This document shows positions 1-64,000 of a stretch of DNA of 64,000 bases, piece after piece (positions within the stretch are counted from its first letter, which is position 1; each line of letters opens with the position of its first letter). A model generated the notes under the pieces. The model searched no databases. It had not been told where the DNA came from and saw nothing but the letters and a program-made list of their open reading frames with translations. The translations under genes were made by a program, and so were the position numbers. The DNA is from Escherichia coli. Lineage in GTDB: Bacteria; Pseudomonadota; Gammaproteobacteria; Enterobacterales; Enterobacteriaceae. The stretch is from NCBI RefSeq assembly GCF_022846255.1, contig NZ_AP025682.1. The stretch is one strand, 5' to 3'.

Positions 1-698
1 ATAGCTTGCGGTGATTCTGGATGCACCAGTATGGCAGCATCCGGGTATTCTTCTTGCAAGCGGGTTAACGCCTGAGTCTTAAACTCATCATGCACAATGC
101 AGGCACCCTGCCAGCATAAAATGTCTGCGCCCGTCAGTTTTTGCACGTAACGCCCCAGATGTTTGTCAGGTGCCCAGATGATTTTTTCACCCAAACTATC
201 CAGATGATCAATAAGTTCGACGGCAATGCTTGAAGTTACCACCCAATCTGCGCGCGCTTTTACCGCAGCAGAAGTGTTGGCGTAGACGACGACAGTACGA
301 TCGGGATGGGCATCGCAAAATGCGTTAAATTCTTCAACAGGGCAGCCGAGATCCAGTGAACATTCAGCCTGAAGTGTCGGCATCAGAATTGTTTTTTCCG
401 GACTGAGAATTTTGGCGGTTTCTCCCATAAATCTCACCCCAGCAACTAACAACGTAGAAGCGGGATGCTTTGCACCGAAGCGCGCCATTTCCAGAGAATC
501 AGAAATACAGCCACCGGTTTCTTCTGCCAGTTGTTGAATTTCGGGATCGGTATAGTAGTGGGCAACCATCACCGCATTACGTTCTTTTAGTAGACGTTTT
601 ATCTTCTCGCGGTAATACGCTTTTTCATCAATGCTTAACGGCGTCGGCTTCGGGGGGAAAGGATAAATCGCCGTGTCTGGATCAAACATCACGCTCAT
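1..698 (-). CDS. nadA: Quinolinate synthase NadA, N-terminal part (gene continues beyond window start)
   Basis: Not in ORF track (runs off edge). Hand translation of minus strand from ATG at complement 696-698 gives [13 protein letters not shown]...; reverse complement of 1-60 gives [20 protein letters not shown], matching remembered NadA. Confidence 0.85.
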
Positions 699-944
699 CT
701 TACCATCTCGTTTTACAGGCTTAACGTTAAAACCGACTTAAGCGTGATATTCGCTATTATCGGCGTAATTTGTTTTATATGCTAAACAAGATAGTCGAAT
801 GGTGGGGAAAAGTCACTCGAATTACGTATGAGATGCCGAATGCCACACTTTGCGTCTTATTCCTCCGACGTAGAGTTGTTTACGCAGCAAGCGCGGAGTA
901 TGTCATCAGGGTCAAGAATTGAAATTGAGAGATGCCTGAATAGC

Positions 945-971
945 AAAAAAGCGCCTTTAGGGCGCTTTTTT
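945..971 (-). terminator. Rho-independent terminator downstream of lysQ (GC hairpin flanked by A-run/T-run, bidirectional in form)
   Basis: aaaaaagcgcctttagggcgcttttttg palindrome directly after the last tRNA on the minus strand. Confidence 0.6.
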
Positions 972-975
972 GCAT

Positions 976-1051
976 TGGTGGGTCGTGCAGGATTCGAACC
1001 TGCGACCAATTGATTAAAAGTCAACTGCTCTACCAACTGAGCTAACGACCC
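976..1051 (-). tRNA. lysQ: tRNA-Lys (UUU anticodon)
   Basis: 76-nt reverse complement of GGGTCGTTAGCTCAGTTGGTAGAGCAGTTGACTTTTAATCAATTGGTCGCAGGTTCGAATCCTGCACGACCCACCA; gene name from position in the 7-tRNA operon. Confidence 0.9.
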
Positions 1052-1084
1052 CTTGCGGGATTATGCTGCTTTAATCATTCAGGA

Positions 1085-1160
1085 TGGTGGGTCGTGCAGG
1101 ATTCGAACCTGCGACCAATTGATTAAAAGTCAACTGCTCTACCAACTGAGCTAACGACCC
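1085..1160 (-). tRNA. lysZ: tRNA-Lys (UUU)
   Basis: Identical 76-nt tRNA-Lys copy. Confidence 0.9.
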
Positions 1161-1208
1161 ATACGGGTGTTACCTGAAAGATTTCTACTCGGAACCAATG
1201 TTTAAAAT

Positions 1209-1284
1209 TGGTGGGTCGTGCAGGATTCGAACCTGCGACCAATTGATTAAAAGTCAACTGCTCTACCAACTGAGCTAACGACCC
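1209..1284 (-). tRNA. lysY: tRNA-Lys (UUU)
   Basis: Identical 76-nt tRNA-Lys copy. Confidence 0.9.
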
Positions 1285-1287
1285 GAG

Positions 1288-1363
1288 TGGTGGGTGATGA
1301 CGGGATCGAACCGCCGACCCCCTCCTTGTAAGGGAGGTGCTCTCCCAGCTGAGCTAATCACCC
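1288..1363 (-). tRNA. valZ: tRNA-Val (UAC)
   Basis: Reverse complement of GGGTGATTAGCTCAGCTGGGAGAGCACCTCCCTTACAAGGAGGGGGTCGGCGGTTCGATCCCGTCATCACCCACCA. Confidence 0.9.
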
Positions 1364-1414
1364 GATACTGCGCTGGATACTACAAACTACTTCCACCGAA
1401 CCCACCGTAATCAG

Positions 1415-1490
1415 TGGTGGGTCGTGCAGGATTCGAACCTGCGACCAATTGATTAAAAGTCAACTGCTCTACCAACTGAGCTAACGACCC
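1415..1490 (-). tRNA. lysW: tRNA-Lys (UUU)
   Basis: Identical 76-nt tRNA-Lys copy. Confidence 0.9.
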
Positions 1491-1492
1491 GG

Positions 1493-1568
1493 TGGTGGGT
1501 GATGACGGGATCGAACCGCCGACCCCCTCCTTGTAAGGGAGGTGCTCTCCCAGCTGAGCTAATCACCC
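1493..1568 (-). tRNA. valT: tRNA-Val (UAC)
   Basis: Second tRNA-Val copy, 2 nt after lysW. Confidence 0.9.
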
Positions 1569-1603
1569 GATACTACGCTGGATACTACAACTAACTATGT
1601 TAG

Positions 1604-1679
1604 TGGTGGGTCGTGCAGGATTCGAACCTGCGACCAATTGATTAAAAGTCAACTGCTCTACCAACTGAGCTAACGACCC
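1604..1679 (-). tRNA. lysT: tRNA-Lys (UUU)
   Basis: First tRNA of the operon on the minus strand; identical tRNA-Lys sequence. Confidence 0.9.
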
Positions 1680-1802
1680 ACTTTTTCGTTGCTTTCGGTT
1701 TTTTTGATATCCCGTGGCAACGGCGGCATATATTACTGATTTCAGACTTGAGCGCAACAAAAATTTCGATGTAGATCACTCAACTGCTTATGATTCGCAC
1801 GA

Positions 1803-1836
1803 CACGACCAGAAATAATGCGACTTCTGGTCGTGTG
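1803..1836 (-). other. 12-bp perfect-stem hairpin immediately 3' of cpoB, without a U-tract
   Basis: acacgaccagaa / ttctggtcgtgt with 10-nt loop, seen directly. Confidence 0.4.
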
Positions 1837-1843
1837 TTATGCA

Positions 1844-2635
1844 TTACATCGCGTTCAGACGTTTTTGCGCCTGTTTAGCGCCATCAGTACCAGGGTATTT
1901 ACTGATAACCTGCTGGTATACGGCTTTCGCTTTTGCGGTGTCACCTTTGTCCTGCATGATGACGCCGACTTTAAACATCGCATCTGCAGCCTTCGGTGAC
2001 TTCGGATAGTTTTTCACTACCGAAGCAAAATAATACGCCGCATCATCTTTTTTACCCTTGTTGTAGTTTAACTGACCCAGCCAATAATTGGCGTTTGGCA
2101 GGTAAGTTGAATCAGGGTAATTTTTGATGAAATTCTGAAATGCCACCATTGCGTCATCCTGGCGGGATTTATCCTGCACCAGCGCAATAGCTGCATTGTA
2201 ATCCGTGTTTGCATCACCGCTTTTCACCGGCGCGCCAGCATTCGCAGTACCAGCATCAGCTGTCGGCGTCGTTGATGCCGCCACACCGCTTTGATCGCCG
2301 CTGGTTGATTGCGCCGCTGCACCACCGCTGCTGAGGCTGTCGATCTGCAACAGGATCTGCTTTTGCCGCTCCACGACCTGATTCAGTTGATACTGATTTT
2401 CCTGAATCTGACCACGCAGGGAATCAATATCGGATTGATTATCAGAGAGTTGTTGCTGGAGTTGGGTTAAAAGCTGGCTGTGAGCATTAGAAATACGCTC
2501 AAGTTGAGTGACGCGGTCTTCGACCGAGCCTGAGCCGACACTACTGATTGGTGCCTGAGCAAAAGCGGCCCAGGGGGCCGCTATACCAACCAGTAACGAC
2601 AGACTCAATAGTTGATGTCTGAAGTTACTGCTCAT
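1844..2635 (-). CDS. cpoB: Cell division coordinator CpoB (YbgF), TPR periplasmic protein
   Basis: 263-aa ORF; translation matches remembered CpoB, last gene of tol-pal cluster. Confidence 0.95.
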   Translation of the reverse strand: MSSNFRHQLLSLSLLVGIAAPWAAFAQAPISSVGSGSVEDRVTQLERISNAHSQLLTQLQQQLSDNQSDIDSLRGQIQENQYQLNQVVERQKQILLQIDSLSSGGAAAQSTSGDQSGVAASTTPTADAGTANAGAPVKSGDANTDYNAAIALVQDKSRQDDAMVAFQNFIKNYPDSTYLPNANYWLGQLNYNKGKKDDAAYYFASVVKNYPKSPKAADAMFKVGVIMQDKGDTAKAKAVYQQVISKYPGTDGAKQAQKRLNAM

Positions 2636-2644
2636 GCAATTCTC

Positions 2645-3190
<546 letters not shown>

Positions 3191-3200
3191 TTAATTATTA

Positions 3201-4493
3201 TCACAGATACGGCGACCAGGCAGGGAATTTGACCTGTCCATCAGTTGCCGGAAGACGCGCTTTGAAACGCCCATCTGTAGAAACCAAATTCAGCACGGAT
3301 CCCATCCCCTGAGAAGAGCTGTAGATTACCATAGTGCCGTTAGGTGCCAGACTTGGCGTTTCATCCAGGAACGTGGACGACAGAACTTGTACGCCTCCCG
3401 TTGCCAGATCTTGTTTGGCAATGTGCTGCTGCCCACCGTTGGAGCTGACCATTACCATAAATTTACCGTCGCTGCTGACATCCGCATCCTGGTTCTGCGA
3501 ACCTTCCCAGGTAATACGTTGTGGCGCACCGCCGTTGATATTCACTTTATAAACCTGCGGACGACCGGCCTGGTCAGAAGTAAATGCCAGGTTCTGGCTG
3601 TCCGGGAACCAAGTCGGTTCGGTATTGTTACTGCGACCATCAGTTACCTGGCGGATCTGACCAGAAGCCAAATCCATTACGTACAGGTTCAGGCTACCGG
3701 TTTTCGACAAGGCGAATGCCAGTTTGCTGCCGTCTGGCGAGAATGCAGGTGCACCGTTGTGACGCGGGAATGAAGCCACCTGACGTACAGCGCCATTTGC
3801 CAGCGTCTGAATAACCAGCGCGGAACGACCGCTTTCGAAGGTCACATAAGCCAGTTTAGAACCGTCTGGTGACCACGCCGGAGACATCAGCGGTTGCGGT
3901 GAACGGTGAACGACAAACTGGTTGTAACCGTCATAGTCAGATACGCGCAGTTCATACGGGAACTGACCGCCGTTAGTCTGAACAACGTAGGCAATACGGG
4001 TACGGAACGCACCTTTAATACCGGTCAGTTTTTCAAATACTTCGTCACTGGCGGTATGACCTGCATAACGCAGCCACTGCTTGTTCACTTTGTACGAGTT
4101 CTGAGCAAGTACAGTACCCGGTGCGCCGCCAGTGTCAACAAGTTGATAAGCGACATTGTAAGAACCATCCGGATTCGGAGTGACCTGACCGACAACCACA
4201 GCGTCAATGCCCAGCGCGGACCATGCAGCTGGTTGTACTTCCTGCGCACTACCCGGCTGCTGTGGCAGACGAGCACGATCTAACGGATTAAATTTACCGC
4301 TGTTACGCAAGTCAGCAGCAACGATGCCGCCAATATCTTCAGGTGCCGCACCAGGCCCCGCCCACTGGAAAGGAACAACACCAATAGGACGACCGGAATC
4401 TACACCGCTGTCGATCACAATGCGGACTTCAGCATGCAGAACTGATGCCCACAGTATGAGAAAACCAAATGCTACTCGTAATGCCTGCTTCAT
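3201..4493 (-). CDS. tolB: Tol-Pal system periplasmic beta-propeller protein TolB
   Basis: Translation [30 protein letters not shown]...; start taken at second Met of the track ORF. Confidence 0.95.
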
Positions 4494-4625
4494 CATATCT
4501 CCCTTATCTGGACCGATGGCCCACGATAATTTAGCAGAATGTTAACAAACTAAAATACACAAAACTACCAGAACCCCGTGGCAACCGGTGCCTGATGTTG
4601 ACCGTCGGAACAGTCAACATCGCGA

Positions 4626-5891
4626 TTACGGTTTGAAGTCCAATGGCGCGTTTTTGAACACTTCATATACTGCCTGGCTTGGTGGTTTCGGGATCTTCGC
4701 AAGTTTAGCTGCTGCCAACGCAGCCTGACAAAGTGCGGGATCGCCACCTTCAGGTTTGATATCCAGTAACATACCATCGGGTGCCAGTTTTATGCGCAGC
4801 GTACAGGTTTTGCCTGCATAGGACGATGCGTCATAGAACTTACTTTCGATAGCAGATTTAATCTGCCCGGCATAGTTATTGATATCGGCCCCTGATGCGC
4901 CATTGTTTTTAGTATTACCACTCCCGGCTGGCGAAGCATTGTTCCCTTTCGCCCCTCCCCCCGTTTTCGGTGCATTCTTACCAGAGCTTAGCTCACCGAA
5001 AATATCATCTGCCTCTGCGGCAGCTTTTGCTGCAGCGGCTTTTTCAGCTGCTGCTTTTGCCGCTGCCGCTTTTTTGTCTGCGGCGGCTTTTTCTGCCGCT
5101 GCTTTCTTATCAGCTGCTGCCTTTTCAGCAGCCGCTTTTTCTGCTGCTTTTTTGTCGGCTGCCGCTTTCTCTGCTGCCGCTTTCTTATCAGCTGCAGCCT
5201 TTTCAGCAGCCGCTTTCTTCTCAGCTTCTGCTTTGGCTTTTTCAGCAGCTTCAGTTGCCGCTTTCTTTCTTGCTTCAGCTGCAGCTGCTTCTGCCGCTTC
5301 CGCTTTCTTCTTCAGTGCCGCCGCGGCTGCCTCGGCTTTTTTCTGCGCTTCGGCTGCGGCTTTGGCGGCTTCTGCTTCTGCTTTTTTCTTCGCGTCTGCA
5401 GCCGCTTTCTTCGCTGCTTCTTCCGCAGCTTTTGCATCCGCTTCAGCCTTCGCTTTAGCATCTGCCGCCGCTTTCGCTGCCGCTTCTTCCGCTTGCTTCT
5501 GCTTTAACTCGGCCTGTTTTGCGGCTTCTTCAGCCTGCTTTTTCTGTTCCTGAGCCGCTAACCGCTCTTTCTCAAGTTGCTTCAGGCGTTCCTGTTCAGC
5601 CGCTTGTTTCTCACGCAGTTCTTCAGCAGCCTGCTGTTCCTTCATCTTGCGCTGCTCATCAGAACGCTTCGCGCTTGATTCCTGGCTTTGCATGCGTTTG
5701 TACTGCTCAACTACCGCACCTGAATCAACCATGACAGCGTCGATGGACGAACCACCGCCGCCTCCGGCTGAAGCTTCTATATTCTCATCGAACGAACTCC
5801 AGATCAGCGCCGCAAATAAGATGACATGCAGCACTGCTGAAATAATTATCGCCCGTTTGAGCTTGTCGTTTTGTTCGGTTGCCTTTGACAC
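4626..5891 (-). CDS. tolA: Tol-Pal system protein TolA
   Basis: 421-aa ORF with N-terminal TM segment, long Ala/Lys/Glu-rich helical domain II and C-terminal domain III. Confidence 0.95.
   Translation of the reverse strand: MSKATEQNDKLKRAIIISAVLHVILFAALIWSSFDENIEASAGGGGGSSIDAVMVDSGAVVEQYKRMQSQESSAKRSDEQRKMKEQQAAEELREKQAAEQERLKQLEKERLAAQEQKKQAEEAAKQAELKQKQAEEAAAKAAADAKAKAEADAKAAEEAAKKAAADAKKKAEAEAAKAAAEAQKKAEAAAAALKKKAEAAEAAAAEARKKAATEAAEKAKAEAEKKAAAEKAAADKKAAAEKAAADKKAAEKAAAEKAAADKKAAAEKAAADKKAAAAKAAAEKAAAAKAAAEADDIFGELSSGKNAPKTGGGAKGNNASPAGSGNTKNNGASGADINNYAGQIKSAIESKFYDASSYAGKTCTLRIKLAPDGMLLDIKPEGGDPALCQAALAAAKLAKIPKPPSQAVYEVFKNAPLDFKP
4990..5600 (-). repeat. Imperfect tandem nucleotide repeats encoding the Ala/Lys-rich TolA domain II
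   Basis: Recurring gctgc(c/a)gc.. ttt(c/t)t.. units on the plus strand; protein repeats of KAAAEKAAADKKAAA type. Confidence 0.8.
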
Positions 5892-5955
5892 TCTCGGTTT
5901 CCAAAAACTGTTCGCCTGTTACCCGCTCTCTTTCAAGCAAGGGAAACGCAGATGT

Positions 5956-6384
5956 TTAGATAGGCTGCGTCATTAAACCAACCGATTTCACACCCGCACT
6001 ATGTAACAAGTTCAGTGCTTTAATTATTTCATCGTAAGGCACATCTTTTGCGCCACCGATCAGAAAGACCGTTTTCGGGTTGGCCTTGAAACGGCTGGAC
6101 ACTTCCGCCACCACCTGCTCTGGTGGTAAACGCTCCAGACGATCTTTCTCAACCACCACGGTGTACTGACCAATACCAGACACTTCAACAATCACTGGCG
6201 GATTATCGTTACTGCTCACCGCCTGTGATTCAGTAGCGTCTGGCAGATCGACCTCCACGCTCTGGGTGATGATGGGCGCTGTCGCCATAAAGATCAGCAA
6301 CAGCACCAGCAGTACGTCCAGCAACGGTACAATGTTGATTTCGGACTTGAGATCGCGACGACCTCGTCCACGCGCTCTGGCCAT
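5956..6384 (-). CDS. tolR: Tol-Pal system protein TolR
   Basis: 142-aa ORF, ExbD/TolR-like, in operon position. Confidence 0.95.
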   Translation of the reverse strand: MARARGRGRRDLKSEINIVPLLDVLLVLLLIFMATAPIITQSVEVDLPDATESQAVSSNDNPPVIVEVSGIGQYTVVVEKDRLERLPPEQVVAEVSSRFKANPKTVFLIGGAKDVPYDEIIKALNLLHSAGVKSVGLMTQPI

Positions 6385-6387
6385 GGC

Positions 6388-7481
<1,094 letters not shown>

Positions 7482-7580
7482 TTTACATCCCGGTAATGCA
7501 ACAAAAGTTAGAGCTTTTAAACGCTGCTACTATACGCGCGCGATTGAGGTTTGGGAATGAGGGCAAGTTAAGGGAGCGTA

Positions 7581-7616
7581 AAAATTTATGGGCCTGACTC
7601 GGCCCATAAATTTTTA
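7581..7616 (-). terminator. Rho-independent terminator after ybgE (end of cydAB-cydX-ybgE unit)
   Basis: tttatgggcc-tgactc-ggcccataaa hairpin flanked by A/T runs. Confidence 0.6.
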
Positions 7617-7630
7617 AAGAGAATTCTGAT

Positions 7631-7924
7631 TTAAAAGAAGAAGAAAATCAGCCCGACAATGAGAACAATATCGGCAAGCAATGGGCAAAAAATCCCTTGC
7701 CAGAGAACCTTCTGCGGACGAAAGCCCACGCCGTGAATCACACCAGCACAGACGGCCCACATAAGCAGTAAACCATGCCAGATTTCCAGTTCACTGGTCT
7801 TCGCGGCGAAACGTGATGGGTCCCAAAACATACATCCTGCTAACAGAAGTGCCATCACGAAGGAAAGCGCCCGCAGGGGGCGCTTGTCCATTACCGCATA
7901 CAAGGTTGCGATAATCTTACTCAT
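7631..7924 (-). CDS. ybgE: Small membrane protein YbgE (cyd operon)
   Basis: 97-aa hydrophobic ORF; its ATG overlaps the cydX stop. Confidence 0.85.
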   Translation of the reverse strand: MSKIIATLYAVMDKRPLRALSFVMALLLAGCMFWDPSRFAAKTSELEIWHGLLLMWAVCAGVIHGVGFRPQKVLWQGIFCPLLADIVLIVGLIFFFF

Positions 7925-8037
7925 CAGATGTCTTCTTGACCGGCTTTGCCTGATTCGACGTGCTCAAGCGCCAGCGCGGTGATTACCCCAAACGAACAGG
8001 CAAGAAGCGTTCCCAGAATCCATGCGAAATACCACAT
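7924..8037 (-). CDS. cydX: Cytochrome bd-I small subunit CydX (YbgT), 37 aa
   Basis: Hand translation of minus strand: MWYFAWILGTLLACSFGVITALALEHVESGKAGQEDI; below ORF-track length cutoff. Confidence 0.85.
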   Translation of the reverse strand: MWYFAWILGTLLACSFGVITALALEHVESGKAGQEDI

Positions 8038-8051
8038 TTTTAGCTCCTTAC

Positions 8052-9191
8052 TTAGTACAGAGAGTGGGTGTTACGTTCAATATCTTCTTTGGTGATACGA
8101 CCGAACATTTTCCAGTAACACCAGGCGGTGTAGAGCAGAATGATCGGTACCAGAACCACCGCAACCCAGGTCATGACGTTAAGCGTCAGCTGGCTGGAAG
8201 TTGCATCCCACATTGTCAGACTTGCGTTCATCATGGTGCTGGACGGCATCACAAACGGGAACATTGCGATACCGGCAGTCAGGATGATGCAGGCCAGCGT
8301 CAGGGAGGAGAACACAAACGCCCACGCGGCTTTATCCATACGTGCAGTCAGGATGGTCAGCAGCGGCAGAACCACACCCAGTGCCGGAATAGCCCACAGA
8401 ATTGGCGTGTTGTTGAAGTTAACCAGCCATGCGCCAGCTTCACGAACCACTTCTTTATTCAGCGGGTTAGAGGCTGCGTAATGGTCCATTGTCGATTTCA
8501 CGACATAACCATCGATACCGTACATCACCCATACGCCAGCCAGTGCGAAGCAGACCAGCGTCACCAGTGCCGCCACCTGAGCCGTTGCACGGGTACGCAG
8601 GTGCAGTTCGCCCACGGTACGCATTTGCAGATAGGTTGCGCCCTGAGTAATGATCATCCCTACGCTCACCACACCTGCCAGCAGGCCGAACGGGTTAAGC
8701 AGCTGGAAGAAGTTACCGGTGTAGTACAGACGCAGATATTCATCAACGTTGAATGGTACGCCCTGCAACAGGTTACCGAACGCTACACCAATCACCAGCG
8801 GCGGAACGAAGCTACCAATGAAGATGCCCCAGTCCCACATGTTACGCCAGCGGGTTTCTTCAATCTTGGAGCGGTAATCAAAACCGACCGGACGGAAGAA
8901 CAAAGACGCCAGCACGAGGATCATCGCCACATAGAAGCCGGAGAACGCAGCGGCATAGACCATCGGCCAGGCAGCAAACAGTGCGCCGCCTGCGGTGATC
9001 AGCCAAACCTGGTTACCGTCCCAGTGTGGTGCGATGGAGTTAATCATAATTCGACGCTCGGTGTCGTTACGACCGAGGAAACGGGTGAGCATGCCCACCC
9101 CCATGTCGAAACCGTCAGTGACTGCAAAACCAATCAGCAGAACGCCAACCAGCAGCCACCAGATAAAACGCAATACTTCATAATCGATCAT
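8052..9191 (-). CDS. cydB: Cytochrome bd-I ubiquinol oxidase subunit II
   Basis: 379-aa polytopic membrane ORF. Confidence 0.95.
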   Translation of the reverse strand: MIDYEVLRFIWWLLVGVLLIGFAVTDGFDMGVGMLTRFLGRNDTERRIMINSIAPHWDGNQVWLITAGGALFAAWPMVYAAAFSGFYVAMILVLASLFFRPVGFDYRSKIEETRWRNMWDWGIFIGSFVPPLVIGVAFGNLLQGVPFNVDEYLRLYYTGNFFQLLNPFGLLAGVVSVGMIITQGATYLQMRTVGELHLRTRATAQVAALVTLVCFALAGVWVMYGIDGYVVKSTMDHYAASNPLNKEVVREAGAWLVNFNNTPILWAIPALGVVLPLLTILTARMDKAAWAFVFSSLTLACIILTAGIAMFPFVMPSSTMMNASLTMWDATSSQLTLNVMTWVAVVLVPIILLYTAWCYWKMFGRITKEDIERNTHSLY

Positions 9192-9206
9192 TTGACGACT
9201 CCTGTC

Positions 9207-10775
9207 TTAGCGTGCCGGCTGAGTAGTCGTGGAAGACTGCTCAAAGTGATAGCGACCGGTTTTCAGGCTGCTTGGGCCGAGGCGTGCAAACTTGAACATT
9301 AAGAACAATTCTGCCACCAGGAACAGGGTATACAGGCCGCAAATCAGCACCATTGAGAAGATGAGATCGCCTGCGGTCAGTGACGAGTTCGCCACAGCTG
9401 TCGGCAGCACTTCACCGATAGCCCACGGTTGGCGGCCATATTCAGCCACGAACCAGCCCGCTTCTACAGCAATCCACGGCAGCGGAATACCGTACAGCGC
9501 GGCGCGCAGCAGCCATTTTTTCTCGCCAATGCGGTTGCGGATGACACTCCAGAAAGAGAGCGCAATGATTGCCAGCAGCAGGAAGCCACACGCCACCATG
9601 ATACGGAACGCGAAGTACAGCGGCGCTACACGCGGAATGGAGTCTTTGGTTGCCTGTTGAATCTGAGCTTCAGTCGCATCAGCCACGTTTGGCGTATAGC
9701 GTTTCAGCAGCAGACCGTAACCGAGATCTTTCTTCATGCTATTGAACTGGTCACGAACGGCCTGGTCGGTAGAACCAGAACGCAGTTGTTCGAGCAGAGA
9801 GTACGCCTTCATCCCGTTACGAATGCGTTCTTCATGCTGCACCATCAGTTCTTTCAGGCCGATAACTGGAGTATCCACGGAACGCGTTGCAATGATGCCC
9901 AGCGCGTAAGGGATCTGGATCGCAAATTTGTTCGTCTCCTCTTCCTGATCAGGAATGCCGAACAGAGTAAAGGCAGCAGGTGCAGGTTGCGTTTCCCACT
10001 CGGCTTCGATAGCAGCCAGTTTGGTTTTCTGCACGTCGCCCATTTCGTAACCGGATTCATCACCCAGAACAATAACAGACAGAACGGCAGCCATACCGAA
10101 GCTGGCAGCGATAGCAAAGGAGCGTTTAGCGAAGGCGAAGTCACGACCTTTCAGCATATACCATGCGCTGATACCGAGGATGAACATCGCGCCAGTCACA
10201 TAACCAGAAGCTACGGTGTGAACGAATTTCACCTGAGCAACCGGGTTAAGCACCAGCTCGGAGAAGCTCACCATCTCCATACGCATAGTTTCAAAGTTGA
10301 AATCGGACGCGATTGGGTTTTGCATCCAGCCGTTTGCAACCAGAATCCACAGTGCGGACAGGTTTGAACCGAGCGCCACCAGCCAGGTGACACACATATG
10401 CTGAACTTTACCCAGACGATCCCAACCGAAGAAGAACAGACCTACAAAGGTGGATTCGAGGAAGAAGGCCATCAGACCTTCGATTGCCAGCGGCGCACCG
10501 AAGATATCCCCTACATAGTGGGAATAGTAAGACCAGTTAGTCCCGAACTGGAACTCCATGGTCAGACCGGTAGCCACACCCAGAGCAAAGTTGATACCAA
10601 ACAACTTGCCCCAGAACTTGGTCATATCTTTATAAATCTGTTTGCCGGAAAGGACGTAGACCGTTTCCATAATGGCCAGCAGGAACGCCATACCGAGCGT
10701 CAGTGGCACAAAAAGGAAGTGGTACATCGCGGTCAAGGCAAACTGTAAGCGCGACAGTTCGACTATATCTAACAT
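9207..10775 (-). CDS. cydA: Cytochrome bd-I ubiquinol oxidase subunit I
   Basis: Translation [20 protein letters not shown]...; start taken at second Met of track ORF (522 aa). Confidence 0.95.
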
Positions 10776-11450
10776 CATGACTCCTTGCTCATCGCATGAA
10801 GACTCCGAGAGTGAACCCCGTTAGAAAGGGTCACACGCATGCCCCAATACAAAATTATTTGCTCGCCTCTATCGTTGCCATTTCATCAAAAGAGGAAAAG
10901 ACAATGATAAAAAAGTTACAAATGTGTTAATGAATAAACCAAATTGATCCCGTAATTATATTACGCCGCAAAATCCTTACAATAAACAGGTTTTTATTGA
11001 GCAAATTTGCATTTTTCGACAGTGATCAATTTATAGCGAAATTGTCACGATCTCACCAATTTGATCTACAACAATTTATCGTGTTTTGCAGATTTTTTTC
11101 AAGAATTAAAAATTGATTTATATCAAAATCAACCACATATGTTAATTATGTGTGAATCATGAGCCACTGGTAACTTTATTGTTAATTTATTGTAACAAAA
11201 CAGCACGGTAAATTACCCACATGGAAATATATAGATAAAAAACCAGTATTTTATTTAACAAAGCCGCTTTATCGACTTTTTATAATACTAATTAGTTAGA
11301 GTAGCTACTTTATTGCCATTTTACATAACATATTTTTATCAACGTTAATTGATTGTTGTCTTTATGAGCAACGTACTGTAAATCCGTCACTTATTGTTTC
11401 ATTGGTAATAATCACAAGAAGAAATAGATACCTTAGGTATAGTCAGATGG
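10776..11450. promoter_or_regulatory. AT-rich region upstream of cydA; probably includes the cydAB promoter/regulatory region, extent uncertain
   Basis: Non-coding AT-rich DNA immediately 5' of cydA; cydAB is known to have a long complex upstream control region. Confidence 0.4.
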
Positions 11451-12103
11451 AACAAGGATTTTTAAAATAAAATATATATGGTATTAATATTTCCCGATCT
11501 GTATTCAATGATTCGCTCAAAGATTGAAAATCAAGAGAAATTGTTATAGCAGTGATACGAAACAACAAAACGGAATGATTGCCAGCCGTTAGAAAACACC
11601 GGACACTCTCGTGTAAAAAGCTACCCTGTCTATGGATATAGCGATATCCACTCATCAAGCGTGGACTGAATGATATTCAGCTCCATATGGGCGGAAACCT
11701 GGAGGATAAATACGATTTCGCCGTTGGAATCAAGGTTGTTCTGCAATATCTACCAGACTGCTTCAATTTATCTGTTTTGGCAGTGCAATAATCTTAATTT
11801 AACTATTTGAAGATGATGATATTGTCAGATGCCAGAAATTTAGTAATCTGGAGAACCGTGTCTATGATCACTAAATATTAAAGTAATAGTCGATAATTCA
11901 GTAGCACATCGGGTAATATAACGTATTGATACATAATCATATTAAAAAATTCGTGATTAAATAACATAAGAATATGTTTTATTATCATTAAAAAACCTTC
12001 TATTTCCATCATCCTTAAGATAATAAAACAGCGAATGATGGATAACTTGACCAGAAAAACAAGCAAGCATATAAAATTAAAAAATATGATTCCACTTTCA
12101 TTT

Positions 12104-13219
12104 TTATAAAATGGCATCGTGAAGAGCGAGTTGATAATGCTGCAATGCATCAGCGTCCTGTCCAGCAGTTTCATAAATTTTGGCAATGTTATAATAGGAG
12201 TTAGCGCGCGTTGTCGCCGCATTTACCCCACTCGCTAACGAGATCGCTTTACGATTTGCCCAAATTGCTTCCGCTATGTTGCCATTTTTCTGATACGCCA
12301 GACCCAGGTTACTAAATGCCTGTCCGTAATTGCCGTCTAATTCTGTTGCCTGTTGGAAGAGTTGAATGGCTTGCTCAAGTTGACCGGTTTTATAAACAGC
12401 TTCACCTTCGCGATTATATTTTCTTGCCAGTTGAGTATCTCCACTGTTTTGCATCGCAGGCGAAGCCGGAGCTGAAGAGTCCGTCGCAGGCATTATCACA
12501 GTGGCTAAATCCCTGACGTCTAATGTGGTGTCGTTAAAATTGGCGCTGGTAACAGAGTTGATATCTTCAAACTCGCCGTTTGGATTGAGTTTAAACACGG
12601 TCCAGATGTTCCCTCGTTTTCCAGCAGGGACACTATAACTACGTACCAGGGAGCTCCCTACATAAACAAACACTCTTGCCTTACTGGCAGAGAGATAATT
12701 ACTGTTGGGCAACCCTTTATTGCTATAGTCCTGCACGGCATAGATGTAACTTTCACCAAAATGCTTTTTGCTGATAGTGACAGTTTCTGGTCCATAGCTA
12801 TCCGTATCATCAACATCCAGATTGGCATCAGTTCCCTCTTTACTATCAAAATAGATATGTCCGCCAGGGAAGATCAAATGCGAATCAAGATCAAAAGGCT
12901 TTTCGCCCCAGCTCAAAACTACACGCATGCCATCCAGATTCGTCATCACCGGACTGATAGCATAAGTCATGCCAGCGCACGGACATTTGACCACCAGATT
13001 GGAATACCCCTCTTTTTTGACGATTAATAGAGCATCTTTATTATCAGCAAATGAAGTCCCCAAACTAATGCTGCCCGAAGTATTTGTGGTTCCAGAAACA
13101 GATTGTGCGCCATTGCGTTGCAGCGTCATCGATGCTCCTTCAATGCGTTTATCTTTCACTGTCGCACTTAAAATATCGATATTTACATCGGCCGCATAAA
13201 CGTCCGAATTTATACCCAT
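12104..13219 (-). CDS. Hypothetical protein, probably exported: N-terminal beta-rich region (PEGA/carboxypeptidase-regulatory-like, then a region with DLDSHL and LDVDDTDSYGPE motifs), low-complexity linker, C-terminal TPR repeats. Possible N-terminal extension to 13267 with no canonical start
   Basis: 371-aa ORF in track; TPR-like helical repeats near C-terminus (AFSNLGLAYQKNGNIAEAI..., YYNIAKIYETAGQDADAL); in-frame upstream codons encode a signal-peptide-like KKKIVLPVALALMGINSDVYA-ADV. Confidence 0.7.
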   Translation of the reverse strand: MGINSDVYAADVNIDILSATVKDKRIEGASMTLQRNGAQSVSGTTNTSGSISLGTSFADNKDALLIVKKEGYSNLVVKCPCAGMTYAISPVMTNLDGMRVVLSWGEKPFDLDSHLIFPGGHIYFDSKEGTDANLDVDDTDSYGPETVTISKKHFGESYIYAVQDYSNKGLPNSNYLSASKARVFVYVGSSLVRSYSVPAGKRGNIWTVFKLNPNGEFEDINSVTSANFNDTTLDVRDLATVIMPATDSSAPASPAMQNSGDTQLARKYNREGEAVYKTGQLEQAIQLFQQATELDGNYGQAFSNLGLAYQKNGNIAEAIWANRKAISLASGVNAATTRANSYYNIAKIYETAGQDADALQHYQLALHDAIL

Positions 13220-13357
13220 CAGGGCCAGAGCAACCGGCAGAACAATTTTCTTCTTGTATAAATGCTTTTACAGAACGGAGAGGGGATATTTTGCCGGGCA
13301 TTATTGCGCAGAAGATGGGAAAAAAGCAGTGGGCAAACTTTTCAGATTAGTGCCCGA

Positions 13358-13458
13358 ATAAAAAAGGCCATCATAAGATGGCCAACCATGTCGAAACCGA
13401 CAGCCCTTCGCCCCTCCTGTAGAGGGAAGCGGCGAGGGCTATTTCTTATTACAGATAT
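13358..13458 (-). ncRNA. sdhX: sucD 3'-UTR, expected position of the 3'-UTR-derived sRNA SdhX (RybD), ending at the sucD terminator
   Basis: Region directly 3' of sucD stop on minus strand, ending in hairpin ggccatc-ataa-gatggcc plus U-run (13358-13383); SdhX is known to derive from the sucD 3'-UTR. The sRNA sequence itself was not checked from memory. Confidence 0.55.
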
Positions 13459-14328
13459 TTATTTCAGAACAGTTTTCAGTGCTTCACCGATATCCGCCAG
13501 GCTGCGAACGGTTTTCACGCCTGCGGCTTCCAGAGCAGCGAATTTCTCATCCGCAGTCCCTTTACCACCGGCAATGATCGCACCTGCGTGACCCATACGT
13601 TTGCCTTTCGGCGCAGTCACACCAGCGATGTAACCCACAACTGGCTTGGTAACGTGCTCCTTGATGTACGCCGCTGCTTCTTCTTCAGCGCTACCGCCGA
13701 TCTCACCGATCATCACGATCGCTTCGGTCTGCGGATCTTTTTCGAACATTTCGAGGATGTCGATAAAGTTAGAACCAGGGATCGGGTCGCCGCCGATACC
13801 GACACAGGTCGACTGACCGAAACCGTAATCCGTGGTCTGTTTAACCGCTTCATAGGTCAGCGTACCGGAACGGGAAACGATACCCACTTTACCCGGTTTG
13901 TGAATGTGACCCGGCTGGATACCGATTTTGCATTCCCCCGGGGTGATAACGCCTGGGCAGTTCGGGCCGATCATACGAACGCCTGCTTCATCCAGTTTCA
14001 CTTTCACCGTCAGCATATCCAGCGTCGGGATGCCTTCAGTGATGGTGATAATCAGTTTGATGCCTGCATCGATAGCTTCCAGAATGGAGTCTTTGCAGAA
14101 CGGTGCTGGTACGTAGATAACAGAGGCGGTAGCGCCAGTAGCAGCAACAGCTTCACGCACGGTGTTGAACACCGGCAGGCCGAGGTGGGTAGTACCGCCT
14201 TTACCTGGGGTTACGCCGCCAACCATTTTAGTGCCGTATGCAATGGCCTGCTCTGAGTGGAAAGTCCCCTGGCTACCGGTAAAGCCCTGGCAGATAACCT
14301 TGGTGTTTTTATCAATTAAAATGGACAT
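13459..14328 (-). CDS. sucD: Succinyl-CoA synthetase alpha subunit
   Basis: 289-aa [48 protein letters not shown]. Confidence 0.95.
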
Positions 14329-15494
14329 TATTTCCCCTCCACTGCGGCAACAACCTGCTGAGCTGCATCCGTCAGACCTTTTGCTGCAATAATATTCAGG
14401 CCGCTGTCAGCCAGTTTCTTCGCGCCGAGTTCGGCGTTGTTACCTTCCAGACGTACCACGACCGGTACGTTAACACCCACTTCTGCTACCGCGCCGATGA
14501 TACCGTCAGCGATCAGGTCGCAACGAACGATACCGCCGAAGATGTTAACCAGAACGGCTTTCACTTTGTCGTCAGAGAGGATGATTTTGAACGCTTCGGT
14601 TACACGTTCTTTGGTTGCGCCGCCGCCAACGTCCAGGAAGTTAGCCGGTTCGCCGCCGTGCAGTTTAACGATGTCCATCGTACCCATCGCCAGACCTGCG
14701 CCGTTAACCATACAACCGATGTTACCGTCCAGCGCAACGTAGTTCAGTTCCCACTGTGCAGCCTGTGCTTCACGCGGATCTTCCTGCGACTGGTCACGCA
14801 TTTCACGCAGATCAGGCTGGCGGAACAGTGCGTTGCCATCAGCGCCCAGTTTGCCGTCGAGGCAAATCAGATCGCCCTGTTTGGTAATAACCAGCGGGTT
14901 GATTTCGATAAGCGCAAGGTCGCGCTCCAGGAAAATGGTCGCCAGGCCCATGAAGATTTTGGTGAACTGCTGAACCAGTTTACCTTCCAGACCCAGTTTA
15001 AACGCCAGTTCGCGTCCCTGATACGGCATCGGGCCAGTCAGCGGATCAAGCGCAACTTTGTGGATCAGGTGCGGAGTTTCTTCCGCCACTTTTTCGATTT
15101 CCACGCCGCCTTCGGTGGAGGCCATAAAGACCACGCGACGGGAACTACGGTCAACAACGGCACCGAGATACAGCTCTTTAGCGATATCGGTCGCTGCTTC
15201 AACCAGAATCTGGTTAACCGGTTGGCCATTAGCATCTGTTTGATACGTTACCAGACGCTTGCCCAGCCAGTTTTCTGCAAAAGCACGGATGTCTTCTTTG
15301 CTGTTTACAACTTTCACACCGCCCGCTTTACCGCGGCCACCAGCGTGAACCTGACATTTCACTACCCACGGACCGGCACCGATTTTTGAAGCGGCTTCTT
15401 CTGCTTCGCGCGGAGTAGTACAGGCATAACCCACCGGTGCTGGTAAGCCATAGCGGGCAAAAAGTTGTTTTGCCTGATATTCATGTAAGTTCAT
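14328..15494 (-). CDS. sucC: Succinyl-CoA synthetase beta subunit
   Basis: 388-aa [23 protein letters not shown]. Confidence 0.95.
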
Positions 15495-15534
15495 GTGTTC
15501 TGTCCATCCTTCAGTAATCGTTATCTTTTAAACC

Positions 15535-15565
15535 GTAGACCGACACCCTATCCACGTCGGTCTAC
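15535..15565 (-). other. Intra-operon stem-loop in the sucB-sucC intergenic spacer (10-bp perfect stem)
   Basis: gtagaccgac / gtcggtctac with 11-nt loop, seen directly. Confidence 0.45.
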
Positions 15566-15587
15566 AGTGCAGGTGAAGCTTAAACTA

Positions 15588-16805
15588 CTAAACGTCCAGC
15601 AGCAGACGCGTCGGATCTTCCAGCAACTCTTTGATCGTTACAAGGAAGCCCACGGATTCGCGACCATCGATCAAACGGTGATCGTAGGACAGCGCCAGGT
15701 ACATCATCGGCAGGATCTCAACCTGACCATTCACTGCCATCGGACGATCTTTGATAGCGTGCATACCCAGAATTGCGCTCTGCGGTGGGTTGATGATAGG
15801 CGTTGACATCAGGGAACCGAACACACCACCGTTGGTGATGGTGAAGTTACCACCGGTCAGATCTTCAACCGTCAGCTTGCCGTCACGGCCTTTAACTGCC
15901 AGCTCTTTGATTTTCTTCTCGATGTCTGCCATGCCTAGGGTATCGACATCACGCAGTACTGGCGTCACCAGGCCGCGCGGCGTAGAAACCGCCATGCTGA
16001 CGTCGAAATAGTTGTGGTAAACCACATCATCGCCGTCGATAGACGCGTTCACTTCCGGGTAACGTTTCAGGGCTTCAACCACCGCTTTCACGTAGAAGGA
16101 CATAAAGCCCAGACGGATGCCATGACGTTTTTCAAACGCTTCACCGTACTGCTTACGCAGATCCATAATCGGCTTCATGTTGACTTCGTTGAACGTGGTC
16201 AGCATAGCGGTGGAGTTTTTCGCTTCCAGCAGACGCTCTGCCACACGCTTACGCAGGCGAGTCATCGGGACACGTTTTTCGCTACGTGCAGCCAGAGCCG
16301 GTTGCGCCGCCGGAGCAGCCGCTGCCGGAGCAGACTCTTTCGCCGGGGCTTTCGCCAGATGTTTTTCCACATCTTCACGGGTCAGACGACCACCCACACC
16401 CGTGCCTTTAATAGCGCTGGCGTCGAGGTTATGTTCAGCCAGCAGGCGACGGATCGCCGGGCTTAACGCATCGTTGTTTTGCTCTTCCAGAGACGCCTGC
16501 TGGCGTTGCGCCGGAGTGGACGCTTTCTCTTCAGATTTGGCGCTGGTTTCTTTACCCGCGCTGTTGCCTTCACGCAGGCGACCAAGGATCTGACGAGACG
16601 TTACCGTTGTACCTTCATCTTCCAGAACCGCATCCAGAATGCCGTCTGCTGATGCCGGTACTTCCAGTACCACTTTGTCAGTTTCGATTTCTACCAGCAC
16701 TTCATCACGTACGACTGCGTCGCCGGGTTTTTTATGCCAGGTTGCGACGGTGGCATCGGCTACGGATTCAGGCAGGTCAGGGACCAGAATATCTACGCTA
16801 CTCAT
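15588..16805 (-). CDS. sucB: 2-oxoglutarate dehydrogenase E2 (dihydrolipoyl succinyltransferase)
   Basis: 405-aa ORF with lipoyl domain and Ala/Pro linker. Confidence 0.95.
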
Positions 16806-16819
16806 TGTGTATCCTTTAT

Positions 16820-19621
16820 TTATTCGACGTTCAGCGCGTCATTAACCAGATCTTGTTGCTGTTTCTGGTGAACGGACATATACCCTACCGCCGGAGAGGC
16901 GGAGGCTGGGCGGCCTGCATAACGCAGAGAAGCCCCAAACGGAATCACTTCACGGAAATGATGCTGGCTGCAGTACCATGCGCCCTGGTTGAGCGGCTCT
17001 TCCTGGCACCAGACAAAATCCTTGACGTGAGCAAACTGCTGCAACACTTCCTGCATCGCTTTATGCGGGAACGGGTAGAGTTGCTCGATACGCACAATGG
17101 CGACATCGTGTTGATTGTTCTTACGACGTTGTTCCAGCAGGTCGTAATAAACCTTACCAGAACACATCACTACGCGCTTCACGCCCTTCGGATCAAGCTC
17201 GTCGATTTCACCGATGGCTGGCAGGAAGGTGCCGTTCGCCAGTTCTTCGAGGCTGGATACCGCCAGCGGATGACGCAGCAGGGATTTCGGCGACATCACG
17301 ACCAGTGGACGACGCATCCCGCGCAACGCCTGACGACGCAGCATGTGGTAAACCTGTGCCGGGGTAGAAGGTACGCAAACCTGCATGTTTTGCTCAGCGC
17401 AAAGTTGCAGATAACGTTCCAGACGCGCGGAGGAGTGCTCCGGCCCCTGCCCTTCGTAACCGTGCGGCAGCAACATCACCAGGCCACACATCCGGCCCCA
17501 TTTCTGTTCGCCAGAGGAGATGAACTGGTCGATAACCACCTGTGCACCGTTGGCGAAGTCACCGAACTGTGCTTCCCAGATGGTCAGGGTACGTGGTTCT
17601 GCGGTGGCATAACCGTATTCAAACGCCAGTACGGCTTCTTCAGACAGTACAGAGTCCCAGACGCGGAACGCGCCCTGGCCGTTATGGATATGTTGCAGCG
17701 GCGTGTAAGTGGAACCGTTAGACTGGTTGTGGATCACCGCGTGGCGGTGGAAGAAGGTACCGCGACCGGAGTCTTCACCCGACAGGCGAACCGGAATGCC
17801 TTCGTCAACCAGCGTGGCGTAAGCGAGGTTTTCCGCGCCGCCCCAGTCGAACAGTTTCTCACCGGCAGCCATTGCCTGGCGATCGCCATAAATCTTGGCA
17901 ACGCGAGACTGCATTTCAACCGCTTCCGGCACCGTGCTGATGCGTTTAGCCAGTTCCTGCAGGCGCTTCATCTCAACTTTGTTCGGGTACTCTTCGTCCC
18001 ATTCGTGGTTGAGGTACGGCGACCAGGTGAAAGAGTGCATGTTCATCGGACGCCACTCTGCTACAACGCAATCGCCAGCATCCAGCGCATCGCGGTACAG
18101 GTTAACCATCTCGGTGGCATCTTCCAGCGTCGCGACTTTTTCCTGCTCCAGCTTGTCAGCGTAGATTTTGCGCGGCGTCGGATGTTTTTTGATTTTCTGA
18201 TACATCAGCGGCTGGGTTGCGCTCGGCTCGTCGGCTTCGTTGTGGCCGTGACGGCGGTAGCACACCAGATCGATGAAGACATCACGTTTAAAGGTGTTAC
18301 GGAAATCGAGCGCCAGACGGGTCACAAAGGCAACGGCTTCCGGATCATCCGCATTAACGTGGAAAATCGGTGCCTGTACCATCTTGCCGATATCAGTACA
18401 GTACGGCGTAGAACGGGCATCCAGCGGGTTAGAGGTGGTGAAGCCAACCTGGTTGTTGATAACGATACGTACCGTACCGCCAACTTCATAACCACGCGCT
18501 TTCGACATGTTCAGGGTTTCCTGAACTACGCCCTGCCCGGTCACTGCGGCGTCACCATGAATGGTGATTGGCAGCACTTTGTTGCTGCTCGGCTCATCAA
18601 GTCTGTCCAGACGGGCACGAACAGAACCGATAACGACCGGGCTTACAATCTCAAGGTGAGACGGGTTAAACGCCAGCGCCAGGTGAACCAGGCCGCCATC
18701 GGTCTGGAAGTCAGACGAGAAGCCCATGTGGTATTTCACGTCGCCCGTGCCGAGGTGTTCTTTATGTTTACCGGCAAACTCGTCGAACAAGTCTTGCGGT
18801 TTTTTACCCAGCACGTTCACCAGAACGTTCAGACGACCACGGTGCGCCATCCCGAGAACCACTTCGCGTGTGCCGCTGTTGCCAGCGTGGCGGATCATCT
18901 CTTTAAGCATCGGGATTAACGCGTCACCGCCTTCCAGCGAGAAGCGTTTTGCGCCAGGGAATTTTGCGCCAAGGTAACGTTCAAGGCCTTCAGCGGCGGT
19001 CAGTTCGCTTAAGAAGCGTTTTTTCTCTTCGCTATTGAAAGTCGCGCGACCAGACTCAATACGCTGTTGGATCCAGCGTTTTTCTTCAGTGCTGGTAATG
19101 TGCATATACTCGGCACCAATCGGGCCGCAGTAGGTTTGCTTGAGTGCTTCCAGCAGTTCGCCGAGTTTCATGGTTTCTTTGCCGCTGGCAAATGAACCGA
19201 CGTTGAAGGTCTCCTGGAAGTCTGCTTCGGTCAGATCGTGGAAAGACGGATCCAGATCGGCCACTTTATCTTGCTGCCACAGTCCCAGCGGATCGAGATT
19301 CGCATGCTGGTGACCACGGAAGCGGTATGCGTTAATGAGCTGCAGGACTTTAACCTGCTTCACATTGGTGTCAGGGTCGGAGATCGTTGAAGAGTAACGT
19401 GAAGCGTCTTTCGCCAGGCGGCGGAAATATTCACGCGTTTGAGAGTGGAATTGATCCGGTTTGACTCCCGTACCAGGTAACTGCTGGAACGTCGAACGCC
19501 AGTTAGCGTCAACCGAGTCAGGATCGGTTAAGAAGTCTTCATAGAGCTGTTCTATCCAGCTCTGGTTTGCGCCAGAGAGGTAAGAAGAGTCCAACCAGGC
19601 TTTCAAAGCGCTGTTCTGCAT
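16820..19621 (-). CDS. sucA: 2-oxoglutarate dehydrogenase E1
   Basis: 933-aa [37 protein letters not shown]. Confidence 0.95.
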
Positions 19622-19794
19622 CGTGATCCCTTAAGCATCTTTTTTATGCTTACTTCGCCGTGGATACTACCACGCACATTTCATATCTGATGTGCGTGCC
19701 GGGGTTCACTTGTTGCGGACTTGTCGTGTTTTCTGCGTCCGCTAAGGAACCTTTAAAAACTGTCTTAGTGTCAGGGGCAGTTTTTAAAGATTTC

Positions 19795-20075
19795 CTGCAT
19801 TTCTTTTGTAGGCCGGATAAGGCATTCACGCCGCATCCGGCGCTGTTTGCCTGATGCGACGCTTGCGCGTCTTATCAGGCCTACGGTTTCTGCATTTCTT
19901 TTGTAGGCCGGATAAGGCGTTCACGCCGCATCCGGCACTGGTTGCCTGATGCGACGCTTGTGCGTCTTATCAGGCCTACGGTTTCTGCATTTCTTTTGTA
20001 GGCCGGATAAGGCGTTCACGCCGCATCCGGCACTGGTTGCCTGATGCGACGCTTGCGCGTCTTATCAGGCCTACG
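19795..20075. repeat. Three tandem REP/BIME-type palindromic units between sucA and sdhB
   Basis: Near-identical ~98-bp units containing gccggataaggcgttcacgccgcatccggc and gatgcgacgcttgcgcgtcttatcaggcctac. Confidence 0.85.
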
Positions 20076-20077
20076 GT

Positions 20078-20794
20078 TTACGCATTACGTTGCAACAACA
20101 TCGACTTGATATGGCCGATGGCGCGCGTCGGGTTCAGCCCCTTCGGACATACACTGACGCAGTTCATGATGCTGTGACAGCGGAATACACTGAATGCATC
20201 GCTCAAACCGTCGAGGCGGCTGTCAGTCTCGGTATCACGGCTATCGATCAGGAAACGATATGCCGCTAACAAGCCTGCCGGGCCGATAAACTTATCGGGA
20301 TTCCACCAGAAAGACGGACAAGAGGTTGAACAACATGCGCAGAGAATACATTCATACAACCCGTCGAGTTTTTCGCGCTGCTCTGGCATCTGTAAATGCT
20401 CGCGAGCTGGCGGATTTTGTCCATTATTCAACAGGTAAGGTTTAATTTTCTCATATTGCGCATAGAATTGTCCCATGTCTACCACCAAATCGCGGATCAC
20501 CGGTAAACCTGGCAGCGGGCGAATCACAATCTTCTTGCCCGGCTGGTTGAGTGCCGAAATCGGGGTAATACAGGCCAGACCATTCTTACCGTTCATGTTC
20601 AGACCGTCGGAACCGCACACACCTTCACGGCAGGAGCGGCGGAACGACAGGCTGGGATCTTTCTCTTTCAGCTGAATAAGCGCATCCAGCAGCATCATGT
20701 CGCGACCTTCTTCCGCTTCCAGGGTGTAATCCTGCATACGCGGAGCATCATCAACATCCGGGTTATAGCGATAAATTGAAAACTCGAGTCTCAT
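20078..20794 (-). CDS. sdhB: Succinate dehydrogenase iron-sulfur subunit
   Basis: 238-aa ORF with Cys clusters. Confidence 0.95.
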   Translation of the reverse strand: MRLEFSIYRYNPDVDDAPRMQDYTLEAEEGRDMMLLDALIQLKEKDPSLSFRRSCREGVCGSDGLNMNGKNGLACITPISALNQPGKKIVIRPLPGLPVIRDLVVDMGQFYAQYEKIKPYLLNNGQNPPAREHLQMPEQREKLDGLYECILCACCSTSCPSFWWNPDKFIGPAGLLAAYRFLIDSRDTETDSRLDGLSDAFSVFRCHSIMNCVSVCPKGLNPTRAIGHIKSMLLQRNA

Positions 20795-20809
20795 TTTCCT
20801 GTCTCCGCA

Positions 20810-22576
20810 TTAGTAAGTACGAATCTTCGGCGGGAATGCCGGGCGCAGTTTCGGTTCCATGTTGACGCTTCGGCGCGTCATGGATTCCGACTCTGGCAGA
20901 TACAGGGAGTGGCACAGCCAGTTTTCATCATCGCGATCCGGGAAGTCGAAGCGGCTATGCGCGCCACGGCTTTCGGTACGGAAGTTGGCAGAAACAGCCG
21001 TTGCATACGCCGTTTCCATCAGGTTATCCAGTTCCAGGCACTCAACGCGCTGCGTGTTGAACTCGCTGGAAGTGTCATCCAGACGGGCATTTTTCAGACG
21101 CTCGCGGATAACTTTCAACTGCTCAAGCCCTTTCGCCATCGCATCACCTTCACGGAAGACCGAGAAGTTATGCTGCATACATTCTTGCAGTGCTTTACGG
21201 ATCGCCACCGGATCTTCACCGTTACGGTTATTGTTCCAGCGGTTCAGGCGATCCAGAGACGCTTCTACATCAGACTCGCTGGCATCGCGCAGTGCGCCCT
21301 GCTCGGCGATAGACTCTTGCAGATGCAGACCTGCCGCACGACCAAATACGACCAGGTCCAGCAGCGAGTTGCCGCCCAGACGGTTAGCGCCATGTACCGA
21401 TACACAAGCGATTTCACCAACGGCAAACAGCCCCGGAACAACCACATCTTCGCCTTTCTCATTCACCGTCAGCGCCTGACCGGTCACTTTGGTCGGAATA
21501 CCGCCCATCATGTAGTGACAGGTTGGGATAACCGGAATCGGCTCTTTCACCGGATCGACGTGAGCGAAGGTACGGGAGAGTTCCAGAATACCCGGCAGAC
21601 GGGATTCGAGAACTTCTTTCCCCAGATGGTCAAGTTTCAGTTTTGCGTGTGGCCCCCACGGACCATCACAACCGCGACCTTCACGGATTTCGATCATGAT
21701 GGAACGCGCCACCACGTCACGGCCCGCCAGGTCTTTGGCGTTCGGCGCATAACGTTCCATAAAGCGTTCGCCATGTTTGTTCAGCAGATAACCGCCTTCA
21801 CCACGGCAACCTTCGGTGACCAGTACGCCCGCACCGGCAATACCGGTCGGGTGGAACTGCCACATTTCCATATCCTGTACCGGTACGCCTGCACGGATAG
21901 CCATGCCGACACCGTCGCCAGTGTTAATGTGGGCGTTAGTGGTGGACTGATAAATACGCCCTGCCCCGCCAGTCGCCAGCACTGTCGCGCGAGCTTTAAA
22001 GTAAACCACTTCACCAGTTTCGATGCACAGTGCGGTACAACCGACCACTGCGCCATCCTGGTTTTTCACCAGATCCAGCGCATACCACTCGGAGAAAATG
22101 GTGGTGTGGTTTTTCAGGTTCTGCTGATAAAGGGTGTGCAACAGTGCGTGACCGGTACGGTCGGCAGCCGCCGCAGTACGTGCCGCCTGCTCGCCGCCGA
22201 AGTTTTTCGACTGACCGCCAAACGGACGTTGATAGATACGACCATCATCAAGACGCGAGAACGGCAGGCCCATATGTTCCAGTTCCAGAATCGCTTCCGG
22301 CCCGGTTTTACACATATATTCAATCGCGTCCTGGTCACCGATATAGTCCGACCCTTTTACGGTGTCGTACATATGCCATTCCCAGTTATCTTCATGGGTA
22401 TTACCCAGCGCAACGGTAATACCACCTTGCGCAGAAACGGTATGGGAACGGGTCGGGAAGACTTTAGAGAGCAGCGCACAGGTCTGGCCACTCTGGGAAA
22501 TTTGCAGCGCCGCGCGCATACCTGCGCCGCCAGCACCAATCACAACTGCATCAAATTCTCTGACTGGCAATTTCAT
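20810..22576 (-). CDS. sdhA: Succinate dehydrogenase flavoprotein subunit
   Basis: Start taken at [19 protein letters not shown] (FAD motif); ATG overlaps sdhD stop. Confidence 0.95.
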
Positions 22577-35341: not shown

Positions 35342-37014
35342 TGGCTGCGCAAGGGTTCTTACTGATTGCCACGTTTTTACTGGTATTAATAGTGCTGGCG
35401 CGTCCCTTAGGTAGCGGGCTGGCGCGGCTGATTAATGATATTCCTCTTCCTGGTACGACGGGCGTTGAACGCGTACTCTTTAGCGCGCTTGGCGTCTCTG
35501 ACCGCGAGATGAACTGGAAGCAGTATCTCTCAGCCATTCTTGGCCTGAATATGCTGGGGCTGGCGGTGCTGTTTTTTATGTTGCTCGGTCAGCACTATCT
35601 GCCGCTTAATCCACAGCAGTTGCCGGGGCTGTCGTGGGATCTGGCGCTGAATACCGCCGTCAGCTTTGTCACCAATACCAACTGGCAATCTTATAGCGGT
35701 GAAACCACGTTGAGCTATTTCAGCCAGATGGCGGGCTTAACGGTGCAAAACTTTCTTTCTGCCGCCAGCGGGATTGCGGTGATTTTTGCCCTCATCCGTG
35801 CGTTTACCCGCCAGAGCATGAGCACACTCGGGAATGCCTGGGTCGATCTGCTACGCATCACGTTATGGGTGCTAGTCCCTGTGGCGTTGTTGATCGCACT
35901 GTTTTTTATTCAACAAGGTGCACTGCAAAACTTTCTGCCCTATCAGGCGGTGAATACCATTGAAGGAGCGCAACAGCTGTTACCAATGGGGCCAGTAGCT
36001 TCTCAGGAAGCGATCAAGATGCTCGGTACTAACGGCGGTGGCTTCTTTAATGCCAACTCGTCGCATCCGTTTGAAAACCCAACCGCACTGACCAACTTCG
36101 TGCAAATGCTGGCGATTTTCTTGATCCCAACAGCGCTGTGCTTTGCCTTTGGTGAAGTGGCGGGCGATCGTCGCCAGGGGCGCATGTTGCTGTGGGCGAT
36201 GTCGGTGATTTTTGTCATCTGCGTAGGCGTAGTGATGTGGGCAGAAGTTCAGGGTAATCCTCATCTGCTGGCGCTGGGTGCGGACAGCAGCATCAATATG
36301 GAAGGTAAAGAGAGCCGTTTCGGTGTGCTGGTCAGTAGCCTGTTTGCAGTCGTGACCACGGCAGCTTCCTGCGGTGCGGTGATTGCGATGCATGATTCAT
36401 TTACCGCTCTCGGTGGCATGGTACCGATGTGGTTGATGCAAATTGGTGAAGTGGTATTCGGCGGTGTCGGTTCTGGTCTTTACGGCATGATGCTGTTTGT
36501 CCTGCTGGCGGTGTTTATTGCCGGGCTGATGATTGGTCGTACACCGGAATATCTGGGTAAAAAAATCGACGTACGCGAGATGAAACTGACTGCACTGGCG
36601 ATTCTGGTTACTCCAACACTGGTGCTGATGGGCGCGGCGTTGGCGATGATGACCGACGCCGGACGTAGCGCCATGCTCAACCCTGGCCCGCATGGTTTTA
36701 GCGAAGTGCTGTACGCCGTGTCGTCCGCCGCTAACAACAACGGCAGCGCCTTTGCCGGATTAAGCGCCAACTCTCCATTCTGGAACTGTTTGCTGGCGTT
36801 CTGCATGTTTGTCGGTCGCTTCGGGGTGATTATCCCGGTGATGGCAATTGCCGGTTCGCTGGTGAGTAAAAAGAGCCAACCCGCCAGCTCCGGCACGCTG
36901 CCAACGCACGGCCCGCTGTTTGTTGGCCTGTTAATCGGCACCGTGTTGCTGGTTGGCGCACTGACCTTTATCCCTGCCCTGGCGCTTGGTCCGGTGGCGG
37001 AATATCTCTCCTGA
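35341..37014 (+). CDS. kdpA: K+-transporting ATPase subunit A
   Basis: Start at [14 protein letters not shown]; 557 aa. Confidence 0.95.
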
Positions 37015-37036
37015 TGATATTGAGTGAGCACTGAAT

Positions 37037-39085
37037 ATGAGTCGTAAACAACTGGCGCTATTCGAACCAACACTTGTCGTTCAGGCGCTGAAAGAAGCGG
37101 TGAAAAAATTAAACCCGCAGGCGCAATGGCGCAATCCGGTGATGTTTATCGTCTGGATCGGCAGTCTGTTAACCACCTTTATTTGCATCGCAATGGCAAG
37201 CGGTGCGATGCCTGGCAATGCGCTGTTTAGCGCGGCAATTAGCGGCTGGCTGTGGGTCACCGTACTGTTCGCTAATTTCGCCGAGGCGCTGGCAGAAGGC
37301 CGCAGTAAAGCGCAGGCCAACAGTCTGAAAGGGGTGAAAAAAACTGCCTTTGCCCGCAAGCTTCGTGAGCCGAAATATGGCGCTGCGGCGGACAAAGTTC
37401 CTGCCGATCAACTGCGTAAAGGCGATATCGTGCTGGTAGAAGCAGGCGATATTATCCCCTGCGATGGTGAAGTCATTGAAGGGGGCGCATCGGTCGATGA
37501 AAGCGCCATCACCGGGGAATCGGCACCGGTGATCCGTGAATCCGGCGGCGATTTTGCCTCCGTCACTGGCGGCACGCGTATTCTTTCTGACTGGCTGGTA
37601 ATTGAGTGCAGCGTTAATCCCGGCGAGACATTTCTGGATCGGATGATCGCGATGGTGGAAGGCGCACAGCGACGCAAAACGCCAAACGAGATTGCCCTGA
37701 CCATTCTCCTGATTGCCCTGACTATCGTCTTTTTACTGGCAACCGCCACGCTGTGGCCGTTTTCCGCGTGGGGCGGCAACGCGGTCAGCGTAACGGTACT
37801 GGTGGCGCTACTGGTCTGTCTGATCCCAACCACTATTGGCGGCCTGTTGTCAGCGATCGGCGTCGCCGGGATGAGTCGGATGCTGGGCGCGAATGTGATT
37901 GCCACCAGCGGACGTGCAGTTGAAGCGGCAGGTGACGTTGACGTTCTGCTACTGGATAAAACCGGCACCATCACACTCGGTAACCGTCAGGCGTCGGAGT
38001 TTATCCCCGCGCAGGGCGTGGATGAAAAAACGCTGGCTGACGCCGCACAACTGGCTTCGCTAGCTGATGAAACGCCGGAAGGCCGCAGTATTGTGATCCT
38101 CGCCAAGCAGCGTTTTAACCTGCGTGAGCGCGATGTGCAGTCGCTTCACGCCACCTTTGTACCGTTTACTGCGCAAAGCCGGATGAGCGGGATCAACATC
38201 GACAACCGCATGATCCGTAAAGGTTCTGTCGATGCCATTCGCCGCCATGTTGAGGCTAACGGTGGTCACTTCCCTGCCGATGTTGATCAAAAAGTCGATC
38301 AGGTTGCGCGTCAGGGAGCTACGCCGCTGGTGGTGGTGGAAGGTTCTCGTGTGCTGGGCGTTATTGCGCTGAAAGATATCGTCAAAGGCGGTATTAAAGA
38401 GCGCTTCGCCCAGCTGCGCAAAATGGGCATTAAAACGGTGATGATTACCGGTGATAACCGTCTGACTGCCGCCGCGATAGCTGCGGAAGCGGGTGTCGAT
38501 GATTTTCTCGCCGAAGCGACACCGGAGGCCAAGCTGGCATTGATTCGTCAGTATCAGGCGGAAGGCCGTTTGGTGGCGATGACCGGCGACGGCACCAACG
38601 ATGCTCCGGCGCTGGCGCAGGCAGATGTCGCGGTGGCGATGAACTCTGGTACTCAGGCGGCGAAAGAAGCGGGCAATATGGTGGATCTCGACTCTAACCC
38701 GACCAAGTTGATCGAGGTGGTACATATTGGCAAACAGATGCTGATGACCCGTGGCTCGCTGACCACCTTCAGCATTGCCAACGATGTGGCGAAATACTTC
38801 GCCATTATTCCGGCGGCGTTCGCGGCAACGTATCCGCAGTTAAATGCGCTGAACATCATGCGCCTGCATTCGCCCGACTCCGCCATTCTCAGTGCGGTGA
38901 TTTTCAACGCCTTGATTATCGTCTTTTTGATTCCCCTGGCGTTAAAAGGCGTGAGTTATAAACCGCTTACCGCTTCTGCCATGTTGCGCCGTAACTTATG
39001 GATTTACGGTCTGGGTGGGCTGCTGGTGCCGTTTATTGGTATCAAAGTCATTGATTTACTGCTAACCGTTTGCGGTCTGGTGTGA
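37037..39085 (+). CDS. kdpB: K+-transporting P-type ATPase subunit B
   Basis: 682-aa ORF with DKTGT phosphorylation motif. Confidence 0.95.
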
Positions 39086-39093
39086 GGTTTACC

Positions 39094-39666
39094 ATGAGTG
39101 GATTACGTCCGGCATTATCGACATTTCTCTTTCTGTTATTGATTACTGGCGGCGTTTACCCGCTGCTGACCACCGCGCTGGGGCAATGGTGGTTTCCCTG
39201 GCAGGCCAACGGTTCGTTGATTCGTGAAGGTGATACGGTGCGCGGTTCGGCATTGATCGGGCAGAATTTTACTGGCAACGGCTATTTTCATGGTCGCCCG
39301 TCGGCAACGGCAGAAATGCCCTATAATCCACAGGCTTCTGGCGGGAGCAATCTGGCGGTCAGTAACCCTGAGCTGGATAAACTAATAACCGCACGCGTTG
39401 CTGCATTACGGGCCGCTAACCCGGATGCCAGCGCGAGCGTTCCGGTTGAGCTGGTGACGGCATCGGCAAGCGGGCTGGACAATAATATCACCCCGCAAGC
39501 GGCGGCATGGCAGATCCCACGCGTGGCGAAAGCGCGTAATCTCAGCGTTGAACAGCTCACGCAACTGATCGCAAAATACAGCCAACAACCGCTGGTGAAA
39601 TATATCGGCCAGCCGGTCGTCAACATTGTCGAACTCAATCTGGCGCTGGATAAGCTTGATGAATAA
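39094..39666 (+). CDS. kdpC: K+-transporting ATPase subunit C
   Basis: Start at [16 protein letters not shown]; 190 aa. Confidence 0.9.
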
Positions 39667-42343
39667 CGAACCCTTACGTCCCGACCCCGATCGTCTGCTG
39701 GAACAAACTGCCACGCCGCATCGGGGGAAGCTGAAAGTTTTCTTCGGTGCCTGCGCAGGCGTCGGGAAGACCTGGGCGATGCTGGCAGAGGCCCAGCGAC
39801 TGCGGGCGCAAGGGCTGGATATTGTGGTTGGCGTGGTTGAAACCCATGGGCGGAAAGATACCGCCGCAATGCTGGAAGGGCTGGCTGTTCTGCCGCCCAA
39901 ACGCCAGGCGTACCGTGGGCGGCACATCAGCGAGTTTGATCTCGATGCCGCCCTCGCCCGCCGTCCGGCACTGATCTTAATGGACGAACTGGCGCACAGT
40001 AATGCGCCAGGTTCACGTCATCCTAAACGCTGGCAGGACATTGAAGAGCTGCTGGAAGCTGGCATTGATGTTTTCACAACCGTCAACGTTCAGCATCTGG
40101 AAAGTCTGAATGATGTGGTCAGCGGCGTCACCGGAATTCAGGTACGGGAAACCGTGCCCGATCCTTTTTTCGATGCCGCCGACGACGTGGTGCTGGTGGA
40201 CTTGCCCCCGGACGATCTGCGCCAGCGGCTGAAAGAAGGCAAAGTCTATATTGCCGGGCAGGCGGAGCGCGCCATTGAACATTTTTTCCGCAAAGGCAAT
40301 CTGATCGCCCTGCGCGAACTGGCACTGCGCCGTACTGCCGATCGCGTTGATGAGCAAATGCGCGCCTGGCGGGGGCATCCTGGCGAAGAGAAAGTCTGGC
40401 ACACACGCGACGCGATCCTTTTATGCATCGGGCATAACACCGGCAGTGAGAAACTGGTCCGCGCGGCGGCGCGGTTGGCCTCGCGCCTGGGTAGTGTCTG
40501 GCACGCGGTGTATGTTGAAACCCCTGCCCTGCATCGCTTACCGGAGAAAAAACGTCGGGCAATTCTCAGCGCCTTACGTCTGGCGCAGGAGCTGGGCGCG
40601 GAGACGGCAACACTTTCTGATCCAGCGGAAGAGAAAGCGGTAGTGCGTTATGCCCGTGAACATAATCTCGGCAAGATTATTCTCGGTCGCCCGGCCTCGC
40701 GCCGCTGGTGGCGTCGGGAAACGTTTGCTGACCGACTGGCGCGAATCGCCCCCGATCTCGATCAGGTGCTGGTCGCGCTTGATGAACCACCCGCCCGCAC
40801 GATTAACAACGCGCCGGATAGCCGCTCTTTTAAAGACAAGTGGCGGGTACAGATTCAGGGATGCGTGGTTGCCGCCGCGTTATGCGCCGTTATCACCTTA
40901 ATTGCCATGCAGTGGCTGATGGCGTTTGATGCCGCCAACCTGGTGATGCTGTATCTGCTTGGCGTGGTTGTGGTGGCGCTATTTTATGGACGCTGGCCTT
41001 CGGTGGTTGCTACCGTCATTAATGTGGTGAGTTTCGATCTCTTTTTTATCGCCCCACGCGGCACGCTCGCCGTCTCTGATGTGCAATATCTGCTGACCTT
41101 CGCGGTGATGTTAACCGTCGGGCTGGTGATCGGGAACCTTACTGCTGGCGTGCGTTATCAGGCGCGGGTAGCCCGTTACCGCGAGCAACGCACACGGCAC
41201 TTATATGAAATGTCGAAAGCTCTGGCTGTGGGCCGCAGTCCGCAGGACATCGCCGCCACTAGCGAACAATTTATTGCTTCCACATTTCATGCCCGCAGTC
41301 AGGTGCTGTTACCCGATGACAACGGTAAATTGCAGCCGTTAACACATCCGCAAGGAATGACGCCGTGGGACGATGCCATCGCGCAGTGGAGTTTTGATAA
41401 AGGCCTGCCTGCGGGCGCGGGCACCGACACGTTACCCGGTGTACCGTACCAGATTTTGCCGCTAAAAAGCGGCGAGAAAACCTACGGGCTGGTGGTGGTG
41501 GAACCGGGGAATCTGCGCCAGTTGATGATCCCGGAACAGCAACGCCTGCTGGAGACGTTTACGCTGTTAGTCGCCAATGCCCTTGAGCGGCTGACACTGA
41601 CCGCCAGCGAAGAACAGGCGCGGATGGCAAGCGAACGAGAACAGATCCGCAACGCCCTGCTGGCGGCACTTTCGCATGATTTACGCACGCCGCTTACGGT
41701 GCTGTTCGGTCAGGCAGAAATCTTAACGCTCGATCTGGCAAGCGAAGGATCGCCCCACGCCCGCCAGGCCAGCGAGATTCGCCAGCATGTGCTGAACACG
41801 ACCCGACTGGTGAATAATCTACTGGATATGGCGCGAATTCAGTCCGGCGGCTTTAATTTGAAGAAAGAGTGGTTAACGCTGGAAGAAGTGGTCGGCAGCG
41901 CGCTGCAAATGCTGGAACCGGGTTTATCGTCGCCCATCAATCTTTCTCTGCCAGAACCGCTGACCTTAATCCACGTTGACGGGCCACTGTTTGAACGGGT
42001 GCTGATTAATCTGCTGGAGAACGCGGTGAAATACGCGGGTGCGCAGGCCGAAATTGGTATCGATGCCCACGTTGAGGGCGAAAATCTACAACTGGATGTC
42101 TGGGATAATGGCCCCGGTCTTCCACCAGGCCAGGAGCAGACGATATTTGATAAGTTTGCTCGCGGGAATAAAGAGTCGGCGGTGCCGGGGGTAGGGCTTG
42201 GGTTGGCAATTTGTCGGGCGATTGTGGATGTACACGGCGGCACCATTACCGCGTTCAACCGACCGGAAGGTGGTGCCTGTTTTCGTGTTACACTTCCCCA
42301 GCAAACTGCCCCTGAACTTGAAGAATTTCATGAGGATATGTGA
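39659..42343 (+). CDS. kdpD: Sensor histidine kinase KdpD
   Basis: Start at [16 protein letters not shown] overlapping kdpC end; 894 aa. Confidence 0.95.
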
Positions 42344-43017
42344 CAAACGTTCTGATTGTTGAAGATGAACAGGCTATTCGTCGCTTTCTGCGCACGGCGC
42401 TGGAGGGCGACGGGATGCGCGTCTTTGAGGCCGAAACGCTGCAACGCGGCTTGCTGGAAGCGGCAACCCGTAAGCCAGATTTGATTATTCTCGATCTCGG
42501 CCTGCCCGATGGTGATGGGATTGAGTTTATCCGCGACCTGCGCCAGTGGAGCGCGGTGCCGGTGATTGTGCTTTCCGCACGCAGCGAAGAGAGCGACAAA
42601 ATCGCCGCGCTGGATGCCGGAGCGGATGATTACCTGAGTAAGCCGTTTGGCATTGGCGAATTGCAGGCCCGTCTGCGCGTCGCTTTACGCCGCCACTCCG
42701 CCACCACCGCGCCCGATCCGCTGGTGAAATTTTCCGATGTGACCGTCGATTTAGCCGCCCGCGTGATCCATCGCGGTGAGGAAGAGGTGCATCTCACCCC
42801 GATTGAGTTTCGCCTGCTGGCGGTGCTGCTCAACAATGCCGGAAAAGTGCTCACCCAGCGCCAGCTCCTTAACCAGGTGTGGGGGCCAAACGCGGTCGAA
42901 CACAGCCATTATTTGCGTATTTATATGGGACATCTGCGACAAAAACTGGAACAGGATCCCGCTCGCCCCCGCCATTTCATTACTGAAACCGGTATTGGGT
43001 ATCGGTTTATGCTTTGA
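42340..43017 (+). CDS. kdpE: Response regulator KdpE (OmpR family)
   Basis: 225-aa ORF, receiver plus winged-helix. Confidence 0.95.
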   Translation: MTNVLIVEDEQAIRRFLRTALEGDGMRVFEAETLQRGLLEAATRKPDLIILDLGLPDGDGIEFIRDLRQWSAVPVIVLSARSEESDKIAALDAGADDYLSKPFGIGELQARLRVALRRHSATTAPDPLVKFSDVTVDLAARVIHRGEEEVHLTPIEFRLLAVLLNNAGKVLTQRQLLNQVWGPNAVEHSHYLRIYMGHLRQKLEQDPARPRHFITETGIGYRFML

Positions 43018-43052
43018 ATATTAATTTTAATACATCCTGCCTTTTATTAATT

Positions 43053-43082
43053 AAAGCCGTAATAATAAATACGGCTTTTTAT
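43053..43082 (+). terminator. Rho-independent terminator of kdp operon
   Basis: aagccgt...acggctt hairpin followed by ttttt. Confidence 0.6.
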
Positions 43083-43250
43083 CTTAAACAACACACAAAA
43101 ATAACAATTCAATATTTTATATTACTGAGTAAAAAGCTCATCATTAAATAAATTAAGATTGATCATTTTTTATTGATCACCTTCACAGTTCAACCGTATT
43201 TCCTGGATAGAATACCTTCACCTTCATTCACATCAGGAAAGGTAAATTAA

Positions 43251-43355
43251 ATGGAAAATAACAGCCGCACTATGCCCCATATAAGGCGGACAACTCATAT
43301 TATGAAGTTTGCTCATCGCAATAGCTTCGACTTTCACTTCTTCAATGCCCGTTAG
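43251..43355 (+). CDS. speFL: speF leader peptide SpeFL (34 aa), ornithine-sensing ribosome-arrest peptide
   Basis: Hand translation: MENNSRTMPHIRRTTHIMKFAHRNSFDFHFFNAR; below ORF-track cutoff. Confidence 0.8.
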   Translation: MENNSRTMPHIRRTTHIMKFAHRNSFDFHFFNAR

Positions 43356-43612
43356 TCTACCGACTAAGGGCACTTCAGCGTACAGGTCTTCCTGACTCTC
43401 TGTATTACAGGCATATGCCTGTATTCCGCAGTGCTCATTCTCTGTTAACCCTTGTATTATCAGCCACCGGACTGATAAGGGTTTCTGCATTCTGAAAAAA
43501 GCAAACTTCTGATTAATTTATCAGCAGGGTAACTTTGCTTTTTTTCCGGCACGATCGATTTCTCATTCGAGAAATTGAGGACCTGCTATTACCAAAAATA
43601 AAGAGTTGGAAA

Positions 43613-45811
43613 ATGTCAAAATTAAAAATTGCGGTTAGTGATTCTTGCCCGGACTGTTTTACCACGCAGCGAGAATGTATCTATATTAATGAAAACAGTA
43701 ATATCGATGTGGCGGCAATAGTTTTATCGCTCAACGATGTTACACGCGGAAAACTCGATGAAATCGATGCCACGGGTTATGGCATCCCGGTATTTATTGC
43801 TACTGAAAATCAAGAACGTGTACCCGCAGAGTATTTGCCCCGTATTTCGGGTGTCTTTGAGAATTGCGAATCGCGACGAGAATTTTATGGTCGTCAGTTA
43901 GAAACCGCAGCCAGCCATTATGAAACTCAACTGCGCCCGCCCTTCTTCCGCGCACTGGTCGATTATGTCAATCAGGGTAACAGCGCGTTTGATTGCCCCG
44001 GTCATCAGGGCGGCGAATTTTTCCGTCGCCATCCGGCGGGGAATCAGTTTGTGGAATACTTTGGTGAGGCGCTGTTCCGTGCTGACTTGTGCAACGCGGA
44101 TGTGGCAATGGGCGATCTGCTGATTCACGAAGGCGCGCCATGCATTGCACAGCAACATGCGGCAAAAGTGTTTAATGCCGATAAAACATACTTCGTTCTA
44201 AATGGCACTTCATCTTCTAACAAAGTGGTTTTAAACGCCCTGTTAACACCGGGGGATCTGGTGCTGTTTGACCGTAATAACCATAAATCTAATCACCACG
44301 GAGCGTTGCTACAGGCTGGCGCAACACCAGTTTATCTGGAAACCGCACGCAACCCGTATGGCTTTATCGGTGGTATTGATGCCCACTGCTTCGAAGAAAA
44401 TTACCTGCGCGAACTGATTACAGAAGTCGCACCGCAGCGGGCAAAAGAGGCGCGTCCTTTCCGCCTCGCCGTTATTCAGCTAGGCACTTACGACGGTACG
44501 ATTTATAACGCCCGTCAGGTGGTGGATAAAATTGGTCATCTGTGTGACTACATCCTCTTTGACTCCGCATGGGTCGGCTATGAGCAGTTTATCCCGATGA
44601 TGGCGGACTGTTCACCACTGTTGCTGGATCTTAATGAGAACGATCCGGGTATTCTGGTTACGCAATCTGTGCATAAACAGCAGGCTGGTTTTTCCCAGAC
44701 TTCACAAATCCATAAAAAAGACAGCCATATCAAAGGGCAACAGCGTTATGTACCGCACAAACGCATGAACAACGCCTTTATGATGCATGCCTCCACCAGC
44801 CCGTTCTATCCGCTGTTTGCCGCACTGGATATCAACGCCAAAATGCATGAAGGTGTCAGCGGTCGTAATATGTGGATGGATTGTGTGGTAAATGGCATTA
44901 ATGCCCGCAAACTGATCCTCGATAACTGTCAGCATATTCGTCCATTCGTACCTGAACTGGTGGATGGTAAACCCTGGCAGTCGTATGAAACAGCGCAAAT
45001 TGCGGTTGATCTGCGCTTCTTCCAGTTTGTACCAGGTGAGCACTGGCATTCTTTTGAAGGCTATGCAGAGAATCAATACTTTGTCGATCCGTGCAAACTG
45101 TTGCTGACAACCCCAGGTATTGATGCACGTAACGGCGAATATGAAGCGTTCGGTGTACCCGCGACGATTCTTGCTAACTTCCTGCGCGAAAATGGCGTAG
45201 TGCCGGAAAAATGCGATCTTAACTCCATCCTCTTTCTGCTGACTCCGGCAGAAGATATGGCCAAACTTCAGCAACTTGCTGCTCTGCTGGTACGCTTCGA
45301 AAAACTGCTTGAGTCCGACGCGCCATTATCAGAAGTACTGCCTTCCATCTACAAACAGCATGAAGAGCGCTACACCGGTTATACCCTGCGTCAGTTGTGT
45401 CAGGAAATGCATGATTTGTATGCCCGTCACAACGTGAAACAACTGCAAAAAGAGATGTTTCGTAAGGAACACTTCCCACGTGTCAGCATGAATCCACAAG
45501 AAGCCAACTACGCCTATTTACGCGGTGAAGTGGAGCTGGTTCGTCTGCCGGATGCAGAAGGCCGTATCGCTGCAGAAGGTGCGCTTCCTTATCCTCCGGG
45601 TGTGCTGTGTGTTGTTCCGGGTGAAATCTGGGGTGGTGCTGTTCTGCGTTACTTCAGCGCTCTGGAAGAAGGGATCAACCTGCTGCCAGGTTTTGCACCG
45701 GAGCTTCAGGGTGTCTATATCGAAGAACATGATGGTCGTAAGCAAGTTTGGTGCTATGTCATCAAGCCTCGTGATGCGCAAAGCATCCTGTTGAAAGGGG
45801 AAAAATTATGA
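43613..45811 (+). CDS. speF: Inducible ornithine decarboxylase
   Basis: Start at MSKLKIAVSDSCPDCF; 732 aa. Confidence 0.95.
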   Translation: MSKLKIAVSDSCPDCFTTQRECIYINENSNIDVAAIVLSLNDVTRGKLDEIDATGYGIPVFIATENQERVPAEYLPRISGVFENCESRREFYGRQLETAASHYETQLRPPFFRALVDYVNQGNSAFDCPGHQGGEFFRRHPAGNQFVEYFGEALFRADLCNADVAMGDLLIHEGAPCIAQQHAAKVFNADKTYFVLNGTSSSNKVVLNALLTPGDLVLFDRNNHKSNHHGALLQAGATPVYLETARNPYGFIGGIDAHCFEENYLRELITEVAPQRAKEARPFRLAVIQLGTYDGTIYNARQVVDKIGHLCDYILFDSAWVGYEQFIPMMADCSPLLLDLNENDPGILVTQSVHKQQAGFSQTSQIHKKDSHIKGQQRYVPHKRMNNAFMMHASTSPFYPLFAALDINAKMHEGVSGRNMWMDCVVNGINARKLILDNCQHIRPFVPELVDGKPWQSYETAQIAVDLRFFQFVPGEHWHSFEGYAENQYFVDPCKLLLTTPGIDARNGEYEAFGVPATILANFLRENGVVPEKCDLNSILFLLTPAEDMAKLQQLAALLVRFEKLLESDAPLSEVLPSIYKQHEERYTGYTLRQLCQEMHDLYARHNVKQLQKEMFRKEHFPRVSMNPQEANYAYLRGEVELVRLPDAEGRIAAEGALPYPPGVLCVVPGEIWGGAVLRYFSALEEGINLLPGFAPELQGVYIEEHDGRKQVWCYVIKPRDAQSILLKGEKL

Positions 45812-47127
45812 GTCAGGCTAAATCGAACAAAATGGGCGTCGTTCAGTTAACCATACTGACGATGGTCAACATGATGGGCTCCGGTATCATCATGCTGCCG
45901 ACAAAGCTTGCCGAAGTTGGGACAATCTCAATAATCTCCTGGTTGGTGACTGCCGTAGGCTCAATGGCGCTGGCATGGGCATTCGCAAAATGCGGCATGT
46001 TCAGCCGTAAATCAGGCGGTATGGGCGGTTATGCGGAGTATGCTTTCGGTAAATCAGGGAACTTTATGGCGAACTACACCTACGGTGTCTCGCTGCTGAT
46101 TGCTAACGTCGCAATTGCTATTTCGGCGGTTGGTTACGGCACCGAACTGCTCGGCGCGAGTTTGTCGCCAGTGCAGATTGGTCTTGCGACCATCGGGGTG
46201 CTGTGGATTTGTACCGTGGCTAACTTCGGTGGTGCGCGCATTACCGGGCAAATCAGTAGCATTACTGTGTGGGGGGTCATTATTCCGGTCGTCGGTCTGT
46301 GCATTATCGGCTGGTTCTGGTTTAGCCCGACGCTATACGCTAACTCATGGAACCCGCACCATGTGCCGTTCTTTAGCGCTGTAGGTTCTTCCATCGCTAT
46401 GACGTTGTGGGCTTTCCTTGGTCTGGAGTCAGCCTGTGCCAACGCCGAAGTAGTGGAAAACCCGGAACGTAACGTGCCAATAGCAGTCCTTGGCGGTACG
46501 TTAGGTGCGGCGGTGATTTATATCGTCTCCACCAACGTGATTGCCGGGATTGTGCCAAATATGGAGCTGGCAAATTCAACGGCACCATTTGGCCTGGCCT
46601 TCGCACAGATGTTCACACCAGAAGTGGGTAAAGTCATTATGGCGCTGATGGTGATGTCCTGCTGCGGTTCACTGCTTGGCTGGCAGTTCACCATTGCCCA
46701 GGTGTTTAAATCTTCATCTGATGAAGGCTACTTCCCTAAAATTTTCTCCCGTGTAACCAAAGTGGATGCACCGGTTCAGGGAATGTTGACCATTGTGATT
46801 ATTCAGAGTGGATTGGCACTGATGACCATTAGCCCGTCACTGAACAGCCAGTTCAACGTGCTGGTTAACCTGGCCGTGGTGACCAATATCATCCCGTATA
46901 TTCTGTCGATGGCAGCATTAGTTATTATTCAGCAGGTCGCCAATGTGCCACCGTCAAAAGCGAAAGTAGCAAACTTTGTTGCCTTTGTTGGTGCGATGTA
47001 CAGTTTCTATGCGCTGTACTCATCCGGGGAAGAAGCCATGCTGTACGGTTCCATCGTGACCTTCCTTGGTTGGACACTGTATGGTCTGGTATCTCCACGC
47101 TTTGAACTGAAAAATAAACACGGTTAA
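45808..47127 (+). CDS. potE: Putrescine:ornithine antiporter
   Basis: 439-aa APC-family ORF. Confidence 0.95.
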   Translation: MSQAKSNKMGVVQLTILTMVNMMGSGIIMLPTKLAEVGTISIISWLVTAVGSMALAWAFAKCGMFSRKSGGMGGYAEYAFGKSGNFMANYTYGVSLLIANVAIAISAVGYGTELLGASLSPVQIGLATIGVLWICTVANFGGARITGQISSITVWGVIIPVVGLCIIGWFWFSPTLYANSWNPHHVPFFSAVGSSIAMTLWAFLGLESACANAEVVENPERNVPIAVLGGTLGAAVIYIVSTNVIAGIVPNMELANSTAPFGLAFAQMFTPEVGKVIMALMVMSCCGSLLGWQFTIAQVFKSSSDEGYFPKIFSRVTKVDAPVQGMLTIVIIQSGLALMTISPSLNSQFNVLVNLAVVTNIIPYILSMAALVIIQQVANVPPSKAKVANFVAFVGAMYSFYALYSSGEEAMLYGSIVTFLGWTLYGLVSPRFELKNKHG

Positions 47128-47137
47128 TAAAGCAAAG

Positions 47138-47171
47138 TAAAAAAGGGCGATCTTCTGACCGCCCTTTTTCT
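47138..47171. terminator. Bidirectional Rho-independent terminator between convergent potE and pgm
   Basis: aaaaagggcg...cgcccttttt. Confidence 0.6.
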
Positions 47172-47183
47172 TATTAAATGTGT

Positions 47184-48824
47184 TTACGCGTTTTTCAGAA
47201 CTTCGCTAACAATCTCAACCGCTTCTTTCTCAATCTGCTTGCGATGTTCTTCCCCGAGGAAGCTTTCGCAGTAGATTTTGTATGCGTCTTCTGTGCCTGA
47301 CGGACGCGCGGCGAACCAGCCGTTGTCAGTCATCACTTTCAGACCGCCAATAGAAGCACCGTTGCCCGGAGCAGCAGTCAGGCGCGCGGTGATCGGGTCA
47401 CCTGCCAGGGTGCTGGCGCTCACCATTTCCGGAGACAGCTTAGACAGCGCCGCTTTTTGTGCGGAAGTCGCAGCTGCCTGCAAACGGTTGTAGCTCGGCG
47501 CACCAAAGCGTTTTGCCAGTTCGTTGTAGTGTTCCTGCGGGTTCTTACCGGTGACAGCGGTGATTTCCGCCGCCAGCAGACACATAATGATGCCGTCTTT
47601 GTCGGTGGACCACGGCGTGCCGTCGAAACGCAGGAAGGAAGCCCCTGCGCTCTCTTCGCCGCCAAAGCCGAAGCTGCCGTCGAACAAGCCATCAACAAAC
47701 CATTTGAAGCCTACCGGCACTTCCACCAGCCTGCGGCCCAAATCATTGACCACACGGTCGATCATCGCAGAAGAAACCAGCGTTTTACCAACGGCAACAT
47801 CTTTGCCCCACTGCGGACGATGCTGGAACAGGTAATTGATCGCCACCGCCAGGTAGTGGTTCGGATTCATCAAACCTGCCGGAGTGACGATACCGTGACG
47901 GTCATAATCCGGGTCGTTAGCAAACGCCAGATCGAACTTATCACGCAGTGCCAGCAGACCCGCCATCGCACACTCGGAGGAGCAGTCCATACGGATCGCG
48001 CCGTCTTTATCGAGGTGCATAAAGCGGAAGGTTTGATCGACCTGATCGTTAACGATGGTCAGGTTAAGGTTGTAATACTCGCCAATACGCTTCCAGTATT
48101 CGATACCGGAACCGCCCAGCGGATCAACGCCCAGCGTCAGGCCCGCTTTCTGAATCGCCGCCATATCAACGATATCGGCCAGACCTTCCACAAACGGCTG
48201 CACCAGATCCTGCTCTTTCACATGACCGGATGCCATCGCTTCGTCGAGGGAGATACGCTTCACGCCTTTCAGGCCATCGGCCAGCAGTGCGTTGGCACGA
48301 TCTTCCACCACTTTAGTGACGTTGGTATCAGCCGGGCCACCATTTGGCGGATTGTACTTGATACCACCATCTTCCGGCGGGTTATGGGACGGTGTAATCA
48401 CGATACCGTCTGCCAGTGGGCCACCTTTTTTATTGTGAACCAGGATGGCATTGGAAACGGCAGGCGTCGGAGTGAAGCCATTGTTTTCCTGCACAATAAC
48501 ATCAACGCCGTTCGCTGCCAGCACTTCCAGAACGGAAATGAACGCAGGTTCGGACAGGGCGTGAGTATCTTTACCCACATAGCAAGGGCCAGTGATGCCG
48601 TTTTTCGCACGTTCTTCAGCAATTGCCTGAGCGATCGCCAGAATATGCGGCTCGTTAAAGCTGTGGCGCGCTGCACTGCCACGGTGACCGGAAGTACCGA
48701 ATTTCACCGCGTGCTCCGCATTCCCTGCTTCTGGTTTCAGTACATAATATTGCGCCGTCAGTTGGGCGACGTTAATCAAATCACTCTGTTGTGCAGGTTG
48801 GCCTGCACGGTTGTGGATAGCCAT
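47184..48824 (-). CDS. pgm: Phosphoglucomutase
   Basis: Start at [16 protein letters not shown]; 546 aa. Confidence 0.95.
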
Positions 48825-48849
48825 TGCTTTGTCCTTTGTCTGCAACGTT

Positions 48850-49395
48850 TTAGATAGTTCCGCAAACCTTCTCAATCAATTCCGCCGGGAATTGCATCGA
48901 CTGCATGATGTGTTCGATCATGCTGCATTTACGGCCGGTGTTGGTGTTGGTGATCACCCAATACGGCGTACCAGGCACATGTTTCGGCTTGGTCTGATTA
49001 CCATTTTTCAGCAGCGTTTGTTCATCTGCCGCAAAGTAAACGCGTGTACGACCGTGCAACGATTCCGTGGCCTCGGCAAACGCCTGGGCGTCAAGAGAAT
49101 ATAGTGTAGACAACAGCAGCATGAAGCGATTGACCGCTCGCTTTTGCTCTGCGTATTCATCCGAAAGCAAAAGTTCACGCATTGCGCGAACCTTGTCTTT
49201 AATCGTTTTGACCGGCTTCGCTTCGACGATAGCAGGTGACGCAACGCGAACCTCTTTCGTCACCGGAGCAGCAGGCTGTGATGCGGCGGAAAATTTCAAC
49301 ATACGCCGTAAAATGTCGGATGCGCTCTCGCCGATATGCTTAGTGTGGCTGGCAATATAGCTGTAGAGTTCATCATCAACTTCAATCGTTTTCAT
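48850..49395 (-). CDS. seqA: Replication initiation negative regulator SeqA
   Basis: Start at [35 protein letters not shown]; 181 aa. Confidence 0.95.
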
Positions 49396-49579
49396 CTTAA
49401 TCCAGTGCAGTGTCTTAGCTGAATACAAGTCGCCAGGAGTATATGAATAAATCCCGGCAGCGGATAGCGTCAAGCCTGGCTTGCAGAAAAACTCGGAATA
49501 AACCTTATTTGTTGCAGCCCTGTGGCACAATGGTCAACATAATACCCTAACCCGACAACGCGAAAAAAAGAACTTTGCC

Positions 49580-50344
49580 ATGAAATTGAATATCCGCGCG
49601 CAAACTGCACAAAACCAGCACAATAATTCTCCCATCGTTCTTGTCCATGGTCTGTTTGGTAGCCTCGACAACCTTGGCGTACTGGCTCGCGATCTGGTAA
49701 ACGATCACAATATCATCCAGGTTGATATGCGTAACCACGGTCTTTCACCGAGAGATCCGGTAATGAATTACCCGGCGATGGCGCAGGATCTTGTTGATAC
49801 CCTGGATGCACAGCAGATCGACAAAGCAACATTTATCGGTCACTCCATGGGCGGTAAAGCGGTAATGGCTCTTACTGCACTAGCCCCCGATCGCATTGAC
49901 AAGCTGGTGGCGATTGATATTGCGCCGGTCGACTATCACGTACGCCGTCATGATGAGATTTTCGCGGCCATCAACGCAGTCAGTGAATCAGACGCACAAA
50001 CACGCCAGCAAGCAGCGGCAATAATGCGCCAGCATCTTAATGAAGAAGGGGTGATTCAGTTTCTGTTGAAATCTTTTGTTGACGGGGAGTGGCGCTTTAA
50101 CGTGCCAGTATTGTGGGATCAGTATCCGCATATTGTGGGTTGGGAGAAAATCCCGGCATGGGATCATCCTACCCTGTTTATCCCTGGCGGCAATTCTCCG
50201 TATGTTAGCGAGCAGTACCGTGATGATTTACTGGCACAATTTCCACAGGCTCGGGCGCATGTGATTGCAGGCGCGGGTCACTGGGTCCATGCTGAAAAAC
50301 CGGATGCGGTATTACGCGCTATCCGTCGCTATCTCAATGATTAA
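49580..50344 (+). CDS. ybfF: Alpha/beta-hydrolase esterase YbfF
   Basis: 254-aa ORF with GHSMGG nucleophile-elbow motif. Confidence 0.9.
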   Translation: MKLNIRAQTAQNQHNNSPIVLVHGLFGSLDNLGVLARDLVNDHNIIQVDMRNHGLSPRDPVMNYPAMAQDLVDTLDAQQIDKATFIGHSMGGKAVMALTALAPDRIDKLVAIDIAPVDYHVRRHDEIFAAINAVSESDAQTRQQAAAIMRQHLNEEGVIQFLLKSFVDGEWRFNVPVLWDQYPHIVGWEKIPAWDHPTLFIPGGNSPYVSEQYRDDLLAQFPQARAHVIAGAGHWVHAEKPDAVLRAIRRYLND

Positions 50345-50347
50345 CGC

Positions 50348-50367
50348 AACTGATTAAAAACCCAGCG
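50348..50367 (+). promoter_or_regulatory. Putative LexA (SOS) box upstream of ybfE
   Basis: aaCTGattaaaaaccCAGcg has CTG-N10-CAG spacing; ybfE is remembered as SOS-regulated. Confidence 0.4.
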
Positions 50368-50483
50368 TCCGCGTCGCTTTCCGCGCGTGGACGTTGGCGT
50401 GACTCCTCACGCTGATGTATTATGGCGCGCTATCCATCCGGGCAGAGGCCTGGCTGATTGTTTCCCCCGAAGTCACCAAGATC

Positions 50484-50777
50484 ATGGCCAAAGAACAAAC
50501 GGACCGTACGACATTAGATCTGTTCGCGCACGAGCGTCGACCGGGACGACCGAAAACTAATCCGCTTTCGCGCGATGAACAGCTGCGTATTAATAAACGT
50601 AACCAACTAAAACGCGACAAAGTACGTGGCCTTAAGCGTGTCGAACTGAAGCTGAACGCGGAAGCTGTCGAGGCACTGAACGAGCTGGCGGAGTCGCGCA
50701 ATATGAGCCGTAGCGAACTGATCGAAGAGATGTTAATGCAGCAACTGGCGGCGCTGCGTAGTCAGGGCATCGTTTAA
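50484..50777 (+). CDS. ybfE: CopG-like DNA-binding protein YbfE
   Basis: Start trimmed to [24 protein letters not shown]; 97 aa. Confidence 0.8.
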
Positions 50778-50916
50778 ATTTCCACTTTCATGTAGCACAG
50801 TGTGCAGTCCTGCTCGTTTGCTGATTCCGCAAGACTGCCTGTTCTGCTATGATTGCCTTTATCCGTGGGCAATTTTCCACCCCCATTTCAATAAGTTTCA
50901 AGAGGTTATTTCACTC

Positions 50917-51447
50917 ATGGCTATCACTGGCATCTTTTTCGGCAGCGACACCGGTAATACCGAAAATATCGCAAAAATGATTCAAAAACAGCTTGGTAAA
51001 GACGTTGCCGATGTCCATGACATTGCAAAAAGCAGCAAAGAAGATCTGGAAGCTTATGACATTCTGCTGCTGGGCATCCCAACCTGGTATTACGGCGAAG
51101 CGCAGTGTGACTGGGATGACTTCTTCCCGACTCTCGAAGAGATTGATTTTAATGGTAAACTGGTTGCGCTGTTTGGTTGTGGCGACCAGGAAGATTACGC
51201 AGAATACTTCTGCGATGCATTGGGCACCATCCGCGACATCATTGAACCGCGCGGCGCAACTATCGTTGGTCACTGGTCAACTGCGGGCTACCACTTCGAA
51301 GCGTCAAAAGGTCTGGCTGATGATGACCACTTTGTCGGTCTGGCTATCGACGAAGATCGTCAGCCGGAACTGACCGCTGAACGTGTAGAAAAATGGGTTA
51401 AACAAATTTCTGAAGAGCTGCATCTCGACGAAATTCTCAATGCCTGA
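50917..51447 (+). CDS. fldA: Flavodoxin 1
   Basis: Start at [20 protein letters not shown]; 176 aa. Confidence 0.95.
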
Positions 51448-51652
51448 TGTGATGCGGCGTAGACTCATGTCTACGCCGTATTAATAGATAATGCCAATCA
51501 AAATAATTGCTACAAATTTGTAACTTTTGCTGTTGTACCTGTACAATGTCCCGGTGTTCAAGTGGCCTTGCCGTTGTAAATGTAAGCTGTGCCACGTTTT
51601 TATTAACAATATTTGCCAGGGACTTGTGGTTTTCATTTAGGCGTGGCAATTC

Positions 51653-51671
51653 TATAATGATACGCATTATC
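51653..51671 (+). promoter_or_regulatory. Fur box (autoregulation of uof-fur)
   Basis: tataatgatacgcattatc closely matches Fur consensus GATAATGATAATCATTATC. Confidence 0.65.
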
Positions 51672-51743
51672 TCAAGAGCAAATTCTGTCACTTCTTCTAA
51701 TGAAGTGAACCGCTTAGTAACAGGACAGATTCCGCATGACTGA
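51657..51743 (+). CDS. uof: Upstream-of-fur leader peptide Uof (28 aa), translationally coupled to fur
   Basis: Internal Met of track ORF 51507..51743: MIRIISRANSVTSSNEVNRLVTGQIPHD; overlaps fur start. Confidence 0.75.
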   Translation: MIRIISRANSVTSSNEVNRLVTGQIPHD

Positions 51744-52182
51744 TAACAATACCGCCCTAAAGAAAGCTGGCCTGAAAGTAACGCTTCCTCGTTTAAAAAT
51801 CCTGGAAGTTCTTCAGGAACCGGACAACCATCACGTCAGTGCGGAAGATTTATACAAACGTCTGATCGATATGGGTGAAGAAATTGGTCTGGCTACGGTA
51901 TATCGCGTACTGAACCAGTTTGACGACGCTGGTATCGTCACCCGCCACAATTTTGAAGGCGGTAAATCCGTATTTGAACTGACACAGCAACATCACCACG
52001 ATCACCTGATCTGCCTCGACTGCGGCAAGGTAATCGAATTTAGTGATGATTCCATCGAAGCGCGTCAGCGTGAAATTGCCGCAAAACATGGCATTCGCCT
52101 GACTAACCACAGTCTCTATCTTTACGGTCACTGTGCCGAAGGCGATTGCCGCGAAGATGAGCACGCGCACGAAGGCAAATAA
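51736..52182 (+). CDS. fur: Ferric uptake regulator
   Basis: 148-aa ORF, MTDNNTALKKAGLKVTLPRLKILEVL. Confidence 0.95.
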   Translation: MTDNNTALKKAGLKVTLPRLKILEVLQEPDNHHVSAEDLYKRLIDMGEEIGLATVYRVLNQFDDAGIVTRHNFEGGKSVFELTQQHHHDHLICLDCGKVIEFSDDSIEARQREIAAKHGIRLTNHSLYLYGHCAEGDCREDEHAHEGK

Positions 52183-52197
52183 GCCAGCCTGAACGAG

Positions 52198-52227
52198 AAA
52201 AGCCAACCTGCGGGTTGGCTTTTTTAT
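52198..52227. terminator. Bidirectional terminator between convergent fur and chiQ
   Basis: aaaagccaacc-tgcg-ggttggctttttt. Confidence 0.6.
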
Positions 52228-52265
52228 GCAAGGGAAATAAGAAAAGCGAGAGTTACAGCTCTCAC

Positions 52266-52592
52266 TTATTTGTTATTACTGCGAATTTCCTGCCAGACCT
52301 TATCACAATCGGCTTTCACCGCCTGATCATTTCCGGTTTGCGTTGCGCGCAGACACTGCTGATAATCCAGTACGCGGACACTTTCCTGGTCGGCAAACTG
52401 CTGATGTTGTTTCTCTTTCTTCAGCACGTTTAACACGCTCTGGCAGGCTTCAATTTTTTCTGGCGAACCTTGTGCGGTGTTGATACAGGCGCTGTATGCC
52501 TCTTTCAGACGACTGTCTTCCTGTGGCGCGGTTGATTGCACACAAGCTATCAGCCCCGATGCCATTATGGCGATGAGAATCAGTTTTTTCAT
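52266..52592 (-). CDS. chiQ: Lipoprotein ChiQ (YbfN)
   Basis: 108-aa ORF with lipobox LIAC. Confidence 0.85.
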   Translation of the reverse strand: MKKLILIAIMASGLIACVQSTAPQEDSRLKEAYSACINTAQGSPEKIEACQSVLNVLKKEKQHQQFADQESVRVLDYQQCLRATQTGNDQAVKADCDKVWQEIRSNNK

Positions 52593-52641
52593 AGCAAATT
52601 CCTCAAACGTGCGGCAGGCACAAAACCTGCCGCGTCGGGCA

Positions 52642-54048
52642 TCAGAAGATGGTGAATGGTGCGATTACCATAAATTTCACGTCACGCTCATCCTGGAAGA
52701 TGTTGCCGTAACCACCGCCCCAGCTTGGGATGTCGGAGTGGTTGTCGTATTCGGTGAAGTGCAGTTTGAACATCGTGCCTTTGGCGCGACCGTCCTGAAT
52801 GGTGTACACCGCATCCAGGCTGTAGGCAGACTCTTCAATAGTCCGGTTTTTATCGTAGTACGCATCCGGATTGCTCTGCCAGGTAGCGGGTTTAGCATCC
52901 CATGCGTAAACGTAGGAAGCGCCGATGGCGAAGCCTGGAAGATTCCAGTTTTTCAGGTCATACATCGCACCGAAGAAGACCGCTTTTTCGCCGTTAGCGT
53001 TGAAGTCGGAACGGTTATCCCACCAGATATCCAGGCGGCCGTTGGAGGAAGCGTAGGTTGGAGTCATACGTTGCAGGAAGTATCCCTGCTGACCGTCAGC
53101 CTTAACCCAGGTACCTTCGAGGCGCAAATCCACTACGTCAGCCGCCCGGTAACCAAAGGTCAACGCCTGCAGCCAGGCGGTGCCGTCATAAAGATCGTTG
53201 ACGCTGCGATCGTCAACTTTATCGCGCGTACCGTAGAACTGGTAGCTGGTGGTTAACGGGCTACCGGCGATATCAAATTTGTAGCTGGCTTTGGCAAAGT
53301 ATTGATCGATATACCCTTCCGCCTGACCAAACGCTGCTTCCAGTACAAAGTTATTTTTGAAGTCGTACTTCGCACCGATGGAGTGCAGATAATCAACTTT
53401 GGTGGTTTTATCGTTCTGATAAAACTCATCCATTTCCAGATGCCACGGTGCTTTGTATTCGTTGGTCCACATGTAGGAGAAACTCAACGCACCAGCATCG
53501 CCGTAATCAAAATTCGCCCCGGCCTCCGCCCCCTGATAAGTACCCGGCATAAAGCTCCAGTGTGGCGCTAACAGCGTCTGACCGGTTGGCTGAATATAAC
53601 CTGCCCTCGCCCATACCGGACCGTATTTAAATTTGGCCGCTGCTTTATACAGGCTTATACCGCTTTTATCGCCGGACCAGTCTTCGTCATAGGCTTTATT
53701 ACTTTTTGAAAACGCGATTTCGTTCGGGTGAGAGCTGTCGCCGTTTTCTGCCATTTCAATCGCTGTAAACGCGGCAATATCCAGACCGAACATATCAGCG
53801 GCATAGCCAGACTGAAAATCGAGATTAGCGTTCCAGGTGGAGTGAGAAAGGTTGGTTTTATATTTGTCGCCGTCGGTAACATCTTTACGGTCACGTTCAC
53901 GCTGCCAGTAATAGATACCGCCGGTTAAGGTTGAATCTTCGAAGAATCCTTCGGCGCGAGCCTCTGGCATTGCCACAAAGCCCGACATTGCTGTAACACC
54001 GGCGATAGCCAGCGCCAGCGTACTACGTTTGCCACTAAACGCACGCAT
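52642..54048 (-). CDS. chiP: Chitoporin ChiP (YbfM), OprD-family outer-membrane porin
   Basis: 468-aa ORF, signal peptide, C-terminal F. Confidence 0.9.
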
Positions 54049-54399
54049 GGGTTAATCCTCTTTGACGTATAAATTGCTGCACCAAAGGTGAACAGCGAAA
54101 AAAATAAAAATTAAAAAAGTAGCGTTGAGAAAAGTCTCGCTGACTACAGGAACAGACTATTTTTCGCGACGCGAATTATCAATCTCTTTCTGTAACCAGA
54201 ATGTAAGAACATGAGCAACCGCACATATTTTGATGATTTTTGTTACAAGGCTTAAGTTGTAGTTGAAAGGTGTGTTGAAGAAAAAATGCGTGAATTTCCA
54301 GCAAGATGAAAGCGGTTACATTTTATTTAATTATGATTTGTAATTTTAAATTTGCTTTATGAATAAATTACGAAGCGGAATTAATTCGCGAAGAAAAGC

Positions 54400-54428
54400 A
54401 GAAAAAAAACGCCGCGGAGCGCGGCGTT
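54400..54428 (-). terminator. Rho-independent terminator of glnS
   Basis: cgccgcg-gag-cgcggcg hairpin with U-run on minus strand. Confidence 0.6.
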
Positions 54429-54488
54429 TGGGTTTGTTTGCTATTTTTTGCCGGATGCGGCGTGAACGCTCTATCCGACAACGTAAAC

Positions 54489-56153
54489 TTACTCGCCTAC
54501 TTTCGCCCAGGTATCACGCAACCCAACGGTGCGGTTAAATACCGGTTTTTCCGCCGTAGAATGGCGGCTGTCGAGACAGAAGTAACCTTCACGCTCAAAC
54601 TGGAATGCTTTACCCGCTACCGCATCTTTCAGCGACGGTTCAGCAAAGCCCTGTTTGATCACCAGCGATTCCGGGTTAATCACCGACAGGAAATCATCCG
54701 CAGCACCTGGGTTCGGCACGCTGAACAGACGATCGTACAGGCGGATTTCAACCGGCAGCGCATGTGCCGCGCTCACCCAGTGAATAACGCCTTTCACTTT
54801 ACGACCATCTGCCGGATCTTTGCTTAAGGTGTCGGCGTCATAAGTACAGAAGATGGTGGTGATATTGCCTTCGGCATCTTTCTCCACGCGTTCTGCCTTA
54901 ATGACGTAAGCATTACGCAGACGCACTTCTTTACCCAGCACCAGACGTTTGTACTGCTTGTTAGCTTCTTCGCGGAAATCGGCGCGATCGATCCAAATCT
55001 CACCGCTAAACGGCACCTGACGGCTGCCCATTTCCGGTTTATTCGGATGGTTCGGCATGGTAACCATTTCGCCTTCGCCCTGGTAGTTTTCGATAACCAG
55101 TTTCACCGGATCGATAACCGCCATTGCGCGCGGGGCGTTTTCGTTGAGATCTTCACGGATGCAGGATTCCAGCGACGCCATTTCAATGGTGTTGTCCTGC
55201 TTGGTCACGCCGATGCGTTTGCAGAACTCACGAATAGAAGCAGCAGTGTAACCACGACGACGCAGACCGGAAATGGTCGGCATACGCGGGTCATCCCAGC
55301 CTTCAACGTGCTTGTCGGTCACCAGCAGGTTCAGCTTACGCTTGGACATCACAGTGTATTCCAGATTCAGGCGCGAGAATTCGTACTGGCGCGGGTGAAC
55401 AGGAATGGTGATATTGTCCAGTACCCAGTCATACAGACGACGGTTATCCTGGAACTCCAGCGTACACAGAGAGTGCGTAATACCTTCCAGCGCATCGCTG
55501 ATGCAGTGGGTGAAGTCGTACATCGGGTAGATGCACCACTTGTTGCCAGTCTGGTGGTGTTCAGCAAATTTAATGCGGTACAGCACCGGATCGCGCATTA
55601 CGATAAATGGCGACGCCATGTCGATTTTCGCACGCAGGCAGGCTTTACCTTCTTCAAAACCACCGGTACGCATTTTTTCGAACAGCGCCAGGTTCTCTTC
55701 AACGCTGCGGTCGCGGTACGGGCTGTTTTTACCCGGCTGCGTCAGGGTGCCGCGATATTCGCGGATCTGTTCCGGTGTCAGTTCATCAACGTACGCCAGG
55801 CCTTTATTGATCAGTTCGATCGCATAGGCGTGGAGCTGATCAAAATAATCGGAGGAGTAACGGACGTTACCAGACCAGTGAAAACCTAACCACTCAACGT
55901 CGTTTTTGATCGACTCAACATACTCGATATCTTCTTTTACCGGGTTAGTGTCGTCGAAACGCAGGTTGCACTGGCCTTTATAGTCCTGGGCGATCCCGAA
56001 GTTCAGGCAGATAGATTTCGCATGGCCAATATGCAGATAGCCATTCGGCTCCGGCGGGAAACGGGTGTGTACTGTGGTGTGCTTACCACTGGCCAGATCT
56101 TCATCGATGATCTGACGAATAAAGTTAGTCGGGCGGGCTTCTGCCTCACTCAT
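54489..56153 (-). CDS. glnS: Glutaminyl-tRNA synthetase
   Basis: 554-aa ORF with HIGH motif (HIGH at [14 protein letters not shown]) and VMSKR. Confidence 0.95.
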
Positions 56154-56317
56154 CGTGGATTCCTCAAAGCGTAAACAACGTATAACGGCGTATGATCTTA
56201 TAAGCGGGACAGGCTGACAACTGTTAGTTAGTGAAAATCGAAAATCTCACTGAGATTATGGGGATGATTGATGAAAAAAAAAGCGGCAGAGAAGATCTCC
56301 ACCGCTTGTCATTGTTG

Positions 56318-56346
56318 GATGCGACGCTCAAGCGTCGCATCAGGCA
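56318..56346. repeat. REP-like palindrome in glnS-nagE spacer
   Basis: gatgcgacgctcaagcgtcgcatcaggc. Confidence 0.55.
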
Positions 56347-56355
56347 TAAAGAAGA

Positions 56356-58302
56356 TTACTTTTTGATTTCATACAGCGGCGTTTGACCCGCAACGACATG
56401 GCCCTGAGCTTTAATGATCAAGCCGCTGAAATCGTCGATATTGCTGCAAACCACCGGGCTAATCATCGAGCGGGCGTTTTCGTTCAGATAATCCAGATCC
56501 ATTTCCAGAATCGGTTGCCCTGCGCTTACTTGCGCGCCCTCTTCCACCAGACGTTTAAAGCCTTTACCTTCCAGCGCTACGGTGTCGATACCCATATGGA
56601 CGACAATCTCCGCGCCTTTTTCAGTTTCCAGGCAGAATGCGTGGTTGGTGTTGAAGATTTTCACGATAGTCCCTGCGGCTGGTGATACGACGATTTTATC
56701 TGTCGGTTTCACCGCCACACCGTCACCCACCGCTTTGCTGGCGAATGCTTCGTCAGGAACCTGATCCAGTGCCACAACATCACCGGTAATCGGCGATACC
56801 AGCTCCGCGATAGATACTGCGTTTGGTACAGCCTGCGGTTTTGCTACAGGCGCGGCAGTTGCCGGAGCAGTTTCAGCAGAGGCAGCGGCTACCGGACCGC
56901 GGGCAACGACTTTCTTCATCGCATCGCCGATGGATTCTGCTTTCGCGCCAACAATCACCTGAATAGTCTGTTTGTTCAGTTTCACTACCCCAGAAGCACC
57001 CAGACGTTTACACATCGTATCGTTAACGCGGGCAGAGTCAGCCACTGTAAGGCGCAGACGGGTGATACAGGCGTCAATTGCTTTCAGGTTGTCAGTGCCG
57101 CCAACCGCAGCAATATAGTTGGTTGCCAGTTGATTGAGACCTTCTTCAGTATTGCTGTTAGCCTCTTCAGTAACGATCTCGTCTTCTTTATCTTCACGAC
57201 CCGGCGTTTTCAGGTTGAACATGCGGATAACCAAACTGAACACCACGAAGTAGATAGCGAAGAAGACAACCCCCATCACCAGCAGCATCCAGACGTTCTG
57301 GCTGGCGGCCGGCAGGTTATACATCAACGCGTAGTCGATAGCCCCCGCAGAGAAAGAGAAGCCGGCATGGATACCCAGCAGCGTTGCCACAAACAGGCTG
57401 ATACCGGTCAGCAGTGCGTGCAGGAGGTACAGCAGCGGTGCAAGGAACATGAACAGGAATTCCAGCGGCTCAGTCACACCGGTCAGGAACGCAGTAACAG
57501 CAACAGAAAGCAGCATCCCGCCAACCATCGGACGACGCTCTTTCGGTGCTGCGAAGTACATCGCCAGCGCCGCACCCGGCAGACCGAACATCATAATCGG
57601 GAAGAAGCCGGACATGAACATCCCCGCGGTGCCGTCACCGGCATAGAAGCGGTTGATATCACCGTGGAAAACCGTTCCCGCCGCGTTGGTGAATTCACCA
57701 ATCTGGAACCAGGCGATGGTGTTCAGCACCTGATGCAGACCAGTTGGGATCAGCAGACGGTTGATGAAACCAAAGATACCGGAACCCAGCGCGCCCGCAG
57801 AAACGATCCACTCGCCGCCTGCATGGATAGCGTGCTGTACCGGTGGCCAGACGTAACCAAAAATGGCCGCCAGCACCAGACAGAAGAAGCCGGTGGCGAT
57901 CGGCACAAAGCGTTTGCCGCCGAAGAAGCTCAGGAAGTCCGGCAGTTTAATATCGGACCAACGGTTATAGGCTGCGCCACCAACCAGACCGGTAATGATA
58001 CCCGCCAGTACACCCATGTTAATTTCTGGGTTGATGGTCACCATCGCTTTGGTTAACACAAAGTAACCTACCGCACCCGCCAGTGCCGCCGCACCTGCGC
58101 TGTCTTTCGACCAGCTGGATGCCACGCCGATGGCGAAGATTAATGCGAGGTTATCAAAAATCGCACCGCCCGCCTGGGCAATAAACGCAACGTTAAGTAA
58201 ATCTGGCTGACCGAATCGCAGCAACAGCGCCGCCACCGGCAGCACCGCGATAGGGAGCTGTAACGCCCTACCGAGTCGCTGGAAAAAACCTAAAATATTC
58301 AT
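56356..58302 (-). CDS. nagE: PTS N-acetylglucosamine-specific EIICBA
   Basis: 648-aa ORF. Confidence 0.95.
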   Translation of the reverse strand: MNILGFFQRLGRALQLPIAVLPVAALLLRFGQPDLLNVAFIAQAGGAIFDNLALIFAIGVASSWSKDSAGAAALAGAVGYFVLTKAMVTINPEINMGVLAGIITGLVGGAAYNRWSDIKLPDFLSFFGGKRFVPIATGFFCLVLAAIFGYVWPPVQHAIHAGGEWIVSAGALGSGIFGFINRLLIPTGLHQVLNTIAWFQIGEFTNAAGTVFHGDINRFYAGDGTAGMFMSGFFPIMMFGLPGAALAMYFAAPKERRPMVGGMLLSVAVTAFLTGVTEPLEFLFMFLAPLLYLLHALLTGISLFVATLLGIHAGFSFSAGAIDYALMYNLPAASQNVWMLLVMGVVFFAIYFVVFSLVIRMFNLKTPGREDKEDEIVTEEANSNTEEGLNQLATNYIAAVGGTDNLKAIDACITRLRLTVADSARVNDTMCKRLGASGVVKLNKQTIQVIVGAKAESIGDAMKKVVARGPVAAASAETAPATAAPVAKPQAVPNAVSIAELVSPITGDVVALDQVPDEAFASKAVGDGVAVKPTDKIVVSPAAGTIVKIFNTNHAFCLETEKGAEIVVHMGIDTVALEGKGFKRLVEEGAQVSAGQPILEMDLDYLNENARSMISPVVCSNIDDFSGLIIKAQGHVVAGQTPLYEIKK

Positions 58303-58634
58303 CTTATTCCCCCTACGAGAACCCTATTTGGCTCGTTTAAAGCCGTATTTTTATTTTGCTGCAAATTGTACTGCCGATGTTCTGTAATCAGATTGTTAGA
58401 TCATCTGCTACAGAGTGTGTGAAAATTTAATTCGTATCGCAAATTAAACGCGTGTCTTTTGTGAGTTTTGTCACCAAATATCGTTATCATCACTCCCTTT
58501 TACTGGCTAAACCAGAAAACTTATTTTATCATTCAAAAAATCAGGTCGGATTGACGCCTGTCTGCGCAAATCCAGGTTACGCTTAAAGATGCCTAATCCG
58601 CCAACGGCTTACATTTTACTTATTGAGGTGAATA
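58303..58634. promoter_or_regulatory. Divergent nagE / nagBACD promoter region
   Basis: AT-rich spacer between divergent nag operons; individual NagC/CRP operators not pinpointed. Confidence 0.5.
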
Positions 58635-60643
<2,009 letters not shown>

Positions 60644-60651
60644 GAGAAAGT

Positions 60652-64000: not shown

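Follow-up and report, generated by a model that had tools for sequence, protein, structure and literature searches.

The first 5 kb of the window, the window being the whole stretch of 64,000 nucleotides of Escherichia coli DNA analyzed here, encode on their minus strand the tolA-tolB-pal-cpoB genes, the lysT operon with its seven tRNAs and nadA. The short interval between cpoB and lysT raises the question of how the cpoB mRNA comes by its 3′ end directly in front of a tRNA promoter, and what part is played in this by a perfect hairpin that follows the cpoB stop codon. A preliminary description of the sequence had suggested two roles for this hairpin, namely stabilization of the 3′ end of the tol-pal-cpoB mRNA and Rho-dependent or leaky termination insulating the lysT promoter. 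The features of the interval are collected in Table 1. In the MG1655 reference locus, cpoB occupies 779598-780389 and lysT is found at 780554, and the window differs from MG1655 at 2 of 201 aligned positions, none of which lies inside the hairpin.

Table 1. Positions in the window of the features between cpoB and lysT (TSS, transcription start site)
Feature	Position	Strand	Remarks
cpoB open reading frame	1844..2635	-	product 100% identical to CpoB; MG1655 b0742
cpoB stop codon TAA	1844..1846	-	-125 to -123 relative to the lysT TSS
Spacer from stop codon to stem, 8 nt, UGCAUAAC	1836..1843	-	
Hairpin 5′ arm ACACGACCAGAA	1824..1835	-	GACCAG invariant; outer ACAC covaries with its partner
Segment between the arms, 10 nt	1814..1823	-	in RNA, 1822-1823 pair with 1814-1815; loop CGCAUU at 1816-1821
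Hairpin 3′ arm TTCTGGTCGTGT	1802..1813	-	TTCTGGTC invariant
Steady-state 3′ end of cpoB mRNA	1799	-	MG1655 780434; -78 relative to the lysT TSS; Term-seq
Fis-like 15-mer GCATTATTTCTGGTC, from the loop G to the inner 3′ arm end	1806..1820	-	centre at -92; putative lysT upstream activating element
Fis-like 15-mer GTGCGAATCATAAGC	1786..1800	-	centre at -72; terminal G and C invariant in Enterobacteriaceae; putative
A/T-rich UP-like tract before the lysT -35 hexamer	1758-1770	-	sequence reading
lysT promoter -35 hexamer TTGCGC	1752..1757	-	predicted; fully conserved
lysT promoter -10 hexamer TAATAT, followed by a GC-rich discriminator	1730..1735	-	
Main lysT operon TSS (G)	1721	-	Cappable-seq; 42 nt 5′ of mature lysT
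lysT, first tRNA-Lys(UUU) of the seven-tRNA operon	1604..1679	-	

The hairpin and the 3′ end of the cpoB mRNA

A repeat search identifies a perfect inverted repeat with arms of 12 nt, ACACGACCAGAA and TTCTGGTCGTGT, which are 100% complementary, 10 nt apart and located on the transcribed (minus) strand, beginning 8 nt past the cpoB stop codon and ending 122 nt before mature lysT (1679). The preliminary description had the arms and the distance between them right and their position one base too high, at 1803-1836 instead of 1802-1835. In the cpoB-sense RNA, an added G·U and an added U-A pair extend the stem to 14 bp and leave a 6-nt loop, CGCAUU, and four bases (GCAU) of the spacer UGCAUAAC are able to pair with GUGC past the stem. 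The stem folds at −25.6 kcal/mol (z −6.1), whereas 200 dinucleotide shuffles average −10 and none of them folds as well. The 64-kb window contains seven distinct perfect hairpins with stems of 12 bp or more and loops of 3-12 nt versus 0.075 expected from dinucleotide shuffles, and the hairpin after cpoB is confirmed as real and beyond chance. The tail that follows the stem, CGUGCGAAUCAU, contains one U in its first 8 nt and no U-tract, as had been noted previously, and no A-tract is found upstream of the stem.

Elsewhere in the window, positions 943-973 form a canonical, bidirectional-looking lysQ terminator, whose perfect stem of 13 bp lies between runs of A and T. Five more perfect short-loop hairpins of 12-16 bp, located at 7579-7616, 31062-31095, 32681-32713, 34677-34714 and 62675-62702, are probably terminators or REP-like elements.

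The element after cpoB is single-copy in 5425 of 5426 complete E. coli genomes, with a per-genome median of one and a maximum of two places, and is at least 99% identical over 52 nt in 5377 E. coli genomes. Several readings of the hairpin were considered and discarded. A REP/BIME element is ruled out by the single copy per genome (5425 genomes), an RNase III substrate was set aside on account of the stem of just 14 bp, RNase III requiring about two helical turns, and a 3′-UTR sRNA of the Hfq type was set aside on account of the absent U-tail. An Rfam covariance-model search of positions 1795-1846 gives no match even at E ≤ 10. A promoter and terminator pattern scan does not flag the hairpin, and as the same scan missed both the lysQ terminator (943-973) and the lysT promoter, it is uninformative.

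Published 3′-end maps place the end of the cpoB transcript at the hairpin. The Term-seq data of Adams et al. 2021 (PMC7815308) list a "primary" cpoB 3′ end at MG1655 780434 on the plus strand in two of three conditions, with scores of 12432 in LB at OD 0.4 and 5718 in M63. Counted from the stop codon at 780389, the stem occupies MG1655 780398-780431, which puts the 3′ end 3 nt past the stem. Mapping of 3′ ends had been named in the preliminary description as the check on the hairpin, with ends elsewhere counting against it, and its proposal that the hairpin stabilizes or defines the end of the tol-pal-cpoB mRNA gains support both from this end and from the covariation with G·U bias described below. 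The element is very probably the 3′-terminal stem-loop of the (tolB-)pal-cpoB mRNA. Such a role explains how this envelope and cell-division operon has a defined, stable 3′ end despite a distance of only 125 bp to the start of a very strong tRNA promoter.

How the end is made is a separate matter. Because the U-tract is absent, the hairpin would not be a canonical intrinsic terminator, and trimming is on balance somewhat favored over termination at the site. In the trimming model, RNA polymerase would pass the hairpin and transcribe further, into the promoter, leader or tRNA part of lysT, where either termination or the cutting of a co-transcript by RNase P or RNase E would release the transcript. 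The 3′-to-5′ exonucleases would then trim back to the hairpin, which would protect the mRNA from there on. The one tRNA-processing study examined documents no readthrough into lysT, no evidence of a cpoB-lysT co-transcript was found, and the SMRT-Cappable-seq supplements do not mention the cpoB or lysT genes. The literature on cpoB, lysT and terminators yielded no description of the hairpin, the 3′ end itself being already present in a public table.

True termination at about −78 relative to the lysT start, with the hairpin assisted by Rho/NusG or by a roadblock (Fis on the upstream activating sequence, UAS, or RNA polymerase on the lysT promoter), is unlikely. It would be in keeping with the precision of the 3′ end, 3 nt from the stem, and, given general footprint sizes, a polymerase at −78 would reach to about −60, the upstream edge of the UP-element promoter complex. 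A position 3 nt past a stem is nonetheless a typical signature of exonuclease trimming, Term-seq reports stable and not nascent ends, and termination finds no U-tract, no bicyclomycin-sensitive call and no region of C over G to act on. Adams et al. report no bicyclomycin-sensitive region at 780434, where the strong downstream promoter limits sensitivity, and the nearest Rho region, the only one reported nearby, is internal to cpoB at 779749 with a score of 1.74 (PMC7815308). The Rho assay uses windows of 800 nt, which here include the highly expressed tRNA operon, and the result is for that reason a weak negative. A rut-like stretch is absent downstream of the stem, the C/G ratio being 0.92 over the 122 nt to lysT with no 40-nt window above a C−G of +3. 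These observations lend no support to the Rho-dependent or leaky terminator that had been proposed to insulate the lysT promoter. The hairpin is located inside the promoter upstream region, and a hairpin within the UAS would be unable to shield the UAS from incoming polymerase.

The behavior of the end in later growth bears on the same choice. The end at 780434 is absent from the LB OD 2.0 list, in which a cpoB-internal end at 779674 remains with a score of 1766 and plus-strand scores reach down to about 1000-1030 (PMC7815308). The exponential-phase ratio predicts an OD 2.0 score of about 2300 for 780434. Simple protection does not predict its absence, and termination assisted by a roadblock draws some support from an end that is listed in exponential samples and not at OD 2.0 while the internal cpoB end persists, as Fis and lysT promoter activity are low in stationary phase. 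The absence may reflect growth-phase dependence of 3′-end formation, or it may reflect lower expression or curation thresholds, in which case it would not favor termination.

The internal end is an observation of its own. A GC-rich hairpin, GCGGCCCCCUGGGCCGC, followed by UUUU, is located at 2559-2581 on the minus strand, 76 nt inside the cpoB open reading frame and just downstream of an Rfam match to the CpoB_ybgF thermometer (2606-2700, 91.7 bits). The Term-seq "internal" 3′ end at this hairpin, MG1655 779674, has an intrinsic-terminator score of 5.16 and no Rho call, and the hairpin may cause premature termination or attenuation in the signal-peptide coding region.

Selection on the stem in Enterobacteriaceae

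For the comparison within the family, 80 Enterobacteriaceae loci were retrieved via CpoB and their 61 distinct hairpin regions aligned. The bases of the 14-pair stem can pair in 91.7% of cells of this alignment, compared with 36-58% after sliding of the partners. GC, AU and GU replace one another at the four outer pairs, and 40 cells are changed on both sides versus a shuffle mean of 15.3, a value reached by none of 500 shuffles. Cells without a Watson-Crick pair on the cpoB-sense strand are of the G·U type in 52 cases and of the A·C type in one. The wobbles affect four pair positions, which differ between genera, and therefore do not stem from one inherited event, and the great excess of G·U over A·C indicates that the stem is maintained on the cpoB-sense RNA and not on an antisense RNA or as a symmetric DNA site. 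The conservation check named in the preliminary description has a positive outcome in these 61 sequences, with the hairpin kept in Enterobacteriaceae and its outer stem covarying.

The inner part of the stem behaves differently. The six inner pairs never vary within Enterobacteriaceae (61 sequences), and at the next pairs every substitution is found on the 5′ arm (GACCAGGA, GACCAGTA, GACCAGAT). The 3′ arm sequence TTTCTGGTC and the loop base G1820 are invariant in the 61 sequences, as are positions 1806-1814, and the core does not vary in about 25 genera. This invariance of the stem sequence exceeds the needs of pairing alone, and pairing alone is, judging from the alignment, no explanation for an invariant loop base and a one-sided constraint. 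Most loci that contain both GACCAGAA and TTCTGGTC have 126 ± 1 nt between the 3′ arm and lysT, with outliers at 124-137.

A perfect palindrome with a core unchanged in about 25 genera at a fixed spacing from a promoter is also what would be expected of an operator, GACCAGAA-N10-TTCTGGTC, recognized by a dimeric Enterobacteriaceae DNA-binding protein regulating the lysT operon. This reading is highly improbable in view of the asymmetric conservation, the 5′ arm tolerating GACCAGGA, GACCAGTA and GACCAGAT with the 3′ arm unchanged, and of wobble-type substitutions, which preserve RNA pairing and not DNA symmetry. Furthermore, we know of no operator that fits the 16 bp between the GACCA and TGGTC cores; the half-sites of RutR, FadR and NemR are related and differ in spacing or order.

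A stem sequence more invariant than pairing needs could also be selected for the binding of a protein such as ProQ to the RNA, or the hairpin could form the 3′ end of a small RNA from the cpoB 3′ region. The Cappable-seq data contain a cpoB-internal TSS at about position 2058 on the minus strand (U00096.2 779398, score 16.7), preceded by only a weak −10-like sequence, TAAACT, and an RNA extending from this start to the mRNA 3′ end would be about 260 nt long. Both functions are compatible with a terminal stem-loop and have a low probability, as the literature on cpoB with ProQ or RIL-seq yielded no link, the RNA has neither an Hfq U-tail nor an Rfam family, and outside Enterobacteriaceae the structure is kept and the sequence is not.

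Overlap with the upstream region of the lysT promoter

The constraint on the 3′ arm is considered here together with the position of the hairpin relative to the lysT promoter. With an offset of +777 from U00096.2 to NC_000913.3, which we take to apply at this locus, U00096.2 779735 corresponds to 780512 and to window position 1721. The main lysT TSS in Cappable-seq data is located there, with a score of 67.9 (PMC4782308), nine bases past the TAATAT hexamer. The lysT promoter resembles rrn P1 promoters in its 16-bp spacer, GC-rich discriminator and UP-like tract. Relative to this TSS the hairpin extends from −114 to −81, and because the cpoB stop codon is located only 125 nt upstream of the lysT start, the hairpin must share DNA with the promoter upstream region. 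Its earlier placement as 3′ of cpoB is thus correct, and its placement upstream of the promoter is not, as it lies within the promoter upstream region. Two extra lysT Cappable-seq signals on the minus strand, at window positions 1686 (U00096.2 779770, score 77.4, 7 nt 5′ of mature lysT) and 1705 (U00096.2 779751, score 6.0), may come from a second start or be an artefact of processing.

The segment from G1820 to C1806, which comprises the loop G and most of the 3′ arm, reads as the 15-mer GCATTATTTCTGGTC, centered at −92, with G and C at its ends (both invariant in the 61 sequences) and a T-rich centre, a form that is also the form of the Fis core site (PMC4784862). A similar 15-mer at −72 is 20 bp away and thereby helically phased with it, and the positions of the two are conserved across four to five families. 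The E. coli 15-mer at −92 matches the Fis consensus at only 9 of 11 positions, with T at −3 and C at +2, and it has C-type bases at the ±8 positions, which in the F1 context lower Fis affinity about 30-fold (PMC4784862). The consensus alone has no discriminating power, as a scan of the window with at most one mismatch returns 145 matches versus 147 expected, and given this degeneracy, weight for a Fis reading was taken from position and conservation only. A table derived from RegulonDB/EcoCyc gives Fis as an activator of the lysT operon (PMC10100675), and stable-RNA promoters have helically phased Fis sites (PMC8099737). The literature on lysT and Fis yielded no mapping of a Fis site for lysT.

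Loci beyond Enterobacteriaceae were collected via representative CpoB proteins and their homologues and comprise Pectobacterium, Erwinia, Hafnia, Proteus and three further lineages (including loci L082 and L085), without Yersiniaceae. Each of these loci has a tRNA-Lys(UUU) gene after cpoB and a promoter that is essentially unchanged, with TTGCGC (three lineages have TTGCAC or TTGCGT) separated by 16 nt from TAATAT or TATTAT, which precedes a discriminator rich in G and C. The GACCAG/CTGGTC sequence is limited to Enterobacteriaceae among the loci compared. Strong hairpins of unrelated sequence are found in the same interval in Pectobacterium (−20.9 kcal/mol, z −4.4), Hafnia (−25.0 kcal/mol, z −5.6) and Proteus (−21.4 kcal/mol, z −5.7), likewise without a U-tract, which is missing from every relative compared. 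No significant hairpin is present at the site in Erwinia tracheiphila (z −0.6) or in two of the three further lineages, and that of L082 is weak (z −2.8). On these sequences, a hairpin after cpoB is a recurrent and not a universal feature.

For the relatives, the TSS was placed by the same rule as in E. coli and 15-mers were scored out of 11 against the Fis consensus. Matches of at least 10/11 are centered exactly at −92 in three families, represented by Pectobacterium (GAGCGGTTTTTGTGC, 10/11), Erwinia (GGGTGTTTTATGCAC, 11/11) and Hafnia (GTTTAATTTATGGGC, 11/11), the background of such matches being 0.0013 per position, and similar 15-mers occur at −72 or −71 in many lineages. As the compared lineages share descent, this positional agreement indicates a conserved element and not independent events. 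The −92 element is absent from the three further lineages, which also lack a strong hairpin. Because Erwinia has an 11/11 match and no significant hairpin, the −92 element would be independent of the stem, would act at the DNA level and would be older than the Enterobacteriaceae stem.

Two of these loci contain further arrangements. In Pectobacterium parmentieri (locus L086, positions 1990-2030), the hairpin arms coincide with Fis-consensus 15-mers centered at −112 (11/11) and −92 (10/11), so that two phased pseudo-palindromic sites are mutually complementary. In L085, whose CpoB is 51% identical, an 11-bp perfect inverted repeat, CGGAAGCGCAA...TTGCGCTTCCG, is found at 2260-2325, about 20-85 nt past the cpoB stop codon, and brackets the tRNA-Lys upstream region from a −71 Fis-like site to the −35 hexamer; it would be another case of promoter elements serving as hairpin arms in cpoB readthrough RNA.

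The coincidence of both Pectobacterium arms with Fis-consensus 15-mers, together with the invariance of the six inner pairs and the fixed promoter distance in Enterobacteriaceae, raises the possibility that the inverted repeat has no RNA function and is a by-product of promoter DNA such as half-sites or curved DNA, the mRNA 3′ end being incidental. DNA symmetry explains neither the outer covariation nor the 52 G·U versus 1 A·C, and changes in the inner stem are confined to the 5′ arm. Erwinia has the −92 element and no stem, the stems of Hafnia and Proteus are built from different sequences, and the E. coli 5′ arm, judged by its sequence, is not a Fis-like 15-mer, all of which make a pure by-product very improbable.

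Whether the 3′ arm doubles as a predicted Fis-type UAS site of the lysT promoter is evenly balanced on the sequence comparisons. In this arrangement the loop and 3′ arm would constitute the promoter upstream element, and the 5′ arm would have evolved to pair with that constrained sequence. One DNA segment would then be subject to two constraints, RNA pairing and the sequence of a promoter upstream element, and because of both the stem would be invariant in sequence and not merely in structure. Taken together, the data are best explained, with a probability of roughly 60%, by a terminal stem-loop of the cpoB mRNA with a trimmed end, the 3′ arm of which is shared with an upstream element of the lysT promoter. 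What is new in this is probably the overlap of the hairpin with the lysT upstream region, a modest point.

A closer connection between the two constraints can be envisaged, in which release at −78 is independent of a U-tract and assisted by a roadblock. A single 15-bp segment would serve Fis or the lysT promoter complex as DNA and the cpoB transcript, in its RNA form, as the 3′ arm of the hairpin, so that cpoB 3′-end formation would be coupled to tRNA promoter occupancy and hence to growth phase, and cpoB transcription would in turn modulate Fis activation of lysT. Such coupling is doubtful, its sole hint being that 780434 is missing from the OD 2.0 Term-seq list.

The shared arm has consequences for work at this locus and beyond. 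Deletions or scars placed just after cpoB would damage the lysT upstream region, and lysT promoter constructs that reach beyond −80 include the cpoB hairpin. For covariation-based RNA discovery, the case would be a useful caution that a constraint at the DNA level may fix the sequence of a stem.

Comparison with known systems

The cpoB hairpin shares with intrinsic terminators the size and stability of its stem-loop and a position after the gene, and differs from them in lacking both the U-tract and the upstream A-tract. With REP/BIME elements it has in common that it is a transcribed intergenic palindrome able to block exonucleases; unlike these, it is single-copy, and it bears no resemblance to what we take to be the REP consensus.

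On the promoter side, the candidate sites resemble the Fis-dependent UAS of tyrT and rrnB P1 in having 15-bp cores bounded by G and C, A/T-rich centres and two phased members, the tyrT Fis sites being located at −71 and −91, whereas the candidate −92 site of E. coli lysT is an imperfect match. To our knowledge, no case has been described in which a UAS site is at the same time the 3′ arm of an upstream mRNA's terminal hairpin.

With a tRNA gene following it directly in the same orientation, cpoB recalls secG-leuU, an mRNA-tRNA co-transcript separated by RNase P (cited in a study of valine-tRNA processing, PMC4176162), and an RNase P cut could likewise provide a provisional 3′ end for the cpoB mRNA. 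A difference is that lysT has its own strong promoter.

The closest parallel is found in the work of Dar & Sorek 2018, in which the steady-state 3′ ends of Rho-dependent E. coli transcripts are located directly 3′ of stable stem-loops that lack U-tracts, have the size and energy of terminator hairpins and block PNPase and RNase II after diffuse termination downstream (PMC6061677). The cpoB hairpin differs from this class in having neither a Rho call at its 3′ end nor a C>G bias downstream, where a strong tRNA promoter and a tRNA gene are found instead and release by RNase P or RNase E is possible. It shares with the class the stable stem-loop, the missing U-rich tail, the precise 3′ end a few nucleotides further on and the location in the 3′ UTR after the stop codon, and by these structural and 3′-end criteria the cpoB hairpin can be placed among the protective 3′ stem-loops without a U-tail, a kind of element already known.

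Follow-up and report, generated by a model that had tools for sequence, protein, structure and literature searches.

The Ala/Lys-rich repeats that we studied are the known intragenic tandem-repeat tract of Escherichia coli tolA, and we believe that the tract is a mutational hotspot whose length is held near an optimum, with the modal allele present here (a probability of roughly 93%). The repeats lie in a window of 64,000 nucleotides of E. coli DNA, which is the whole stretch that we analysed. The variability of the tract, the mechanism of its instability, and its effects on phenotype have already been published. In a modern sample of complete genomes, we recover the published spectrum of alleles, with about two-thirds of genomes having 13 repeat units, and this has little import beyond annotation. 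The tract illustrates, at textbook level, how a repeat within a gene can stay in frame and alter the length of a stalk that spans the periplasm and transduces force.

The tolA gene and its domains

In the list of open reading frames, tolA is on the minus strand at 4626-5891 and has 421 codons and a GTG start. The protein has full-length matches to two curated NCBIfam models: the TolA equivalog NF007065 (554 bits, with a cutoff of 213) and the TolA model TIGR02794 (308 bits, with a cutoff of 59). It is identical at 100% of residues to TolA from E. coli K-12 MG1655, and the two genes differ at 14 nucleotides, all of which are synonymous changes at third codon positions. Two E. coli genomes have an annotated tolA whose DNA is 100% identical to that of the window. 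The order ybgC-tolQ-tolR-tolA-tolB-pal-cpoB is found on one strand, and each of these genes matches its own NCBIfam equivalog. The gene is thus in a standard tol-pal operon.

The domains of TolA and the parts of the repeat region are listed in Table 1. Domain I contains the SHLS motif (Ser18, His22, Leu29, and Ser33 in the translation), and a Ser-His-Leu-Ser motif with His22 has been described for the TolA anchor (PMC10666116). Domain III is matched by the solved structures 1S62, 3QDP, 1TOL, and 2X9A, which cover residues 292-421. The original prediction placed repetitive coding DNA in tolA domain II, at 4990-5600. This span encodes residues 98-301 and so takes in the greater part of domain II; of these 204 residues, 97 are Ala, 44 are Lys, and 32 are Glu. 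The open reading frame, the TolA equivalog, and the TolA_C family from Pfam all agree with this assignment.

Single-sequence AF2 models of two alleles each contain two long helices. The break between the helices is at residues 201-203 in the window allele (421 residues) and at residues 152-154 in the O157 allele (394 residues), and both models have low confidence (pTM of 0.25-0.29). From the models of both alleles, we would say only that domain II is predicted to be helical.

Table 1. Parts of TolA and of its repeat region, in window coordinates
Feature	Residues	Positions	Strand	Basis
Domain I, N-terminal membrane-anchor helix	1-34	5790..5891	-	Translation; single-sequence AF2 helix at 3-34
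Domain II, Ala/Lys/Glu-rich helical stalk	~60-302	4986..5714	-	AF2 helices at 60-200 and 204-302; composition
Ala-rich helix and degenerate repeats with 12/24-bp periods, upstream of the canonical tract		5226..5504	-	Weaker TRF rows at 5333-5504
Canonical tandem-repeat tract	223-291	5019..5225	-	Published primers (PMC3477136) as landmarks; TRF periods of 15/30/33 bp
Two direct copies of a 78-bp (5-unit) higher-order repeat		5063..5221	-	TRF
Flexible, Gly/Asn-rich linker from domain II to domain III	~303-333	4893..4985	-	AF2 coil; pLDDT <50 at 306-331
Domain III, globular C-terminal TolA domain	325-419	4635..4919	-	Pfam PF06519 TolA_C, E = 2e-38

Anatomy of the repeat tract

The canonical tract is bounded by two published primers, Pure_TRs Fw and 2-repeats-Fw (PMC3477136), and corresponds to nucleotides 667-873 of the gene (207 bp). 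We parsed it into 13 imperfect units, each of which is 15 or 18 bp long and encodes 5 or 6 residues with the consensus A-E/D-K-(K)-A-A. The first seven units are AEKKAA, AEKAA, ADKKAA, AEKAA, ADKKA, AEKAA, and AEKAA, and units 8 to 13 are ADKKAA, AEKAA, ADKKAA, AAKAA, AEKAA, and AAKAA. Zhou et al. put stop codons in place of a pair of Lys codons (KK), and this pair is in TR3, which confirms the register of the units.

Tandem Repeats Finder (TRF) gives overlapping periods of 15, 30, 33, 45, and 78 bp over 5014-5234. Its top row has a period of 78 bp (2.0 copies, 88% matches, and a score of 255), and this higher-order repeat is the likely substrate for events that add or remove five units. TRF does not report any tandem repeats at 5235-5332 or at 5505-5600. 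Less conserved repeats upstream of TR1 were also noted by Zhou et al. (PMC3477136).

The span in the original prediction was therefore a little too wide at both ends. It contains all of the indels that we describe below, but the array proper is narrower (5019-5225), and both ends of the span are non-repeat: 4990-5018 encodes AEADDIFGELS, with which the linker starts, and approximately 5505-5600 encodes a helix that is rich in Glu, Gln, and Lys but has no tandem repeats.

We compared the region to two kinds of shuffled sequences: 500 codon shuffles, which keep the composition, and 500 synonymous shuffles, which keep the protein. The longest exact repeat in the region is 20 nt, as compared to 13.8 ± 1.6 nt in codon shuffles, and just 3 of the 500 reached this length. 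There are 25 shared pairs of 12-mers (6.1 ± 4.2 in codon shuffles; reached by 1 of 500) and 177 shared pairs of 9-mers (63 ± 14; reached by none of 500). All three measures exceed what codon shuffling gives, which means that the codons are repetitive in their order and not just in their composition. Together with the TRF periods and the parse into 13 units, this excess bears out the description of the region as an array of imperfect short repeats.

The synonymous shuffles gave a different picture. Neither the longest repeat (72 of 500 shuffles reach it) nor the 12-mer pairs (108 of 500) were in excess of this null. The only measure above it was the number of 9-mer pairs across the whole region (177, versus 108 ± 20; reached by 2 of 500), and this excess was absent from either half of the region taken alone. 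Codons that are 78 bp apart are identical at 19 of 33 positions, as compared to 12.3 expected (p = 0.012 for this single lag, or about 0.08 across all lags), and this is the one further hint of memory in the DNA itself. Since the region lies mostly within the synonymous null, the repetition is essentially at the level of amino acids, with the codons scrambled, and each unit has its own sequence. Homogenisation of the DNA by recent duplication or gene conversion was expected, but we rejected it, since the repeat measures mostly fall within what synonymous shuffling gives. From the synonymous shuffles it also follows that the tract is not a homogeneous, classic hypermutable microsatellite and that its instability is moderate.

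Length variation among E. coli genomes

With megablast, tolA was found in 5,425 of 5,426 complete genomes of E. coli. We sampled these by making three even-step draws from the similarity ranking, with three query alleles and 59 full-length rows each, for a total of 177 genomes. The original prediction stated that the length of domain II differs among strains, and it does: there are 18 lengths of tolA in the sample, the shortest being 1185 bp (394 residues) and the longest 1347 bp (448 residues). The modal length, which is that of the window allele (1266 bp, 13 units), is found in 118 of the 177 genomes (66.7%), and the next most common are 1311 bp (17 genomes, or 9.6%), 1299 bp (7, or 4.0%), and 1185 and 1251 bp (5 each, or 2.8%), where these frequencies are not corrected for phylogeny and are distorted by over-represented clones, as for the 1311-bp allele. 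Most of the other lengths are found in few of the sampled genomes.

It had also been suggested that the copy number here defines this strain's allele. This is the one weak point of the prediction, as the 13-unit, 1266-bp form is the modal one and is common to about two-thirds of E. coli. What distinguishes the window allele from that of K-12 is the 14 synonymous SNPs. Several lineages have a typical length that is not the modal one: O157:H7 (three alleles), an ST131-like background that carries the 1311-bp allele (+45), and UTI89/NU14 (-15).

Seventeen of the 18 lengths are multiples of 3, and 176 of the 177 genomes have tolA in frame. The sole frameshift length, 1265 bp, is from NCTC 86, where the gene is annotated as frameshifted. 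It is missing one G from a run of six G in the Gly-rich linker, outside of the repeats. That essentially all alleles are in frame can be explained by the repeat periods, all of which are multiples of 3, and by the cost of losing tolA.

Location and recurrence of the indels

We aligned the window allele with 19 alleles that were fetched from across the range of lengths. (An alignment of this kind, with a count of the units, had been proposed along with the original prediction; the count for the window allele is 13.) In these 20 alleles, every indel is at nucleotides 427-840 of the gene, or 5052-5465 of the window, and the protein sequences of domains I and III do not vary. The sizes of the indels are mostly whole numbers of the 15- or 18-bp units.

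Exact direct repeats, 5-98 nt long, border most of the indels. Insertions of 12, 15, 24, 33, and 78 nt are perfect tandem copies of the adjoining sequence, and the exact identity at their flanks runs to 19-98 nt. The largest of these is the natural allele of strain C9, which has a perfect tandem duplication of 78 nt with 98 nt of flanking identity. The insertions of 45 and 81 nt are bounded by short exact direct repeats. There are also deletions of 6, 15, 33, 42, 45, 48, and 81 nt, most of which have exact direct repeats of 7-13 nt (for example, AAGAAAGCGGC). An exception is the 48-nt deletion in str116, which has no flanking repeat if compared to the window allele; but compared to its own O157 background, it is an insertion of 30 nt with a 38-nt flank.

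The indels are not confined to the canonical tract. Of 14 mapped events, 5 are wholly upstream of it, within residues 143-222. The -48 and -81 events also begin in those residues but extend into the canonical tract. Indels in this upstream zone include +24 at about 5465, -45 at 5345-5389, -42 at 5268-5309, -6 at 5283-5288, and -48 at 5220-5267. The +24 event is located where TRF reports a period of 24 bp. We also note that the zone of natural indels at residues 143-222 surrounds the point at which, in the single-sequence model, one long helix gives way to the other.

Alleles of different lengths are often identical otherwise. On a K-12-type background, there are zero SNPs between alleles of 1218, 1224, 1233, 1266, 1290, and 1344 bp. 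The same is true on an O157:H7-type background for 1185, 1215, and 1275 bp (the last of these includes the O157:H7 strain SS17) and on an ATCC 25922-type background for 1221 and 1266 bp. These length variants with zero SNPs imply that changes in length arose repeatedly and recently. Judging from these comparisons of alleles, tolA may change in length at a pace that is at least comparable to that of point substitution in this 1.2-kb gene. If these differences within clones are real and frequent, then the length of tolA could be a fast marker within clones. Recurrent variants on SNP-identical backgrounds are an indication of mutability, not of benefit.

How the repeats may change and what may constrain them

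The original prediction held that such an array is prone to slipped-strand or recombinational changes in length. The direct repeats that flank the indels, the perfect tandem duplications, and the indels with zero SNPs all fit with this, as do the published rates of contraction (PMC3477136). In the experiments of Zhou, Michiels, and Aertsen (2012, PLoS One 7:e47766; PMC3477136), contractions were obtained under selection at a frequency of 6.9e-5 per cell. A recA mutation brought contraction down to 15% of this frequency, a uvrD mutation raised it 3.3-fold, and a mutS mutation left it unchanged (PMC3477136). Deletions of five units (5-TR) were the most frequent in these selections (PMC3477136).

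We propose that direct repeats, from 5 nt to roughly 100 nt in length, would misalign and that whole units would be gained or lost as a result. The short perfect duplications, and the deletions between repeats of 8-13 nt, resemble replication slippage. The step of 78 nt, up or down, between the 78-bp copies resembles unequal, RecA-dependent recombination. The pattern of the indels can be read from the alignment, while in choosing between slippage and RecA-dependent recombination we lean on the published work, and this choice is probable at best.

What do the repeats do? According to the literature, they build part of a helical stalk that runs from the anchor at the TolQR motor in the inner membrane to domain III at the outer membrane, and they act both as a structured spacer and as a rod that transmits force. 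Removing domain II abolishes the function of TolA, and if a disordered linker is put in its place, then colicin import is slow and the outer membrane is not stabilised (PMC10666116). The result with the disordered linker implies that domain II is a structured spacer that transmits force (PMC10666116). Published descriptions of the stalk are of an extended alpha-helix or of a helical hairpin (PMC10666116; PMC8928145). AlphaFold and SAXS suggest that in the ground state it is a helical hairpin of about 220 Å, which may extend when energised (PMC8928145). Also, CpoB is bound by residues 280-313 of TolA (PMC8928145).

Variants recur on identical SNP backgrounds, yet 13 units (421 residues) remains the modal length across divergent backgrounds, that of the window included. 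From the frequencies in our sample, the near absence of out-of-frame variants, and one published set of phenotypes, it appears that tolA has a mutational hotspot that selection holds near an optimum length.

Alternatively, the tract could be an adaptive contingency locus, in which bet-hedging is favored and different niches or pathotypes positively select different lengths (because of bile, acid and osmotic stress, or filamentous phage and colicins), so that the variants would be more than noise tolerated around an optimum. We consider this to be unlikely. In an isogenic series of strains, tolerance of deoxycholate rose by four orders of magnitude between 2 and 39 units; long alleles were at a disadvantage when low pH was combined with high salt; and the plating of phage fd was highest with 13 units, with every other allele at 28-43% (PMC3477136). 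Furthermore, several lineages have a characteristic length that is not the modal one, and on the O157:H7-type background, three lengths are not separated by any SNP. Yet two-thirds of the genomes retain the modal length, across divergent SNP backgrounds, and the variant lengths are mostly rare. Lineage-typical lengths are predicted equally well by hitch-hiking in clones that are expanding. And the published phenotypes are from engineered alleles, of which those expanded to 26 and 39 units are far beyond the natural range. We prefer a hotspot that is held near its optimum.

A related idea is that the variable zone may be wider and more active than the published 13-unit tract, and that, if the differences within clones are real and frequent, pathotypes might tune the reach or stiffness of the stalk in a lineage-specific way. 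We view this as doubtful.

It is very improbable that the region has only a low-complexity composition and that the length differences are artefacts of assembly or sequencing. The region is strongly biased towards Ala, Lys, and Glu codons, and one of the sampled genomes does have a frameshifted tolA of 1265 bp. But just 0-3 of 500 codon shuffles reach the observed repetition, TRF gives ordered periods, and 176 of 177 lengths are in frame, with the single frameshift being in the run of six G, outside of the repeats. Also, the variant lengths recur in independent complete genomes (17 with 1311 bp, 7 with 1299 bp, and 5 each with 1185 and 1251 bp), and RefSeq annotates these genes as intact coding sequences. 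Finally, variants were found by PCR and sequencing in a survey of 234 isolates (Zhou, Vanoirbeek, Aertsen, and Michiels 2012, Res Microbiol 163:316, as described in PMC3477136).

That the repeats are part of a separate gene on the plus strand (4879-5553, with 224 amino acids, or 4970-5458, with 162 amino acids) is close to impossible: although both frames are long and open, and 4879-5553 shares its third codon positions with tolA and has just 1 amino acid change from 12 nucleotide changes relative to K-12, neither frame has a match in Pfam, 4970-5458 gains a stop codon in K-12 and ATCC 25922 and has its protein altered by 8 of 8 SNPs, 4879-5553 mirrors the Ala codons (the antisense of GCN GCN, shifted by one base, is GCN) and stops where the Ala-rich tract ends, and the curated models match tolA over its full length. 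We rejected both frames as mirror images of Ala codons. A scan for promoters and terminators gave 10 terminator-like hairpins on the antisense strand, as compared to 3.6 ± 1.7 expected. We do not take these to be functional, as they are quasi-palindromes of GCTGCAGC followed by runs of T (antisense Lys codons).

Comparison with known systems

The tract in the window is the same one that Zhou et al. studied, and as an instance of it, it does not differ in anything essential (PMC3477136). As summarised in that paper, the tract consists of 13 repeats that are imperfect and 15 or 18 bp long, copy numbers in nature range from 8 to 16, and 13 copies were found in 66% of the 234 isolates surveyed (PMC3477136). 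The last figure matches the 66.7% of our sample that has a 1266-bp gene. The natural lengths in our sample reach about five units above the modal length (1344 and 1347 bp), which is slightly above the range as given there. The predominant five-unit deletions in the laboratory mirror the natural step of 78 bp in strain C9 (+78). Also, several of our natural indels are at residues 143-222, where Zhou et al. had only some laboratory deletions and one natural isolate (PMC3477136).

In Salmonella Enteritidis, the locus SENTR1/SE-10 is likewise a variable-number tandem repeat within tolA and is used for MLVA typing (PMC2430564). Its stated unit is 45 bp, with 7.8 copies, and we set it beside the E. 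coli tract by this description (PMC2430564).

Domain II of TonB, with its Glu-Pro and Lys-Pro repeats, is likewise a repetitive and structured spacer that spans the periplasm, in a homologous force transducer, and the domain II regions of TonB and TolA are partly interchangeable in chimeras (PMC10666116). On the other hand, domain II of TonB forms a polyproline-II helix, rather than an alpha-helix as in TolA; it belongs to the ExbBD-TonB system; and the two domains have no sequence similarity.

More broadly, tolA can be compared to other genes whose length changes by way of repeats, relatively often and reversibly, at the cell surface or at the interface with the environment. This much it has in common with the classical contingency loci, which have simple-sequence repeats and show on/off phase variation. 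Those loci switch by frameshifts, whereas the units of tolA are imperfect and are multiples of 3, so that its changes are graded and in frame; the tolA tract does not turn the gene on and off. And with contraction at about 7e-5 and a partial dependence on RecA (PMC3477136), the tolA tract also differs from the typical slippage of homopolymers and tetranucleotides.

Block-wise length variation of tolA

In the O157:H7-type background, tolA is found at 1185, 1215, and 1275 bp, and there is not a single SNP among these alleles (L010, L012, and L007 among the tolA alleles that we fetched, and H64, H65, H136, and H177 among the matches in genome samples). They differ by blocks of 30, 60, or 90 nt, and the blocks are flanked by exact repeats of 38-66 nt. 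The three lengths could be used as a sub-lineage marker within O157:H7.

Antisense features of the repeats

Two long open frames run antisense to tolA across its repeat tract (see the table). Neither of them has a match in Pfam. The frame at 4879-5553 is the alanine codons of tolA in mirror image; SNPs are almost silent in this frame as well, because it has its third codon positions in common with tolA. The frame at 4970-5458 is interrupted by a stop in K-12 and in ATCC 25922.

Features on either strand of the tolA region
Feature	Position	Strand	Description
Long antisense open frame	4879-5553	+	224 aa, 'AAAFSAAAF...'; spans repeat tract
Long antisense open frame	4970-5458	+	Spans repeat tract
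Cluster of seven tRNA genes	976-1679	-	Directly downstream of cpoB
pal, mechanical ORF	2645-3190	-	TTG start, 181 aa

We also noticed 10 terminator-like hairpins antisense to tolA (5009-5429, plus strand), versus 3.6±1.7 expected. They arise where quasi-palindromes of the GCTGCAGC type precede runs of T, which are antisense lysine codons. The hairpins are probably without meaning, though quasi-palindromes of this type could be an aid to misalignment.

Unusual copies of tolA

Within the collection of 5,426 E. coli genomes, just one lacks any match to tolA, and plasmid-labelled records carry two matches. In strain CAVP773, the record starts within tolA and thereby splits it. In NCTC 86 (L015, NZ_OZ489144.2), tolA is annotated as frameshifted: the G6 run in the glycine-rich linker, near nt 930 of the gene, is short by one G, and the allele is otherwise identical to that of K-12. 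The missing base may be an error of sequencing, or else tolA may truly be a pseudogene in this old reference strain.

Genes near tolA and the origin of the window

The tRNA cluster comprises five Lys-UUU and two Val-UAC genes. Since the Pal model covers residues 9-181 of the mechanical pal ORF, translation probably begins at the internal ATG (MQLNKVL..., 173 aa).

Over its whole length, the window has no close match among the complete E. coli genomes of the collection. The highest identity among them is 99.3% for positions 1-25000, just 97.8% for 25001-50000 (the kdp/speF/pgm region), and 98.9% for 50001-64000 (nag/glnS/chiP), where the top matches are ST648-like strains. Among the matches listed, FDAARGOS_497 and 21AR0303 have a tolA that is 100% identical to the window's. 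The window may come from a lineage that is sparsely sampled or mosaic, or else from a close relative that is filed outside of E. coli.

Follow-up and report, generated by a model that had tools for sequence, protein, structure and literature searches.

The sucD-cydA interval of non-ST131 phylogroup B2 Escherichia coli: a catalogued haplotype with a probably degenerating TPR-protein gene

Layout of the sucD-cydA interval

The window analyzed here is a 64,000-nucleotide stretch of Escherichia coli DNA in which two conserved genes, cydA and sucD, enclose an interval of 2.68 kb ending at position 13458. This interval is made of about 1.3 kb of AT-rich DNA and of one ORF of 371 codons. The features of the locus, most of which are read on the minus strand, are the following.

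9207-10778, minus strand: cydA (cytochrome bd-I subunit I), the left conserved flank, recognized as an ORF and from PGAP annotation in relatives
10779-11157, minus strand: cydAB control region in common with K-12 (379 bp, GC 0.335), delimited by K-12 homology
11158-11415: upstream extension, foreign to K-12 and common to the O157:H7-type and ST131 haplotypes (GC 0.287)
11416-12103: AT-rich spacer of the TPR-bearing haplotypes, devoid of long ORFs (GC 0.323) and homologous to the ST131 spacer
11621-11722, plus strand: relic of glmS/mutS (methylaspartate mutase S subunit, residues 69-102), located by tblastn
12104-13219, minus strand: remaining ORF of the TPR gene (371 codons, GC 0.445, GC3 0.414)
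12120-12132: junction of a 259-bp deletion, where window position 12126 joins position 8890 of the ST131 haplotype (L007) to position 9150
13193-13255, minus strand: former signal-peptide codons, KKKIVLPVALALMGINSDVYA, from alignment to the intact ST131 allele
13256-13357, minus strand: spacer separating the TPR gene from the sdhX terminator, the former promoter/5'UTR region, collinear with relatives
13358-13458, minus strand: sdhX (RybD), an sRNA gene in the 3'UTR of sucD, matching the sdhX annotated in K-12 at 97% identity
13459-14328, minus strand: sucD, the right conserved flank, an ORF with 97.1% identity to K-12

A previous sequence-only reading of the window had stated that K-12 carries mngR, mngA and mngB at this site and had proposed that these genes are missing here between conserved flanks. 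This description was found to be accurate: the order in MG1655 is sucD-sdhX-mngR-mngA-mngB-cydA, none of the three mng genes gives a BLAST match anywhere in the window, and both flanking ORFs are in place, with cydA reaching 98.6% identity to its K-12 counterpart and 99.7% to that of ST131. The presence of a non-K-12 interval was likewise correctly perceived, but its end had been set at 13357 while it runs to 13458, the missing part (13358-13458) being sdhX. In alignment, the homology to K-12 stops at 13360 and restarts at 11157, and about 2.2 kb alone are therefore foreign to K-12. The sdhX assignment relies on an element of about 100 nt located in the 3'UTR after sucD, on its Rho-independent terminator (hairpin at 13366-13383) and on its K-12-like sequence; SdhX is an sRNA that depends on Hfq and arises by processing of the sucD 3'UTR (PMC6393394). 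An Rfam scan of positions 10500-13700 at E<=1 returned zero matches, sdhX included. The adjoining spacer (13256-13357) is collinear with both the sdhX-TPR spacer of Pseudocitrobacter and the mngB-TPR spacer of ST131.

About 1.3 kb of AT-rich, stop-dense DNA had also been pointed out in the earlier reading, and this was confirmed. Segment 10779-12103 displays a GC content of 0.319, while the window as a whole stands at 0.513 and the flanking genes at 0.525-0.552; each of its reading frames contains 17-41 stops per 441 codons. It consists of the cydAB control region and of a decayed spacer containing a methylaspartate mutase relic. The control region accounts for about a third of the AT-rich DNA and includes two FNR-type sites, one perfect (TTGAT-N4-ATCAA, 11113-11126) and one with a single mismatch (11061-11074), whose role in this region we presume from established knowledge of cydAB regulation. 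Positions 10779-11415 are 91% identical to the O157 sequence. The glmS relic, 51% identical over 35 aa (tblastn, E 6.7e-5), is collinear with the O157 island and carries a stop and a frameshift; the ST131 spacer contains the same relic, which matches the O157 glmS DNA with an E value of 1.8e-8. Spacer 11416-12103 has no PGAP annotation in relatives. Its small ORFs, including one of 114 aa at 11878-12222, which PGAP likewise leaves unannotated in relatives, were taken as chance occurrences.

The TPR protein and the lesions of the window allele

The single gene delineated earlier at 12104-13219 on the minus strand (371 aa) is indeed the sole long ORF of the interval. It had been described as encoding an unrecognized exported TPR protein, and neither adjective could be retained. 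In about 1,100 complete genomes, PGAP labels the gene 'tetratricopeptide repeat protein', and the exact window protein is present on 143 contigs in NCBI; the family itself has no characterized function, and literature searches on DUF2135 and on the WP_ accessions found nothing.

The intact protein, as encoded by the ST131 allele, is 397 aa long and comprises a signal peptide, a transthyretin-like domain, a TerD-like β-sandwich related to DUF2135, three TPRs and a capping helix. The window ORF retains the transthyretin-like domain, the β-sandwich and the three TPRs, and is devoid of both the signal peptide and the capping helix. At least three tandem 34-residue TPRs were detected by profile, and TPR is the only Pfam assignment (residues 280-383 of a 387-residue read-through); Pfam and NCBIfam taken together match TPR alone, all matches being far under the curated cut-offs. 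The Pfam domain CarboxypepD_reg was found in 3 out of 20 family members. For the protein and 20 relatives, Pfam gave no match to TerD and none to DUF2135 at E<=10. BLASTP nevertheless relates the protein to the DUF2135 protein YfaP of K-12 (E 3e-8, 26% identity over 130 aa) and its JGI name is YfaP/DUF2135. The AF2 models reach pLDDT values of 90.8 and 93.7, and a β-sandwich of the TerD fold was recognized. A PDB sequence search with the N-terminal family profile gave no match, and PADLOC gave none.

A signal-like N-terminal segment was observed in all 32 aligned family members, and the intact protein would be a periplasmic or secreted adaptor whose TPR groove would bind a peptide partner. Acidic residues conserved in the family alignment (DLD, DVDD and GPE) suggest metal binding, and the TerD-like domain probably binds Ca2+. 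The TPR gene is adjoined, in 23 of 45 loci, by a gene for a secreted CE4 polysaccharide deacetylase; because this gene follows it in many other Proteobacteria, the TPR protein may act on the cell envelope. No relic of the CE4 neighbor was found in the E. coli or Enterobacterales loci, and the neighboring genes on two metagenomic contigs carrying TPR homologs were uninformative.

The window allele is damaged at both ends. In the intact ST131 allele, the signal peptide reads MKKIVLPVALALLGMNAGAYA and is followed, past the cleavage site, by AD. In the window, the original start codon (13253-13255) has changed from ATG to AAG and the Shine-Dalgarno sequence (13263-13267) from AAGGA to AAGCA, a lesion seen in 8/8 window-type alleles read. 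Since both elements are mutated, the signal peptide cannot be translated from a canonical start. The window ORF begins instead at residue 13 of the former signal peptide and reads MGINSDVYAAD, its ATG (13217-13219) replacing a TTG exactly in the window-type alleles. Judging from the sequence, the product of this allele is without a translatable signal peptide and would thus not qualify for Sec export, contrary to the description given earlier. At the other end, the 259-bp deletion, whose junction displays a CTGGCG microhomology, removed the last 21 codons of the gene together with its terminator hairpin. The capping helix (H384-396 in the 397-aa allele), conserved in homologs, is deleted as a result, the window protein ending with ALHDAIL. 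The C-terminal motif Y-x-x-A-I-x-R-hydrophobic(V/M/L)-K/R, kept in distant homologs, is gone as well.

Distribution and history of the haplotype

Both window junctions were found in approximately 545 of the 5,426 complete E. coli genomes (about 10%), the sdhX-TPR junction alone in 546 and the junction of the 3' deletion in 542. Carriers include LF82, F11, Nissle-type strains, clone D i14 and APEC O2:K1:H7. A second arrangement, in which the TPR gene coexists with mngRAB, is revealed by an mngB-TPR junction in 565 complete genomes, which represent the ST131 clone, all at least 99% identical and including O25b:H4-ST131; it also occurs on E. coli contigs from gut metagenomes. Among B2 sequence types, mngRAB was reported in ST131 alone by a pangenome study, being absent from non-ST131 B2 (PMC9836092). 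The sucD-cydA interval exists in three states in E. coli, that of O157:H7 being a 13-kb methylaspartate-pathway island. Haplotypes diverge more in sucD and in the 5' and 3' ends of the TPR gene; this raised divergence and the mosaic structure show frequent homologous exchange between haplotypes. The interval described here is the standard sucD-cydA haplotype of non-ST131 phylogroup B2 E. coli and is mostly catalogued. The sequence-only reading had reserved the case where the arrangement would prove to be a common, well-annotated state with a characterized gene: it is both common and annotated, in about a tenth of the complete E. coli genomes, but the gene is not characterized. The finding is in that sense an ordinary one, the absence of mngRAB from non-ST131 B2 being already published.

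Other species were scanned with a 10-sequence alignment and the occurrences given here are those among the matches listed. The order sucD-TPR-cydA was observed in Enterobacter sp. BIGb0383, Pectobacterium fontis and P. zantedeschiae, and TPR-cydA in P. brasiliense; Pseudocitrobacter displays sucD-TPR-mngRAB, and the family is patchy across Proteobacteria. The position of the TPR gene next to sucD in Pectobacterium, Enterobacter sp. and Pseudocitrobacter indicates that this adjacency is old. It is more likely that mngRAB, rather than the TPR gene, is the inserted element. Searching the locus of K-12 and that of O157 by tblastn and blastn revealed no relic of the TPR gene.

We consider it probable that the window carries a standard, not recently inserted, haplotype of non-ST131 B2 strains, in which an old sucD-TPR adjacency is preserved and the TPR gene is degenerating. 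On the minus strand, the order would be sucD, sdhX, a short spacer, the gene of a Sec-exported protein, an AT-rich spacer with a relic, the cydAB control region and cydA. The AT-rich spacer would keep the remnant of a lost methylaspartate-pathway island. The sucD-TPR adjacency would be ancient in Enterobacterales, and mngRAB, found in K-12 and most E. coli, would be an element of variable presence whose insertion between sdhX and the TPR gene most likely never took place in the lineage of this haplotype. Degeneration would have proceeded through mutation of the start codon and Shine-Dalgarno sequence and deletion of the capping helix and terminator.

A rather unlikely alternative is that the ancestor was organized as sucD-sdhX-mngRAB-TPR-cydA, as in ST131, and that the sdhX terminator recombined with a similar terminator-like element downstream of mngB, with loss of a 5.56-kb segment containing mngRAB. 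The window lacks exactly positions 2103-7660 of the ST131 haplotype, and the junction falls in a 12-nt string, GATGGCCTTTTT, common to the hairpins GGCCATCTTATGATGGCC and GGTCATCTCCGGATGGCC; in ST131, a terminator-like copy upstream of the TPR gene, GGTCATCTCCGGATGGCCTTTTTG, would permit recombination with the sdhX terminator. Furthermore, mngRAB is present in most E. coli, and metagenomic contigs combine it with a TPR allele in which the 259-bp deletion has already occurred. However, past the junction, the spacer and signal-peptide region is only 57-82% identical per 100-bp block to ST131 and L093, with a dS of 0.84, so that the direct parent cannot have been the observed haplotype with mngRAB and TPR. 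At most 3 of the 5,426 genomes match the junction query a second time, which counts against a window-like spacer surviving apart from sdhX without excluding one. In another genus, Pseudocitrobacter, the TPR gene directly follows sdhX and the spacer is collinear, and the window state is common to all the diverse non-ST131 B2 lineages; the mngB-TPR junction region is clonal in complete genomes. The simplest form of this alternative, a deletion from the ST131 arrangement itself, was our first reading and was dropped on account of the spacer divergence, the clonality of the ST131 junction and the synteny in other genera.

A second alternative, which we consider unlikely, concerns the state of the gene: the window allele would be functional, either through the new ATG at 13219, giving a cytoplasmic protein, or through a near-cognate codon (ATT, 13244-13246), giving a shortened signal peptide. 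The 371-codon ORF has no internal stop in the window and is still open in 6/8 window-type alleles read, and the change of TTG to ATG creates a start just where the old one vanished and could be compensatory. Pairwise dN/dS values among window-type alleles range from 0.14 to 0.69 and are mostly close to 0.2; they are unlike those of a long-dead pseudogene but leave the matter unsettled, as mosaic recombination between haplotypes can yield such values. Against a functional allele, no Shine-Dalgarno-like sequence could be read ahead of 13219, the signal-like N-terminus is universal among the aligned family members, the gene has lost its terminator and the conserved capping helix, and sister lineages very commonly carry nonsense or truncated forms, with internal stops flagged in the ERP001 and Ec15103 alleles and a doubly truncated 289-aa form on at least 1,000 contigs. 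Among the usual marks of a pseudogene, the loss of translation signals and conserved parts is observed in the window, but neither dN/dS values near 1 nor internal stops are. In the reading that we favor, the 371-codon ORF is most likely a young pseudogene or, at best, would encode a non-exported and destabilized product.

Horizontal acquisition or replacement had been suggested in the sequence-only reading from the AT bias. The variability of the locus implied by this suggestion is borne out, O157:H7 representing a third state. The more specific scenario, in which an acquired AT-rich cassette made of the TPR gene and its spacer replaced mngRAB at a recombination hotspot, could draw on the low GC (0.445 for the gene and 0.32 for the spacer, against 0.51 for the window), the mosaic divergence between haplotypes and the patchiness of the family, but is very improbable: the TPR gene coexists with mngRAB in ST131 and on metagenomic contigs and is therefore neither a replacement for nor an alternative to it, its place beside sucD is kept in three other genera, and no integrase or transposase ORF, no tRNA and no bounding repeats other than short chance-level ones were found at the locus. 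Among these island-like traits, deviant base composition is observed, but the gene is not absent from this site in related genera, and part of the deviation is due to the cydAB control region, which is native, AT-rich in itself and makes up a third of the AT-rich DNA.

With the probable reading of an old, resident and degenerating gene, sucD-TPR adjacency represents the old state around which mngRAB and the methylaspartate island came and went, and the CDS that annotation calls in hundreds of genomes of ExPEC, AIEC and probiotic strains is what is left of a secreted protein of 397 aa after truncation at both the 5' and the 3' end. The present work provides a first domain description for a widespread family without known function and, with the CE4 deacetylase neighbor, one functional lead. 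A broader proposal, which we regard as unlikely, is that the intact family constitutes an uncharacterized periplasmic envelope factor associated with a secreted CE4 polysaccharide/peptidoglycan deacetylase and long linked to sucABCD-cydAB in Enterobacterales. Within E. coli B2, it would be intact, alongside mannosylglycerate catabolism, in ST131 alone and decaying in other ExPEC, and it might serve an ST131-specific envelope or colonization trait.

Comparison with known systems

The K-12 locus shares with the window the sucABCD, sdhX and cydABX-ybgE flanks as well as the 379 bp of the cydAB control region. It differs by its mannosylglycerate PTS, hydrolase and repressor genes, by a 496-bp REP-containing segment and by the absence of the TPR gene or of any relic thereof. 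The ST131 haplotype (strain 2/0, O25b:H4-ST131) is closer, with the TPR gene, the AT-rich spacer with its glmS relic and the cydA side in common, the central part of the TPR gene being 100% identical. Unlike the window, however, it retains mngRAB, the start codon, the Shine-Dalgarno sequence, the 397-aa product and the terminator, and the two are highly divergent in the spacer on the 5' side of the gene and in the stretch coding for the signal peptide. Pectobacterium spp. and Enterobacter sp. BIGb0383 display the same sucD-TPR-cydA order and orientation in an interval of about 2.1 kb, but their proteins are full length, 62-63% identical, and the spacer with the glmS relic is absent.

At the protein level, K-12 yfaP belongs to the yfaA-yfaT-yfaS-yfaQ-yfaP (α2-macroglobulin) operon whereas the gene of the window is flanked by sucD and cydA and has no such neighbors, and, in contrast with TerD proteins, no ter genes are located nearby. 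The β-sandwich is here fused to a transthyretin-like domain and to TPRs, unlike in YfaP/DUF2135 and TerD-fold proteins. Compared to three-TPR domains with a capping helix (Hop/Sti1 TPR1/2A, SGT and CTPR3), the protein is bacterial and presumably periplasmic or secreted, and the window allele lacks the helix. Finally, the O157:H7 methylaspartate/mesaconate island resides at the same sucD-cydA site (PMC4682846). It differs from the window by 13 kb of intact catabolic genes with neither the TPR gene nor mngRAB, but occupies the same interval, and a fragment of its glmS survives, decayed, in the window spacer.

Layout and composition of the sucD-cydA interval

The locus runs in the reverse of the K-12 map orientation, with its genes on the minus strand, and is laid out as follows.

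10778, minus strand: upstream edge of cydA, the left flank
10779-11157: cydAB control region, homologous to K-12
11158-11415: spacer part common to the O157-type control region
11416-12103: spacer part common to ST131 only
11621-11722, plus strand: decayed glmS/mutS fragment (methylaspartate mutase S subunit), also found at about 9550-9620 of L007, the ST131-haplotype locus
12104-13219, minus strand: TPR gene, the single long ORF between cydA and sucD, 371 aa
13358-13458: sdhX (97% identity to the K-12 copy; terminator, 13366-13383)
13459-14328, minus strand: sucD, the right flank

In MG1655 the order is sucD, sdhX, mngR, mngA, mngB, 846 bp and cydA, and the sequence-only reading was right on the mng genes there. 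In a BLAST comparison with the MG1655 stretch, the window matches K-12 from sucD as far as 13360, where sdhX ends, and from cydA as far as 11157, 379 bp upstream of that gene. A stretch not shared with K-12 does therefore exist, but these limits return sdhX (13358-13458), an sRNA described in PMC6393394, and the cydAB control region (10779-11157), both taken as part of an accessory insert, to the ordinary backbone. Two FNR-type palindromes are predicted in the K-12-conserved part of the control region (11061-11074 and 11113-11126, 52 bp apart), one perfect (TTGATTTATATCAA) and the other with one mismatch. The cydA ORF opens with two successive ATGs (10773-10778), giving a mechanical ORF of 523 aa versus the 522 aa assigned by PGAP in relatives. 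At the position of the B2 TPR gene, K-12 carries downstream of mngB a 496-bp segment with REP-like palindromes (7115-7610 of L002, the MG1655 locus), in which no relic of the TPR gene was detectable.

The description of the interval as AT-rich and stop-dense was accurate, since the GC content is 0.319 across 10779-12103 and each frame holds 17-41 stops per 441 codons. The TPR-gene ORF has a GC content of 0.445 (GC3 0.414), compared with 0.525-0.552 for the flanking genes and 0.513 for the whole window.

Haplotypes of the locus in E. coli

The window arrangement is a common, already catalogued state of non-ST131 B2 strains. At least 80% of segment 11160-13355 is present in 1,104 of the 5,426 complete E. 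coli genomes. That the arrangement might be common and annotated, a possibility raised in the sequence-only reading, is borne out by the 546 genomes sharing the window-type junction between sdhX and the TPR gene and by the PGAP name given to the gene in carriers, "tetratricopeptide repeat protein". The window-type 3' deletion junction is present in 542 genomes, and carriers include LF82, NRG 857C, F11, clone D i14, a Nissle derivative and APEC O2:K1:H7. The exact TPR protein of the window is encoded on 143 NCBI contigs. In 565 genomes, every one at least 99% identical and one labelled O25b:H4-ST131, mngB adjoins the TPR gene. A pangenome study of ten B2 sequence types places the mngA, mngB and mngR clusters in ST131 only (PMC9836092).

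The proposal of a horizontally acquired cassette in place of mngRAB is unsupported. The ST131 order is sucD-sdhX-mngR-mngA-mngB-TPR-cydA, so that the TPR gene and mngRAB coexist and are not alternatives, and searches for a tRNA, an integrase and bounding repeats at the locus were negative. Compared with the ST131 haplotype, two segments are missing from the window: one of 5,558 bp that corresponds exactly to mngR-mngA-mngB and 97 bp more, and one of 259 bp from the TPR gene's 3' end. What the interval shows is a lineage haplotype that was catalogued before, and its uncharacterised gene is decaying. In a third state, that of O157:H7, neither mngRAB nor the TPR gene is present and the site is occupied by a 13-kb island of methylaspartate mutase, ammonia-lyase and class I fumarase, a pathway described in PMC4682846. 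The glmS fragment of the window (protein-level match, E 6.7e-5) is collinear with this island, and its ST131 copy matches O157 glmS DNA with an E value of 1.8e-8. This collinear relic implies that the B2 ancestor carried a methylaspartate island, later lost, in the stretch separating the TPR gene from cydA.

The mng genes of ST131 and K-12 (L007 versus L002) are 88% (mngB), 94.7% (mngA) and 94.2% (mngR) identical. This divergence is well above that of the flanking sucC and cydA (98.4-98.6% identical), and the mng alleles would be either far older than the strain split or imported.

The TPR gene: decay in the window and the intact family

The intact allele encodes 397 aa, starting MKKIVLPVALALLGMNAGAYA|AD and ending ...AYTEKNKPSYEEAIARVKTKM. 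The window allele has AAG as its initiator codon and AAGCA in place of the Shine-Dalgarno sequence AAGGA, and its annotated ORF uses a new ATG within the former signal peptide; the label "exported" consequently fails for this allele. Through a deletion of 259 bp at a CTGGCG microhomology, the allele has also lost a terminator hairpin and ends in HDAIL* instead of the final 21 codons. The lost tail motif, Y-x-x-A-I-x-R-hydrophobic(V/M/L)-K/R, is retained even by homologues with as little as about 35% identity, which marks the short end as the derived one. The AAG lesion is common to all eight window-type alleles read, two of which are flagged as pseudogenes with internal stops. W332* (TGG to TAG, TPR-frame codon 332; P0272 / Ec15103, L098) and further 5' damage give a 289-aa form truncated at both ends; annotated on at least 1,000 contigs, this fragment points to a large sublineage in which pseudogene decay has gone further. 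The uninterrupted window ORF and pairwise dN/dS values of 0.14-0.69 speak against a long-dead pseudogene, although a mosaic history can yield such values. The window allele is probably a young pseudogene or a non-exported remnant.

Pfam identifies three TPRs and nothing else in the intact protein, and 3 out of 20 relatives match CarboxypepD_reg over their initial 60-80 residues. BLASTP aligns it with K-12 YfaP (DUF2135; E 3e-8) over RxVLSW-DLDxH-DxD-GYGPE. The AlphaFold models are confident, the predicted pLDDT being 90.8 over the whole protein and 93.7 when the N-terminal module is modelled. At E<=1e-3 this module finds 5,509 representative relatives, often located C-terminally in very large proteins. 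Outside Enterobacterales, the downstream same-strand neighbor is a secreted CE4 polysaccharide deacetylase (PF01522) in 23 of 45 loci (L022 7243-8367 and 22 more, e.g. L030, L051, L071, L080 and L085) from Pseudomonas, Dyella, Luteibacter, Cupriavidus, Methylovulum and others. The two genes form a conserved unit that is missing from Enterobacterales loci, and neither a CE4 deacetylase gene nor a relic of one was found in the E. coli locus. The intact protein would be a periplasmic adaptor, binding a partner peptide through its TPR groove and Ca2+ through its TerD-like domain; it probably acts on the cell envelope. The small residual interest lies in this uncharacterised family and its intact retention in ST131.

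Direction of the mngRAB difference

Between the two B2 types, cydA and sucC diverge by 0.25-0.44% and sucD by 2.3%. The middle of the TPR gene is 100% identical, and the spacer with the signal-peptide codons shows 57-82% identity per 100-bp block (dS 0.84). Human gut metagenome contigs (L093-L095) are recombinants with an ST131-like left part and a window-like right part: they are identical to ST131 from sucC to mid-TPR, including mngRAB and the intact start, and window-like from the 3' part of the TPR gene onward, including the 259-bp deletion (product 383 aa). These divergences and the recombinant contigs together indicate a mosaic region shaped by homologous exchange.

From the sdhX terminator to the TPR gene, the window spacer is collinear with that of Pseudocitrobacter. 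The ST131 spacer between mngB and the TPR gene (L007 7620-7650) opens with a diverged copy of the sdhX terminator, GGTCATCTCCGGATGGCCTTTTTG versus GGCCATCTTATGATGGCCTTTTTT in the window (13358-13383). This copy looks like a scar of an older sdhX-TPR adjacency into which mngRAB would have inserted. That mngRAB never inserted in the window haplotype is the likelier account, and is favored over a secondary deletion between the two terminator copies, which we regard as rather unlikely. The observed ST131 haplotype cannot have given rise to the window by a mere deletion, in view of the spacer and signal-peptide divergence, the sucD divergence and the recombinant contigs.

In a scan of one genome per species, the family was seen widely in Proteobacteria and its Enterobacterales homologues occupied the same site as in the window, among the matches listed. 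The order is sucD-TPR-cydA in Enterobacter sp. BIGb0383, Pectobacterium fontis and P. zantedeschiae, and TPR-cydA in P. brasiliense. Pseudocitrobacter vendiensis, with a TPR protein of 76% identity, has sucD-TPR-mngR-mngA-mngB.

Follow-up and report, generated by a model that had tools for sequence, protein, structure and literature searches.

The question raised by this locus is what occupies the roughly 1.3 kb between cydA and its upstream neighbour, and why this DNA is so poor in G and C. The window, that is the whole stretch of 64,000 nucleotides of Escherichia coli DNA analyzed (contig NZ_AP025682.1), carries in minus-strand order cydB (8052-9191), cydA (9207-10778), the interval (10779-12103), a gene encoding a TPR protein (12104-13219) and sucD (13459-14328), all four genes being on the minus strand. 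A first, sequence-only reading had named cydA and the TPR gene as flanks, both at the positions found here, and had described the interval as the most AT-rich and ORF-poor DNA of the window. Measurement agrees with this description. The GC content is 31.9% in the interval versus 51.3% in the whole window, the lowest-GC stretch of the window falls in it at the 300, 500 and 1325 bp scales, and in 1325-bp windows it scores 0.31 versus a mean of 0.514 (sd 0.042) and a runner-up of 0.416. The A/T tracts singled out by eye are among 14 A/T runs of at least 5 bases. A GC-richer patch had also been noticed, and it is present as well: GC is 0.46 in 11598-11721 and 0.40 in 11722-11788, with values of 26-30% on either side (11186-11597 and 11789-12108). 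The longest open frames of the interval encode 114 aa (overlapping the end of the TPR gene) and 71 aa. The first is not conserved in ST131, the second acquires stops in strain 536 and a frameshift in ST131, and no ORF of the interval was found conserved among sister alleles. Two short frames predicted in the GC-richer patch do exist, a plus-strand ORF of 46 aa from the ATG at 11670 and a minus-strand frame ending ...NNLDSNGEIVFILQVSAHMELNIIQSTLDEWISLYP* (ORF 11630-11746). The same DNA is found in other strains, 99.8% identical over the interval in strain 2A and 98.5% in strain 536. The evidence presented below makes it very probable that the 1.3 kb combines the cydAB control region with the leftovers of a decayed island, three AT-rich spacers having been joined by deletions.

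The part nearest to cydA had been attributed to the multi-promoter control region of cydAB, and its FNR boxes, P1-like promoter, ArcA-type boxes and conservation across genera all point the same way. Judged by its sequence, the segment from 10779 to about 11449 is a working cydAB control region. Its alignment with K-12 covers only the first 379-490 bp or so, at 79-81% identity, and the remainder of the interval has no K-12 counterpart; the sequence-only reading, which an alignment of the full 1.3 kb to K-12 would have refuted, thus stands on this point. With Pseudocitrobacter and Enterobacter, identity is 71-73% over about 370-410 bp. A six-way alignment of the region upstream of cydA (window, ST131, O157, K-12, Pseudocitrobacter and Enterobacter sp.) displays an invariant proximal leader of 74 bp, a patch of about 60 bp that differs in every lineage, and blocks strongly conserved out to about -380. 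The leader (10779-10849, minus strand), which includes the ribosome-binding site, is identical in K-12, O157, ST131 and the window. The hypervariable patch (10850-10912, minus strand, about -75 to -135) defies alignment, whether the K-12 type is compared with the B2/O157 type or one genus with another.

Upstream of this patch, a promoter scan detected the minus-strand element TTGTAA-16-TATAAT (10955-10982, 10 of 12 consensus matches), located in a block that E. coli alleles share with Pseudocitrobacter and Enterobacter; this element could be a downstream promoter of cydA. The putative core of promoter P1 was recognized by motif scan and conservation at 11061-11126 on the minus strand. Here a -35/-10 pair of P1 type (TTGAAA/TAAATT, 11102-11073) is flanked by two FNR boxes whose centres are 52 bp apart. 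One of them, TTGATTTATATCAA at 11113-11126, is a perfect TTGAT-N4-ATCAA and the only perfect consensus in the 64-kb window; the other, TTGATCTACAACAA at 11061-11074, has one mismatch. The latter presumably corresponds to the FNR site at -1.5 of P1. Both this -1.5 site and the K-12 coordinate of P1 are said to go back to the work of Cotter and colleagues. An FNR site of K-12 cydAB is listed at -53.5 (PMC3688515, Table 1), and with this published position transcription from P1 would begin near 11066, some 289 nt before the ATG. Promoter-like sites as a class were not significantly more frequent in the interval than in shuffled sequences.

Boxes of the ArcA type were searched with the direct-repeat consensus TGTTAA-N5-TGTTA, allowing at most one mismatch. 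Three such motif matches were found in the interval, on the plus strand TGTTAATTATGTGTGA (11140-11155) and TGTTAATTTATTGTAA (11180-11195), which together span 11140-11195, and a third one at 11326-11341, or -558 from the ATG. Dinucleotide shuffles of the interval predict 0.09 boxes, and three were reached in none of 300 shuffles. Weaker matches follow at 11343-11358 and at 11542. A box of this type is also found at -581 in K-12, in DNA that does not align with the window, and at -611 in Enterobacter. This similar distance (-558, -581, -611) suggests that the control region may functionally reach about 11360-11449, where ArcA would bind in the window too. Such an extent agrees with what is published for K-12, where three regions bound by ArcA have been mapped upstream of cydA and where ArcA is proposed to lift repression by H-NS (PMC3798270, PMC3688515). 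H-NS binding over the interval is plausible in view of its composition (GC 0.28-0.34) and of the published K-12 data. The high-affinity motif TCGATAAATT has a single 9/10 match in the interval, at 11073-11082 in the -10 region of P1, and its matches are not enriched across the window. Taken together, the region would comprise the leader, a P1-type promoter between two FNR boxes, and ArcA-type boxes as far upstream as about -560. If cydAB behaves here as in K-12, H-NS and FNR would repress it, and ArcA-P would lift this repression under microaerobiosis. The upstream half of this region (11186-11449) has no K-12 homologue. It is 89-91% identical in the strains carrying a glm island, O157 and FUJ80154, in which it separates cydA from the first island gene.

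These strains give access to the origin of the distal half. The CydA protein is identical in all strains compared, and the DNA between cydA and sucD varies in content. K-12 carries mngR-mngA-mngB, O157:H7 a methylaspartate (glm) island of about 13 kb, and FUJ80154 an island of about 24 kb combining glm, hut and RtcB. ST131-type strains possess the same AT-rich DNA as the window together with a full-length TPR gene and mngBAR, and strain 536 resembles the window. From the cydA side, the FUJ80154 island comprises two hypothetical genes, glmS/L/E, the methylaspartate ammonia-lyase gene and further genes through LysR, then hutH-G-I-D-permease-hutU, and finally RtcB.

The sequence-only reading had proposed that the GC-richer patch might be a remnant of a deleted gene. 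It consists in fact of two fused gene fragments, from glmS and hutU, at the joint of a deletion of about 18.5 kb. When 11416-12103 was searched with high sensitivity in all E. coli genomes (5,426 complete genomes), about 1100 genomes with the same DNA were returned. A further 87 gave a match of about 82% between 11722-11787 and the 5' end of a hutU gene located in the same hotspot. The window was then compared pairwise with the FUJ80154 island by blastn, tblastn and nhmmer. Four matches were obtained, all on the same strand and in the same order, between cydA and sucD in FUJ80154. In coordinates of that locus (L005), window 10779-11440 corresponds to 9945-10607, the cydA-side spacer (89%); 11653-11733 to 12974-13060, within glmS (70%); 11722-11787 to 31603-31668, within hutU; and 11787-12075 to 31973-32253.

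The glmS remnant (methylaspartate mutase S subunit, codons ~53-107) occupies 11598-11733 on the plus strand. It was detected by blastn (70% over 87 nt, E 5e-7), by tblastn (51% over 35 aa, E 9e-6) and by nhmmer against the O157 glmS (E 8e-9). The nucleotide match begins at 11621/11653 (codons ~60-107), the protein match reaches back to codon 53 at 11598, and the piece is disrupted by one frameshift and one in-frame stop. The hutU remnant (urocanate hydratase, codons 23-44) occupies 11722-11788 on the minus strand and is 81.8% identical over 66 nt in the search of the 5,426 genomes, with E values of 9e-12 in the pairwise search and 6e-8 by nhmmer. Its translation, LHCQNR*IEAVW*ILQNNLD, contains two in-frame stops relative to the intact LHCKNWQIEAAYRMLQNNLD. 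Of the short frames mentioned above, the minus-strand one starts in the old hutU frame (...LQNNLD), and a plus-strand ORF at 11687 (MGGNL...) starts in the old glmS frame. Alignment of both parental sequences places the joint at 11715-11735, where the glmS and hutU sides share an imperfect microhomology of about 20 bp (TTCGC..CGT.GGAA.CAA). The DNA lost at this joint is the equivalent of L005 13060 to 31603. As a separate remark, the glmS match is short, and its E values of about 1e-6 to 1e-8 come from pairwise searches only.

Beyond the hutU stump, about 300 bp are absent at 11788, namely hutU codons 1-22 and the DNA just upstream of hutU. The remaining part, 11789-12108, is a relic of the AT-rich spacer located upstream of hutU, between hutU and RtcB in FUJ80154: blastn aligns 11787-12075 with it at 64% over 292 nt (E 6e-23), nhmmer gives E 6.5e-15, and the alignment can be extended to 12108. 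The spacer at 11450-11597 (GC 0.30) has no similarity to the island, K-12 or ST131 by nhmmer, blastn, tblastn or Smith-Waterman, the Smith-Waterman score being 18 versus 16.5 +/- 2.3 for shuffles. An assignment of this spacer to glmS, on the resemblance of 'EIVIAVI' to the GlmS 'LVIGVI', was rejected as not significant. Since these ~150 bp match nothing, the reconstruction is incomplete; and since the remnants are only 64-82% identical to the FUJ80154 island, the ancestor was a diverged version of it.

In outline, the ancestral island would have read cydA-hypA-hypB-glmSLE-...-hutHGI-hutD-permease-hutU-RtcB, adjoining the TPR gene. Illegitimate recombination between the imperfect ~20-bp repeats would have removed about 18.5 kb, from inside glmS to inside hutU, and smaller deletions would have taken the 5' end of hutU, most of RtcB and the 3' end of the TPR gene. 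What was left would be about 190 bp of broken, AT-drifting coding sequence, seen today as the GC-richer patch, and the old hutU-upstream spacer. A scan of genome contigs bearing the TPR protein recovered no genome in which the TPR gene adjoins an intact hut island.

This sequence of events also explains the base composition. The homologues of the spacers in intact islands have 29-33% GC (0.287 for the FUJ80154 homologue of 11789-12108), and the island DNA lost between them roughly 49%. The interval is thus AT-rich because three AT-rich spacers became joined when the intervening coding DNA was lost and, as far as these comparisons indicate, its AT-richness is inherited. GC has fallen in both coding stumps, from 57 to 45% in one and from 50 to 41% in the other, and 8 of the 12 substitutions in the hutU stump go from GC to AT.

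The other end of the interval was examined by comparing the TPR gene (12104-13219, minus strand) with ST131-type strains, and it proved to be damaged. In both the window and strain 536, AAG has replaced the ancestral ATG; the annotated product has 371 aa and, as a result of this change of start codon, lacks the signal peptide MKKIVLPVALAL... The C-terminal repeat is truncated, LHDAIL* standing in its place. A deletion of 260 bp relative to ST131-type strains, with its joint at 12126, took the last 21 TPR codons, the terminator hairpin (GTGGGCATC-TGAT-GATGCCCAC) and 195 bp of spacer that included a weak RtcB-like fragment. The dN/dS of about 0.2 implies that the gene was under selection, and functional, for most of its history. 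Pectobacterium, Enterobacter sp. BIGb0383 and Pseudocitrobacter likewise have the TPR gene in the gap from sucD to cydA, and this shared synteny makes it an old resident of the interval.

Another suggestion was that the distal part could be the 3'-UTR of the TPR gene. It does lie directly downstream of the TPR stop codon and in the same orientation; now that the terminator is missing, transcripts of the gene would indeed run into it. It can hardly be a normal 3'-UTR, however: the native 3' end and terminator hairpin that ST131-type strains retain are deleted in the window, the gene is probably dying, as its AAG start codon and lost signal peptide indicate, and 11789-12108 derives from hutU-upstream rather than TPR-associated DNA. 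A 3'-UTR role is accordingly judged very improbable.

Still less credit is given to a further proposal, that an unannotated gene for a small RNA or small protein lies in the distal part. In its favor, short ORFs of 34-46 codons in 11630-11810 are open in four alleles, and a minus-strand hairpin at 11190-11255 folds better than shuffled sequences (z = -3.3). These frames nevertheless sit in the gene remnants, one of them merely continuing the old glmS frame, and the 71-aa and 114-aa ORFs are broken in sister alleles. When RNA folding was scored in sliding windows along each strand, this hairpin was the only outlier by z-score; the O157 and FUJ80154 alleles no longer form it, and 536 and ST131 form a weaker version. 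Rfam produced zero matches in the interval even at E up to 5, and no terminator-like site was detected on either strand of 10779-12103. The small-RNA locus that had been envisaged is therefore left without Rfam match, terminator or conserved structure.

The rejected ALTERNATIVES comprise a small RNA, small proteins and a mobile element. The hairpin was set aside as a small RNA, being not conserved and devoid of a U-tract, and a permissive Rfam search over 10500-13600 gave only chance-level eukaryotic matches, all outside the interval. A protein-coding gene was dismissed on the broken 71-aa and 114-aa ORFs (536 or ST131) and on the overlap of the shorter ORFs with gene remnants. For a mobile element (IS, phage or plasmid relic), there was no phage match, and the repeat search found only short two-copy matches at chance level. 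In the plasmid collection, three E. coli entries classified as plasmids were all that matched, and their sizes are about 4.9 Mb for two of them and 730 kb for the third.

The distribution of these sequences was followed in 5,426 complete genomes, all but one of which match the first part of the interval; at least 80% of the interval is held by only 1106. O157-type genomes match the first 637 bp at about 91%, and K-12-type genomes the first ~375 bp at about 80%. Genome counts are 1105 for the scar, 1112 for the TPR gene and 1136 for the intact glm island; scar/TPR and glm-island genomes roughly sum to the ~2229 genomes with a non-K-12 haplotype upstream of cydA. This dimorphism divides the complete genomes into about 41% and 59%, and all genomes with a present or past glm/hut island have the control-region haplotype of the window. 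O157 has its own scars of the same island, fragments of hutH and RtcB between LysR and sucD. Because the O157 and B2 scars are separate, the large island must have been ancestral to both and have decayed independently.

A regulatory reading of the whole 1.3 kb has to be weighed against this history. The interval, scar included, could be a lineage-specific extension of the cydAB control region by which bd-I is regulated differently in B2, the extra AT-rich DNA nucleating or extending an H-NS filament or carrying distal promoters or ArcA sites. The low GC of both AT-rich segments would suit such a role, as would the enrichment of ArcA-type boxes with its weaker match at 11542, and H-NS repression with ArcA anti-repression is published for K-12 cydAB (PMC3798270). 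The deletion of the TPR terminator moreover leaves nothing to insulate cydA from upstream transcription, and the scar has been retained in about 1100 genomes of two deep sub-lineages, at 92-99% identity; this retention could reflect constraint rather than the mere absence of deletion. Yet in O157-type strains, which have the same proximal haplotype, cydA operates with about 800 bp of spacer only and no scar, and no strong ArcA or FNR motif is located beyond 11360. Between the 536-like and ST131-like B2 alleles, divergence amounts to 2-8% in the scar and to 0.3% in cydA (dS 0.01-0.02); the scar thus diverges at least as much as synonymous sites of cydA, and constraint on it is not apparent. The extension is on this balance unlikely. 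The reading of the distal half as a deletion scar is retained, most likely without any function of its own; at most, it would be passively coated by H-NS and transcribed by read-through from the terminator-less TPR pseudogene.

Nothing in this locus is categorically new: its proximal half represents a divergent allele of the well-studied control region of cydAB, and its distal half a scar left by deletions and gene decay. Ordinary genome decay, and not a new element, accounts for the most AT-rich stretch of the window, so that the outcome is mostly a clean negative. It nevertheless documents the history of the sucD-cydA hotspot, in which a glm + hut + RtcB island beside an old TPR gene decayed independently in B2 and in O157. 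The B2 allele adds about 650 bp of AT-rich relic, and no terminator stands between this relic and the sdh-suc operon with the TPR pseudogene. The only thread of wider interest is whether the island-linked haplotype changes the expression of cytochrome bd-I in ExPEC/EHEC. Cytochrome bd-I matters for fitness in the gut and urinary tract. If the haplotype were a horizontally switched regulatory allele giving bd-I another oxygen-response or H-NS set-point in ExPEC/EHEC, a conjecture considered unlikely, the shift would touch an enzyme important in host colonisation.

These two halves can be compared with known systems. The closest one for the proximal half is the multi-promoter cydAB region of K-12, controlled by FNR, ArcA and H-NS (Cotter et al. 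1997 and Govantes et al. 2000, as cited in PMC3798270 and PMC3688515). The window shares with it the position directly upstream of cydA, the identical 74-bp leader, AT-richness, the spacing of the two FNR boxes, a P1-like promoter at about the same 289 nt before the ATG, and an ArcA-type box near -560 to -580 in both alleles. It departs from K-12 by an identity of ~80% over about 380-490 bp and unalignable DNA beyond, by the replacement of the 60-bp leader patch, and by 11186-11449, which belongs to the island-associated haplotype. In the literature searched, no paper on cydA promoter alleles was found, and neither was a description of the glmS-hutU fusion scar, present with the TPR gene in about 1100 genomes. 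The distal half resembles the pseudogene and deletion scars known at E. coli integration hotspots in its frame-disrupted glmS and hutU fragments, its collinear intact island, the microhomology at its joint and its GC-to-AT drift. It is also similar to H-NS-bound, xenogeneically silenced DNA, the fate that the sequence-only reading had envisaged, by its GC content of 26-34%, its origin in a horizontally acquired island and its proximity to a promoter repressed by H-NS in K-12; unlike such DNA, the scar has no gene left to silence. Finally, the K-12 versus island-type dimorphism upstream of cydA is an instance of the switched intergenic regions, or horizontal regulatory switching, of Oren et al. 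2014, in the terms in which Thorpe et al. 2018 (PMC5890482) cite that work. As in the cases outlined there, an invariant core gene is preceded by two deeply divergent upstream regions, each tied to different accessory DNA; unlike in that outline, the switch at cydA is partial, and its functional blocks have been retained.

The gene of the TPR protein (12104-13219, minus strand), which lies between the AT-rich interval and sucD, has been damaged at both ends in the window. Its ancestral ATG start has become AAG, in the window (13180-13260) as well as in strain 536, and the signal peptide is therefore lost. At the other end (12104-12126), the last 21 codons and the terminator have been removed by a 260-bp deletion. 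A version of 397 aa is retained in ST131-type strains (L006, an ST131-type locus, 7540-8733). Despite this damage, dN/dS between alleles is about 0.2. Homologues of the protein (64-76% identity) are found between sucD and cydA in several genera of Enterobacterales, at loci of Pseudocitrobacter, Enterobacter sp. BIGb0383 and Pectobacterium (L008, L009, L010 and L011), and remoter ones occur in Pseudomonas, Bacteroidota and Helicobacter. No Pfam domain was detected in the N-terminal ~250 residues.

The history of this allele (12127-13219) appears to be composite. No match of at least 99% was found among complete E. coli genomes, the best covering 98% of the query at 98.0% identity. Between the window and strain 2A, identity is 99.8% in the adjacent spacer but only 97.5% in the TPR gene. 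In the interior of the gene, the window shows 39 differences from 536 and fewer, 30, from ST131. Taken together, these sequence comparisons suggest a recombinant or mosaic allele.

The 5' leader of cydA is conserved except for a patch of ~60 bp (10850-10912, about -75 to -135). The K-12-type and island-type alleles of this patch are unalignable and it differs in each genus compared, whereas the flanking blocks are 90-100% conserved. Further upstream, direct-repeat boxes of the ArcA type, identified by motif only, are located at similar distances from the cydA ATG in three sequences that share no alignable homology: at -558 in the window (11326-11341), -581 in K-12 (L002) and -611 in Enterobacter (L009). 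A hairpin at 11190-11255 (minus strand; -22.7 kcal/mol, z = -3.3) folds more stably than its shuffles; it is weaker in 536 and ST131, is missing from the O157 and FUJ80154 alleles, and probably arose by chance.

In O157:H7, the spacer that separates the glm island from sucD (LysR-sucD, L041 14235-14900) contains a hutH fragment and a fragment of the RtcB 3' end; here the same hut-RtcB segment has left a deletion scar that arose independently. Two hypothetical genes, of 314 and 140 aa, stand at the glm island's cydA end (FUJ80154, L005 10747-12194; O157, L041 1250-2698), and neither matches any NCBIfam family.

On the sucD side, homology of the window to ST131 ends at 13383. The ~100 nt located 3' of sucD (13358-13458, minus strand), 97% conserved in O157 and FUJ80154, end in a hairpin followed by a T-run (GGCCATC-TTAT-GATGGCC, 13383-13366, minus strand), and the deletion that removed mngRAB therefore ends at this sucD-downstream terminator. 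A search of Rfam returned no SdhX match at 13358-13458; by its position, the stretch is presumably the 3'-UTR sRNA SdhX.

Follow-up and report, generated by a model that had tools for sequence, protein, structure and literature searches.

Organization and Distribution of the Locus

The window analyzed, a stretch of 64,000 nucleotides from Escherichia coli (contig NZ_AP025682.1), carries in reverse orientation the segment of the chromosome that comprises cydB–cydA, an AT-rich spacer, a gene for a TPR-repeat protein and sucD–sucC. The features are listed below.

8052–9191, minus strand: cydB (ORF listing)
9207–10778, minus strand: cydA (ORF listing)
10779–12103, strand not given: AT-rich spacer between the truncated TPR gene and cydA, about 31% GC, 1.3 kb
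11878–12222, minus strand: 114-codon ORF, ATG start, 114 aa (ORF listing)
12104–13219, minus strand: annotated CDS of the TPR-repeat protein, 371 aa
13459–14328, minus strand: sucD (ORF listing), with sucC beyond it

The TPR locus is carried by about 1105–1112 of 5426 complete E. coli genomes. Its closest match is E. coli strain 2A, at 98.9% over 10700–13500 and 100% over the 114-codon ORF. K-12 and other non-carriers have only the approximately 380 bp adjoining cydA in common with the window. These cydA-proximal bases are conserved as far as Enterobacter, and the spacer outside them is specific to TPR-carrying E. coli. Blastn against plasmids and phages revealed no mobile-element relatives of the spacer, the three matches labeled as plasmids being multi-Mb or 730-kb E. 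coli records that match only 250 bp at 80%. A repeat search gave only short chance matches, and the Rfam scan of both strands of 10600–13600, sucD 3′ UTR included, gave no match at E ≤ 1. A literature search on the locus gave no result. PGAP annotates the TPR protein alone here, and the 114-codon ORF was not annotated in any complete genome inspected. A second ORF in the middle of the spacer (11443–11658, 71 aa) was considered as a gene remnant and rejected, as its variants were 0 synonymous and 10 non-synonymous, with 3 to stop.

The 114-Codon ORF and Its Predicted Product

The ORF lies where the first-pass annotation had placed it, and its reported overlap with the last ~40 codons of the TPR gene was found to be 119 nt, with the ORF in the +1 frame relative to that gene. 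The overlap was thus described correctly, but what had been taken for the 3′ end of the TPR gene is itself an end truncated by a deletion. The internal methionine noted near 12117 is M36. On the upstream side of the deletion junction, residues 1–33 come from the +1 frame of the TPR gene; beyond it, residues 34–114 are encoded by what in undeleted strains is AT-rich spacer downstream of that gene. Strings resembling a Shine–Dalgarno (SD) sequence are found 4 nt before the ATG at 12222 (GGGG) and 5 nt before the ATG at 12150 (AGGA), both weak and both within TPR coding sequence, while nothing SD-like precedes the ATG at 12117. The ORF is present as a single copy per genome.

The product is Ile/Leu/Phe-rich, as originally described, with a GRAVY of 0.91. 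The two transmembrane-like stretches also reported are roughly right: there is one strong hydrophobic block at about residues 40–74, with a Kyte–Doolittle (KD) 19-mer maximum of 2.72, and a second, weaker one that reaches about residue 81 and beyond and is broken by R, E, K and H. The product is hydrophobic because the open stretch is T-rich at second codon positions (55% T), and a transmembrane-like 19-mer (KD ≥ 1.6) is present in 78% of composition-matched random open frames. The first-pass attribution of the hydrophobicity to T-rich composition therefore holds. Compared with such random frames, the GRAVY was 1.22 against 0.78 ± 0.35, which is 1.3 sd above the mean, and the hydrophobic peak fell within their upper 5%, a point against a chance origin. 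Alone, the above-average peak and GRAVY are suggestive of nothing.

Length was evaluated with dinucleotide-preserving shuffles of 10779–12222 (2000 trials), taking the longest ATG-initiated ORF in each. An ORF of at least 114 aa appeared in 31 of the 2000 shuffles (1.6%), the mean longest being 63 aa and the 95th percentile 95 aa. The argument that such ORFs arise easily in this context through a scarcity of stop codons was wrong, since AT-rich DNA is rich in stops and 114 codons are uncommon for it; the other two frames of the ORF strand have 13 and 5 stops. The spacer part of the ORF, however, accounts for 82 codons in the window and for 89 codons stop-to-stop in undeleted strains, and an open stretch of 80–90 codons is ordinary, inside the shuffle range. 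The excess length arises because the deletion joined this stretch to an alternative TPR frame. The window also contains non-genic antisense ORFs opposite cydB, cydA, sucC and sucD (426, 312, 243 and 222 aa), so ORF length alone carries little weight.

Deletion Junction and Ancestral Form

Alignment with the long-form E. coli strains THO-015, ST131 strain 4433 and TUM13770 showed 260 extra bp in these strains at window position 12126.

12125–12126, strand not given: junction of the 260-bp deletion relative to long-form E. coli (alignment; position ambiguous by a few bases)

The DNA missing from the window comprises the last 21 TPR codons (…HYQLA-YTEKNKPSYEEAIARVKTKM-stop), the stop codon, a terminator-like GC-rich hairpin of 9 bp (−22.4 kcal/mol, z = −5.3) and about 170 bp of spacer. 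In the long form, this segment is enclosed by two copies of the 6-bp direct repeat CTGGCG, and the event was possibly a microhomology deletion between them. The long-form TPR gene encodes 397 aa, ending in …HYQLAYTEKNKPSYEEAIARVKTKM-stop, and its homologues in Pseudocitrobacter, Enterobacter, Pectobacterium, Nitrosomonadales, Cellvibrio, Bacteroidota and Helicobacter align up to residue 396 of 397. The Pseudocitrobacter homologue (76% identity) has the same C-terminal motif, …AEKNKPTYEEAIARVKAK…. Since the outgroup C-termini reach this residue, the long form is ancestral, and both the deletion and its polarity are shown by these alignments. In the long form, the ATG of the ORF gives 48 aa, and the hydrophobic part is a separate 79-aa ORF starting with TTG. 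The ORF therefore spans a derived junction and has no single frame in the ancestral arrangement.

The TPR CDS of the window is shortened at both ends compared with the ancestral 397 aa. At the C-terminus, the tail LHDAIL replaces the lost 21 aa, and at the N-terminus the start codon has been changed.

13253–13255, minus strand: former TPR start codon, now AAG (ATG in long-form strains)

The codons of the signal peptide, KKKIVLPVALAL, are still in frame without a canonical start and thus untranslated, so that the only possible start of TPR translation in the window is a Met within this former signal peptide. Some lineages have an additional internal stop or frameshift in this gene. A plain pseudogene was nevertheless not established, as pN/pS is still 0.27 within the short-form strains, that is, those with the deletion. 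A scan for a terminator downstream of the truncated TPR gene on the minus strand found none. Promoter-like hexamers number 14 on both strands against 8.9 ± 3.0 expected, a mild excess typical of AT-rich DNA. All short-form strains also lack mngR-mngA-mngB, and the TPR gene consequently follows the sucD 3′ UTR directly in them.

Fate of the Frame among E. coli Strains

In 14 lineage representatives, the products translated from the homologous ATG differ greatly in length, as listed.

114 aa: 2A, 85.0412, UTI89, Z0117EC0117 and SSGw1 (5/14)
94 aa: H22 and E7 (2/14)
93 aa: JA0266 (1/14)
88 aa: Z1323HEC0475 and GPEC1042 (2/14)
48 aa: THO-015, ST131 4433 and TUM13770, all long form (3/14)
39 aa: GF130 (1/14)

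All three sites of small indels inside the ORF are homopolymer runs of T5–T7.

12079–12084, minus strand: T6 run (A6 on the plus strand), being T6, T7 or TTTTTA depending on the strain
11990–11995, minus strand: T6 run, T7 in Z1323HEC0475, with a frameshift to 88 aa
11944–11949, minus strand: T6 run, T5 in H22, E7 and GPEC1042, T7 in GF130 and JA0266

At the last of these runs, T5 results in 94 aa in H22 and E7, and T7 in 93 aa in JA0266. In GPEC1042, a T7 at the first run already shifts the frame, and together with the T5 at 11944–11949 gives 88 aa. In GF130, an extra base at the deletion junction does so, and together with the T7 gives 39 aa. The core of the ORF is gone from E. coli E69, and in the long-form strain TUM13770 a 2-bp deletion in a T run shifts even the 79-aa piece. 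Frame-disrupting indels in otherwise conserved orthologous DNA, which the first-pass annotation had named as the observation that would refute a gene, are thus present, the orthologues being otherwise 92–99% identical.

The frequency of these forms was estimated from 60 of the 1105 carrier genomes, evenly spaced. More than half (31/60) were not short form; these were 29 long forms, a further long form shorter by 2 bp and a partial match. The short form was found without a net indel in 20 genomes and with a net ±1 indel in 9, which is 15% of the sample and about 30% of the short-form strains. The net ±1 classes were sampled up to four times, from unrelated sources, and this recurrence means that they are not assembly noise. 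Some homopolymer differences seen in a single genome could be assembly errors; the recurrent classes cannot. As a point against a chance reading, about one third of carriers keep the frame intact, those of UTI89 type and ATCC 25922 type included.

Substitution Pattern

Substitutions were analyzed in 15 alleles by pN/pS and by the codon position of variable sites. The TPR gene behaves as a coding sequence, with a pN/pS of 0.26 and 22/20/42 variable sites at first, second and third codon positions, an excess at the third. Beyond the TPR stop, the ORF has a pN/pS of 0.89 (0.94 from the junction) and 13/12/8 variable sites, and its frame is indistinguishable from the other two by substitution pattern. 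The comparison of synonymous and non-synonymous changes proposed at first pass therefore gave no coding signature, with no third-position excess. In the overlap (12125–12222), pN/pS is 0.34 in the TPR frame against 1.05 in the ORF frame, on small counts, with 7 of 13 changes at the TPR third position. Comparisons among short-form strains alone, and of the window with the long form, gave the same picture. Coding constraint was sought even in the in-frame alleles and was not seen in their substitution patterns.

Variation in the locus peaks in the ORF segment, at 14% variable columns against 5–8% elsewhere, and nearly all small indels of the locus fall there. Stop-creating substitutions in the sampled alleles number 0 in the ORF frame and 1–2 in each of the other frames, all small counts.

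Homologue Searches and Comparison with Known Small Genes

The ORF product had no match in Pfam or NCBIfam, and phmmer against 1.84 billion representative proteins found no homologue beyond E. coli ORF calls. One weak, repetitive phmmer match at 26% identity was regarded as low-complexity noise. Tblastn of the C-terminal 79 aa in 31 outgroup loci gave no match either, and the only thing in these loci that matches the ORF is the alternative-frame shadow of the conserved TPR gene. In protein collections, a word-indexed search retrieved 22 clusters, all from E. coli only, of 63–145 aa and inconsistent in length. Several are chimeras that switch into the other frame (MLACFSGQVIHHSLFYYLKDDGNRRF…), and one frameshifted form occurs on 69 contigs.

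The closest resemblance is to chance ORFs in AT-rich intergenic DNA acquired horizontally and to chimeric ORFs at the deletion scars of decaying genes. With these the ORF shares the lineage-specific junction, the lack of in-frame constraint, the homopolymer indels, the absence of homologues, the hydrophobicity from T-rich codons and the fact that PGAP ignores it. It differs from them in exceeding the length expected from composition and in being intact in a sizeable minority of strains.

Like genes overprinted on the same strand, the ORF reads part of an annotated CDS (the 119 nt at its 3′ end) in a second frame. Unlike them, its variation in the overlap respects only the TPR frame, and the overlap exists only through the TPR stop moved by the deletion. 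Among validated E. coli small membrane proteins, CydX (37 aa) is encoded a few kb away in the cyd operon, and the ORF resembles it in being hydrophobic and near the cyd locus. The cydX gene was called with the same accession, WP_000270282.1, in both genomes where the region was inspected, and it is broadly conserved across Enterobacterales with its frame preserved. In contrast, the ORF is found only in E. coli, is variable and is often frameshifted.

Origin of the ORF and Alternative Explanations

These results agree with the first-pass judgment that the ORF is most likely spurious, which is supported by the frame-disrupting indels and the non-coding substitution pattern. The ORF is very probably a fortuitous, non-coding chimeric frame across a deletion scar in a decaying locus. 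The ancestral arrangement is a gene for a 397-aa secreted TPR protein followed by the hairpin and then by AT-rich spacer with a chance open stretch of about 89 codons. In the window lineage, the 260-bp deletion took the end of this gene (21 codons and the stop) together with the hairpin and some 170 bp of spacer, joining the +1 frame of the TPR gene, with its ATG at 12222, to the open stretch and so creating the 114-codon ORF. The frame is not maintained, and slippage in the T5–T7 runs, further deletions and substitutions change it freely in close relatives. We infer that no protein is made or needed.

A function of the DNA itself, with the ORF incidental, is an unlikely alternative. The segment could be a distal, H-NS-bound or regulatory part of the region upstream of cydAB, or the 3′ UTR of a read-through TPR transcript. 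Its low GC content (31%) and excess of promoter-like hexamers are in keeping with this, as is its position upstream of cydA, whose proximal ~380 bp are conserved as far as Enterobacter; H-NS prefers AT-rich DNA as its substrate (PMC3923964). However, the ORF segment lies 1.1–1.4 kb from cydA, and no other part of the locus is as variable or as prone to indels. The segment is also missing from about 80% of E. coli genomes, which have no island, and partly deleted in E69.

It is quite improbable that the ORF is a young, lineage-specific small membrane protein gene born de novo, in which a hydrophobic frame acquired its ATG and upstream sequence through the deletion and which is expressed where the frame is kept and dispensable in other strains. 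The intact frame in about one third of carriers, a length unusual for the composition, the SD-like strings before two ATGs and the sporadic calls of a hypothetical protein by gene callers would all fit such a gene. TPR transcripts could also run through it, since the TPR hairpin is deleted and no terminator-like site was found downstream. Against this, purifying selection is absent, frameshifts recur and are common among carriers, E69 has lost the core, no homologues were found, and the upstream TPR gene has lost its own original start codon, which makes translational coupling or strong transcription doubtful. In its most specific version, the deletion gave birth to a strain-restricted membrane protein made by TPR read-through in UTI89, ATCC 25922 and 2A (B2-type) and silenced by slippage elsewhere, and the chance of this is slimmer still.

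A type I toxin-like hydrophobic peptide, for instance the 79 aa from Met36 at 12117, silenced by an antisense RNA, is barely credible. As in Hok, Ldr, Ibs, TisB and ShoB, the predicted product is hydrophobic with a transmembrane-like segment and comes from an intergenic region, here an AT-rich one; both strands have promoter-like hexamers, but only in the mild excess given above. A type I toxin would be expected to have under about 60 aa and a single transmembrane helix. The product here, at 114 or 79 aa, is longer than known type I toxins, two to four times longer than those named, and has its hydrophobic residues 40–81 interrupted by charges. The ATG at 12117 has no SD sequence, no antitoxin or other RNA family was matched in Rfam at E ≤ 1, there is one copy per genome and no homologue, and the frame is not conserved, with a C-terminus completely different between haplotypes.

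A phase-variable (contingency) gene, in which the T5–T7 runs switch a small membrane protein on and off, is likewise exceedingly unlikely: all three in-ORF indel sites are homopolymeric and ±1 variants recur in several lineages, but runs of 5–7 nt are short for efficient slippage, as known contingency tracts usually have at least 8 nt, the variants are not scattered but fixed in classes of lineages, coding constraint is lacking even in in-frame alleles, and the fused ORF is missing from half of the carriers.

The residual probability of a de novo membrane protein, a toxin-like peptide or a phase-variable gene draws on the intact third of carriers and the weak SD-like strings.

Implications

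The ORF is best left unannotated, as PGAP does in complete genomes, and has no importance as a gene candidate. The public records that describe it as a hypothetical protein (the 22 clusters of inconsistent length) are best seen as over-calls. Its modest value is as a worked example: two open stretches fused by a deletion can yield an ORF that is statistically long given its composition and yet artefactual, and frame checks at the population level settle such cases quickly. For E. coli, the locus shows that a TPR protein gene of horizontal distribution is still decaying at the variable sucD–cydA junction.

Start codon and export of the TPR protein

The window and every short-form strain, that is, those sharing the 260-bp deletion, have AAG in place of the ATG with which the TPR gene ancestrally began (13219-13260, minus strand). 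The signal-peptide codons KKKIVLPVALAL are still in frame in this segment. Since the first canonical start left to the gene is a Met within what used to be its signal peptide, the 371-aa protein as annotated is probably not exportable. Despite the ATG to AAG change, the gene shows a pN/pS of 0.27 within the short-form strains.

Other alleles of the locus

Escherichia coli E69 (CP089930.1, 1486-3891) carries a third allele, resembling the long form. Its TPR gene has an internal deletion, and another deletion of about 170-180 bp takes out the core of the hydrophobic ORF that spans the short-form deletion junction. In E. coli GF130 (locus L008, 1600-2742), the deletion junction contains one additional base, which shifts the TPR frame and therefore accounts for the 380-aa protein called by PGAP, the tail of which includes a few codons in the frame of the hydrophobic ORF.

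Conserved middle of the AT-rich spacer

The lowest variability of the locus was found at 11279-11778, in the middle of the spacer between the TPR gene and cydA, with 3-5 variable columns per 100 nt, below that of the TPR gene itself. A 71-aa ORF in this segment (11443-11658, minus strand) was considered as a coding sequence and ruled out, with 0 synonymous vs. 10 non-synonymous variants, 3 of the latter creating stop codons; it is clearly non-coding.

Gene content between sucD and cydA

Segment 13220-13458 of the window is without mngR-mngA-mngB, genes that K-12 carries in its sucD-cydA interval and that adjoin the TPR gene in long-form strains. It contains the following feature:

within 13220-13458, about 105 nt: sucD 3' UTR, ending in a hairpin terminator at 13366-13383 (minus strand)

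We take the RNA of this 3' UTR to be, probably, the SdhX/RybD sRNA; Rfam gave no match for it. A similar hairpin is found in long-form strains upstream of the TPR gene and downstream of mngB.

The sequence upstream of cydA in E. coli O169:H41 F6326-C1 (locus L003, 3717-6717), representing another group of E. coli, diverges beyond about 640 bp. Past this point lie two genes for hypothetical proteins, along with glmS and glmL of a methylaspartate mutase cluster. Because this group has other genes upstream of cydA, the sucD-cydA interval is a hotspot for varying gene content.

Family and distribution of the TPR protein

The first ~250 residues (12400-13219, minus strand) gave no match in Pfam, NCBIfam or PDB sequences. 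Full-length homologues with 40-76% identity were found in Enterobacterales, Nitrosomonadales, Cellvibrio, Bacteroidota, Helicobacter and Sulfuricurvum (loci L016-L045). This is an uncharacterised secreted TPR protein with a scattered, HGT-like distribution.

Follow-up and report, generated by a model that had tools for sequence, protein, structure and literature searches.

A probably decaying Escherichia coli allele of a conserved gene family whose intact members are predicted periplasmic adaptors

The window analysed here, a stretch of 64,000 nucleotides of Escherichia coli DNA (contig NZ_AP025682.1), holds between sucD and cydA what is probably a decaying allele of a conserved gene without published function, the intact family of which would encode an exported periplasmic adaptor. 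Judged from its translation signals and its 3' end, the window copy itself is most likely a non-functional, decaying pseudogene. An earlier sequence-only reading of the window had called the protein unrecognised; it is, however, annotated by PGAP in approximately 1100 complete E. coli genomes and labelled YfaP/DUF2135-like by JGI. Literature searches found no paper on this gene or on the function of any family member, and what they returned on COG4676 or yfaP was one paper on MagA and MagF together with incidental mentions, with nothing on the present gene. The gene is thus a catalogued one and its domains are of known kinds, whereas the combination of a transthyretin (TTR)-like domain, a DUF2135/TerD-like domain and tetratricopeptide repeats (TPRs), and the coupling of this protein to a CE4 deacetylase, are undescribed in the literature searched.

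The window allele and its lesions

ORF calling places on the minus strand a frame of 371 codons running from an ATG at 13219 to a stop codon at 12104-12106, with sucD (13459-14328) and cydA (9207-10778), both also on the minus strand, as its flanking genes; GC content is approximately 44% in the ORF region and 52-55% in the flanking genes. The frame remains open upstream to 13267, where it is closed by a TAA (13268-13270), and the 16 additional codons, KHLYKKKIVLPVALAL, include no ATG, GTG or TTG. The ORF is a real one, as had been proposed: both of the acidic motifs singled out earlier (FDLDSHLIFPGGHIYF at 12848-12895 and ANLDVDDTDSYGPETVTI at 12773-12826) and the Ser/Pro/Ala linker were located, and its homologues share 35-80% identity, far above chance. 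E. coli 2A and LF82 have 98-99% identical loci, for which the annotation is 'tetratricopeptide repeat protein'. The features of the region are collected in Table 1.

Table 1. Features of the locus, in window coordinates
Feature	Position	Strand	Remarks
ORF as called by PGAP in sister strains	12104..13219	-	371 aa; start ATG inside former signal peptide
In-frame 5' remnant of the gene	13220..13267	-	KHLYKKKIVLPVALAL; no start codon
Former start codon	13253..13255	-	now AAG; ATG in ST131-type alleles, MSB1_4I and Pseudocitrobacter
Former Shine-Dalgarno	13263..13266	-	now AGCA; AGGA in intact alleles
Domain 1	12953..13192	-	probable transthyretin-like / CarboxypepD_reg-like beta-sandwich
Conserved CPC motif, domain 1	12977-12985	-	
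Domain 2	12545..12934	-	TerD-fold beta-sandwich related to DUF2135 of YfaP
Acidic motifs of domain 2	DLDSH 12878-12892; LDVDD 12806-12820; GPET 12782-12793	-	
Low-confidence linker	12425..12544	-	AF2 pLDDT
Ser/Pro/Ala stretch inside linker	12440-12490	-	
Three TPR repeats	12122..12424	-	Pfam, PDB sequence matches, AF2 helices
262-bp deletion junction and unrelated tail LHDAIL	12107..12129	-	allele comparison
Intrinsic terminator of sucD/sdhX	13366..13383	-	between sucD and ORF
AT-rich non-coding spacer	11158..12103		about 28-38% GC (300-nt windows); about 0.95 kb 3' of ORF

Three lesions separate the window copy from intact alleles, which open with …AAAAAGGATTTATACATGAAGAAAATT…, encoding the signal peptide MKKIVLPVALALLGMNAGAYA followed by AD (judged by eye), and terminate in …YQLAYTEKNKPSYEEAIARVKTKM. 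The Shine-Dalgarno (SD) sequence AGGA has become AGCA, the start codon ATG has become AAG, and a 262-bp deletion with its junction at approximately 12125-12129 has taken out the last 22 codons along with the gene's own stem-loop terminator, appending LHDAIL in their place. This tail stands in for a conserved C-terminal capping helix (…YTEKNKPSYEEAIARVKTKM) that is present in the intact alleles and in 22 of the 26 aligned homologues. The only ATG left in the window is codon 17 of the signal peptide; no SD-like sequence is seen before it, and a start at this position costs the signal peptide its n-region and half its h-region. Of the elements expected for Sec export, namely a start codon, n-, h- and c-regions and an AxA site, the window has AAG at the start and only an h/c remnant, so that the signal-peptide-like N-terminus described earlier holds for the intact alleles and is reduced in the window to a remnant without a start codon. 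The disruption of the ORF that the same reading had allowed for is therefore largely present in the window copy, as SD, start codon and conserved C-terminus are lost, and any product made from it would be left without export and without its C-terminal cap. In formal terms, a rare codon could serve as the window start, either CTG or the ATT that is codon 8 of the extension.

The direction of these changes can be read from the start regions of ST131 ZH063, MSB1_4I, Pseudocitrobacter, Yersinia, Pectobacterium and Enterobacter sp., the first four of which retain GGA…ATG, while Pectobacterium and Enterobacter sp. start with GTG. Across Pseudocitrobacter, Pectobacterium, Enterobacter, Limnobaculum and Yersinia, the gene has either SD-like purines with an ATG or a GTG-initiated signal peptide, and its Y..AI.R[MV]K tail is conserved. 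On this comparison, the SD, start-codon and 3' losses in the window are derived relative to the intact E. coli alleles and to four outgroup genera.

By megablast, the gene is found in 1112 of 5426 complete E. coli genomes and is chromosomal every time, the carriers including LF82, NRG 857C, NC101, Nissle 1917, ATCC 11775, O6:K2:H1 and ST131 strains, all of which we take to belong to phylogroup B2. Carriers are labelled 'tetratricopeptide repeat protein' by PGAP, and the 371-aa ORF is still a CDS in most strains. Among the complete genomes, an ST131-type intact 5' end is seen in 566, an intact 3' end in 565 and an MSB1_4I-type intact start in 6, and the window-type 5' region is common to approximately 540; MSB1_4I itself shares its sucD-X context with the window (X being this gene). 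The start is mis-called in the annotation of at least one intact allele, that of MSB1_4I. The SD and start-codon changes occur in all six window-type alleles inspected (window, LF82, 2A, O6:K2:H1, Nissle 1917 and 04-00955). Further damage is seen in the clade: in Nissle 1917 and O6:K2:H1 the gene has an internal stop and carries a PGAP pseudogene flag, and in AHB10 most of it is gone with an IS1 insertion. Lost translation signals and truncation, together with these further lesions among clade mates, are the marks of a pseudogene.

The window allele could still be functional if translation began at the internal ATG (13219) or at a non-canonical codon, giving a cytoplasmic or weakly exported protein with a modified role, but this is unlikely. 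Its 371 codons are uninterrupted and retained in approximately 540 genomes, PGAP annotates a CDS, and the pairwise dN/dS between the window and intact alleles is approximately 0.2; however, this ratio mainly reflects divergence before the lesions, with a contribution from a recombination tract, and neither proves nor excludes present function. No SD is found at either candidate start, a simple scan of the minus strand from the sucD/sdhX terminator to the ORF revealed no promoter-like site, the ATG start comes at the cost of the signal peptide as described above, the conserved capping helix is lost, and stops and IS insertions accumulate in clade mates, all of which argue for the decaying pseudogene. 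The recombination tract is evident as a mosaic structure of the window ORF, in which 12833-13081 match the ST131 allele; this tract accounts for the ceiling of 97.7% identity between the window ORF and any database genome, and explains the apparent excess of differences from them all without recourse to anything unusual.

Domain architecture and relation to known proteins

The intact protein is predicted to be approximately 390-400 aa in length, with a Sec signal peptide, a TTR/CarboxypepD_reg-like domain, a TerD/DUF2135-like domain, a flexible linker, and three TPRs closed by a conserved capping helix. An AF2 model of an intact allele, built from a 26-sequence alignment, reached a pLDDT of 87.2 and a pTM of 0.84, and the window's own N-terminal 223 residues were modelled with a pLDDT of 91.1. 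The linker is the exception, with pLDDT at approximately 51-57 as means of 10-residue blocks over model residues ~241-270, and below 50 at residues 260-266.

The TPR region is the most readily recognised part of the protein. Where at least two TPR-like repeats had been noted from the letters, three are found by Pfam and PDB searches: Pfam matches TPR_11 (2.2e-9) and TPR_12 (1.6e-7) over the region and TPR_1 once per repeat (E 2.9e-4, 1.3e-3 and 5.4e-3), and designed consensus TPR (CTPR) structures match the ORF in PDB sequence searches with E-values of 1e-18 to 1e-54. These tandem repeat HMM matches place the region in the TPR clan, and the helix pairs also appear in the AF2 model. The capping or solvating helix expected after the last repeat is absent from the window.

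Beyond the TPRs, profile searches return little. Pfam run on the window protein finds the TPRs alone and nothing on the beta-sandwich domains; run on the window protein with 26 homologues, it adds weak CarboxypepD_reg matches, the window itself being below significance for that family. NCBIfam gives only sub-threshold TPR families for the window protein, and in PDB sequence searches neither the protein nor an N-terminal profile gives a match beyond the TPRs. PADLOC returned nothing for the protein, so no known anti-phage defence component was matched, and Rfam returned nothing at gathering threshold over 10700-13600. The searches revealed neither a catalytic motif nor an enzyme family for the protein, in agreement with the earlier observation that none was evident.

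Domain 1 is probably closest to CarboxypepD_reg (PF13620), the CPD TTL domain (5aq0) and the SusC NTE (9hfj), from which it differs by a conserved CPC motif at the domain boundary. The structural guesses made earlier by eye were largely right, except for the PEGA and PPC domains, which were rejected, as they have no Pfam match and are absent from the top structural matches. Near-invariant columns of the family alignment include CPC as well as DLDxH, LDVDD and GPET in domain 2, with the D, D and H of DLDxH, the LDVDD motif and the E of GPE conserved at 90% or more. The same two-domain module occurs in AFDB on secreted S8 peptidases, SLH proteins and cell-wall-binding proteins of Firmicutes, and is therefore an extracytoplasmic module.

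Domain 2 has a discernible relative in YfaP (E. coli b2225), which together with MagA and MagF of P. aeruginosa (PA4492 and PA4487) makes up COG4676. An hhalign comparison with the DUF2135 domain of YfaP gave 96.3% probability (E 1.7e-9) over 109 columns, with DLDxH, LDxD and GYGPE in common, although the Pfam DUF2135 model (which we take to be PF09906) matches neither the window protein nor a single one of the 26 homologues even at E<=10. YfaP, MagA and MagF are exported periplasmic proteins, as the intact family is predicted to be, and their C-terminal domain is homologous to domain 2; unlike this family, they are without TPRs, have a different N-terminal region and have their genes in alpha-2-macroglobulin operons. 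The part played by MagA and MagF in the periplasm is that of non-enzymatic subunits stabilising a multiprotein complex, and they co-purify with the macroglobulin MagD and with MagB (PMC3735191). As the sole experimentally studied relatives of the core domain, they fit an adaptor role, not a specific ligand. It is very unlikely, even with this co-purification and the hhalign result, that the family acts as they do, as a subunit of an alpha-2-macroglobulin-type periplasmic defence complex with the TPRs serving as a tether: the homology is confined to one domain, the Pfam DUF2135 HMM is unmatched, and no macroglobulin, yfaQ/T/A or mag gene lies beside X in any of 86 related loci, the window neighbours being sucD and cydA.

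In structural terms, domain 2 has the TerD beta-sandwich fold, and TerD-family structures rank first in Foldseek (prob 1.0). Sequence identity to these structures (PDB 2kxt, Klebsiella TerD; 2qz7, SCO6318; 2qng, SAV2460) is only 14-18%, and the canonical TerD motif GDN(R/L)TGEGDGDDE is missing, with LDVDDTDSYGPE in its place. Membership of the TerD family was rejected on the absence of a Pfam match and on an hhalign probability of 1.3% against the single 2kxt sequence, and fold similarity alone was kept. A role for the beta-sandwich like that of TerD proper, as a module for Ca2+-dependent stress or tellurite resistance, is highly improbable, since for all that the TerD structures are its best structural matches and its acidic loops correspond in position to the Ca2+ loops of TerD in the hhalign trace, the sequence relation is not significant, TerD proteins are cytoplasmic, single-domain and encoded in ter operons whereas this family is exported in its intact alleles and has no ter neighbours, and the same module is found on the secreted S8 peptidases, SLH and cell-wall-binding proteins mentioned above.

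Distribution and genomic context of the family

The family extends well beyond E. coli. A search with the N-terminal 233 residues against 1.84 billion cluster representatives (clusters at 50% identity) matched 5504 clusters at E<=1e-3 and 3059 at E<=1e-10. Full-length homologues lie at 35-80% identity, many of them 380-400 aa long with the same architecture, and other cluster matches are very large multidomain proteins that carry the core domain alone, sometimes in tandem. In a scan of one genome per species, made with a 6-sequence query alignment, relatives were found in at least 422 species; Pseudomonas predominates among the best 80 loci, which were retained, and the relatives also include Pectobacterium, Yersinia, Enterobacter, Methylococcales and Xanthomonadales-type genera. 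The homologue in Pseudocitrobacter is 80% identical over the N-terminal region, and cluster look-up added named homologues from Acinetobacter and Vibrio. Database names for the family are all 'TPR protein' or 'uncharacterized', with JGI naming proteins of the identical family 'YfaP (DUF2135 family)'.

In the Enterobacterales, the surroundings of the gene vary. Window positions 13360-13500 are the end of sucD and sdhX, at 97.9% identity to K-12, and 10733-11157 are the region upstream of cydA, at 82% identity to K-12; the intervening 2.2 kb stand in place of the K-12 genes mngR-mngA-mngB. The AT-rich spacer downstream of the ORF forms one segment with the gene and is missing from K-12. The gene order is sucD-mngRAB-X-cydA in ST131, sucC-sucD-X-cydA in Pectobacterium and Enterobacter sp., and sucD-X-mngR-mngA-mngB in Pseudocitrobacter. 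From the sucD-X order in the latter three genera it follows that the site after sucD is old in Enterobacterales and that mngRAB moves relative to X. A reading of the window's sucD-X-cydA order as a mere deletion derivative of the ST131 order is unsupported, since sucD-X-cydA is also the order in Pectobacterium and Enterobacter, and sucD-X-mngR that in Pseudocitrobacter. No function is hinted at by these neighbours, and the tol-pal/cyd context, which the earlier reading had pointed to as a guide for phenotyping, is not a conserved functional neighbourhood and is not a conserved partner of the gene.

A more informative neighbour is seen in other genera, in which a homologous CE4 gene lies immediately downstream of X on the same strand in 24 of the 86 related loci (28%), with a gap of -4 to approximately +90 nt. 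The encoded protein is approximately 370-380 aa long and consists of a signal peptide, an N-terminal region of approximately 170 aa without domain assignment and a CE4/NodB domain; Pfam assigns Polysacc_deac_1 (4e-13), and NCBIfam yields only matches below cut-off, with the models for peptidoglycan GlcNAc deacetylases, PdaA/PdaB and NodB coming nearest. Loci with both genes come from Vibrio, Cellvibrionaceae, several lineages of Pseudomonas, Methylococcales, Methylovulum, Sideroxydans, Nitrosomonadales, Xanthomonadales-type genera, Luteibacter, Dyella, Tahibacter, Pseudoduganella and Oxalobacteraceae. Not one of the Enterobacterales loci among the 86 has the pair, and neither do those of the P. 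fluorescens group, in which the gene after X is recQ, by vertical synteny; tblastn found no remnant of a CE4 gene in the AT-rich spacer of the window or of ST131. Taken as gene-order evidence, the downstream CE4 gene suggests that the intact protein is a periplasmic adaptor.

Proposed role and significance

PelB-PelA, PgaA-PgaB, AlgK and BcsC are periplasmic TPR scaffolds that hold polysaccharide-modifying enzymes, and those of the PelB-PelA and PgaA-PgaB type offer a parallel in that a periplasmic TPR protein is genetically coupled to a CE4-type deacetylase, as in the 24 loci described above. The differences are considerable, however: scaffolds of the PelB, PgaA, AlgK or BcsC type are outer-membrane porin fusions or lipoproteins within large synthase operons, whereas the protein of this family is small and soluble and belongs to a two-gene unit that includes no synthase, and the E. 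coli copies have no deacetylase partner nearby.

The intact protein may be pictured as a soluble periplasmic adaptor. Its TPR module would hold a partner protein, plausibly the CE4 (NodB-type) polysaccharide or peptidoglycan deacetylase that is encoded downstream in approximately one quarter of the sampled lineages, and its tandem beta-sandwich module would dock on a glycan or protein ligand of the envelope, probably via Ca2+. The periplasmic scaffold that the sequence-only reading had envisaged is retained, with a scaffold or adaptor the most reasonable reading for the intact members; binding of Ca2+, binding of a ligand and contact between the TPRs and CE4 are inferred. A bolder version of this model would make the intact family an undescribed class of Ca2+-dependent periplasmic adaptors that target a dedicated CE4 deacetylase, or other envelope enzymes where there is none, to peptidoglycan or exopolysaccharide, with the intact ST131-type allele adding envelope properties that the LF82/Nissle/CFT073-type clade has lost; stated in full, this is a speculative and unlikely proposal.

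It is the family that matters here more than the window copy, as it is conserved, exported, and found in hundreds of proteobacterial species and in approximately one fifth of complete E. coli genomes. For annotation, the 371-aa CDS of approximately 540 genomes begins inside the signal peptide and probably merits a pseudogene flag. Carriers span the best-known extra-intestinal and gut-associated lineages (ST131, LF82, Nissle 1917, NC101 and O6:K2:H1), and approximately half of them have the gene intact and half the window-type allele, which provides a natural knock-out comparison. The recurrent operon with CE4 is a lead towards a small periplasmic module for glycan modification.

Gene content between sucD and cydA

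Compared with K-12 (L093 2150-8079), the window at 11158-13359 is missing mngR-mngA-mngB and carries in their place a 2.2-kb segment containing X, most likely a decayed copy of a gene whose intact members encode exported proteins of two beta-sandwich domains and TPR repeats. Both mngRAB and X are present in ST131, in the order mngB-X-cydA, and the gene order in Pseudocitrobacter is sucD-X-mngR-mngAB; thus, the side of X taken by mngRAB varies with lineage.

The spacer that follows the X ORF is found in every X-carrying E. coli examined, and contains neither a convincing ORF nor any trace of the CE4 partner, the polysaccharide deacetylase gene that lies just downstream of X in 24 of 86 loci from other genera. 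Beyond it, the cydA upstream (regulatory) region (10733-11157) has just 82% identity to K-12, a divergence far above that of the flanking coding genes. A search of window 10700-13600 against Rfam gave nothing at the gathering threshold.

Features of the X segment, of the adjoining sucD 3' UTR and of the CE4 partner loci
Feature	Coordinates	Strand	Remarks
AT-rich non-coding spacer, ~0.95 kb	window 11158-12103		between X ORF and conserved cydA upstream region; ~28-38% GC (300-nt windows)
sucD 3' UTR, matching the sdhX sRNA region of K-12	window 13360-13458	minus	97.9% identity to K-12
Terminator of sucD 3' UTR/sdhX	window 13366-13383	minus	
CE4 deacetylase partner genes	L007 7198-8307; L010 6179-7291; L084 2414-3559		and 21 other loci

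Mosaicism and allele variation

A recombination mosaic is present within the X ORF of the window, where the tract 12833-13081 matches the ST131-type allele at ~24 sites that differ in LF82, 2A and O6; only 2 positions within 10700-13500 are private to the window. The ST131 allele itself carries an A7 homopolymer (GAAAAAAAT) in its C-terminal tail, close to where the gene ends (L004 3652-3658), and the database variants of 392 aa (ending in EKISLLMKKLLHV, 165 contigs) and 382 aa (ending in EKK) are the expected products of -1 and +1 slips at this site. These could represent slippage-prone length variation, or else sequencing error. The E. coli MSB1_4I allele (L094 1334-1384) has kept its complete C-terminus as well as the SD and ATG; its PGAP coding sequence begins at an internal ATG to give 385 aa, a start that is probably mis-called, cutting off the signal peptide.

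Partner loci and the Cys-Pro-Cys motif

Across the CE4 partner family, the N-terminal ~170 aa are conserved and have no Pfam match. At L008 the partner gene is broken into two ORFs, and L069 and L009 each hold a tandem pair of X paralogues.

In alignments of X homologues (A3 and A4), a Cys-Pro-Cys motif (window 12977-12985) is conserved where the two beta-sandwich domains meet, and is replaced by GPC, GPV or GPF in some homologues. The mature protein has no other cysteines. The motif could be a disulfide or a metal site.

Follow-up and report, generated by a model that had tools for sequence, protein, structure and literature searches.

A very probable lineage-wide pseudogene of a tetratricopeptide repeat protein between sucD and cydA in Escherichia coli, attributed to loss of translation initiation

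Why should a gene carry, in frame and directly upstream of its first ATG, codons that read like a signal peptide but include no start codon? The question is raised by a gene on the minus strand of the window, by which we mean the whole stretch of 64,000 nucleotides of E. coli DNA (phylogroup B2-like) analyzed here. The gene sits between sucD and cydA, with sucC/sucD and cydA as its flanks. Its first ATG, 13219-13217, opens an ORF of 371 amino acids (12104..13219). Reading the minus strand of the window, we found an in-frame TAA (13270-13268), then 16 codons (AAG CAT TTA TAC AAG AAG AAA ATT GTT CTG CCG GTT GCT CTG GCC CTG), then the ATG. The 16 codons translate as KHLYKKKIVLPVALAL (K H L Y K K K I V L P V A L A L). 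ATG, GTG and TTG are absent from all 16 in-frame codons between the TAA and ATG 13219, and the near-cognate codons among them are one ATT (13246-13244) and three CTG (13240-38, 13228-26 and 13222-20). When the 16 codons are read through into the ORF, the product begins KKKIVLPVALALMGINSDVYA, with ADV following. A sequence-only reading had described this arrangement, and its coordinates, the upstream TAA, the 16 codons and the missing ATG, GTG and TTG were all confirmed on the minus strand. It left three options: a rare start codon is used, the true start was lost in a decaying gene, or the hydrophobic run is coincidental. The features of the locus are collected in Table 1.

Table 1. Positions of the features of the locus in the window.
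Feature	Position	Strand	Remarks
In-frame stop TAA bounding the extension	13268..13270	-	Same TAA in the ATG-bearing MSB1_4I allele
Shine-Dalgarno remnant AAGCA	13263..13267	-	AAGGA in orthologues; G->C at 13264; from alignments and duplex energy
Former start codon, now AAG (Lys)	13253..13255	-	ATG in orthologues; T->A at 13254
21-codon Sec-type signal peptide remnant, (M->K)KKIVLPVALALMGINSDVYA	13193..13255	-	Predicted cleavage after V-Y-A
Internal ATG called as start by ORF callers and RefSeq/PGAP	13217..13219	-	Codon 13 of the ancestral signal peptide
Annotated 371-aa ORF, "tetratricopeptide repeat protein"	12104..13219	-	Beta domains, linker and TPR module
259-bp deletion junction, ~12125	12104..12126	-	Relative to class-1 alleles
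Terminator-like hairpin and T-run after sucD	13366..13383	-	Sequence scan

Orthologous alleles and the ancestral start

A protein search revealed hundreds of E. coli orthologues that begin MKKIVLPVALALLGMNAGAYA-ADVSIDILSATVKD. Their initiator methionine aligns with the first of the three lysine codons of the window, AAG 13255-13253. The ATG-bearing N-terminus (MKKIVLPVALAL…) was found in 572 other complete E. coli genomes, 566 of them with class-1 alleles and six with MSB1_4I-type alleles. The class-1 DNA reads AAAAAGGATTTATACATGAAGAAA, and the window at the same place reads TAAAAGCATTTATACAAGAAGAAA. The orthologues thus have AAGGA-N7-ATG where the window has AAGCA-N7-AAG, and two initiation mutations lie 10 nt apart, AAGGA to AAGCA (G to C at 13264) and ATG to AAG (T to A at 13254). 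The comparison with orthologues had been proposed by the sequence-only reading, and it showed that they carry ATG where the window has AAG. The textbook signal peptide which that reading had seen upstream of the first ATG matches the orthologue signal peptide residue for residue.

The combination AAGCA…AAG was present in 540 complete genomes (LF82, UTI89, Nissle 1917, ATCC 25922 and others) in addition to the window. This number is the count obtained with a 53-nt probe, which had 433 exact matches and 107 matches with one mismatch. In six of the six one-mismatch cases that were read, the difference was a synonymous change, CCG to CCA. When the AAG of the probe was restored to ATG and nothing else was changed, no window-type genome matched it exactly, and full reading of 22 window-type loci from genomes, and of the window itself, showed the AAG in every case.

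Six genomes (MSB1_4I, SCU-172, MS 21-1 and three more) have the window-type sucD context with an intact AAGGA-N7-ATG, and the MSB1_4I-type alleles also share the signal-peptide variant of the window, MKKIVLPVALALMGINADVYA. Because MSB1_4I shares both the context and the variant, the ATG and the Shine-Dalgarno sequence represent the ancestral state of the window's allele class. The signal peptides of the ATG alleles follow the pattern MKKIVLPVALAL[LM]G[MI]NA[GD][AV]YA, and the remnant in the window aligns with it. At the position of the internal ATG 13219, class-1 alleles have TTG (Leu), within the hydrophobic core. As judged from these alignments, the first ATG of the window's gene is a Leu (TTG) to Met polymorphism in the core of the former signal peptide.

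Three other ways of translating the region were considered and set aside. One protein of 399 amino acids (P0118) suggested an alternative start, the upstream ATG 13301, fused to the gene. The fusion was seen in one low-coverage metagenome contig (L005 3001-3100), and we treated it as a probable assembly error because coverage of the contig is just 1.6x, its sucC/sucD genes are fragmented and it contains two 1-nt homopolymer-type insertions. The 50-aa ORF that starts at the same ATG (13301..13149, minus strand) is shifted by +1 from the frame of the gene and its ATG is missing from class-1 alleles; it was regarded as a chance ORF. Programmed +1 frameshifting from this upstream ORF was rejected, as it lacked a known signal or conservation.

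Initiation signals, the signal peptide and its protein family

The strength of initiation was estimated as the predicted duplex energy with the 16S anti-Shine-Dalgarno sequence. It was -5.4 kcal/mol for the ATG of class-1 and MSB1_4I alleles, -0.1 kcal/mol for the AAG of the window (13255), -1.6 kcal/mol for its ATT (13246) or CTG (13240), and -2.4 kcal/mol, with the pairing poorly placed, for its internal ATG (13219). By this duplex prediction, no usable Shine-Dalgarno sequence precedes any candidate start of the window (AAG, ATT, CTG or internal ATG). In the E. coli reporters of Hecht et al., which had a good ribosome-binding site, initiation at AUU and CUG amounted to ~0.02-3% of that at AUG, and initiation at the other 57 codons to 0.01-1% (bioRxiv 10.1101/063800). 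As the near-cognate codons are weak and the Shine-Dalgarno sequence is also gone, meaningful initiation within the extension seems unlikely.

Signal peptides were called by a heuristic feature table (n-region, core, -3/-1) and not by a dedicated predictor. By this heuristic, the codons in question have a positive n-region, a hydrophobic core and small -3/-1 residues before the mature protein. For their translation as an N-terminus, the window allele offers neither a canonical start nor a Shine-Dalgarno sequence. Initiation at the ATG of the ATG alleles places 21 residues before the cleavage site, with MKK as n-region, a core of ~12 residues and A-Y-A or V-Y-A at -3/-1. In the window, a start at ATT or CTG would leave 18 or 16 residues, in which the Lys-Lys n-region is lost, the core is shortened but still present, and V-Y-A is retained. 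A start at the internal ATG would leave nine residues ending in V-Y-A, with no n-region and no hydrophobic core. The ancestral peptide therefore resembles known Sec/signal peptidase I peptides in its Lys-Lys n-region, its ~12-residue core, its small -3/-1 residues (A-Y-A or V-Y-A) and its place directly before the conserved mature N-terminus. Unlike working Sec peptides, the copy in the window has no initiator codon and is a relic.

Homologues were searched among 1.84 billion representative proteins, and full-length ones were recovered that share 34-49% identity with the E. coli sequence. An N-terminal signal peptide was present in 20 of the 20 full-length homologues retrieved, right before a conserved (V/I)LSATVKD segment (ILSATVKD), and the homologues also share a conserved C-terminal …Y..AI.R(V/M)K.K segment. 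The AlphaFold model of the intact protein was confident (pLDDT 88.6, pTM 0.85). The intact protein comprises the signal peptide, two N-terminal beta domains (residues 24-236), a linker, a three-repeat TPR module and a capping helix. The beta domains carry conserved Cys-Pro-Cys and LDVDDxxxxGPET motifs, and searches with the whole protein and with residues 22-271 revealed no Pfam family and, by sequence, no solved relative for them. All Pfam matches were to TPR, for which both the profile HMM and the fold criteria agreed, and an NCBIfam search gave sub-threshold TPR families only. The label YfaP / DUF2135 used by JGI (P0037, P0058) was not adopted, since Pfam returned no DUF2135 match, whether the query was the entire protein or residues 22-271.

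In a structure comparison of the model, the TPR part superposed on Hop/STI1-type three-repeat modules. The module with its capping helix resembles the TPR domains of Hop/STI1, SGT and PP5. Unlike these proteins, the intact protein is bacterial and predicted to be exported, and it combines the TPR module with two beta domains; the window allele also differs from Hop/STI1-type modules in having no capping helix. Judging by the signal peptides of its homologues, the gene is a member of a widespread family of putatively exported proteins, in which export would be ancestral.

Probable decay of the AAG alleles and its explanation

At the 3′ end of the gene, 259 bp that are present in class 1 (L006 4131-4389) are deleted in the window. 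LHDAIL and a stop stand in place of the final ~21 ancestral codons (…YTEKNKPSYEEAIARVKTKM), and the conserved capping helix at the C-terminus (384-396) is lost; in the AlphaFold model of the intact protein, this helix falls within pLDDT 98 blocks. The deletion was common to all AAG alleles read. It was also found together with an intact ATG in L004/P0001 (P0001-P0013, 383 aa), and thus it is not necessarily inactivating alone. A nonsense mutation, W336* (TGG to TAG), was matched exactly by 183 genomes, Nissle 1917 and ATCC 25922 among them, and a +1 T frameshift at nt 428 was found in eight genomes. Of the 540 genomes with AAG, at least 191 (35%) therefore had an additional nonsense or frameshift mutation, and PGAP flagged a pseudogene in seven of 22 sampled AAG alleles. 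About 65% of the AAG alleles, including that of the window, keep an open frame of 371 codons. The 183 genomes with W336* probably go back to a single mutation in a clone that has since spread (the Nissle 1917 / ATCC 25922 group), so only two independent ORF-breaking events are documented besides the 3′ deletion.

We also compared the substitutions within and between the allele classes, with 19 window-type loci read for the purpose. Between the ATG-bearing classes, dN/dS was 0.11 (23 nonsynonymous and 54 synonymous changes, dS 0.25), which shows historical purifying selection. The variants private to the AAG clade comprised 25 nonsynonymous changes and one stop versus 14 synonymous changes (Fisher P = 3.6e-4 against the 23 and 54 of the ATG alleles), where "private" was defined against five ATG alleles representing three lineages only. 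Among the low-frequency private variants, the numbers were 18 versus 8 (P = 9e-4). These comparisons were made without a matched control of ATG-clade polymorphism or a tree, on alleles that are recombination mosaics. Low-frequency or recent polymorphism is generally enriched for nonsynonymous changes. The counts are thus suggestive of relaxed selection in the AAG clade rather than decisive.

Taken together, the gene is very probably a pseudogene throughout its lineage, having arisen when translation initiation was lost. Two point mutations, one in the Shine-Dalgarno sequence and one in the start codon, would have knocked out initiation in the lineage of the window, which seems to comprise most non-ST131 phylogroup B2 E. 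coli. The former signal-peptide codons would persist as an untranslated in-frame relic, and the internal ATG would let gene callers report an "intact" CDS of 371 amino acids. The locus would be a young pseudogene under neutral drift, and it also has the 3′ deletion and, in about one third of the carriers, a nonsense or frameshift mutation. Little or no protein would be made from the AAG allele, and any product begun at the internal ATG would be expected to remain cytoplasmic. Two observations bear directly on a pseudogene of this kind. Intact orthologues with a start codon and a Shine-Dalgarno sequence occur in 572 genomes, as against 540 genomes and the window that lack both, and the affected lineage has acquired further disabling lesions (W336*, the +1 frameshift and the 3′ deletion). 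Among the options of the sequence-only reading, loss of the true start in a decaying gene is thus the one supported, with an ATG at the equivalent position in the 572 genomes.

In its course the event would be similar to known initiation-loss pseudogenes, in which a lineage-specific loss of the signal is followed by nonsense mutations, frameshifts, deletions and relaxed substitution. The dynamics of pseudogenes have been described by Kuo & Ochman 2010 (PMC2916853), and in Salmonella "pseudo-pseudogenes" have been reported to be expressed at a low level (PMC9122581). Unlike the usual pseudogenes, the body of the ORF is open in most carriers here and a fortuitous in-frame ATG is available; for these reasons, the locus escapes pseudogene counts based on frameshifts and stops. 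A literature search on the locus and on start-loss pseudogenes of B2 E. coli returned general pseudogene papers only.

It is conceivable, although rather improbable, that the silencing was adaptive, the protein being selected against in extra-intestinal and commensal B2 lineages, or that the AAG/ATT/CTG context maintains a trickle of ~0.01-1% of the normal amount which is still functional. The adaptive version would explain why the Shine-Dalgarno sequence and the start codon were both hit and why a nonsense allele then swept the Nissle 1917 / ATCC 25922 group. If either version were true, the locus would be a natural case of expression tuning via start-codon degradation.

Translation from the internal ATG 13219, giving a cytoplasmic protein without a signal peptide and with a new role, is very unlikely. 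No canonical start precedes this codon in its frame, and RefSeq/PGAP annotates the 371-aa CDS in most genomes. However, the ATG has no Shine-Dalgarno sequence (its -2.4 kcal/mol pairing is in a poor position), and in class-1 alleles the codon is a leucine TTG inside the core. PGAP chooses the same ATG in MSB1_4I despite the intact Shine-Dalgarno sequence and ATG upstream, so the call seems to be propagated by homology rather than by evidence. The whole family, with its conserved Cys-Pro-Cys motif, appears to be exported, and the secondary lesions and relaxed-looking substitutions speak against maintenance of a cytoplasmic product.

We consider it slightly less probable still that the exported protein is made from a rare start, namely ATT 13246, CTG 13240 or the AAG. 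Every allele that was read has the extension uninterrupted and in frame, the open frame of the gene is kept in most alleles, and only two variants were seen in the extension, CCG to CCA and GCC to GCT, both synonymous. The reporter data on AUU, CUG (~0.02-3% of AUG) and other codons (0.01-1%) likewise speak for this reading (10.1101/063800). The synonymous variants are also explained by shared ancestry or recombination, as CCA is the class-1 state. Even the best candidate reaches an anti-Shine-Dalgarno energy of just -1.6 kcal/mol, and initiation at ATT or CTG would drop the Lys-Lys n-region. Stops and frameshifts lie downstream in 35% of the carriers, and the substitutions look relaxed.

The closest precedents for a rare start are infC and pcnB, the only confirmed genes of E. 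coli that start with AUU (as cited in 10.1101/063800). The gene studied here is like them in having a proper N-terminus without ATG, GTG or TTG and an ATT codon available. It differs in that AUU is the functional start of infC and pcnB (as cited in 10.1101/063800), while here the orthologues have ATG and the Shine-Dalgarno sequence is destroyed. The ATT of the window lies three codons inside the ancestral signal peptide, not at the conserved orthologous start, and the sites upstream of the candidate codons (-0.1 to -1.6 kcal/mol) are not functional ribosome-binding sites. With an ATG in the orthologues, the case does not belong with infC and pcnB as one of conserved non-canonical initiation. 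Of the rare-start option of the sequence-only reading, the absence of canonical start codons stood, whereas use of a rare codon is disfavoured by the destroyed Shine-Dalgarno sequence, the lesions and the relaxed-looking substitutions, and would best be called unlikely rather than disproved.

Finally, we see practically no chance that the hydrophobic run is coincidental or that the missing ATG is a sequencing error, because each codon of the run has its homologous counterpart in the signal peptide of the ATG orthologues, which is found family-wide, and the AAG recurs in 540 independently sequenced complete genomes; the coincidence and the base-call error that had been raised earlier are thereby excluded.

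Annotation, genomic setting and allelic variation

RefSeq/PGAP names the gene "tetratricopeptide repeat protein" and starts it at the internal ATG. Many RefSeq records of 371 and 385 amino acids start inside the ancestral signal peptide (e.g. WP_000538730.1 and WP_024193058.1). In MSB1_4I (L010, NZ_LR898874.1, 1513-2721), PGAP used the internal ATG (WP_024193058.1, 385 aa) and an intact AAGGA-N7-ATG lies 12 codons upstream. The start is probably mis-called in all six MSB1_4I-type genomes, in which it should shift 12 codons upstream. In the 540 complete genomes with AAG, the gene should be labelled as a pseudogene or as start-lost. More generally, start-loss pseudogenes evade detection based on frameshifts and stops wherever another ATG follows in the same frame. 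Pseudogenes that arise by point mutation of initiation signals are of an ordinary kind, and the value of the case is mainly the correction of annotation in hundreds of RefSeq genomes. The locus also offers a clean contrast, with a putatively exported TPR protein that appears intact in ST131 and silenced in most other B2 lineages, and this could help to find its function.

The 2.7-kb sucD-cydA interval of the window is at most 98.8% identical to complete E. coli chromosomes and is mostly present in 1,104 of 5,426 genomes. Its carriers include LF82, NRG 857C, UTI89, APEC O1, IHE3034, Nissle 1917, ATCC 25922 and ATCC 11775, all of which we take to be phylogroup B2 strains. The window-type 5′ end, with the gene directly 3′ of sucD, was found in 546 genomes. 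The class-1 alleles, in 566 complete genomes that are largely ST131, have the context mngA-mngB-TPR-cydA, in which the gene follows mngB. The window is without mngR-mngA-mngB between sucD and the TPR gene, unlike the class-1 genomes of ST131 and others (window 13352-13458 against L006 1-3000). The two contexts become homologous at ~13352 with TAATCTGAAAAG, just past the hairpin on the sucD side (13383-13366). The 3′ UTR of sucD presumably encodes the sRNA SdhX. An Rfam scan of window positions 10700-13600, including this UTR, gave zero matches at gathering thresholds. Scans for sigma-70 promoters upstream of the gene found no site in the window, the class-1 loci or MSB1_4I, a result that is uninformative on transcription.

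The allele classes are unusually diverged for a single species, with dS of 0.25 over the whole gene and 0.84 in the signal-peptide codons (window 13193-13335 compared with L006 2900-3070), and the promoter-proximal flank is similarly diverged between them. The window allele is a mosaic, as its residues ~50-90 are class-1-like (TNTSGSISLGTSFADNKD) and other AAG alleles have TNASGSVNLGSTFADDQD there. Mosaicism and divergence together point to old alleles that may have been shuffled by recombination.

At the 3′ side of the gene, the deletion in the AAG alleles also takes 195 bp downstream of it. Near the 3′ end of class-1 alleles there is an A7 tract (ACGGAAAAAAATAAG, L006 ~4135-4150). Variants in its length shift the frame of the last ~15 codons and account for a 392-aa form on 165 contigs and for 382-aa forms (P0037, P0014, P0044, P0034); the C-terminus is thus unstable in the "intact" class too. 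Between the end of the gene and cydA, a stretch of ~1.1 kb (window ~10900-12100) has a G+C content of 23-34% and is 94% identical to the class-1 loci. It holds just one ORF, an implausible one of 114 amino acids (11878..12222) that overlaps the 3′ end of the TPR gene. The stretch is presumably part of the long cydAB regulatory region.

Follow-up and report, generated by a model that had tools for sequence, protein, structure and literature searches.

An intact SdhX small RNA beside a probable TPR pseudogene in the polymorphic sucD-cydA segment of Escherichia coli

Introduction

SdhX (RybD) of Escherichia coli K-12 and Salmonella is a type II, 3' UTR-derived small RNA (sRNA) of the sdhCDAB-sucABCD operon that is processed by RNase E and depends on Hfq. 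RNase E frees the 3' UTR from the transcript, and Hfq binds the terminator hairpin and its U-tail. In E. coli K-12 MG1655, the ncRNA gene sdhX (b4764) is annotated on the 101 nt directly 3' of sucD. SdhX has a conserved seed, UUCGACAUGGU, just 5' of the terminator, and the core of the seed, CGACAU, pairs with the first codons of ackA (PMC6393394). Repression of two further targets depends on other residues: fdoG requires G62, and katG requires C34 in the variable upstream part of the RNA, as seen with a C34G mutation (PMC6393394). Moreover, the katG-pairing region is specific to E. coli (PMC6393394).

Here, we analyze the sdhX locus in a 64,000-nt stretch of E. coli DNA, referred to below as the window, in which a gene for a tetratricopeptide repeat (TPR) protein follows the sRNA. 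An earlier note on this DNA, made from the sequence, had drawn attention to the junction. We find that SdhX itself is intact, that the TPR gene behind it is probably no longer a normally expressed gene, and that the arrangement is most simply an old one. Features are collected in Table 1.

Results

SdhX of the window. The sdh-suc operon lies on the minus strand, with the TAA stop codon of sucD at 13461 to 13459, and the sucD gene of the window differs from that of K-12 at 25 of 870 nt. Past the stop codon, the minus strand reads AUAUCUGUAAUAAG...GGUUUCGACAUGGUUGGCCAUCUUAUGAUGGCCUUUUUUAU. The stretch from 13458 to 13358 aligns without gaps to K-12 sdhX (b4764), in the same layout and with 97 of 101 positions identical. 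Positions 1 to 44 and 47 to 82 are those of K-12. The A and U at positions 45 and 46 (13414 and 13413), within the upstream hairpin, are both G in the window, which adds pairing (predicted fold, -49 kcal/mol in the window versus -42 kcal/mol in K-12). Position 83 (13376), in the terminator loop, is G in K-12 and U in the window, and position 100 (13359), 3' of the six U residues, is G in K-12 and A in the window. The entire sucD 3' UTR of the window folds with a z score of -5.9.

Table 1. Coordinates of the features discussed in the text, in window positions
Feature	Position	Strand	Remarks
sucD	13459..14328	(-)	289 aa; last gene of sdhCDAB-sucABCD; from the ORF list and RefSeq annotation of colinear loci (sucD WP_000025458.1)
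sdhX (SdhX/RybD)	13358..13458	(-)	101-nt sRNA from the sucD 3' UTR; homology to K-12 b4764
katG-pairing stretch CCGCUUCCCUCUAC with C34 (13425)	13419..13432	(-)	same as K-12; inferred limits of the 14-bp duplex
G62 (13397) and seed UUCGACAUGGU (13395-13385, core CGACAU)	13385..13397	(-)	same as K-12
Rho-independent terminator and Hfq-type 3' end	13360..13383	(-)	stem 13383-13366, U6 13365-13360, then AU
Left breakpoint of the polymorphic sucD-cydA segment	13357..13358		from alignments; blastn end points 13358-13360
Spacer from SdhX to the former TPR start	13256..13357	(-)	102 nt; conserved block GCGCAAUAAUGCCCGG at 13309-13294
Destroyed initiation region	13253..13267	(-)	AAAAGCAUUUAUACAAG in the window versus AAAAGGAUUUAUACAUG in intact alleles
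Remnant of a gene for a secreted beta-sandwich and TPR protein	12104..13255	(-)	383 codons open from the former start
Deletion scar, 259 bp	12125..12126		versus ST131 THO-015 locus 10145-10403; between CTGGCG micro-repeats (blastn)
AT-rich noncoding stretch	11158..12103		GC 0.23-0.37; only short, implausible ORFs; absent from K-12

The earlier note had reported a hairpin and U-run at 13358 to 13383. The terminator scan, the predicted fold and the uniqueness of the sequence in the window bear this out, on the minus strand. The terminator, GGCCAUCUUAUGAUGGCC, has a 7-bp stem with five GC pairs and a 4-nt loop by terminator scan, and the stem is unchanged from K-12. Folded by itself, the hairpin has a predicted energy of -12.1 kcal/mol (z score, -4.2), and the 24-mer of the terminator occurs once in the window and in none of 100 shuffles. 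Moreover, the terminator lies within a stretch that aligns to the annotated sdhX gene of K-12 along its full length, and thus it reflects homology and not chance likeness. A search of Rfam 15 at the gathering score and at an E value of ≤10 did not find a match to an SdhX family, and the top match was a spurious one to the RyhB terminator (16 bits). Thus, the assignment rests on homology to K-12 sdhX as annotated and on the seed sequence from the literature. Of 5,426 complete E. coli genomes, 5,373 contain the 3' half of the sRNA gene. We conclude from the comparison with K-12, which the earlier note had proposed and in which both seed and terminator proved intact, that the 101 nt flanking the junction are the known SdhX sRNA, with the seed, G62, the C34 region and the terminator stem unchanged.

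Two side observations concern the same operon and sRNA. The sdhX alleles of UTI89 and ST131 carry a U36-to-C change (CCCUCU to CCCCCU) inside the K-12 katG-pairing stretch and might therefore regulate katG differently; at 13423, the window has the same base as K-12. In addition, three tandem naRNA4/BIME-type REP units (Rfam RF02564; 80 to 88 bits) lie at 19811 to 20071 on the plus strand, between sdhB and sucA. Elsewhere in the window, seven tRNA genes and the CpoB/ybgF RNA thermometer (RF02782; 153.7 bits) occupy 979 to 1679 and 2606 to 2744 on the minus strand, the expected content of the region that follows tol-pal in this species.

The junction and the replaced segment. Colinearity with K-12 and ST131 stops just past the U-run, and the 3' end of the sRNA is indeed preserved at the junction, as had been proposed. 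Beyond the shared UUUUUUAU, K-12 and ST131 run on with GCTTATCGCG, the end of the convergent mngR gene, and the window runs on with TCGGGCACTAATCTGAAAAG. Homology to K-12 resumes at 11157 by blastn, in the upstream region of cydA (10778 to 9207). The window therefore has 2.2 kb (13357 to 11158) in place of the 5.9 kb of K-12 that includes mngR, mngA, mngB and a REP-containing spacer. Judged by these alignments, the segment is a replacement relative to K-12 and not a simple insertion.

The 2.2 kb missing from K-12 consist of the TPR ORF and an AT-rich noncoding stretch. The GC content of the TPR gene body, at 0.43 to 0.47, deviates mildly from the 0.52 to 0.55 of the flanks, and only the noncoding part between 12100 and 11000 is strongly AT rich. 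No integrase, transposase or tRNA was found in the ORF list between 13357 and 11158. Having no mobility genes and a site that is shared by four genera, the segment does not resemble a horizontally inserted island. We note that in SCU-172, the part that is deleted from the window carries, on the opposite strand, an annotated hypothetical protein of 125 aa. One other origin was considered for the 88 nt past the terminator, namely, that they are the leftover 3' end of mngR after a deletion; instead, the alignments match them to the region preceding the TPR gene of ST131, E69 and Pseudocitrobacter, and not to mngR.

Haplotypes and gene order. The segment differs among E. coli lineages. The K-12 haplotype reads sucD-sdhX-mngR(-)-mngA-mngB-cydA and lacks the TPR gene, that of ST131 reads sucD-sdhX-mngRAB-TPR(397 aa)-cydA, and that of the window reads sucD-sdhX-TPR-cydA. 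The junction of the window haplotype is present in 546 of 5,426 complete E. coli genomes (about 10%), including UTI89, Nissle 1917 and ATCC 11775. The mngB-TPR junction is present in 566 genomes, O25b:H4-ST131 among them, and every copy is at least 99% identical. In a pangenome study, ST131 was the sole B2 sequence type, of those examined, with mngA, mngB and mngR (PMC9836092), which fits the window haplotype being the usual state of phylogroup B2 outside ST131. Thus, the junction is a common and already annotated haplotype boundary, next to an sRNA that is already characterized.

Gene order outside E. coli indicates how old the arrangement may be. A search for homologues of the TPR protein provided no outgroups, as the 120 matches listed were all 100%-identical E. 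coli entries, and relatives were instead taken from a scan of one genome per species, which gave 31 loci. In every Enterobacterales locus of that scan, the TPR gene lies between sucD and cydA in the orientation of sucD, with the loci of Pectobacterium brasiliense and Pectobacterium sp. CFBP8739 covering the cydA side only. The order sucC-sucD-TPR-cydA is found in Pseudocitrobacter vendiensis, Enterobacter sp. BIGb0383, Pectobacterium fontis and Pectobacterium zantedeschiae, whose proteins are 76%, 63% and, for both Pectobacterium species, 62% identical to the intact TPR protein. In these four loci with sucD, a terminator hairpin follows sucD and is succeeded by a spacer of 125 to 190 nt and then by a TPR ORF that opens with ATG or GTG and encodes a signal peptide. 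The Pseudocitrobacter terminator even comes with the SdhX seed (UUUCGACAUGGUUGGCCAUCGUAUGAUGGCCUUUUUU), and mngRAB of Pseudocitrobacter is on the far, downstream side of the TPR gene.

The protein family is otherwise patchy (Bacteroidota, Cellvibrio and Helicobacter), and neither sucD nor cydA was found adjoining the TPR gene at the nonenteric loci. As a separate observation, the nonenteric homologue adjoins a gene of about 380 aa of the polysaccharide deacetylase family (PF01522 in 4 of 4 tested) that is missing from all enterobacterial loci checked.

The adjacency of sucD, terminator and TPR gene is, on gene order, most simply interpreted as ancestral within Enterobacterales. By the same comparison, the TPR gene is more likely the resident, and mngRAB of K-12 and ST131 is more likely the newcomer. 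The cross-genus synteny could in principle also have arisen by repeated transfer, through homologous recombination in the conserved sucD and cydA flanks. The earlier note had called the TPR gene an insert behind SdhX, a description that holds only relative to K-12. Because the sucD-TPR-cydA order is common to three other enterobacterial genera, the TPR gene is no recent insert.

Lesions in the TPR gene. Intact TPR alleles (AAAAGGATTTATACATGAAGAAA; ST131, E69 and SCU-172, with an equivalent in Pseudocitrobacter) have a Shine-Dalgarno (SD) sequence, AAAGGA, an 8-nt spacer and a start that reads ATG-Lys-Lys-Ile-Val-Leu-Pro-Val-Ala-Leu-Ala-Leu. The window reads AAAAGCATTTATACAAGAAGAAA at 13267 to 13250. 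The earlier note had placed the TPR start within about 100 bp of the terminator on the same strand, and indeed, the homologous start position (13255 to 13253) is 103 nt after 13358 on that strand. That position, however, reads AAG in the window versus ATG in intact alleles, and the SD sequence reads AAAGCA versus AAAGGA, such that the predicted duplex with the anti-SD sequence weakens from -5.4 kcal/mol in intact alleles to -0.1 kcal/mol. The exact 34-mer with both changes is found in 540 genomes, and the same 34-mer with the ATG restored is in none of the genomes searched. The first in-frame ATG, GTG or TTG is the ATG at 13219, 139 nt downstream on the same count, and it has no SD sequence (duplex, -2.9 kcal/mol). 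Moreover, ATG 13219 lies inside the signal peptide, past the hydrophobic core IVLPVALAL, and a product from it begins MGINSDVYA/ADV. Such a product would not be expected to be exported.

The 3' end is also damaged. The 259-bp deletion takes the last 21 codons of the gene, and YTEKNKPSYEEAIARVKTKM is replaced by LHDAIL and a stop codon. The long C terminus is the ancestral form: it is full in SCU-172, and the Pseudocitrobacter protein matches query residues 1 to 396. About 6 of the 546 genomes, SCU-172 included, keep the direct SdhX-TPR junction with the SD sequence, the ATG and the C terminus all intact, and they represent the same arrangement in an undamaged state within E. coli. Relatives show further decay, with a frameshift in FHI_NMBU_03 and an internal deletion in E69. 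The TPR ORF of the window lacks what a functional copy would have, namely, a start codon and ribosome binding site at the conserved position and a full C terminus. We infer that the lesions abolish expression of the TPR protein, and the gene is probably a pseudogene or at least is probably not normally expressed.

Annotation treats the gene differently. PGAP annotates the window/B2 allele as an intact protein of 371 aa from ATG 13219. We note that PGAP also starts the SCU-172 protein at the same internal ATG (385 aa), though an upstream ATG with a good SD sequence gives the conserved 397 aa. Matches to Pfam TPR_1, TPR_2 and TPR_12 in the TPR ORF are above threshold, NCBIfam matches to the protein are TPR-only and all under their cutoffs, and an AlphaFold model of the intact 397-aa allele has a pLDDT of 81.8. 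The JGI label of the intact protein, YfaP/DUF2135, was also considered; residues 1 to 261 have no Pfam match at an E value of ≤10, and the name is kept as a source label only. The three RefSeq protein accessions of the TPR gene were not found in the literature searched.

In the window, as in strain 2A and UTI89, the ORF remains open over 383 codons, and pairwise dN/dS among TPR alleles is 0.15 to 0.24, as expected under purifying selection. Window positions 12939 to 13081 (nt 175 to 317 of the TPR ORF) match ST131 and have 23 differences from strain 2A and 22 from UTI89, a pattern that indicates that the window allele is a recombinant mosaic. Because the alleles are recombinant mosaics, dN/dS is uninformative about both pseudogene status and the time since the start was lost. 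Much of the divergence among alleles may have arisen in functional copies.

Spacer and read-through. Within the spacer that separates SdhX from the former TPR start, a block, GCGCAATAATGCCCGG (13309 to 13294), is conserved across genera in a four-way alignment of the window, E. coli E69, ST131 and Pseudocitrobacter. By eye, the block holds a -10-like AATAAT (about 13303 to 13298) without a recognizable -35, and in intact alleles it may indicate a promoter that is weak or needs an activator. A sigma-70 consensus scan of the minus strand from 13357 to 13220 did not find a promoter. The fold of the spacer (z score, -1.0) gives no notable structure and hence no sign of a riboswitch or a second terminator. 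We note that a 50-codon ORF (13149 to 13301, minus strand), out of the TPR frame, begins at the ATG of the conserved AATAATG block, and that the equivalent ATG in Pseudocitrobacter opens a 10-codon ORF that stops just 5' of the SD sequence. The ORF from the AATAATG block has no upstream SD sequence and is probably no gene, though a leader peptide is possible.

The earlier note had suggested that read-through from sdh-suc could influence the TPR gene. The geometry agrees: the two are on the same strand, about 100 to 140 nt apart, and because no sigma-70-like promoter was found in the spacer, read-through could, on geometry, supply the transcripts. Normal protein expression is another matter, as read-through could not give the normal TPR protein because the SD sequence, the start codon and the last 21 codons are lost. 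A putative read-through product has been described only for plasmid-borne SdhX2 of Salmonella (PMC6393394). The SdhX terminator is predicted to be strong, and an abundant sRNA could accumulate only if termination at it were sufficiently efficient. Read-through from sdh-suc would feed at most a gene remnant that is probably untranslatable, and the consequence for protein would be small.

A second terminator-like hairpin in ST131. The mngRAB genes of ST131 lie between two sequences, GGCCATCTTATGATGGCCTTTTT and GGTCATCTCCGGATGGCCTTTTT, that are 83% identical and share the same 7-bp stem. The hairpin after mngB in ST131 THO-015 (locus 8845 to 8900; compare window 13400 to 13352) is the 83% copy of the SdhX terminator. 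On its 5' side, the sequence is degenerate and aligns loosely to the SdhX seed region, and on its 3' side, the sequence is homologous to the SdhX-TPR spacer of the window. An SdhX 3' module duplicated around mngRAB would fit either an insertion that duplicated the terminator or a loss by recombination between the copies, and the outgroups favor insertion.

Discussion

Taken together, the locus is likely best explained as an intact SdhX beside an old, decaying TPR neighbor in a polymorphic sucD-cydA segment. In such a picture, the transcript of about 10 kb from sdhCDAB-sucABCD would end at the intrinsic terminator (13383 to 13360, minus strand). RNase E would cut SdhX free, and the seed, together with the Hfq-bound hairpin and U-tail, would repress ackA and, in E. 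coli, also fdoG and katG. The break after the U-run would be the left edge of the polymorphic segment, where mngRAB is absent and a co-oriented TPR gene follows. The TPR gene would have been lost from K-12-like E. coli, and mngRAB would have been added at the same boundary. In the window lineage, the resident TPR gene would be decaying, its SD sequence and ATG mutated, its 3' end deleted and the body of its ORF still open. Transcription continuing past the SdhX terminator would enter the remnant, and the resulting transcripts should not yield a normal secreted protein.

Other explanations deserve consideration. Were the hairpin a chance terminator-like motif, the 3' UTR might give no functional sRNA in the source strain, and the terminator scan did return three sites in the region where 2.2 were expected, with zero Rfam families matched. 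We give this almost no credence, as the element is homologous base for base to an sdhX that was studied experimentally in K-12, keeps every residue tested there (PMC6393394) and has its 3' part in 5,373 of 5,426 genomes. More might be said for a functional TPR gene, inserted behind the SdhX terminator and expressed by leakage through it such that its expression is coupled to the TCA-cycle operon. The ORF is on the same strand, 103 to 139 nt downstream, with no consensus sigma-70 promoter in the spacer; co-orientation with sucD is kept in four genera; and the plasmid construct in Salmonella gave a putative read-through product (PMC6393394). Such coupling nonetheless seems quite improbable, as adjacency common to several genera does not look like a recent insert, the start codon, SD sequence and C terminus are gone from the window allele, the strong hairpin and six U residues support the buildup of an abundant sRNA, and the conserved spacer block hints at local control in intact alleles. 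Perhaps, instead, translation still begins at ATG 13219 or at a noncanonical codon such as AUU 13246 and gives a shortened, nonsecreted protein with a new cytoplasmic role. That most of the 546 genomes have the ORF annotated as intact and that dN/dS is about 0.2 would agree with continued expression, but the duplex before 13219 (-2.9 kcal/mol) is no SD sequence, the core of a signal peptide that all homologues carry is missing, and so is the last helix of the TPR module. Moreover, the open frame need not mean selection, as the time since inactivation may be too short for stop codons to appear and frameshifted and deleted copies already exist. We consider a shortened protein unlikely.

The history of mngRAB could also be read in reverse. 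The B2 layout might be the derived one, if in an ST131-like ancestor recombination between the SdhX terminator and its near-copy deleted mngRAB and brought the TPR gene secondarily behind SdhX. The terminator and its 83% copy do bracket mngRAB in ST131, the sequence on the distal side remains homologous to the window, and the breakpoint of the window falls exactly at the end of the repeat. An insertion that duplicated the terminator, however, would leave the same repeats, and Pectobacterium, Enterobacter sp. and Pseudocitrobacter have the TPR gene directly after the sucD terminator with no mngRAB between. In addition, mngRAB of Pseudocitrobacter sits on the other side of the TPR gene, and the ST131 junction is clonal (≥99% identical in 566 of 566 genomes). 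Loss of mngRAB from the B2 lineage is therefore possible but doubtful, and we prefer an old SdhX-TPR adjacency, with mngRAB added in K-12 and ST131. We speculate, more tentatively still, that the SdhX terminator module is a recombination or insertion point for mngRAB, such that mngRAB is gained and lost across E. coli through a repeated sRNA 3' end. The mngB-distal copy would then perhaps be a second Hfq-binding 3' UTR RNA, and the window would keep a single, recombined-looking copy.

For the most part, the locus is ordinary and has little significance beyond bookkeeping. The SdhX allele of the window is predicted to leave the regulation of ackA, fdoG and katG unchanged. The RefSeq 371-aa "tetratricopeptide repeat protein" of about 540 complete genomes (UTI89, Nissle 1917 and the type strain among them) has lost its ribosome binding site, start codon, signal peptide and C terminus and is probably a pseudogene. 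The sucD-cydA haplotype of most B2 strains, which lacks mngRAB and bears the TPR gene, would be the older layout and not an insertion. Finally, B2 transcriptomes may show read-through past the SdhX terminator into the co-oriented remnant, without coding consequence.

How the locus compares with known systems depends on which part is considered. The sRNA is like SdhX of K-12 in its place directly 3' of the sucD stop codon, its length of 101 nt, its seed, G62, the C34 region and the stem, and it is unlike it at four substitutions outside the tested residues, two that strengthen the upstream hairpin, one in the loop and one after the six U residues. The neighbor 3' of SdhX is a convergent mngR in K-12 and a co-oriented TPR remnant in the window. 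ST131 (THO-015, NZ_AP022549) shares with the window the same SdhX, a TPR gene of the same family (94.5% nucleotide identity over the gene body) and the cydA upstream region; it differs in that SdhX and the TPR gene are separated by mngRAB (5.5 kb) and another terminator-like hairpin, and in a TPR gene of 397 aa with an intact SD sequence, ATG and C terminus. SCU-172, Pseudocitrobacter vendiensis, Enterobacter sp. BIGb0383 and Pectobacterium spp. resemble the window in gene order, orientation, terminator and a spacer of 100 to 190 nt, but their TPR copies, unlike that of the window, have an ATG or GTG start and a full-length C terminus. In kind only, and with no relationship in sequence, SdhX is also like CpxQ, NarS and DapZ, in each of which a single terminator both closes an mRNA and supplies an sRNA with its Hfq-binding module.

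Follow-up and report, generated by a model that had tools for sequence, protein, structure and literature searches.

The sucB-sucC spacer and its hairpin

A perfect palindrome lies between sucB and sucC in the window, by which we mean the whole 64,000-nt stretch of Escherichia coli DNA analyzed here, and it raises the question of what kind of element stands at this site and whether it ends, protects, or leaves unaffected the operon mRNA in which it is transcribed. The initial annotation described two perfectly complementary 10-nt arms around an 11-nt loop (15535 to 15565), on the transcribed strand between the two genes. This description is borne out: the plus strand reads GTAGACCGAC-ACCCTATCCAC-GTCGGTCTAC, and the suc genes of the open reading frame list all lie on the minus strand (sucA at 16820 to 19621, sucB at 15588 to 16805, sucC at 14328 to 15494, and sucD at 13459 to 14328), with gene calls that agree with the annotation of identical E. 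coli genomes. The spacer measures 93 nt (15495 to 15587), and the hairpin begins 19 nt after the stop codon of sucB and ends 37 nt ahead of the sucC ATG. In the order of transcription, the spacer and the genes that border it are composed of the following parts.

15588 to 16805, minus strand: sucB (odhB) coding sequence with the C-terminus ...LLLDV and the TAG stop codon at 15588 to 15590 (open reading frame list, annotation, and translation).
15585 to 15587, minus strand: second in-frame TAG abutting the sucB stop, giving the tandem stops GTT TAG TAG (sequence).
15570 to 15575, minus strand: CACCTG block next to the hairpin on its upstream side, unchanged across eight Enterobacteriaceae genera (alignment).
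15556 to 15568, minus strand: 5' arm of the hairpin, ACUGUAGACCGAC, whose GUAGACCG also heads the first Y-type REP in K-12-type alleles.
15545 to 15555, minus strand: 11-nt loop, GUGGAUAGGGU; the BIME-2 array occupies the same position in long alleles.
15532 to 15544, minus strand: 3' arm of the hairpin, GUCGGUCUACGGU, of which UCGGUCUACGGU does not vary among the E. coli alleles seen and is shared by E. albertii.
About 15527, minus strand: predicted RNA 3' end (...CGGUCUACGGUUUAAA-3'), homologous to K-12 position 762981 (from K-12 Term-seq and the identical sequence).
15513 to 15531, minus strand: AU-rich spacer UUAAAAGAUAACGAUUACU, predicted by the folds to be single-stranded, a candidate endonuclease entry site where cleavage may occur.
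15495 to 15525, minus strand: conserved sucC translation-initiation block, including the Shine-Dalgarno sequence GAAGGAUGG at 15504 to 15512 (alignment).
14328 to 15494, minus strand: sucC coding sequence (open reading frame list and annotation).

On the mRNA strand, the core helix grows to 13 pairs by an A-U pair, a C-G pair, and a U.G wobble, so that ACUGUAGACCGAC faces GUCGGUCUACGGU and the 31-nt core becomes a 37-nt extended hairpin (15532 to 15568). Two weaker inner pairs are added in the minimum-energy fold, giving 15 pairs. The extended hairpin has a predicted folding energy of -20.9 kcal/mol, with pair probabilities of 0.92 to 1.00 across the 13 pairs in a 401-nt context, and the 106-nt region around it yields a fold z-score of -3.1, none of 200 shuffles folding as well. 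The tail 3' of the core stem reads GGUUUAAAAG, and the 8 nt that follow the extended stem include just 2 U; the absence of a U-tract, as first described, is therefore correct, and a terminator scan is likewise silent.

The exact stem-loop pattern has an expectation of 0.00 in shuffles of the window. Perfect inverted repeats of at least 10 bp with a loop of 3 to 20 nt are expected by chance about 1.2 times per 64 kb, so that one such stem in 64 kb would be unremarkable; the window contains 42 overlapping hits, which we count as about 17 distinct hairpins. By our own arithmetic, a perfect stem of at least 10 bp inside the 93-nt spacer has an expectation of about 0.002. Since the window holds many perfect stems, the weight of this hairpin comes from its location and conservation and not from the stem alone.

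On the downstream side, the sucC ribosome-binding region is known in K-12 to be repressed by the small RNAs Spot 42 and GcvB, which fits a post-transcriptional uncoupling of sucCD from sucAB. We dropped the idea of a long-range pairing that hides the sucC Shine-Dalgarno sequence because it is not robust, the flanking pairings shifting with sequence context and with a common C/T polymorphism. The CACCTG block on the upstream side may be a small-RNA target or a lookalike of the 16S rRNA 3' end, both of which we regard as speculation.

A BIME-free allele of a polymorphic site

The element between sucB and sucC in K-12 MG1655 is a known BIME-2 and a strong gyrase cleavage site. The spacer there is 274 nt long and carries a Y-Z2-Y-Z2 REP array followed by a degenerate terminal element, placed between ...CACTGTAGACCG and TCGGTCTACGGTTTAAAAG.... 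The spacers of the window and of K-12 agree on the left flank through ...CACCTGCACTGTAGACCG and on the right from TCGGTCTACGGTTTAAAAGATAAC..., and the arms of the window hairpin are the outermost 8 to 9 nt on either side of the K-12 array. It is near certain that the window palindrome is the minimal, BIME-free allele of a polymorphic REP/BIME site between sucB and sucC. Site, flanks, and closing helix are common to both alleles, as is the spacing to the sucB stop on one side and to the ribosome-binding site of sucC on the other. The alleles differ in the interior, where the window has an 11-nt loop and none of the four canonical REPs (two Y, two Z2) or the linkers between them. Without the array, the window has no counterpart of the internal K-12 3' end at 762937 and, presumably, no Y-REP gyrase sites.

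A 501-nt query matches 5425 of the 5426 complete E. coli genomes at an identity of at least 95%. The short hairpin allele is present as a single copy in 3402 of the 5426 (about 63%), and the remaining genomes, K-12 included, carry a BIME-2 array of 168 to 272 nt (+168, +181, or +272 nt) at the same site. Carriers of the short allele include CFT073, Nissle, and many O157:H7 strains, as well as O145:H28 and O111:H8 strains. An evenly spaced sample of 60 genomes gave the following allele frequencies.

Short hairpin allele, spacer of about 93 nt: 38 of 60 genomes.
E. albertii-like long allele, spacer of 261 nt: 1 of 60 genomes.
K-12-like long allele, spacer of 274 nt: 10 of 60 genomes.
Long allele with an extra Y-Z2 pair, spacer of 365 nt: 11 of 60 genomes.

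The K-12 BIME-2 between sucB and sucC serves as a model both for REP-stabilized decay intermediates and for a strong gyrase site. With about 63% of complete E. coli genomes carrying the 31-nt hairpin in place of the BIME-2, the RNA-decay and DNA-topology results obtained in K-12 may not transfer to most strains. The allele series also offers a natural experiment, in which the effects of the closing helix can be set against those of the REP array and in which it may be seen how arrays arise or collapse.

In minimum-energy folds, the spacers of 89, 93, 261, 274, and 365 nt all close with one helix, CUGUAGACCG... paired with ...CGGUCUACGG, and the arm sequences common to the short and the BIME-2 alleles are GTAGACCG and CGGTCTAC. 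Among healthy strains, the length enclosed by this helix varies between 7 nt and about 280 nt, which implies that the precise structure is not critical. Within the short allele, a 41-mer centered on the hairpin is identical to the window in 2559 genomes, a T-to-G variant is found in 560 and a G-to-A variant in 201, and 1 genome has lost 4 nt (the 89-nt spacer class); all three of these identified variants fall in the loop. The outer stem or flank is changed in 4 of the 3402 genomes, and the one such change that was read turns the U.G wobble into a U-A pair, improving the helix. The restriction of variation to the loop is weak evidence of selection, representing three or four events and excluding about 77 further short-allele genomes whose variants, at 41-mer positions 14 to 28 near the loop, were left unread.

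The position after GUAG is an A-U pair in the closing helix and a G-C pair in the REP consensus, in the other REP heads of the window, and in a Citrobacter hairpin described below. As both sides have changed together, this exchange lends modest support to an RNA helix, and no more than modest because DNA-level processes acting on palindromic repeats can mimic compensatory change even when the RNA is under no selection.

The 261-nt allele of E. coli AREA_486 shares about 98% identity with the allele of the E. albertii type strain and is clearly unlike the K-12 long allele, which suggests either an old shared polymorphism or a transfer between species. Long alleles are found in E. albertii and in part of E. 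coli; most E. coli have a short GTAG...CTAC palindrome, as does the single Citrobacter genome that was examined. The C/T polymorphism in the flank is unlinked to allele type, which we take to indicate recombination. Aligned against shuffles, the loop of the short allele and the degenerate terminal element of the long allele show a homology that is plausible and not significant.

Relation to REP and BIME elements

The hairpin shares several properties with REPs. It is a palindrome within the range of about 30 to 40 nt that is able to form a stem-loop (31-nt core, 37-nt extended), it is extragenic yet transcribed, lying after sucB within the sdh-suc operon, and it bears GTAG at its 5' foot and CTAC at its 3' foot, like two facing REP heads, the presence and mutual pairing of both being atypical. 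A REPIN is said to be just such an inverted pair of REPs, as reportedly described by Bertels and Rainey in 2011. The GGATAGGG motif of the hairpin furthermore resembles the GGATAAGG of Y-type REPs. Unlike canonical REPs, which have asymmetric mismatches, the hairpin is a perfect palindrome and is single-copy.

Local alignment with the Y and Z2 consensus sequences, the two types compared, gave matches no better than those of shuffles (fraction at or above the observed score, 0.20 to 0.69), and the locus-specific 8- to 9-nt arm ends alone stand out in the REP alignment. An Rfam scan of 13000 to 20000 (E value of at most 1) returned no hit at the hairpin, the naRNA4 matches in this region being only the sdhB-sucA REP pairs (19811 to 19976, 80 to 87 bits). 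Across the 3402 genomes, the hairpin occurs in one place per genome (median 1, highest 2). The alternation of Y and Z2 REPs with short linkers, which defines a BIME-2, is missing from the window allele; the K-12, 261-nt, and 365-nt alleles have it, as does E. albertii. Because the consensus match is at the level of shuffles, there is no naRNA4 hit, and the element is not repeated, we do not class the hairpin as a REP or a BIME. The most apt description is a solo palindrome that occupies a BIME site and has arms resembling REP heads.

We also considered a translational role. Liang and colleagues reportedly found in 2015 that a REP lying no more than 15 nt from a stop codon lowers translation. 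The hairpin falls outside this rule because its helix starts 19 nt after the stop.

Conservation of the hairpin in the Enterobacterales

We took the sucB-sucC spacers from 31 other Enterobacterales genomes, giving 32 taxa with the window. All 32 spacers contain at least one strong stem-loop (-10.6 to -33 kcal/mol), formed by unrelated sequences, and the fold z-score of the spacer is below -2 in 26 of the 32, with a median of -3.0. An alignment of eight genera shows the invariant CACCTG block upstream and the conserved translation-initiation block downstream, with a hairpin between them that is not alignable. The predicted structure is conserved across the order, and the sequence is not. Poor conservation had been named in the initial annotation as one of the outcomes that would speak against its reading; every sampled E. 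coli allele has the stem, and every one of these taxa has a hairpin.

Individual relatives illustrate the diversity at this position. Citrobacter sp. FP75 carries a different short palindrome, GTAGGCCT-TATC-AGGCCTAC, inside CCCGUAGG...CCUACGGG; E. albertii has a 261-nt BIME-2 allele near-identical to that of one E. coli strain; and the sucB-sucC spacer of Salmonella is 141 nt long according to the annotation table.

RNA ends and decay

The mapping of RNA 3' ends had been proposed as a check on the hairpin, and in K-12 such an end is found. The Term-seq data of Adams et al. (2021) for MG1655 (Supplementary file 1, sheet LB 0.4) list a 3' end at 762981 on the plus strand with an average count of 1569. 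It falls between ...ATATTCGGTCTACGGTTTAAA and AGATAACGAT, 5 nt past the closing helix, in a sequence identical to that of the window, where the homologous position is about 15527 (...CUACGGUUUAAA). The K-12 helix at this place encloses the whole BIME-2 array, and the end is modest and appears on one of three growth-condition sheets only. A second K-12 3' end at 762937, 9 nt after the last Z2 REP, belongs to a second growth-condition sheet, judged by its position in the file (Adams et al. 2021). In addition, a REP-protected decay intermediate from sucB-sucC is known to accumulate in rhlB pcnB mutants of K-12. Since K-12 has the same arms and 3' flank, these observations give indirect support, by analogy, to the RNA stability or processing element that was first suggested for the window.

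Stem-loops without a U-tract are known to define 3' ends and to protect them against PNPase and RNase II, and protective hairpins between cistrons stabilize the upstream cistrons. The window hairpin has the features of such a 3'-protective stem-loop, with its stable stem, its lack of a U-tract, and its base a short distance past the stop codon. In this it is like the malE-malF REPs (Newbury et al. 1987) and the protective structures of Dar & Sorek (2018), which are likewise stable, U-tract-free stem-loops between cistrons of one operon and are likewise placed to block 3'-to-5' exonucleases after a downstream cut. It differs from them in that no differential decay is reported for K-12 sucB versus sucC: a survey of operon decay in K-12 covered sdh-suc, and sucB and sucC are not among its differentially decaying pairs. 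Any stabilizing effect may therefore be small or condition-specific.

Proposed function

We consider that the hairpin probably acts as a barrier to 3' exonucleases that protects the sucAB mRNA, by analogy with REP stabilizers, and not as a terminator. The hairpin would be transcribed within the sdhCDAB-sucABCD mRNA and would fold as a very stable, U-tract-free stem-loop, the distance of 19 nt from the stop codon being probably enough for a terminating ribosome to leave it folded. An endonuclease may then cut downstream, in the AU-rich spacer or within sucC, after which PNPase and RNase II would trim back in the 3'-to-5' direction and stall a few nucleotides 3' of the helix. The putative product is a message, sdh-sucAB or sucAB, whose 3' end is protected and whose decay would thereby be uncoupled from that of sucCD, which Spot 42 and GcvB control separately through its own ribosome-binding site. 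We infer that the short hairpin alone would do the same job as the K-12 site. The feature is real and conserved; most likely it is a protective stem-loop between cistrons, an ordinary type of element, at a REP/BIME locus already known to be variable. Of the initial interpretation, the stability or processing part is supported indirectly by the K-12 3' end, the decay intermediate, and the conservation; the terminator part is not supported, and the identity of the palindrome as a BIME-free allele had been missed.

Alternative explanations

The palindrome might also be a neutral by-product of REP/BIME turnover, either the remnant of a collapsed array or the seed of a later one, with an RNA hairpin that has no role. 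We regard this explanation as possible and rather doubtful. The locus is highly polymorphic, with spacers of five lengths, the arms bear the GTAG and CTAC heads typical of REPs, and the window contains a second polymorphism of BIME versus solo palindrome, at phr-dtpD, together with a BIME copy number at sdhB-sucA that differs from that of K-12; the absence of a differential decay of sucB and sucC in the K-12 survey would also agree with a hairpin of no consequence. However, REP dynamics alone would hardly account for a strong hairpin in 32 of 32 Enterobacterales with unrelated sequences, all sampled alleles keep the closing helix, and the K-12 3' end adjoins this helix.

A more far-reaching idea, which we consider unlikely, is that the helix GTAGACCG/CGGTCTAC forms a fixed docking site of two facing REP heads, at which BIME-2 arrays are inserted, amplified, and excised, perhaps by a REP-associated transposase. 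If this were true, the window would represent the empty or excised state, and the alleles of 89/93, 261, 274, and 365 nt would form a before-and-after series exposing the target and the footprint of REP/BIME mobility. As a corollary, the helix would insulate the insert, so that the distance from the stop of sucB to the ribosome-binding site of sucC stays functionally constant.

The partial terminator of the initial annotation, which would lower the expression of sucCD relative to sucAB as an intrinsic or Rho-assisted attenuator, appears very unlikely. Like Rho-independent terminators, the hairpin is a stable, GC-containing stem-loop that follows a stop codon on the transcribed strand; it lies between two cistrons, and BIMEs are reported to attenuate transcription (Espeli et al. 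2001). At least 5 U follow the hairpin in 2 of the 32 Enterobacterales spacers, that of Rosenbergiella with 7 U and that of one Pantoea with 5 U. Unlike such terminators, the window hairpin has a stem with just 2 U in the next 8 nt, which the terminator scan passes over, and a translated gene begins 37 nt downstream, a distance that we judge to leave little untranslated RNA for Rho loading. Furthermore, no Rho-termination region is listed at 7627xx to 7631xx in K-12 after Rho inhibition, and the Salmonella read counts (314 for sucB, 214 for sucC, and 527 for sucD) show no consistent drop across the junction.

GTAG/CTAC is the tetranucleotide recognized by REP-associated transposases. An action at the level of DNA, as a cruciform, a protein site (gyrase or RAYT), or a recombination hotspot, with the RNA being irrelevant, likewise appears very unlikely: arms that begin with GTAG and end with CTAC and the strong gyrase cleavage at the K-12 BIME-2 would fit it, but gyrase prefers Y-type REPs, which are absent from the window allele, the hairpin is single-copy with no REP consensus match, and the sigma-70 promoter and intrinsic-terminator scans found no promoter-like or operator-like context at the hairpin.

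Other repeats and differences from K-12 in the window

The sdhB-sucA spacer (19808 to 20074) contains three tandem Y-Z2 REP pairs, forming a BIME-2, of which two match naRNA4 (RF02564) with 80 to 87 bits. The spacer is 143 nt longer in the window than in K-12, so that the strain exceeds K-12 in REPs at this place, yet has none at sucB-sucC.

In the phr-dtpD spacer, a solo, perfect 14-bp palindrome, GCCTGATAAAACGC-AGCGA-GCGTTTTATCAGGC, is found at 32681 to 32713; it is homologous to a Z2 unit and lacks GTAG. The K-12 phr-dtpD spacer (740900 to 741027) holds a Y REP and a Z2 REP with a long linker between them, an arrangement that we read as a BIME-1. The solo forms at phr-dtpD and at sucB-sucC are both perfect palindromes, unlike canonical REPs.

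On the downstream side of sucD and the sdhX region, K-12 has mngR, mngA, and mngB (765148 to 771079); in their place, the window carries a different sequence of about 2.2 kb (11157 to 13360), which includes an open reading frame on the minus strand (12104 to 13219) for a 371-residue protein with tetratricopeptide (TPR) repeats. Three further K-12 segments remain unaligned, with window junctions at 34670 to 34681, 25394 to 25428, and 47137 to 47167; the missing segments are the RhsC region (729392 to 738963), most of the ybgOPQD fimbrial cluster (748313 to 753088), and ybfP-ybfG-ybfI (715244 to 716906).

Two more palindromes are found in the window. A perfect 10-bp hairpin without a U-tract, CGGCGTAGAC-TCAT-GTCTACGCCG, lies at 51455 to 51478, a few nucleotides past the apparent fldA stop codon and upstream of what we take to be the fur promoter region, and has GTAGAC/GTCTAC at the top of its stem. 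The second, at 56318 to 56341, is a solo Z2-like palindrome, GGATGCGACGC-TCAA-GCGTCGCATCAGGCA, with a perfect stem and no GTAG head.
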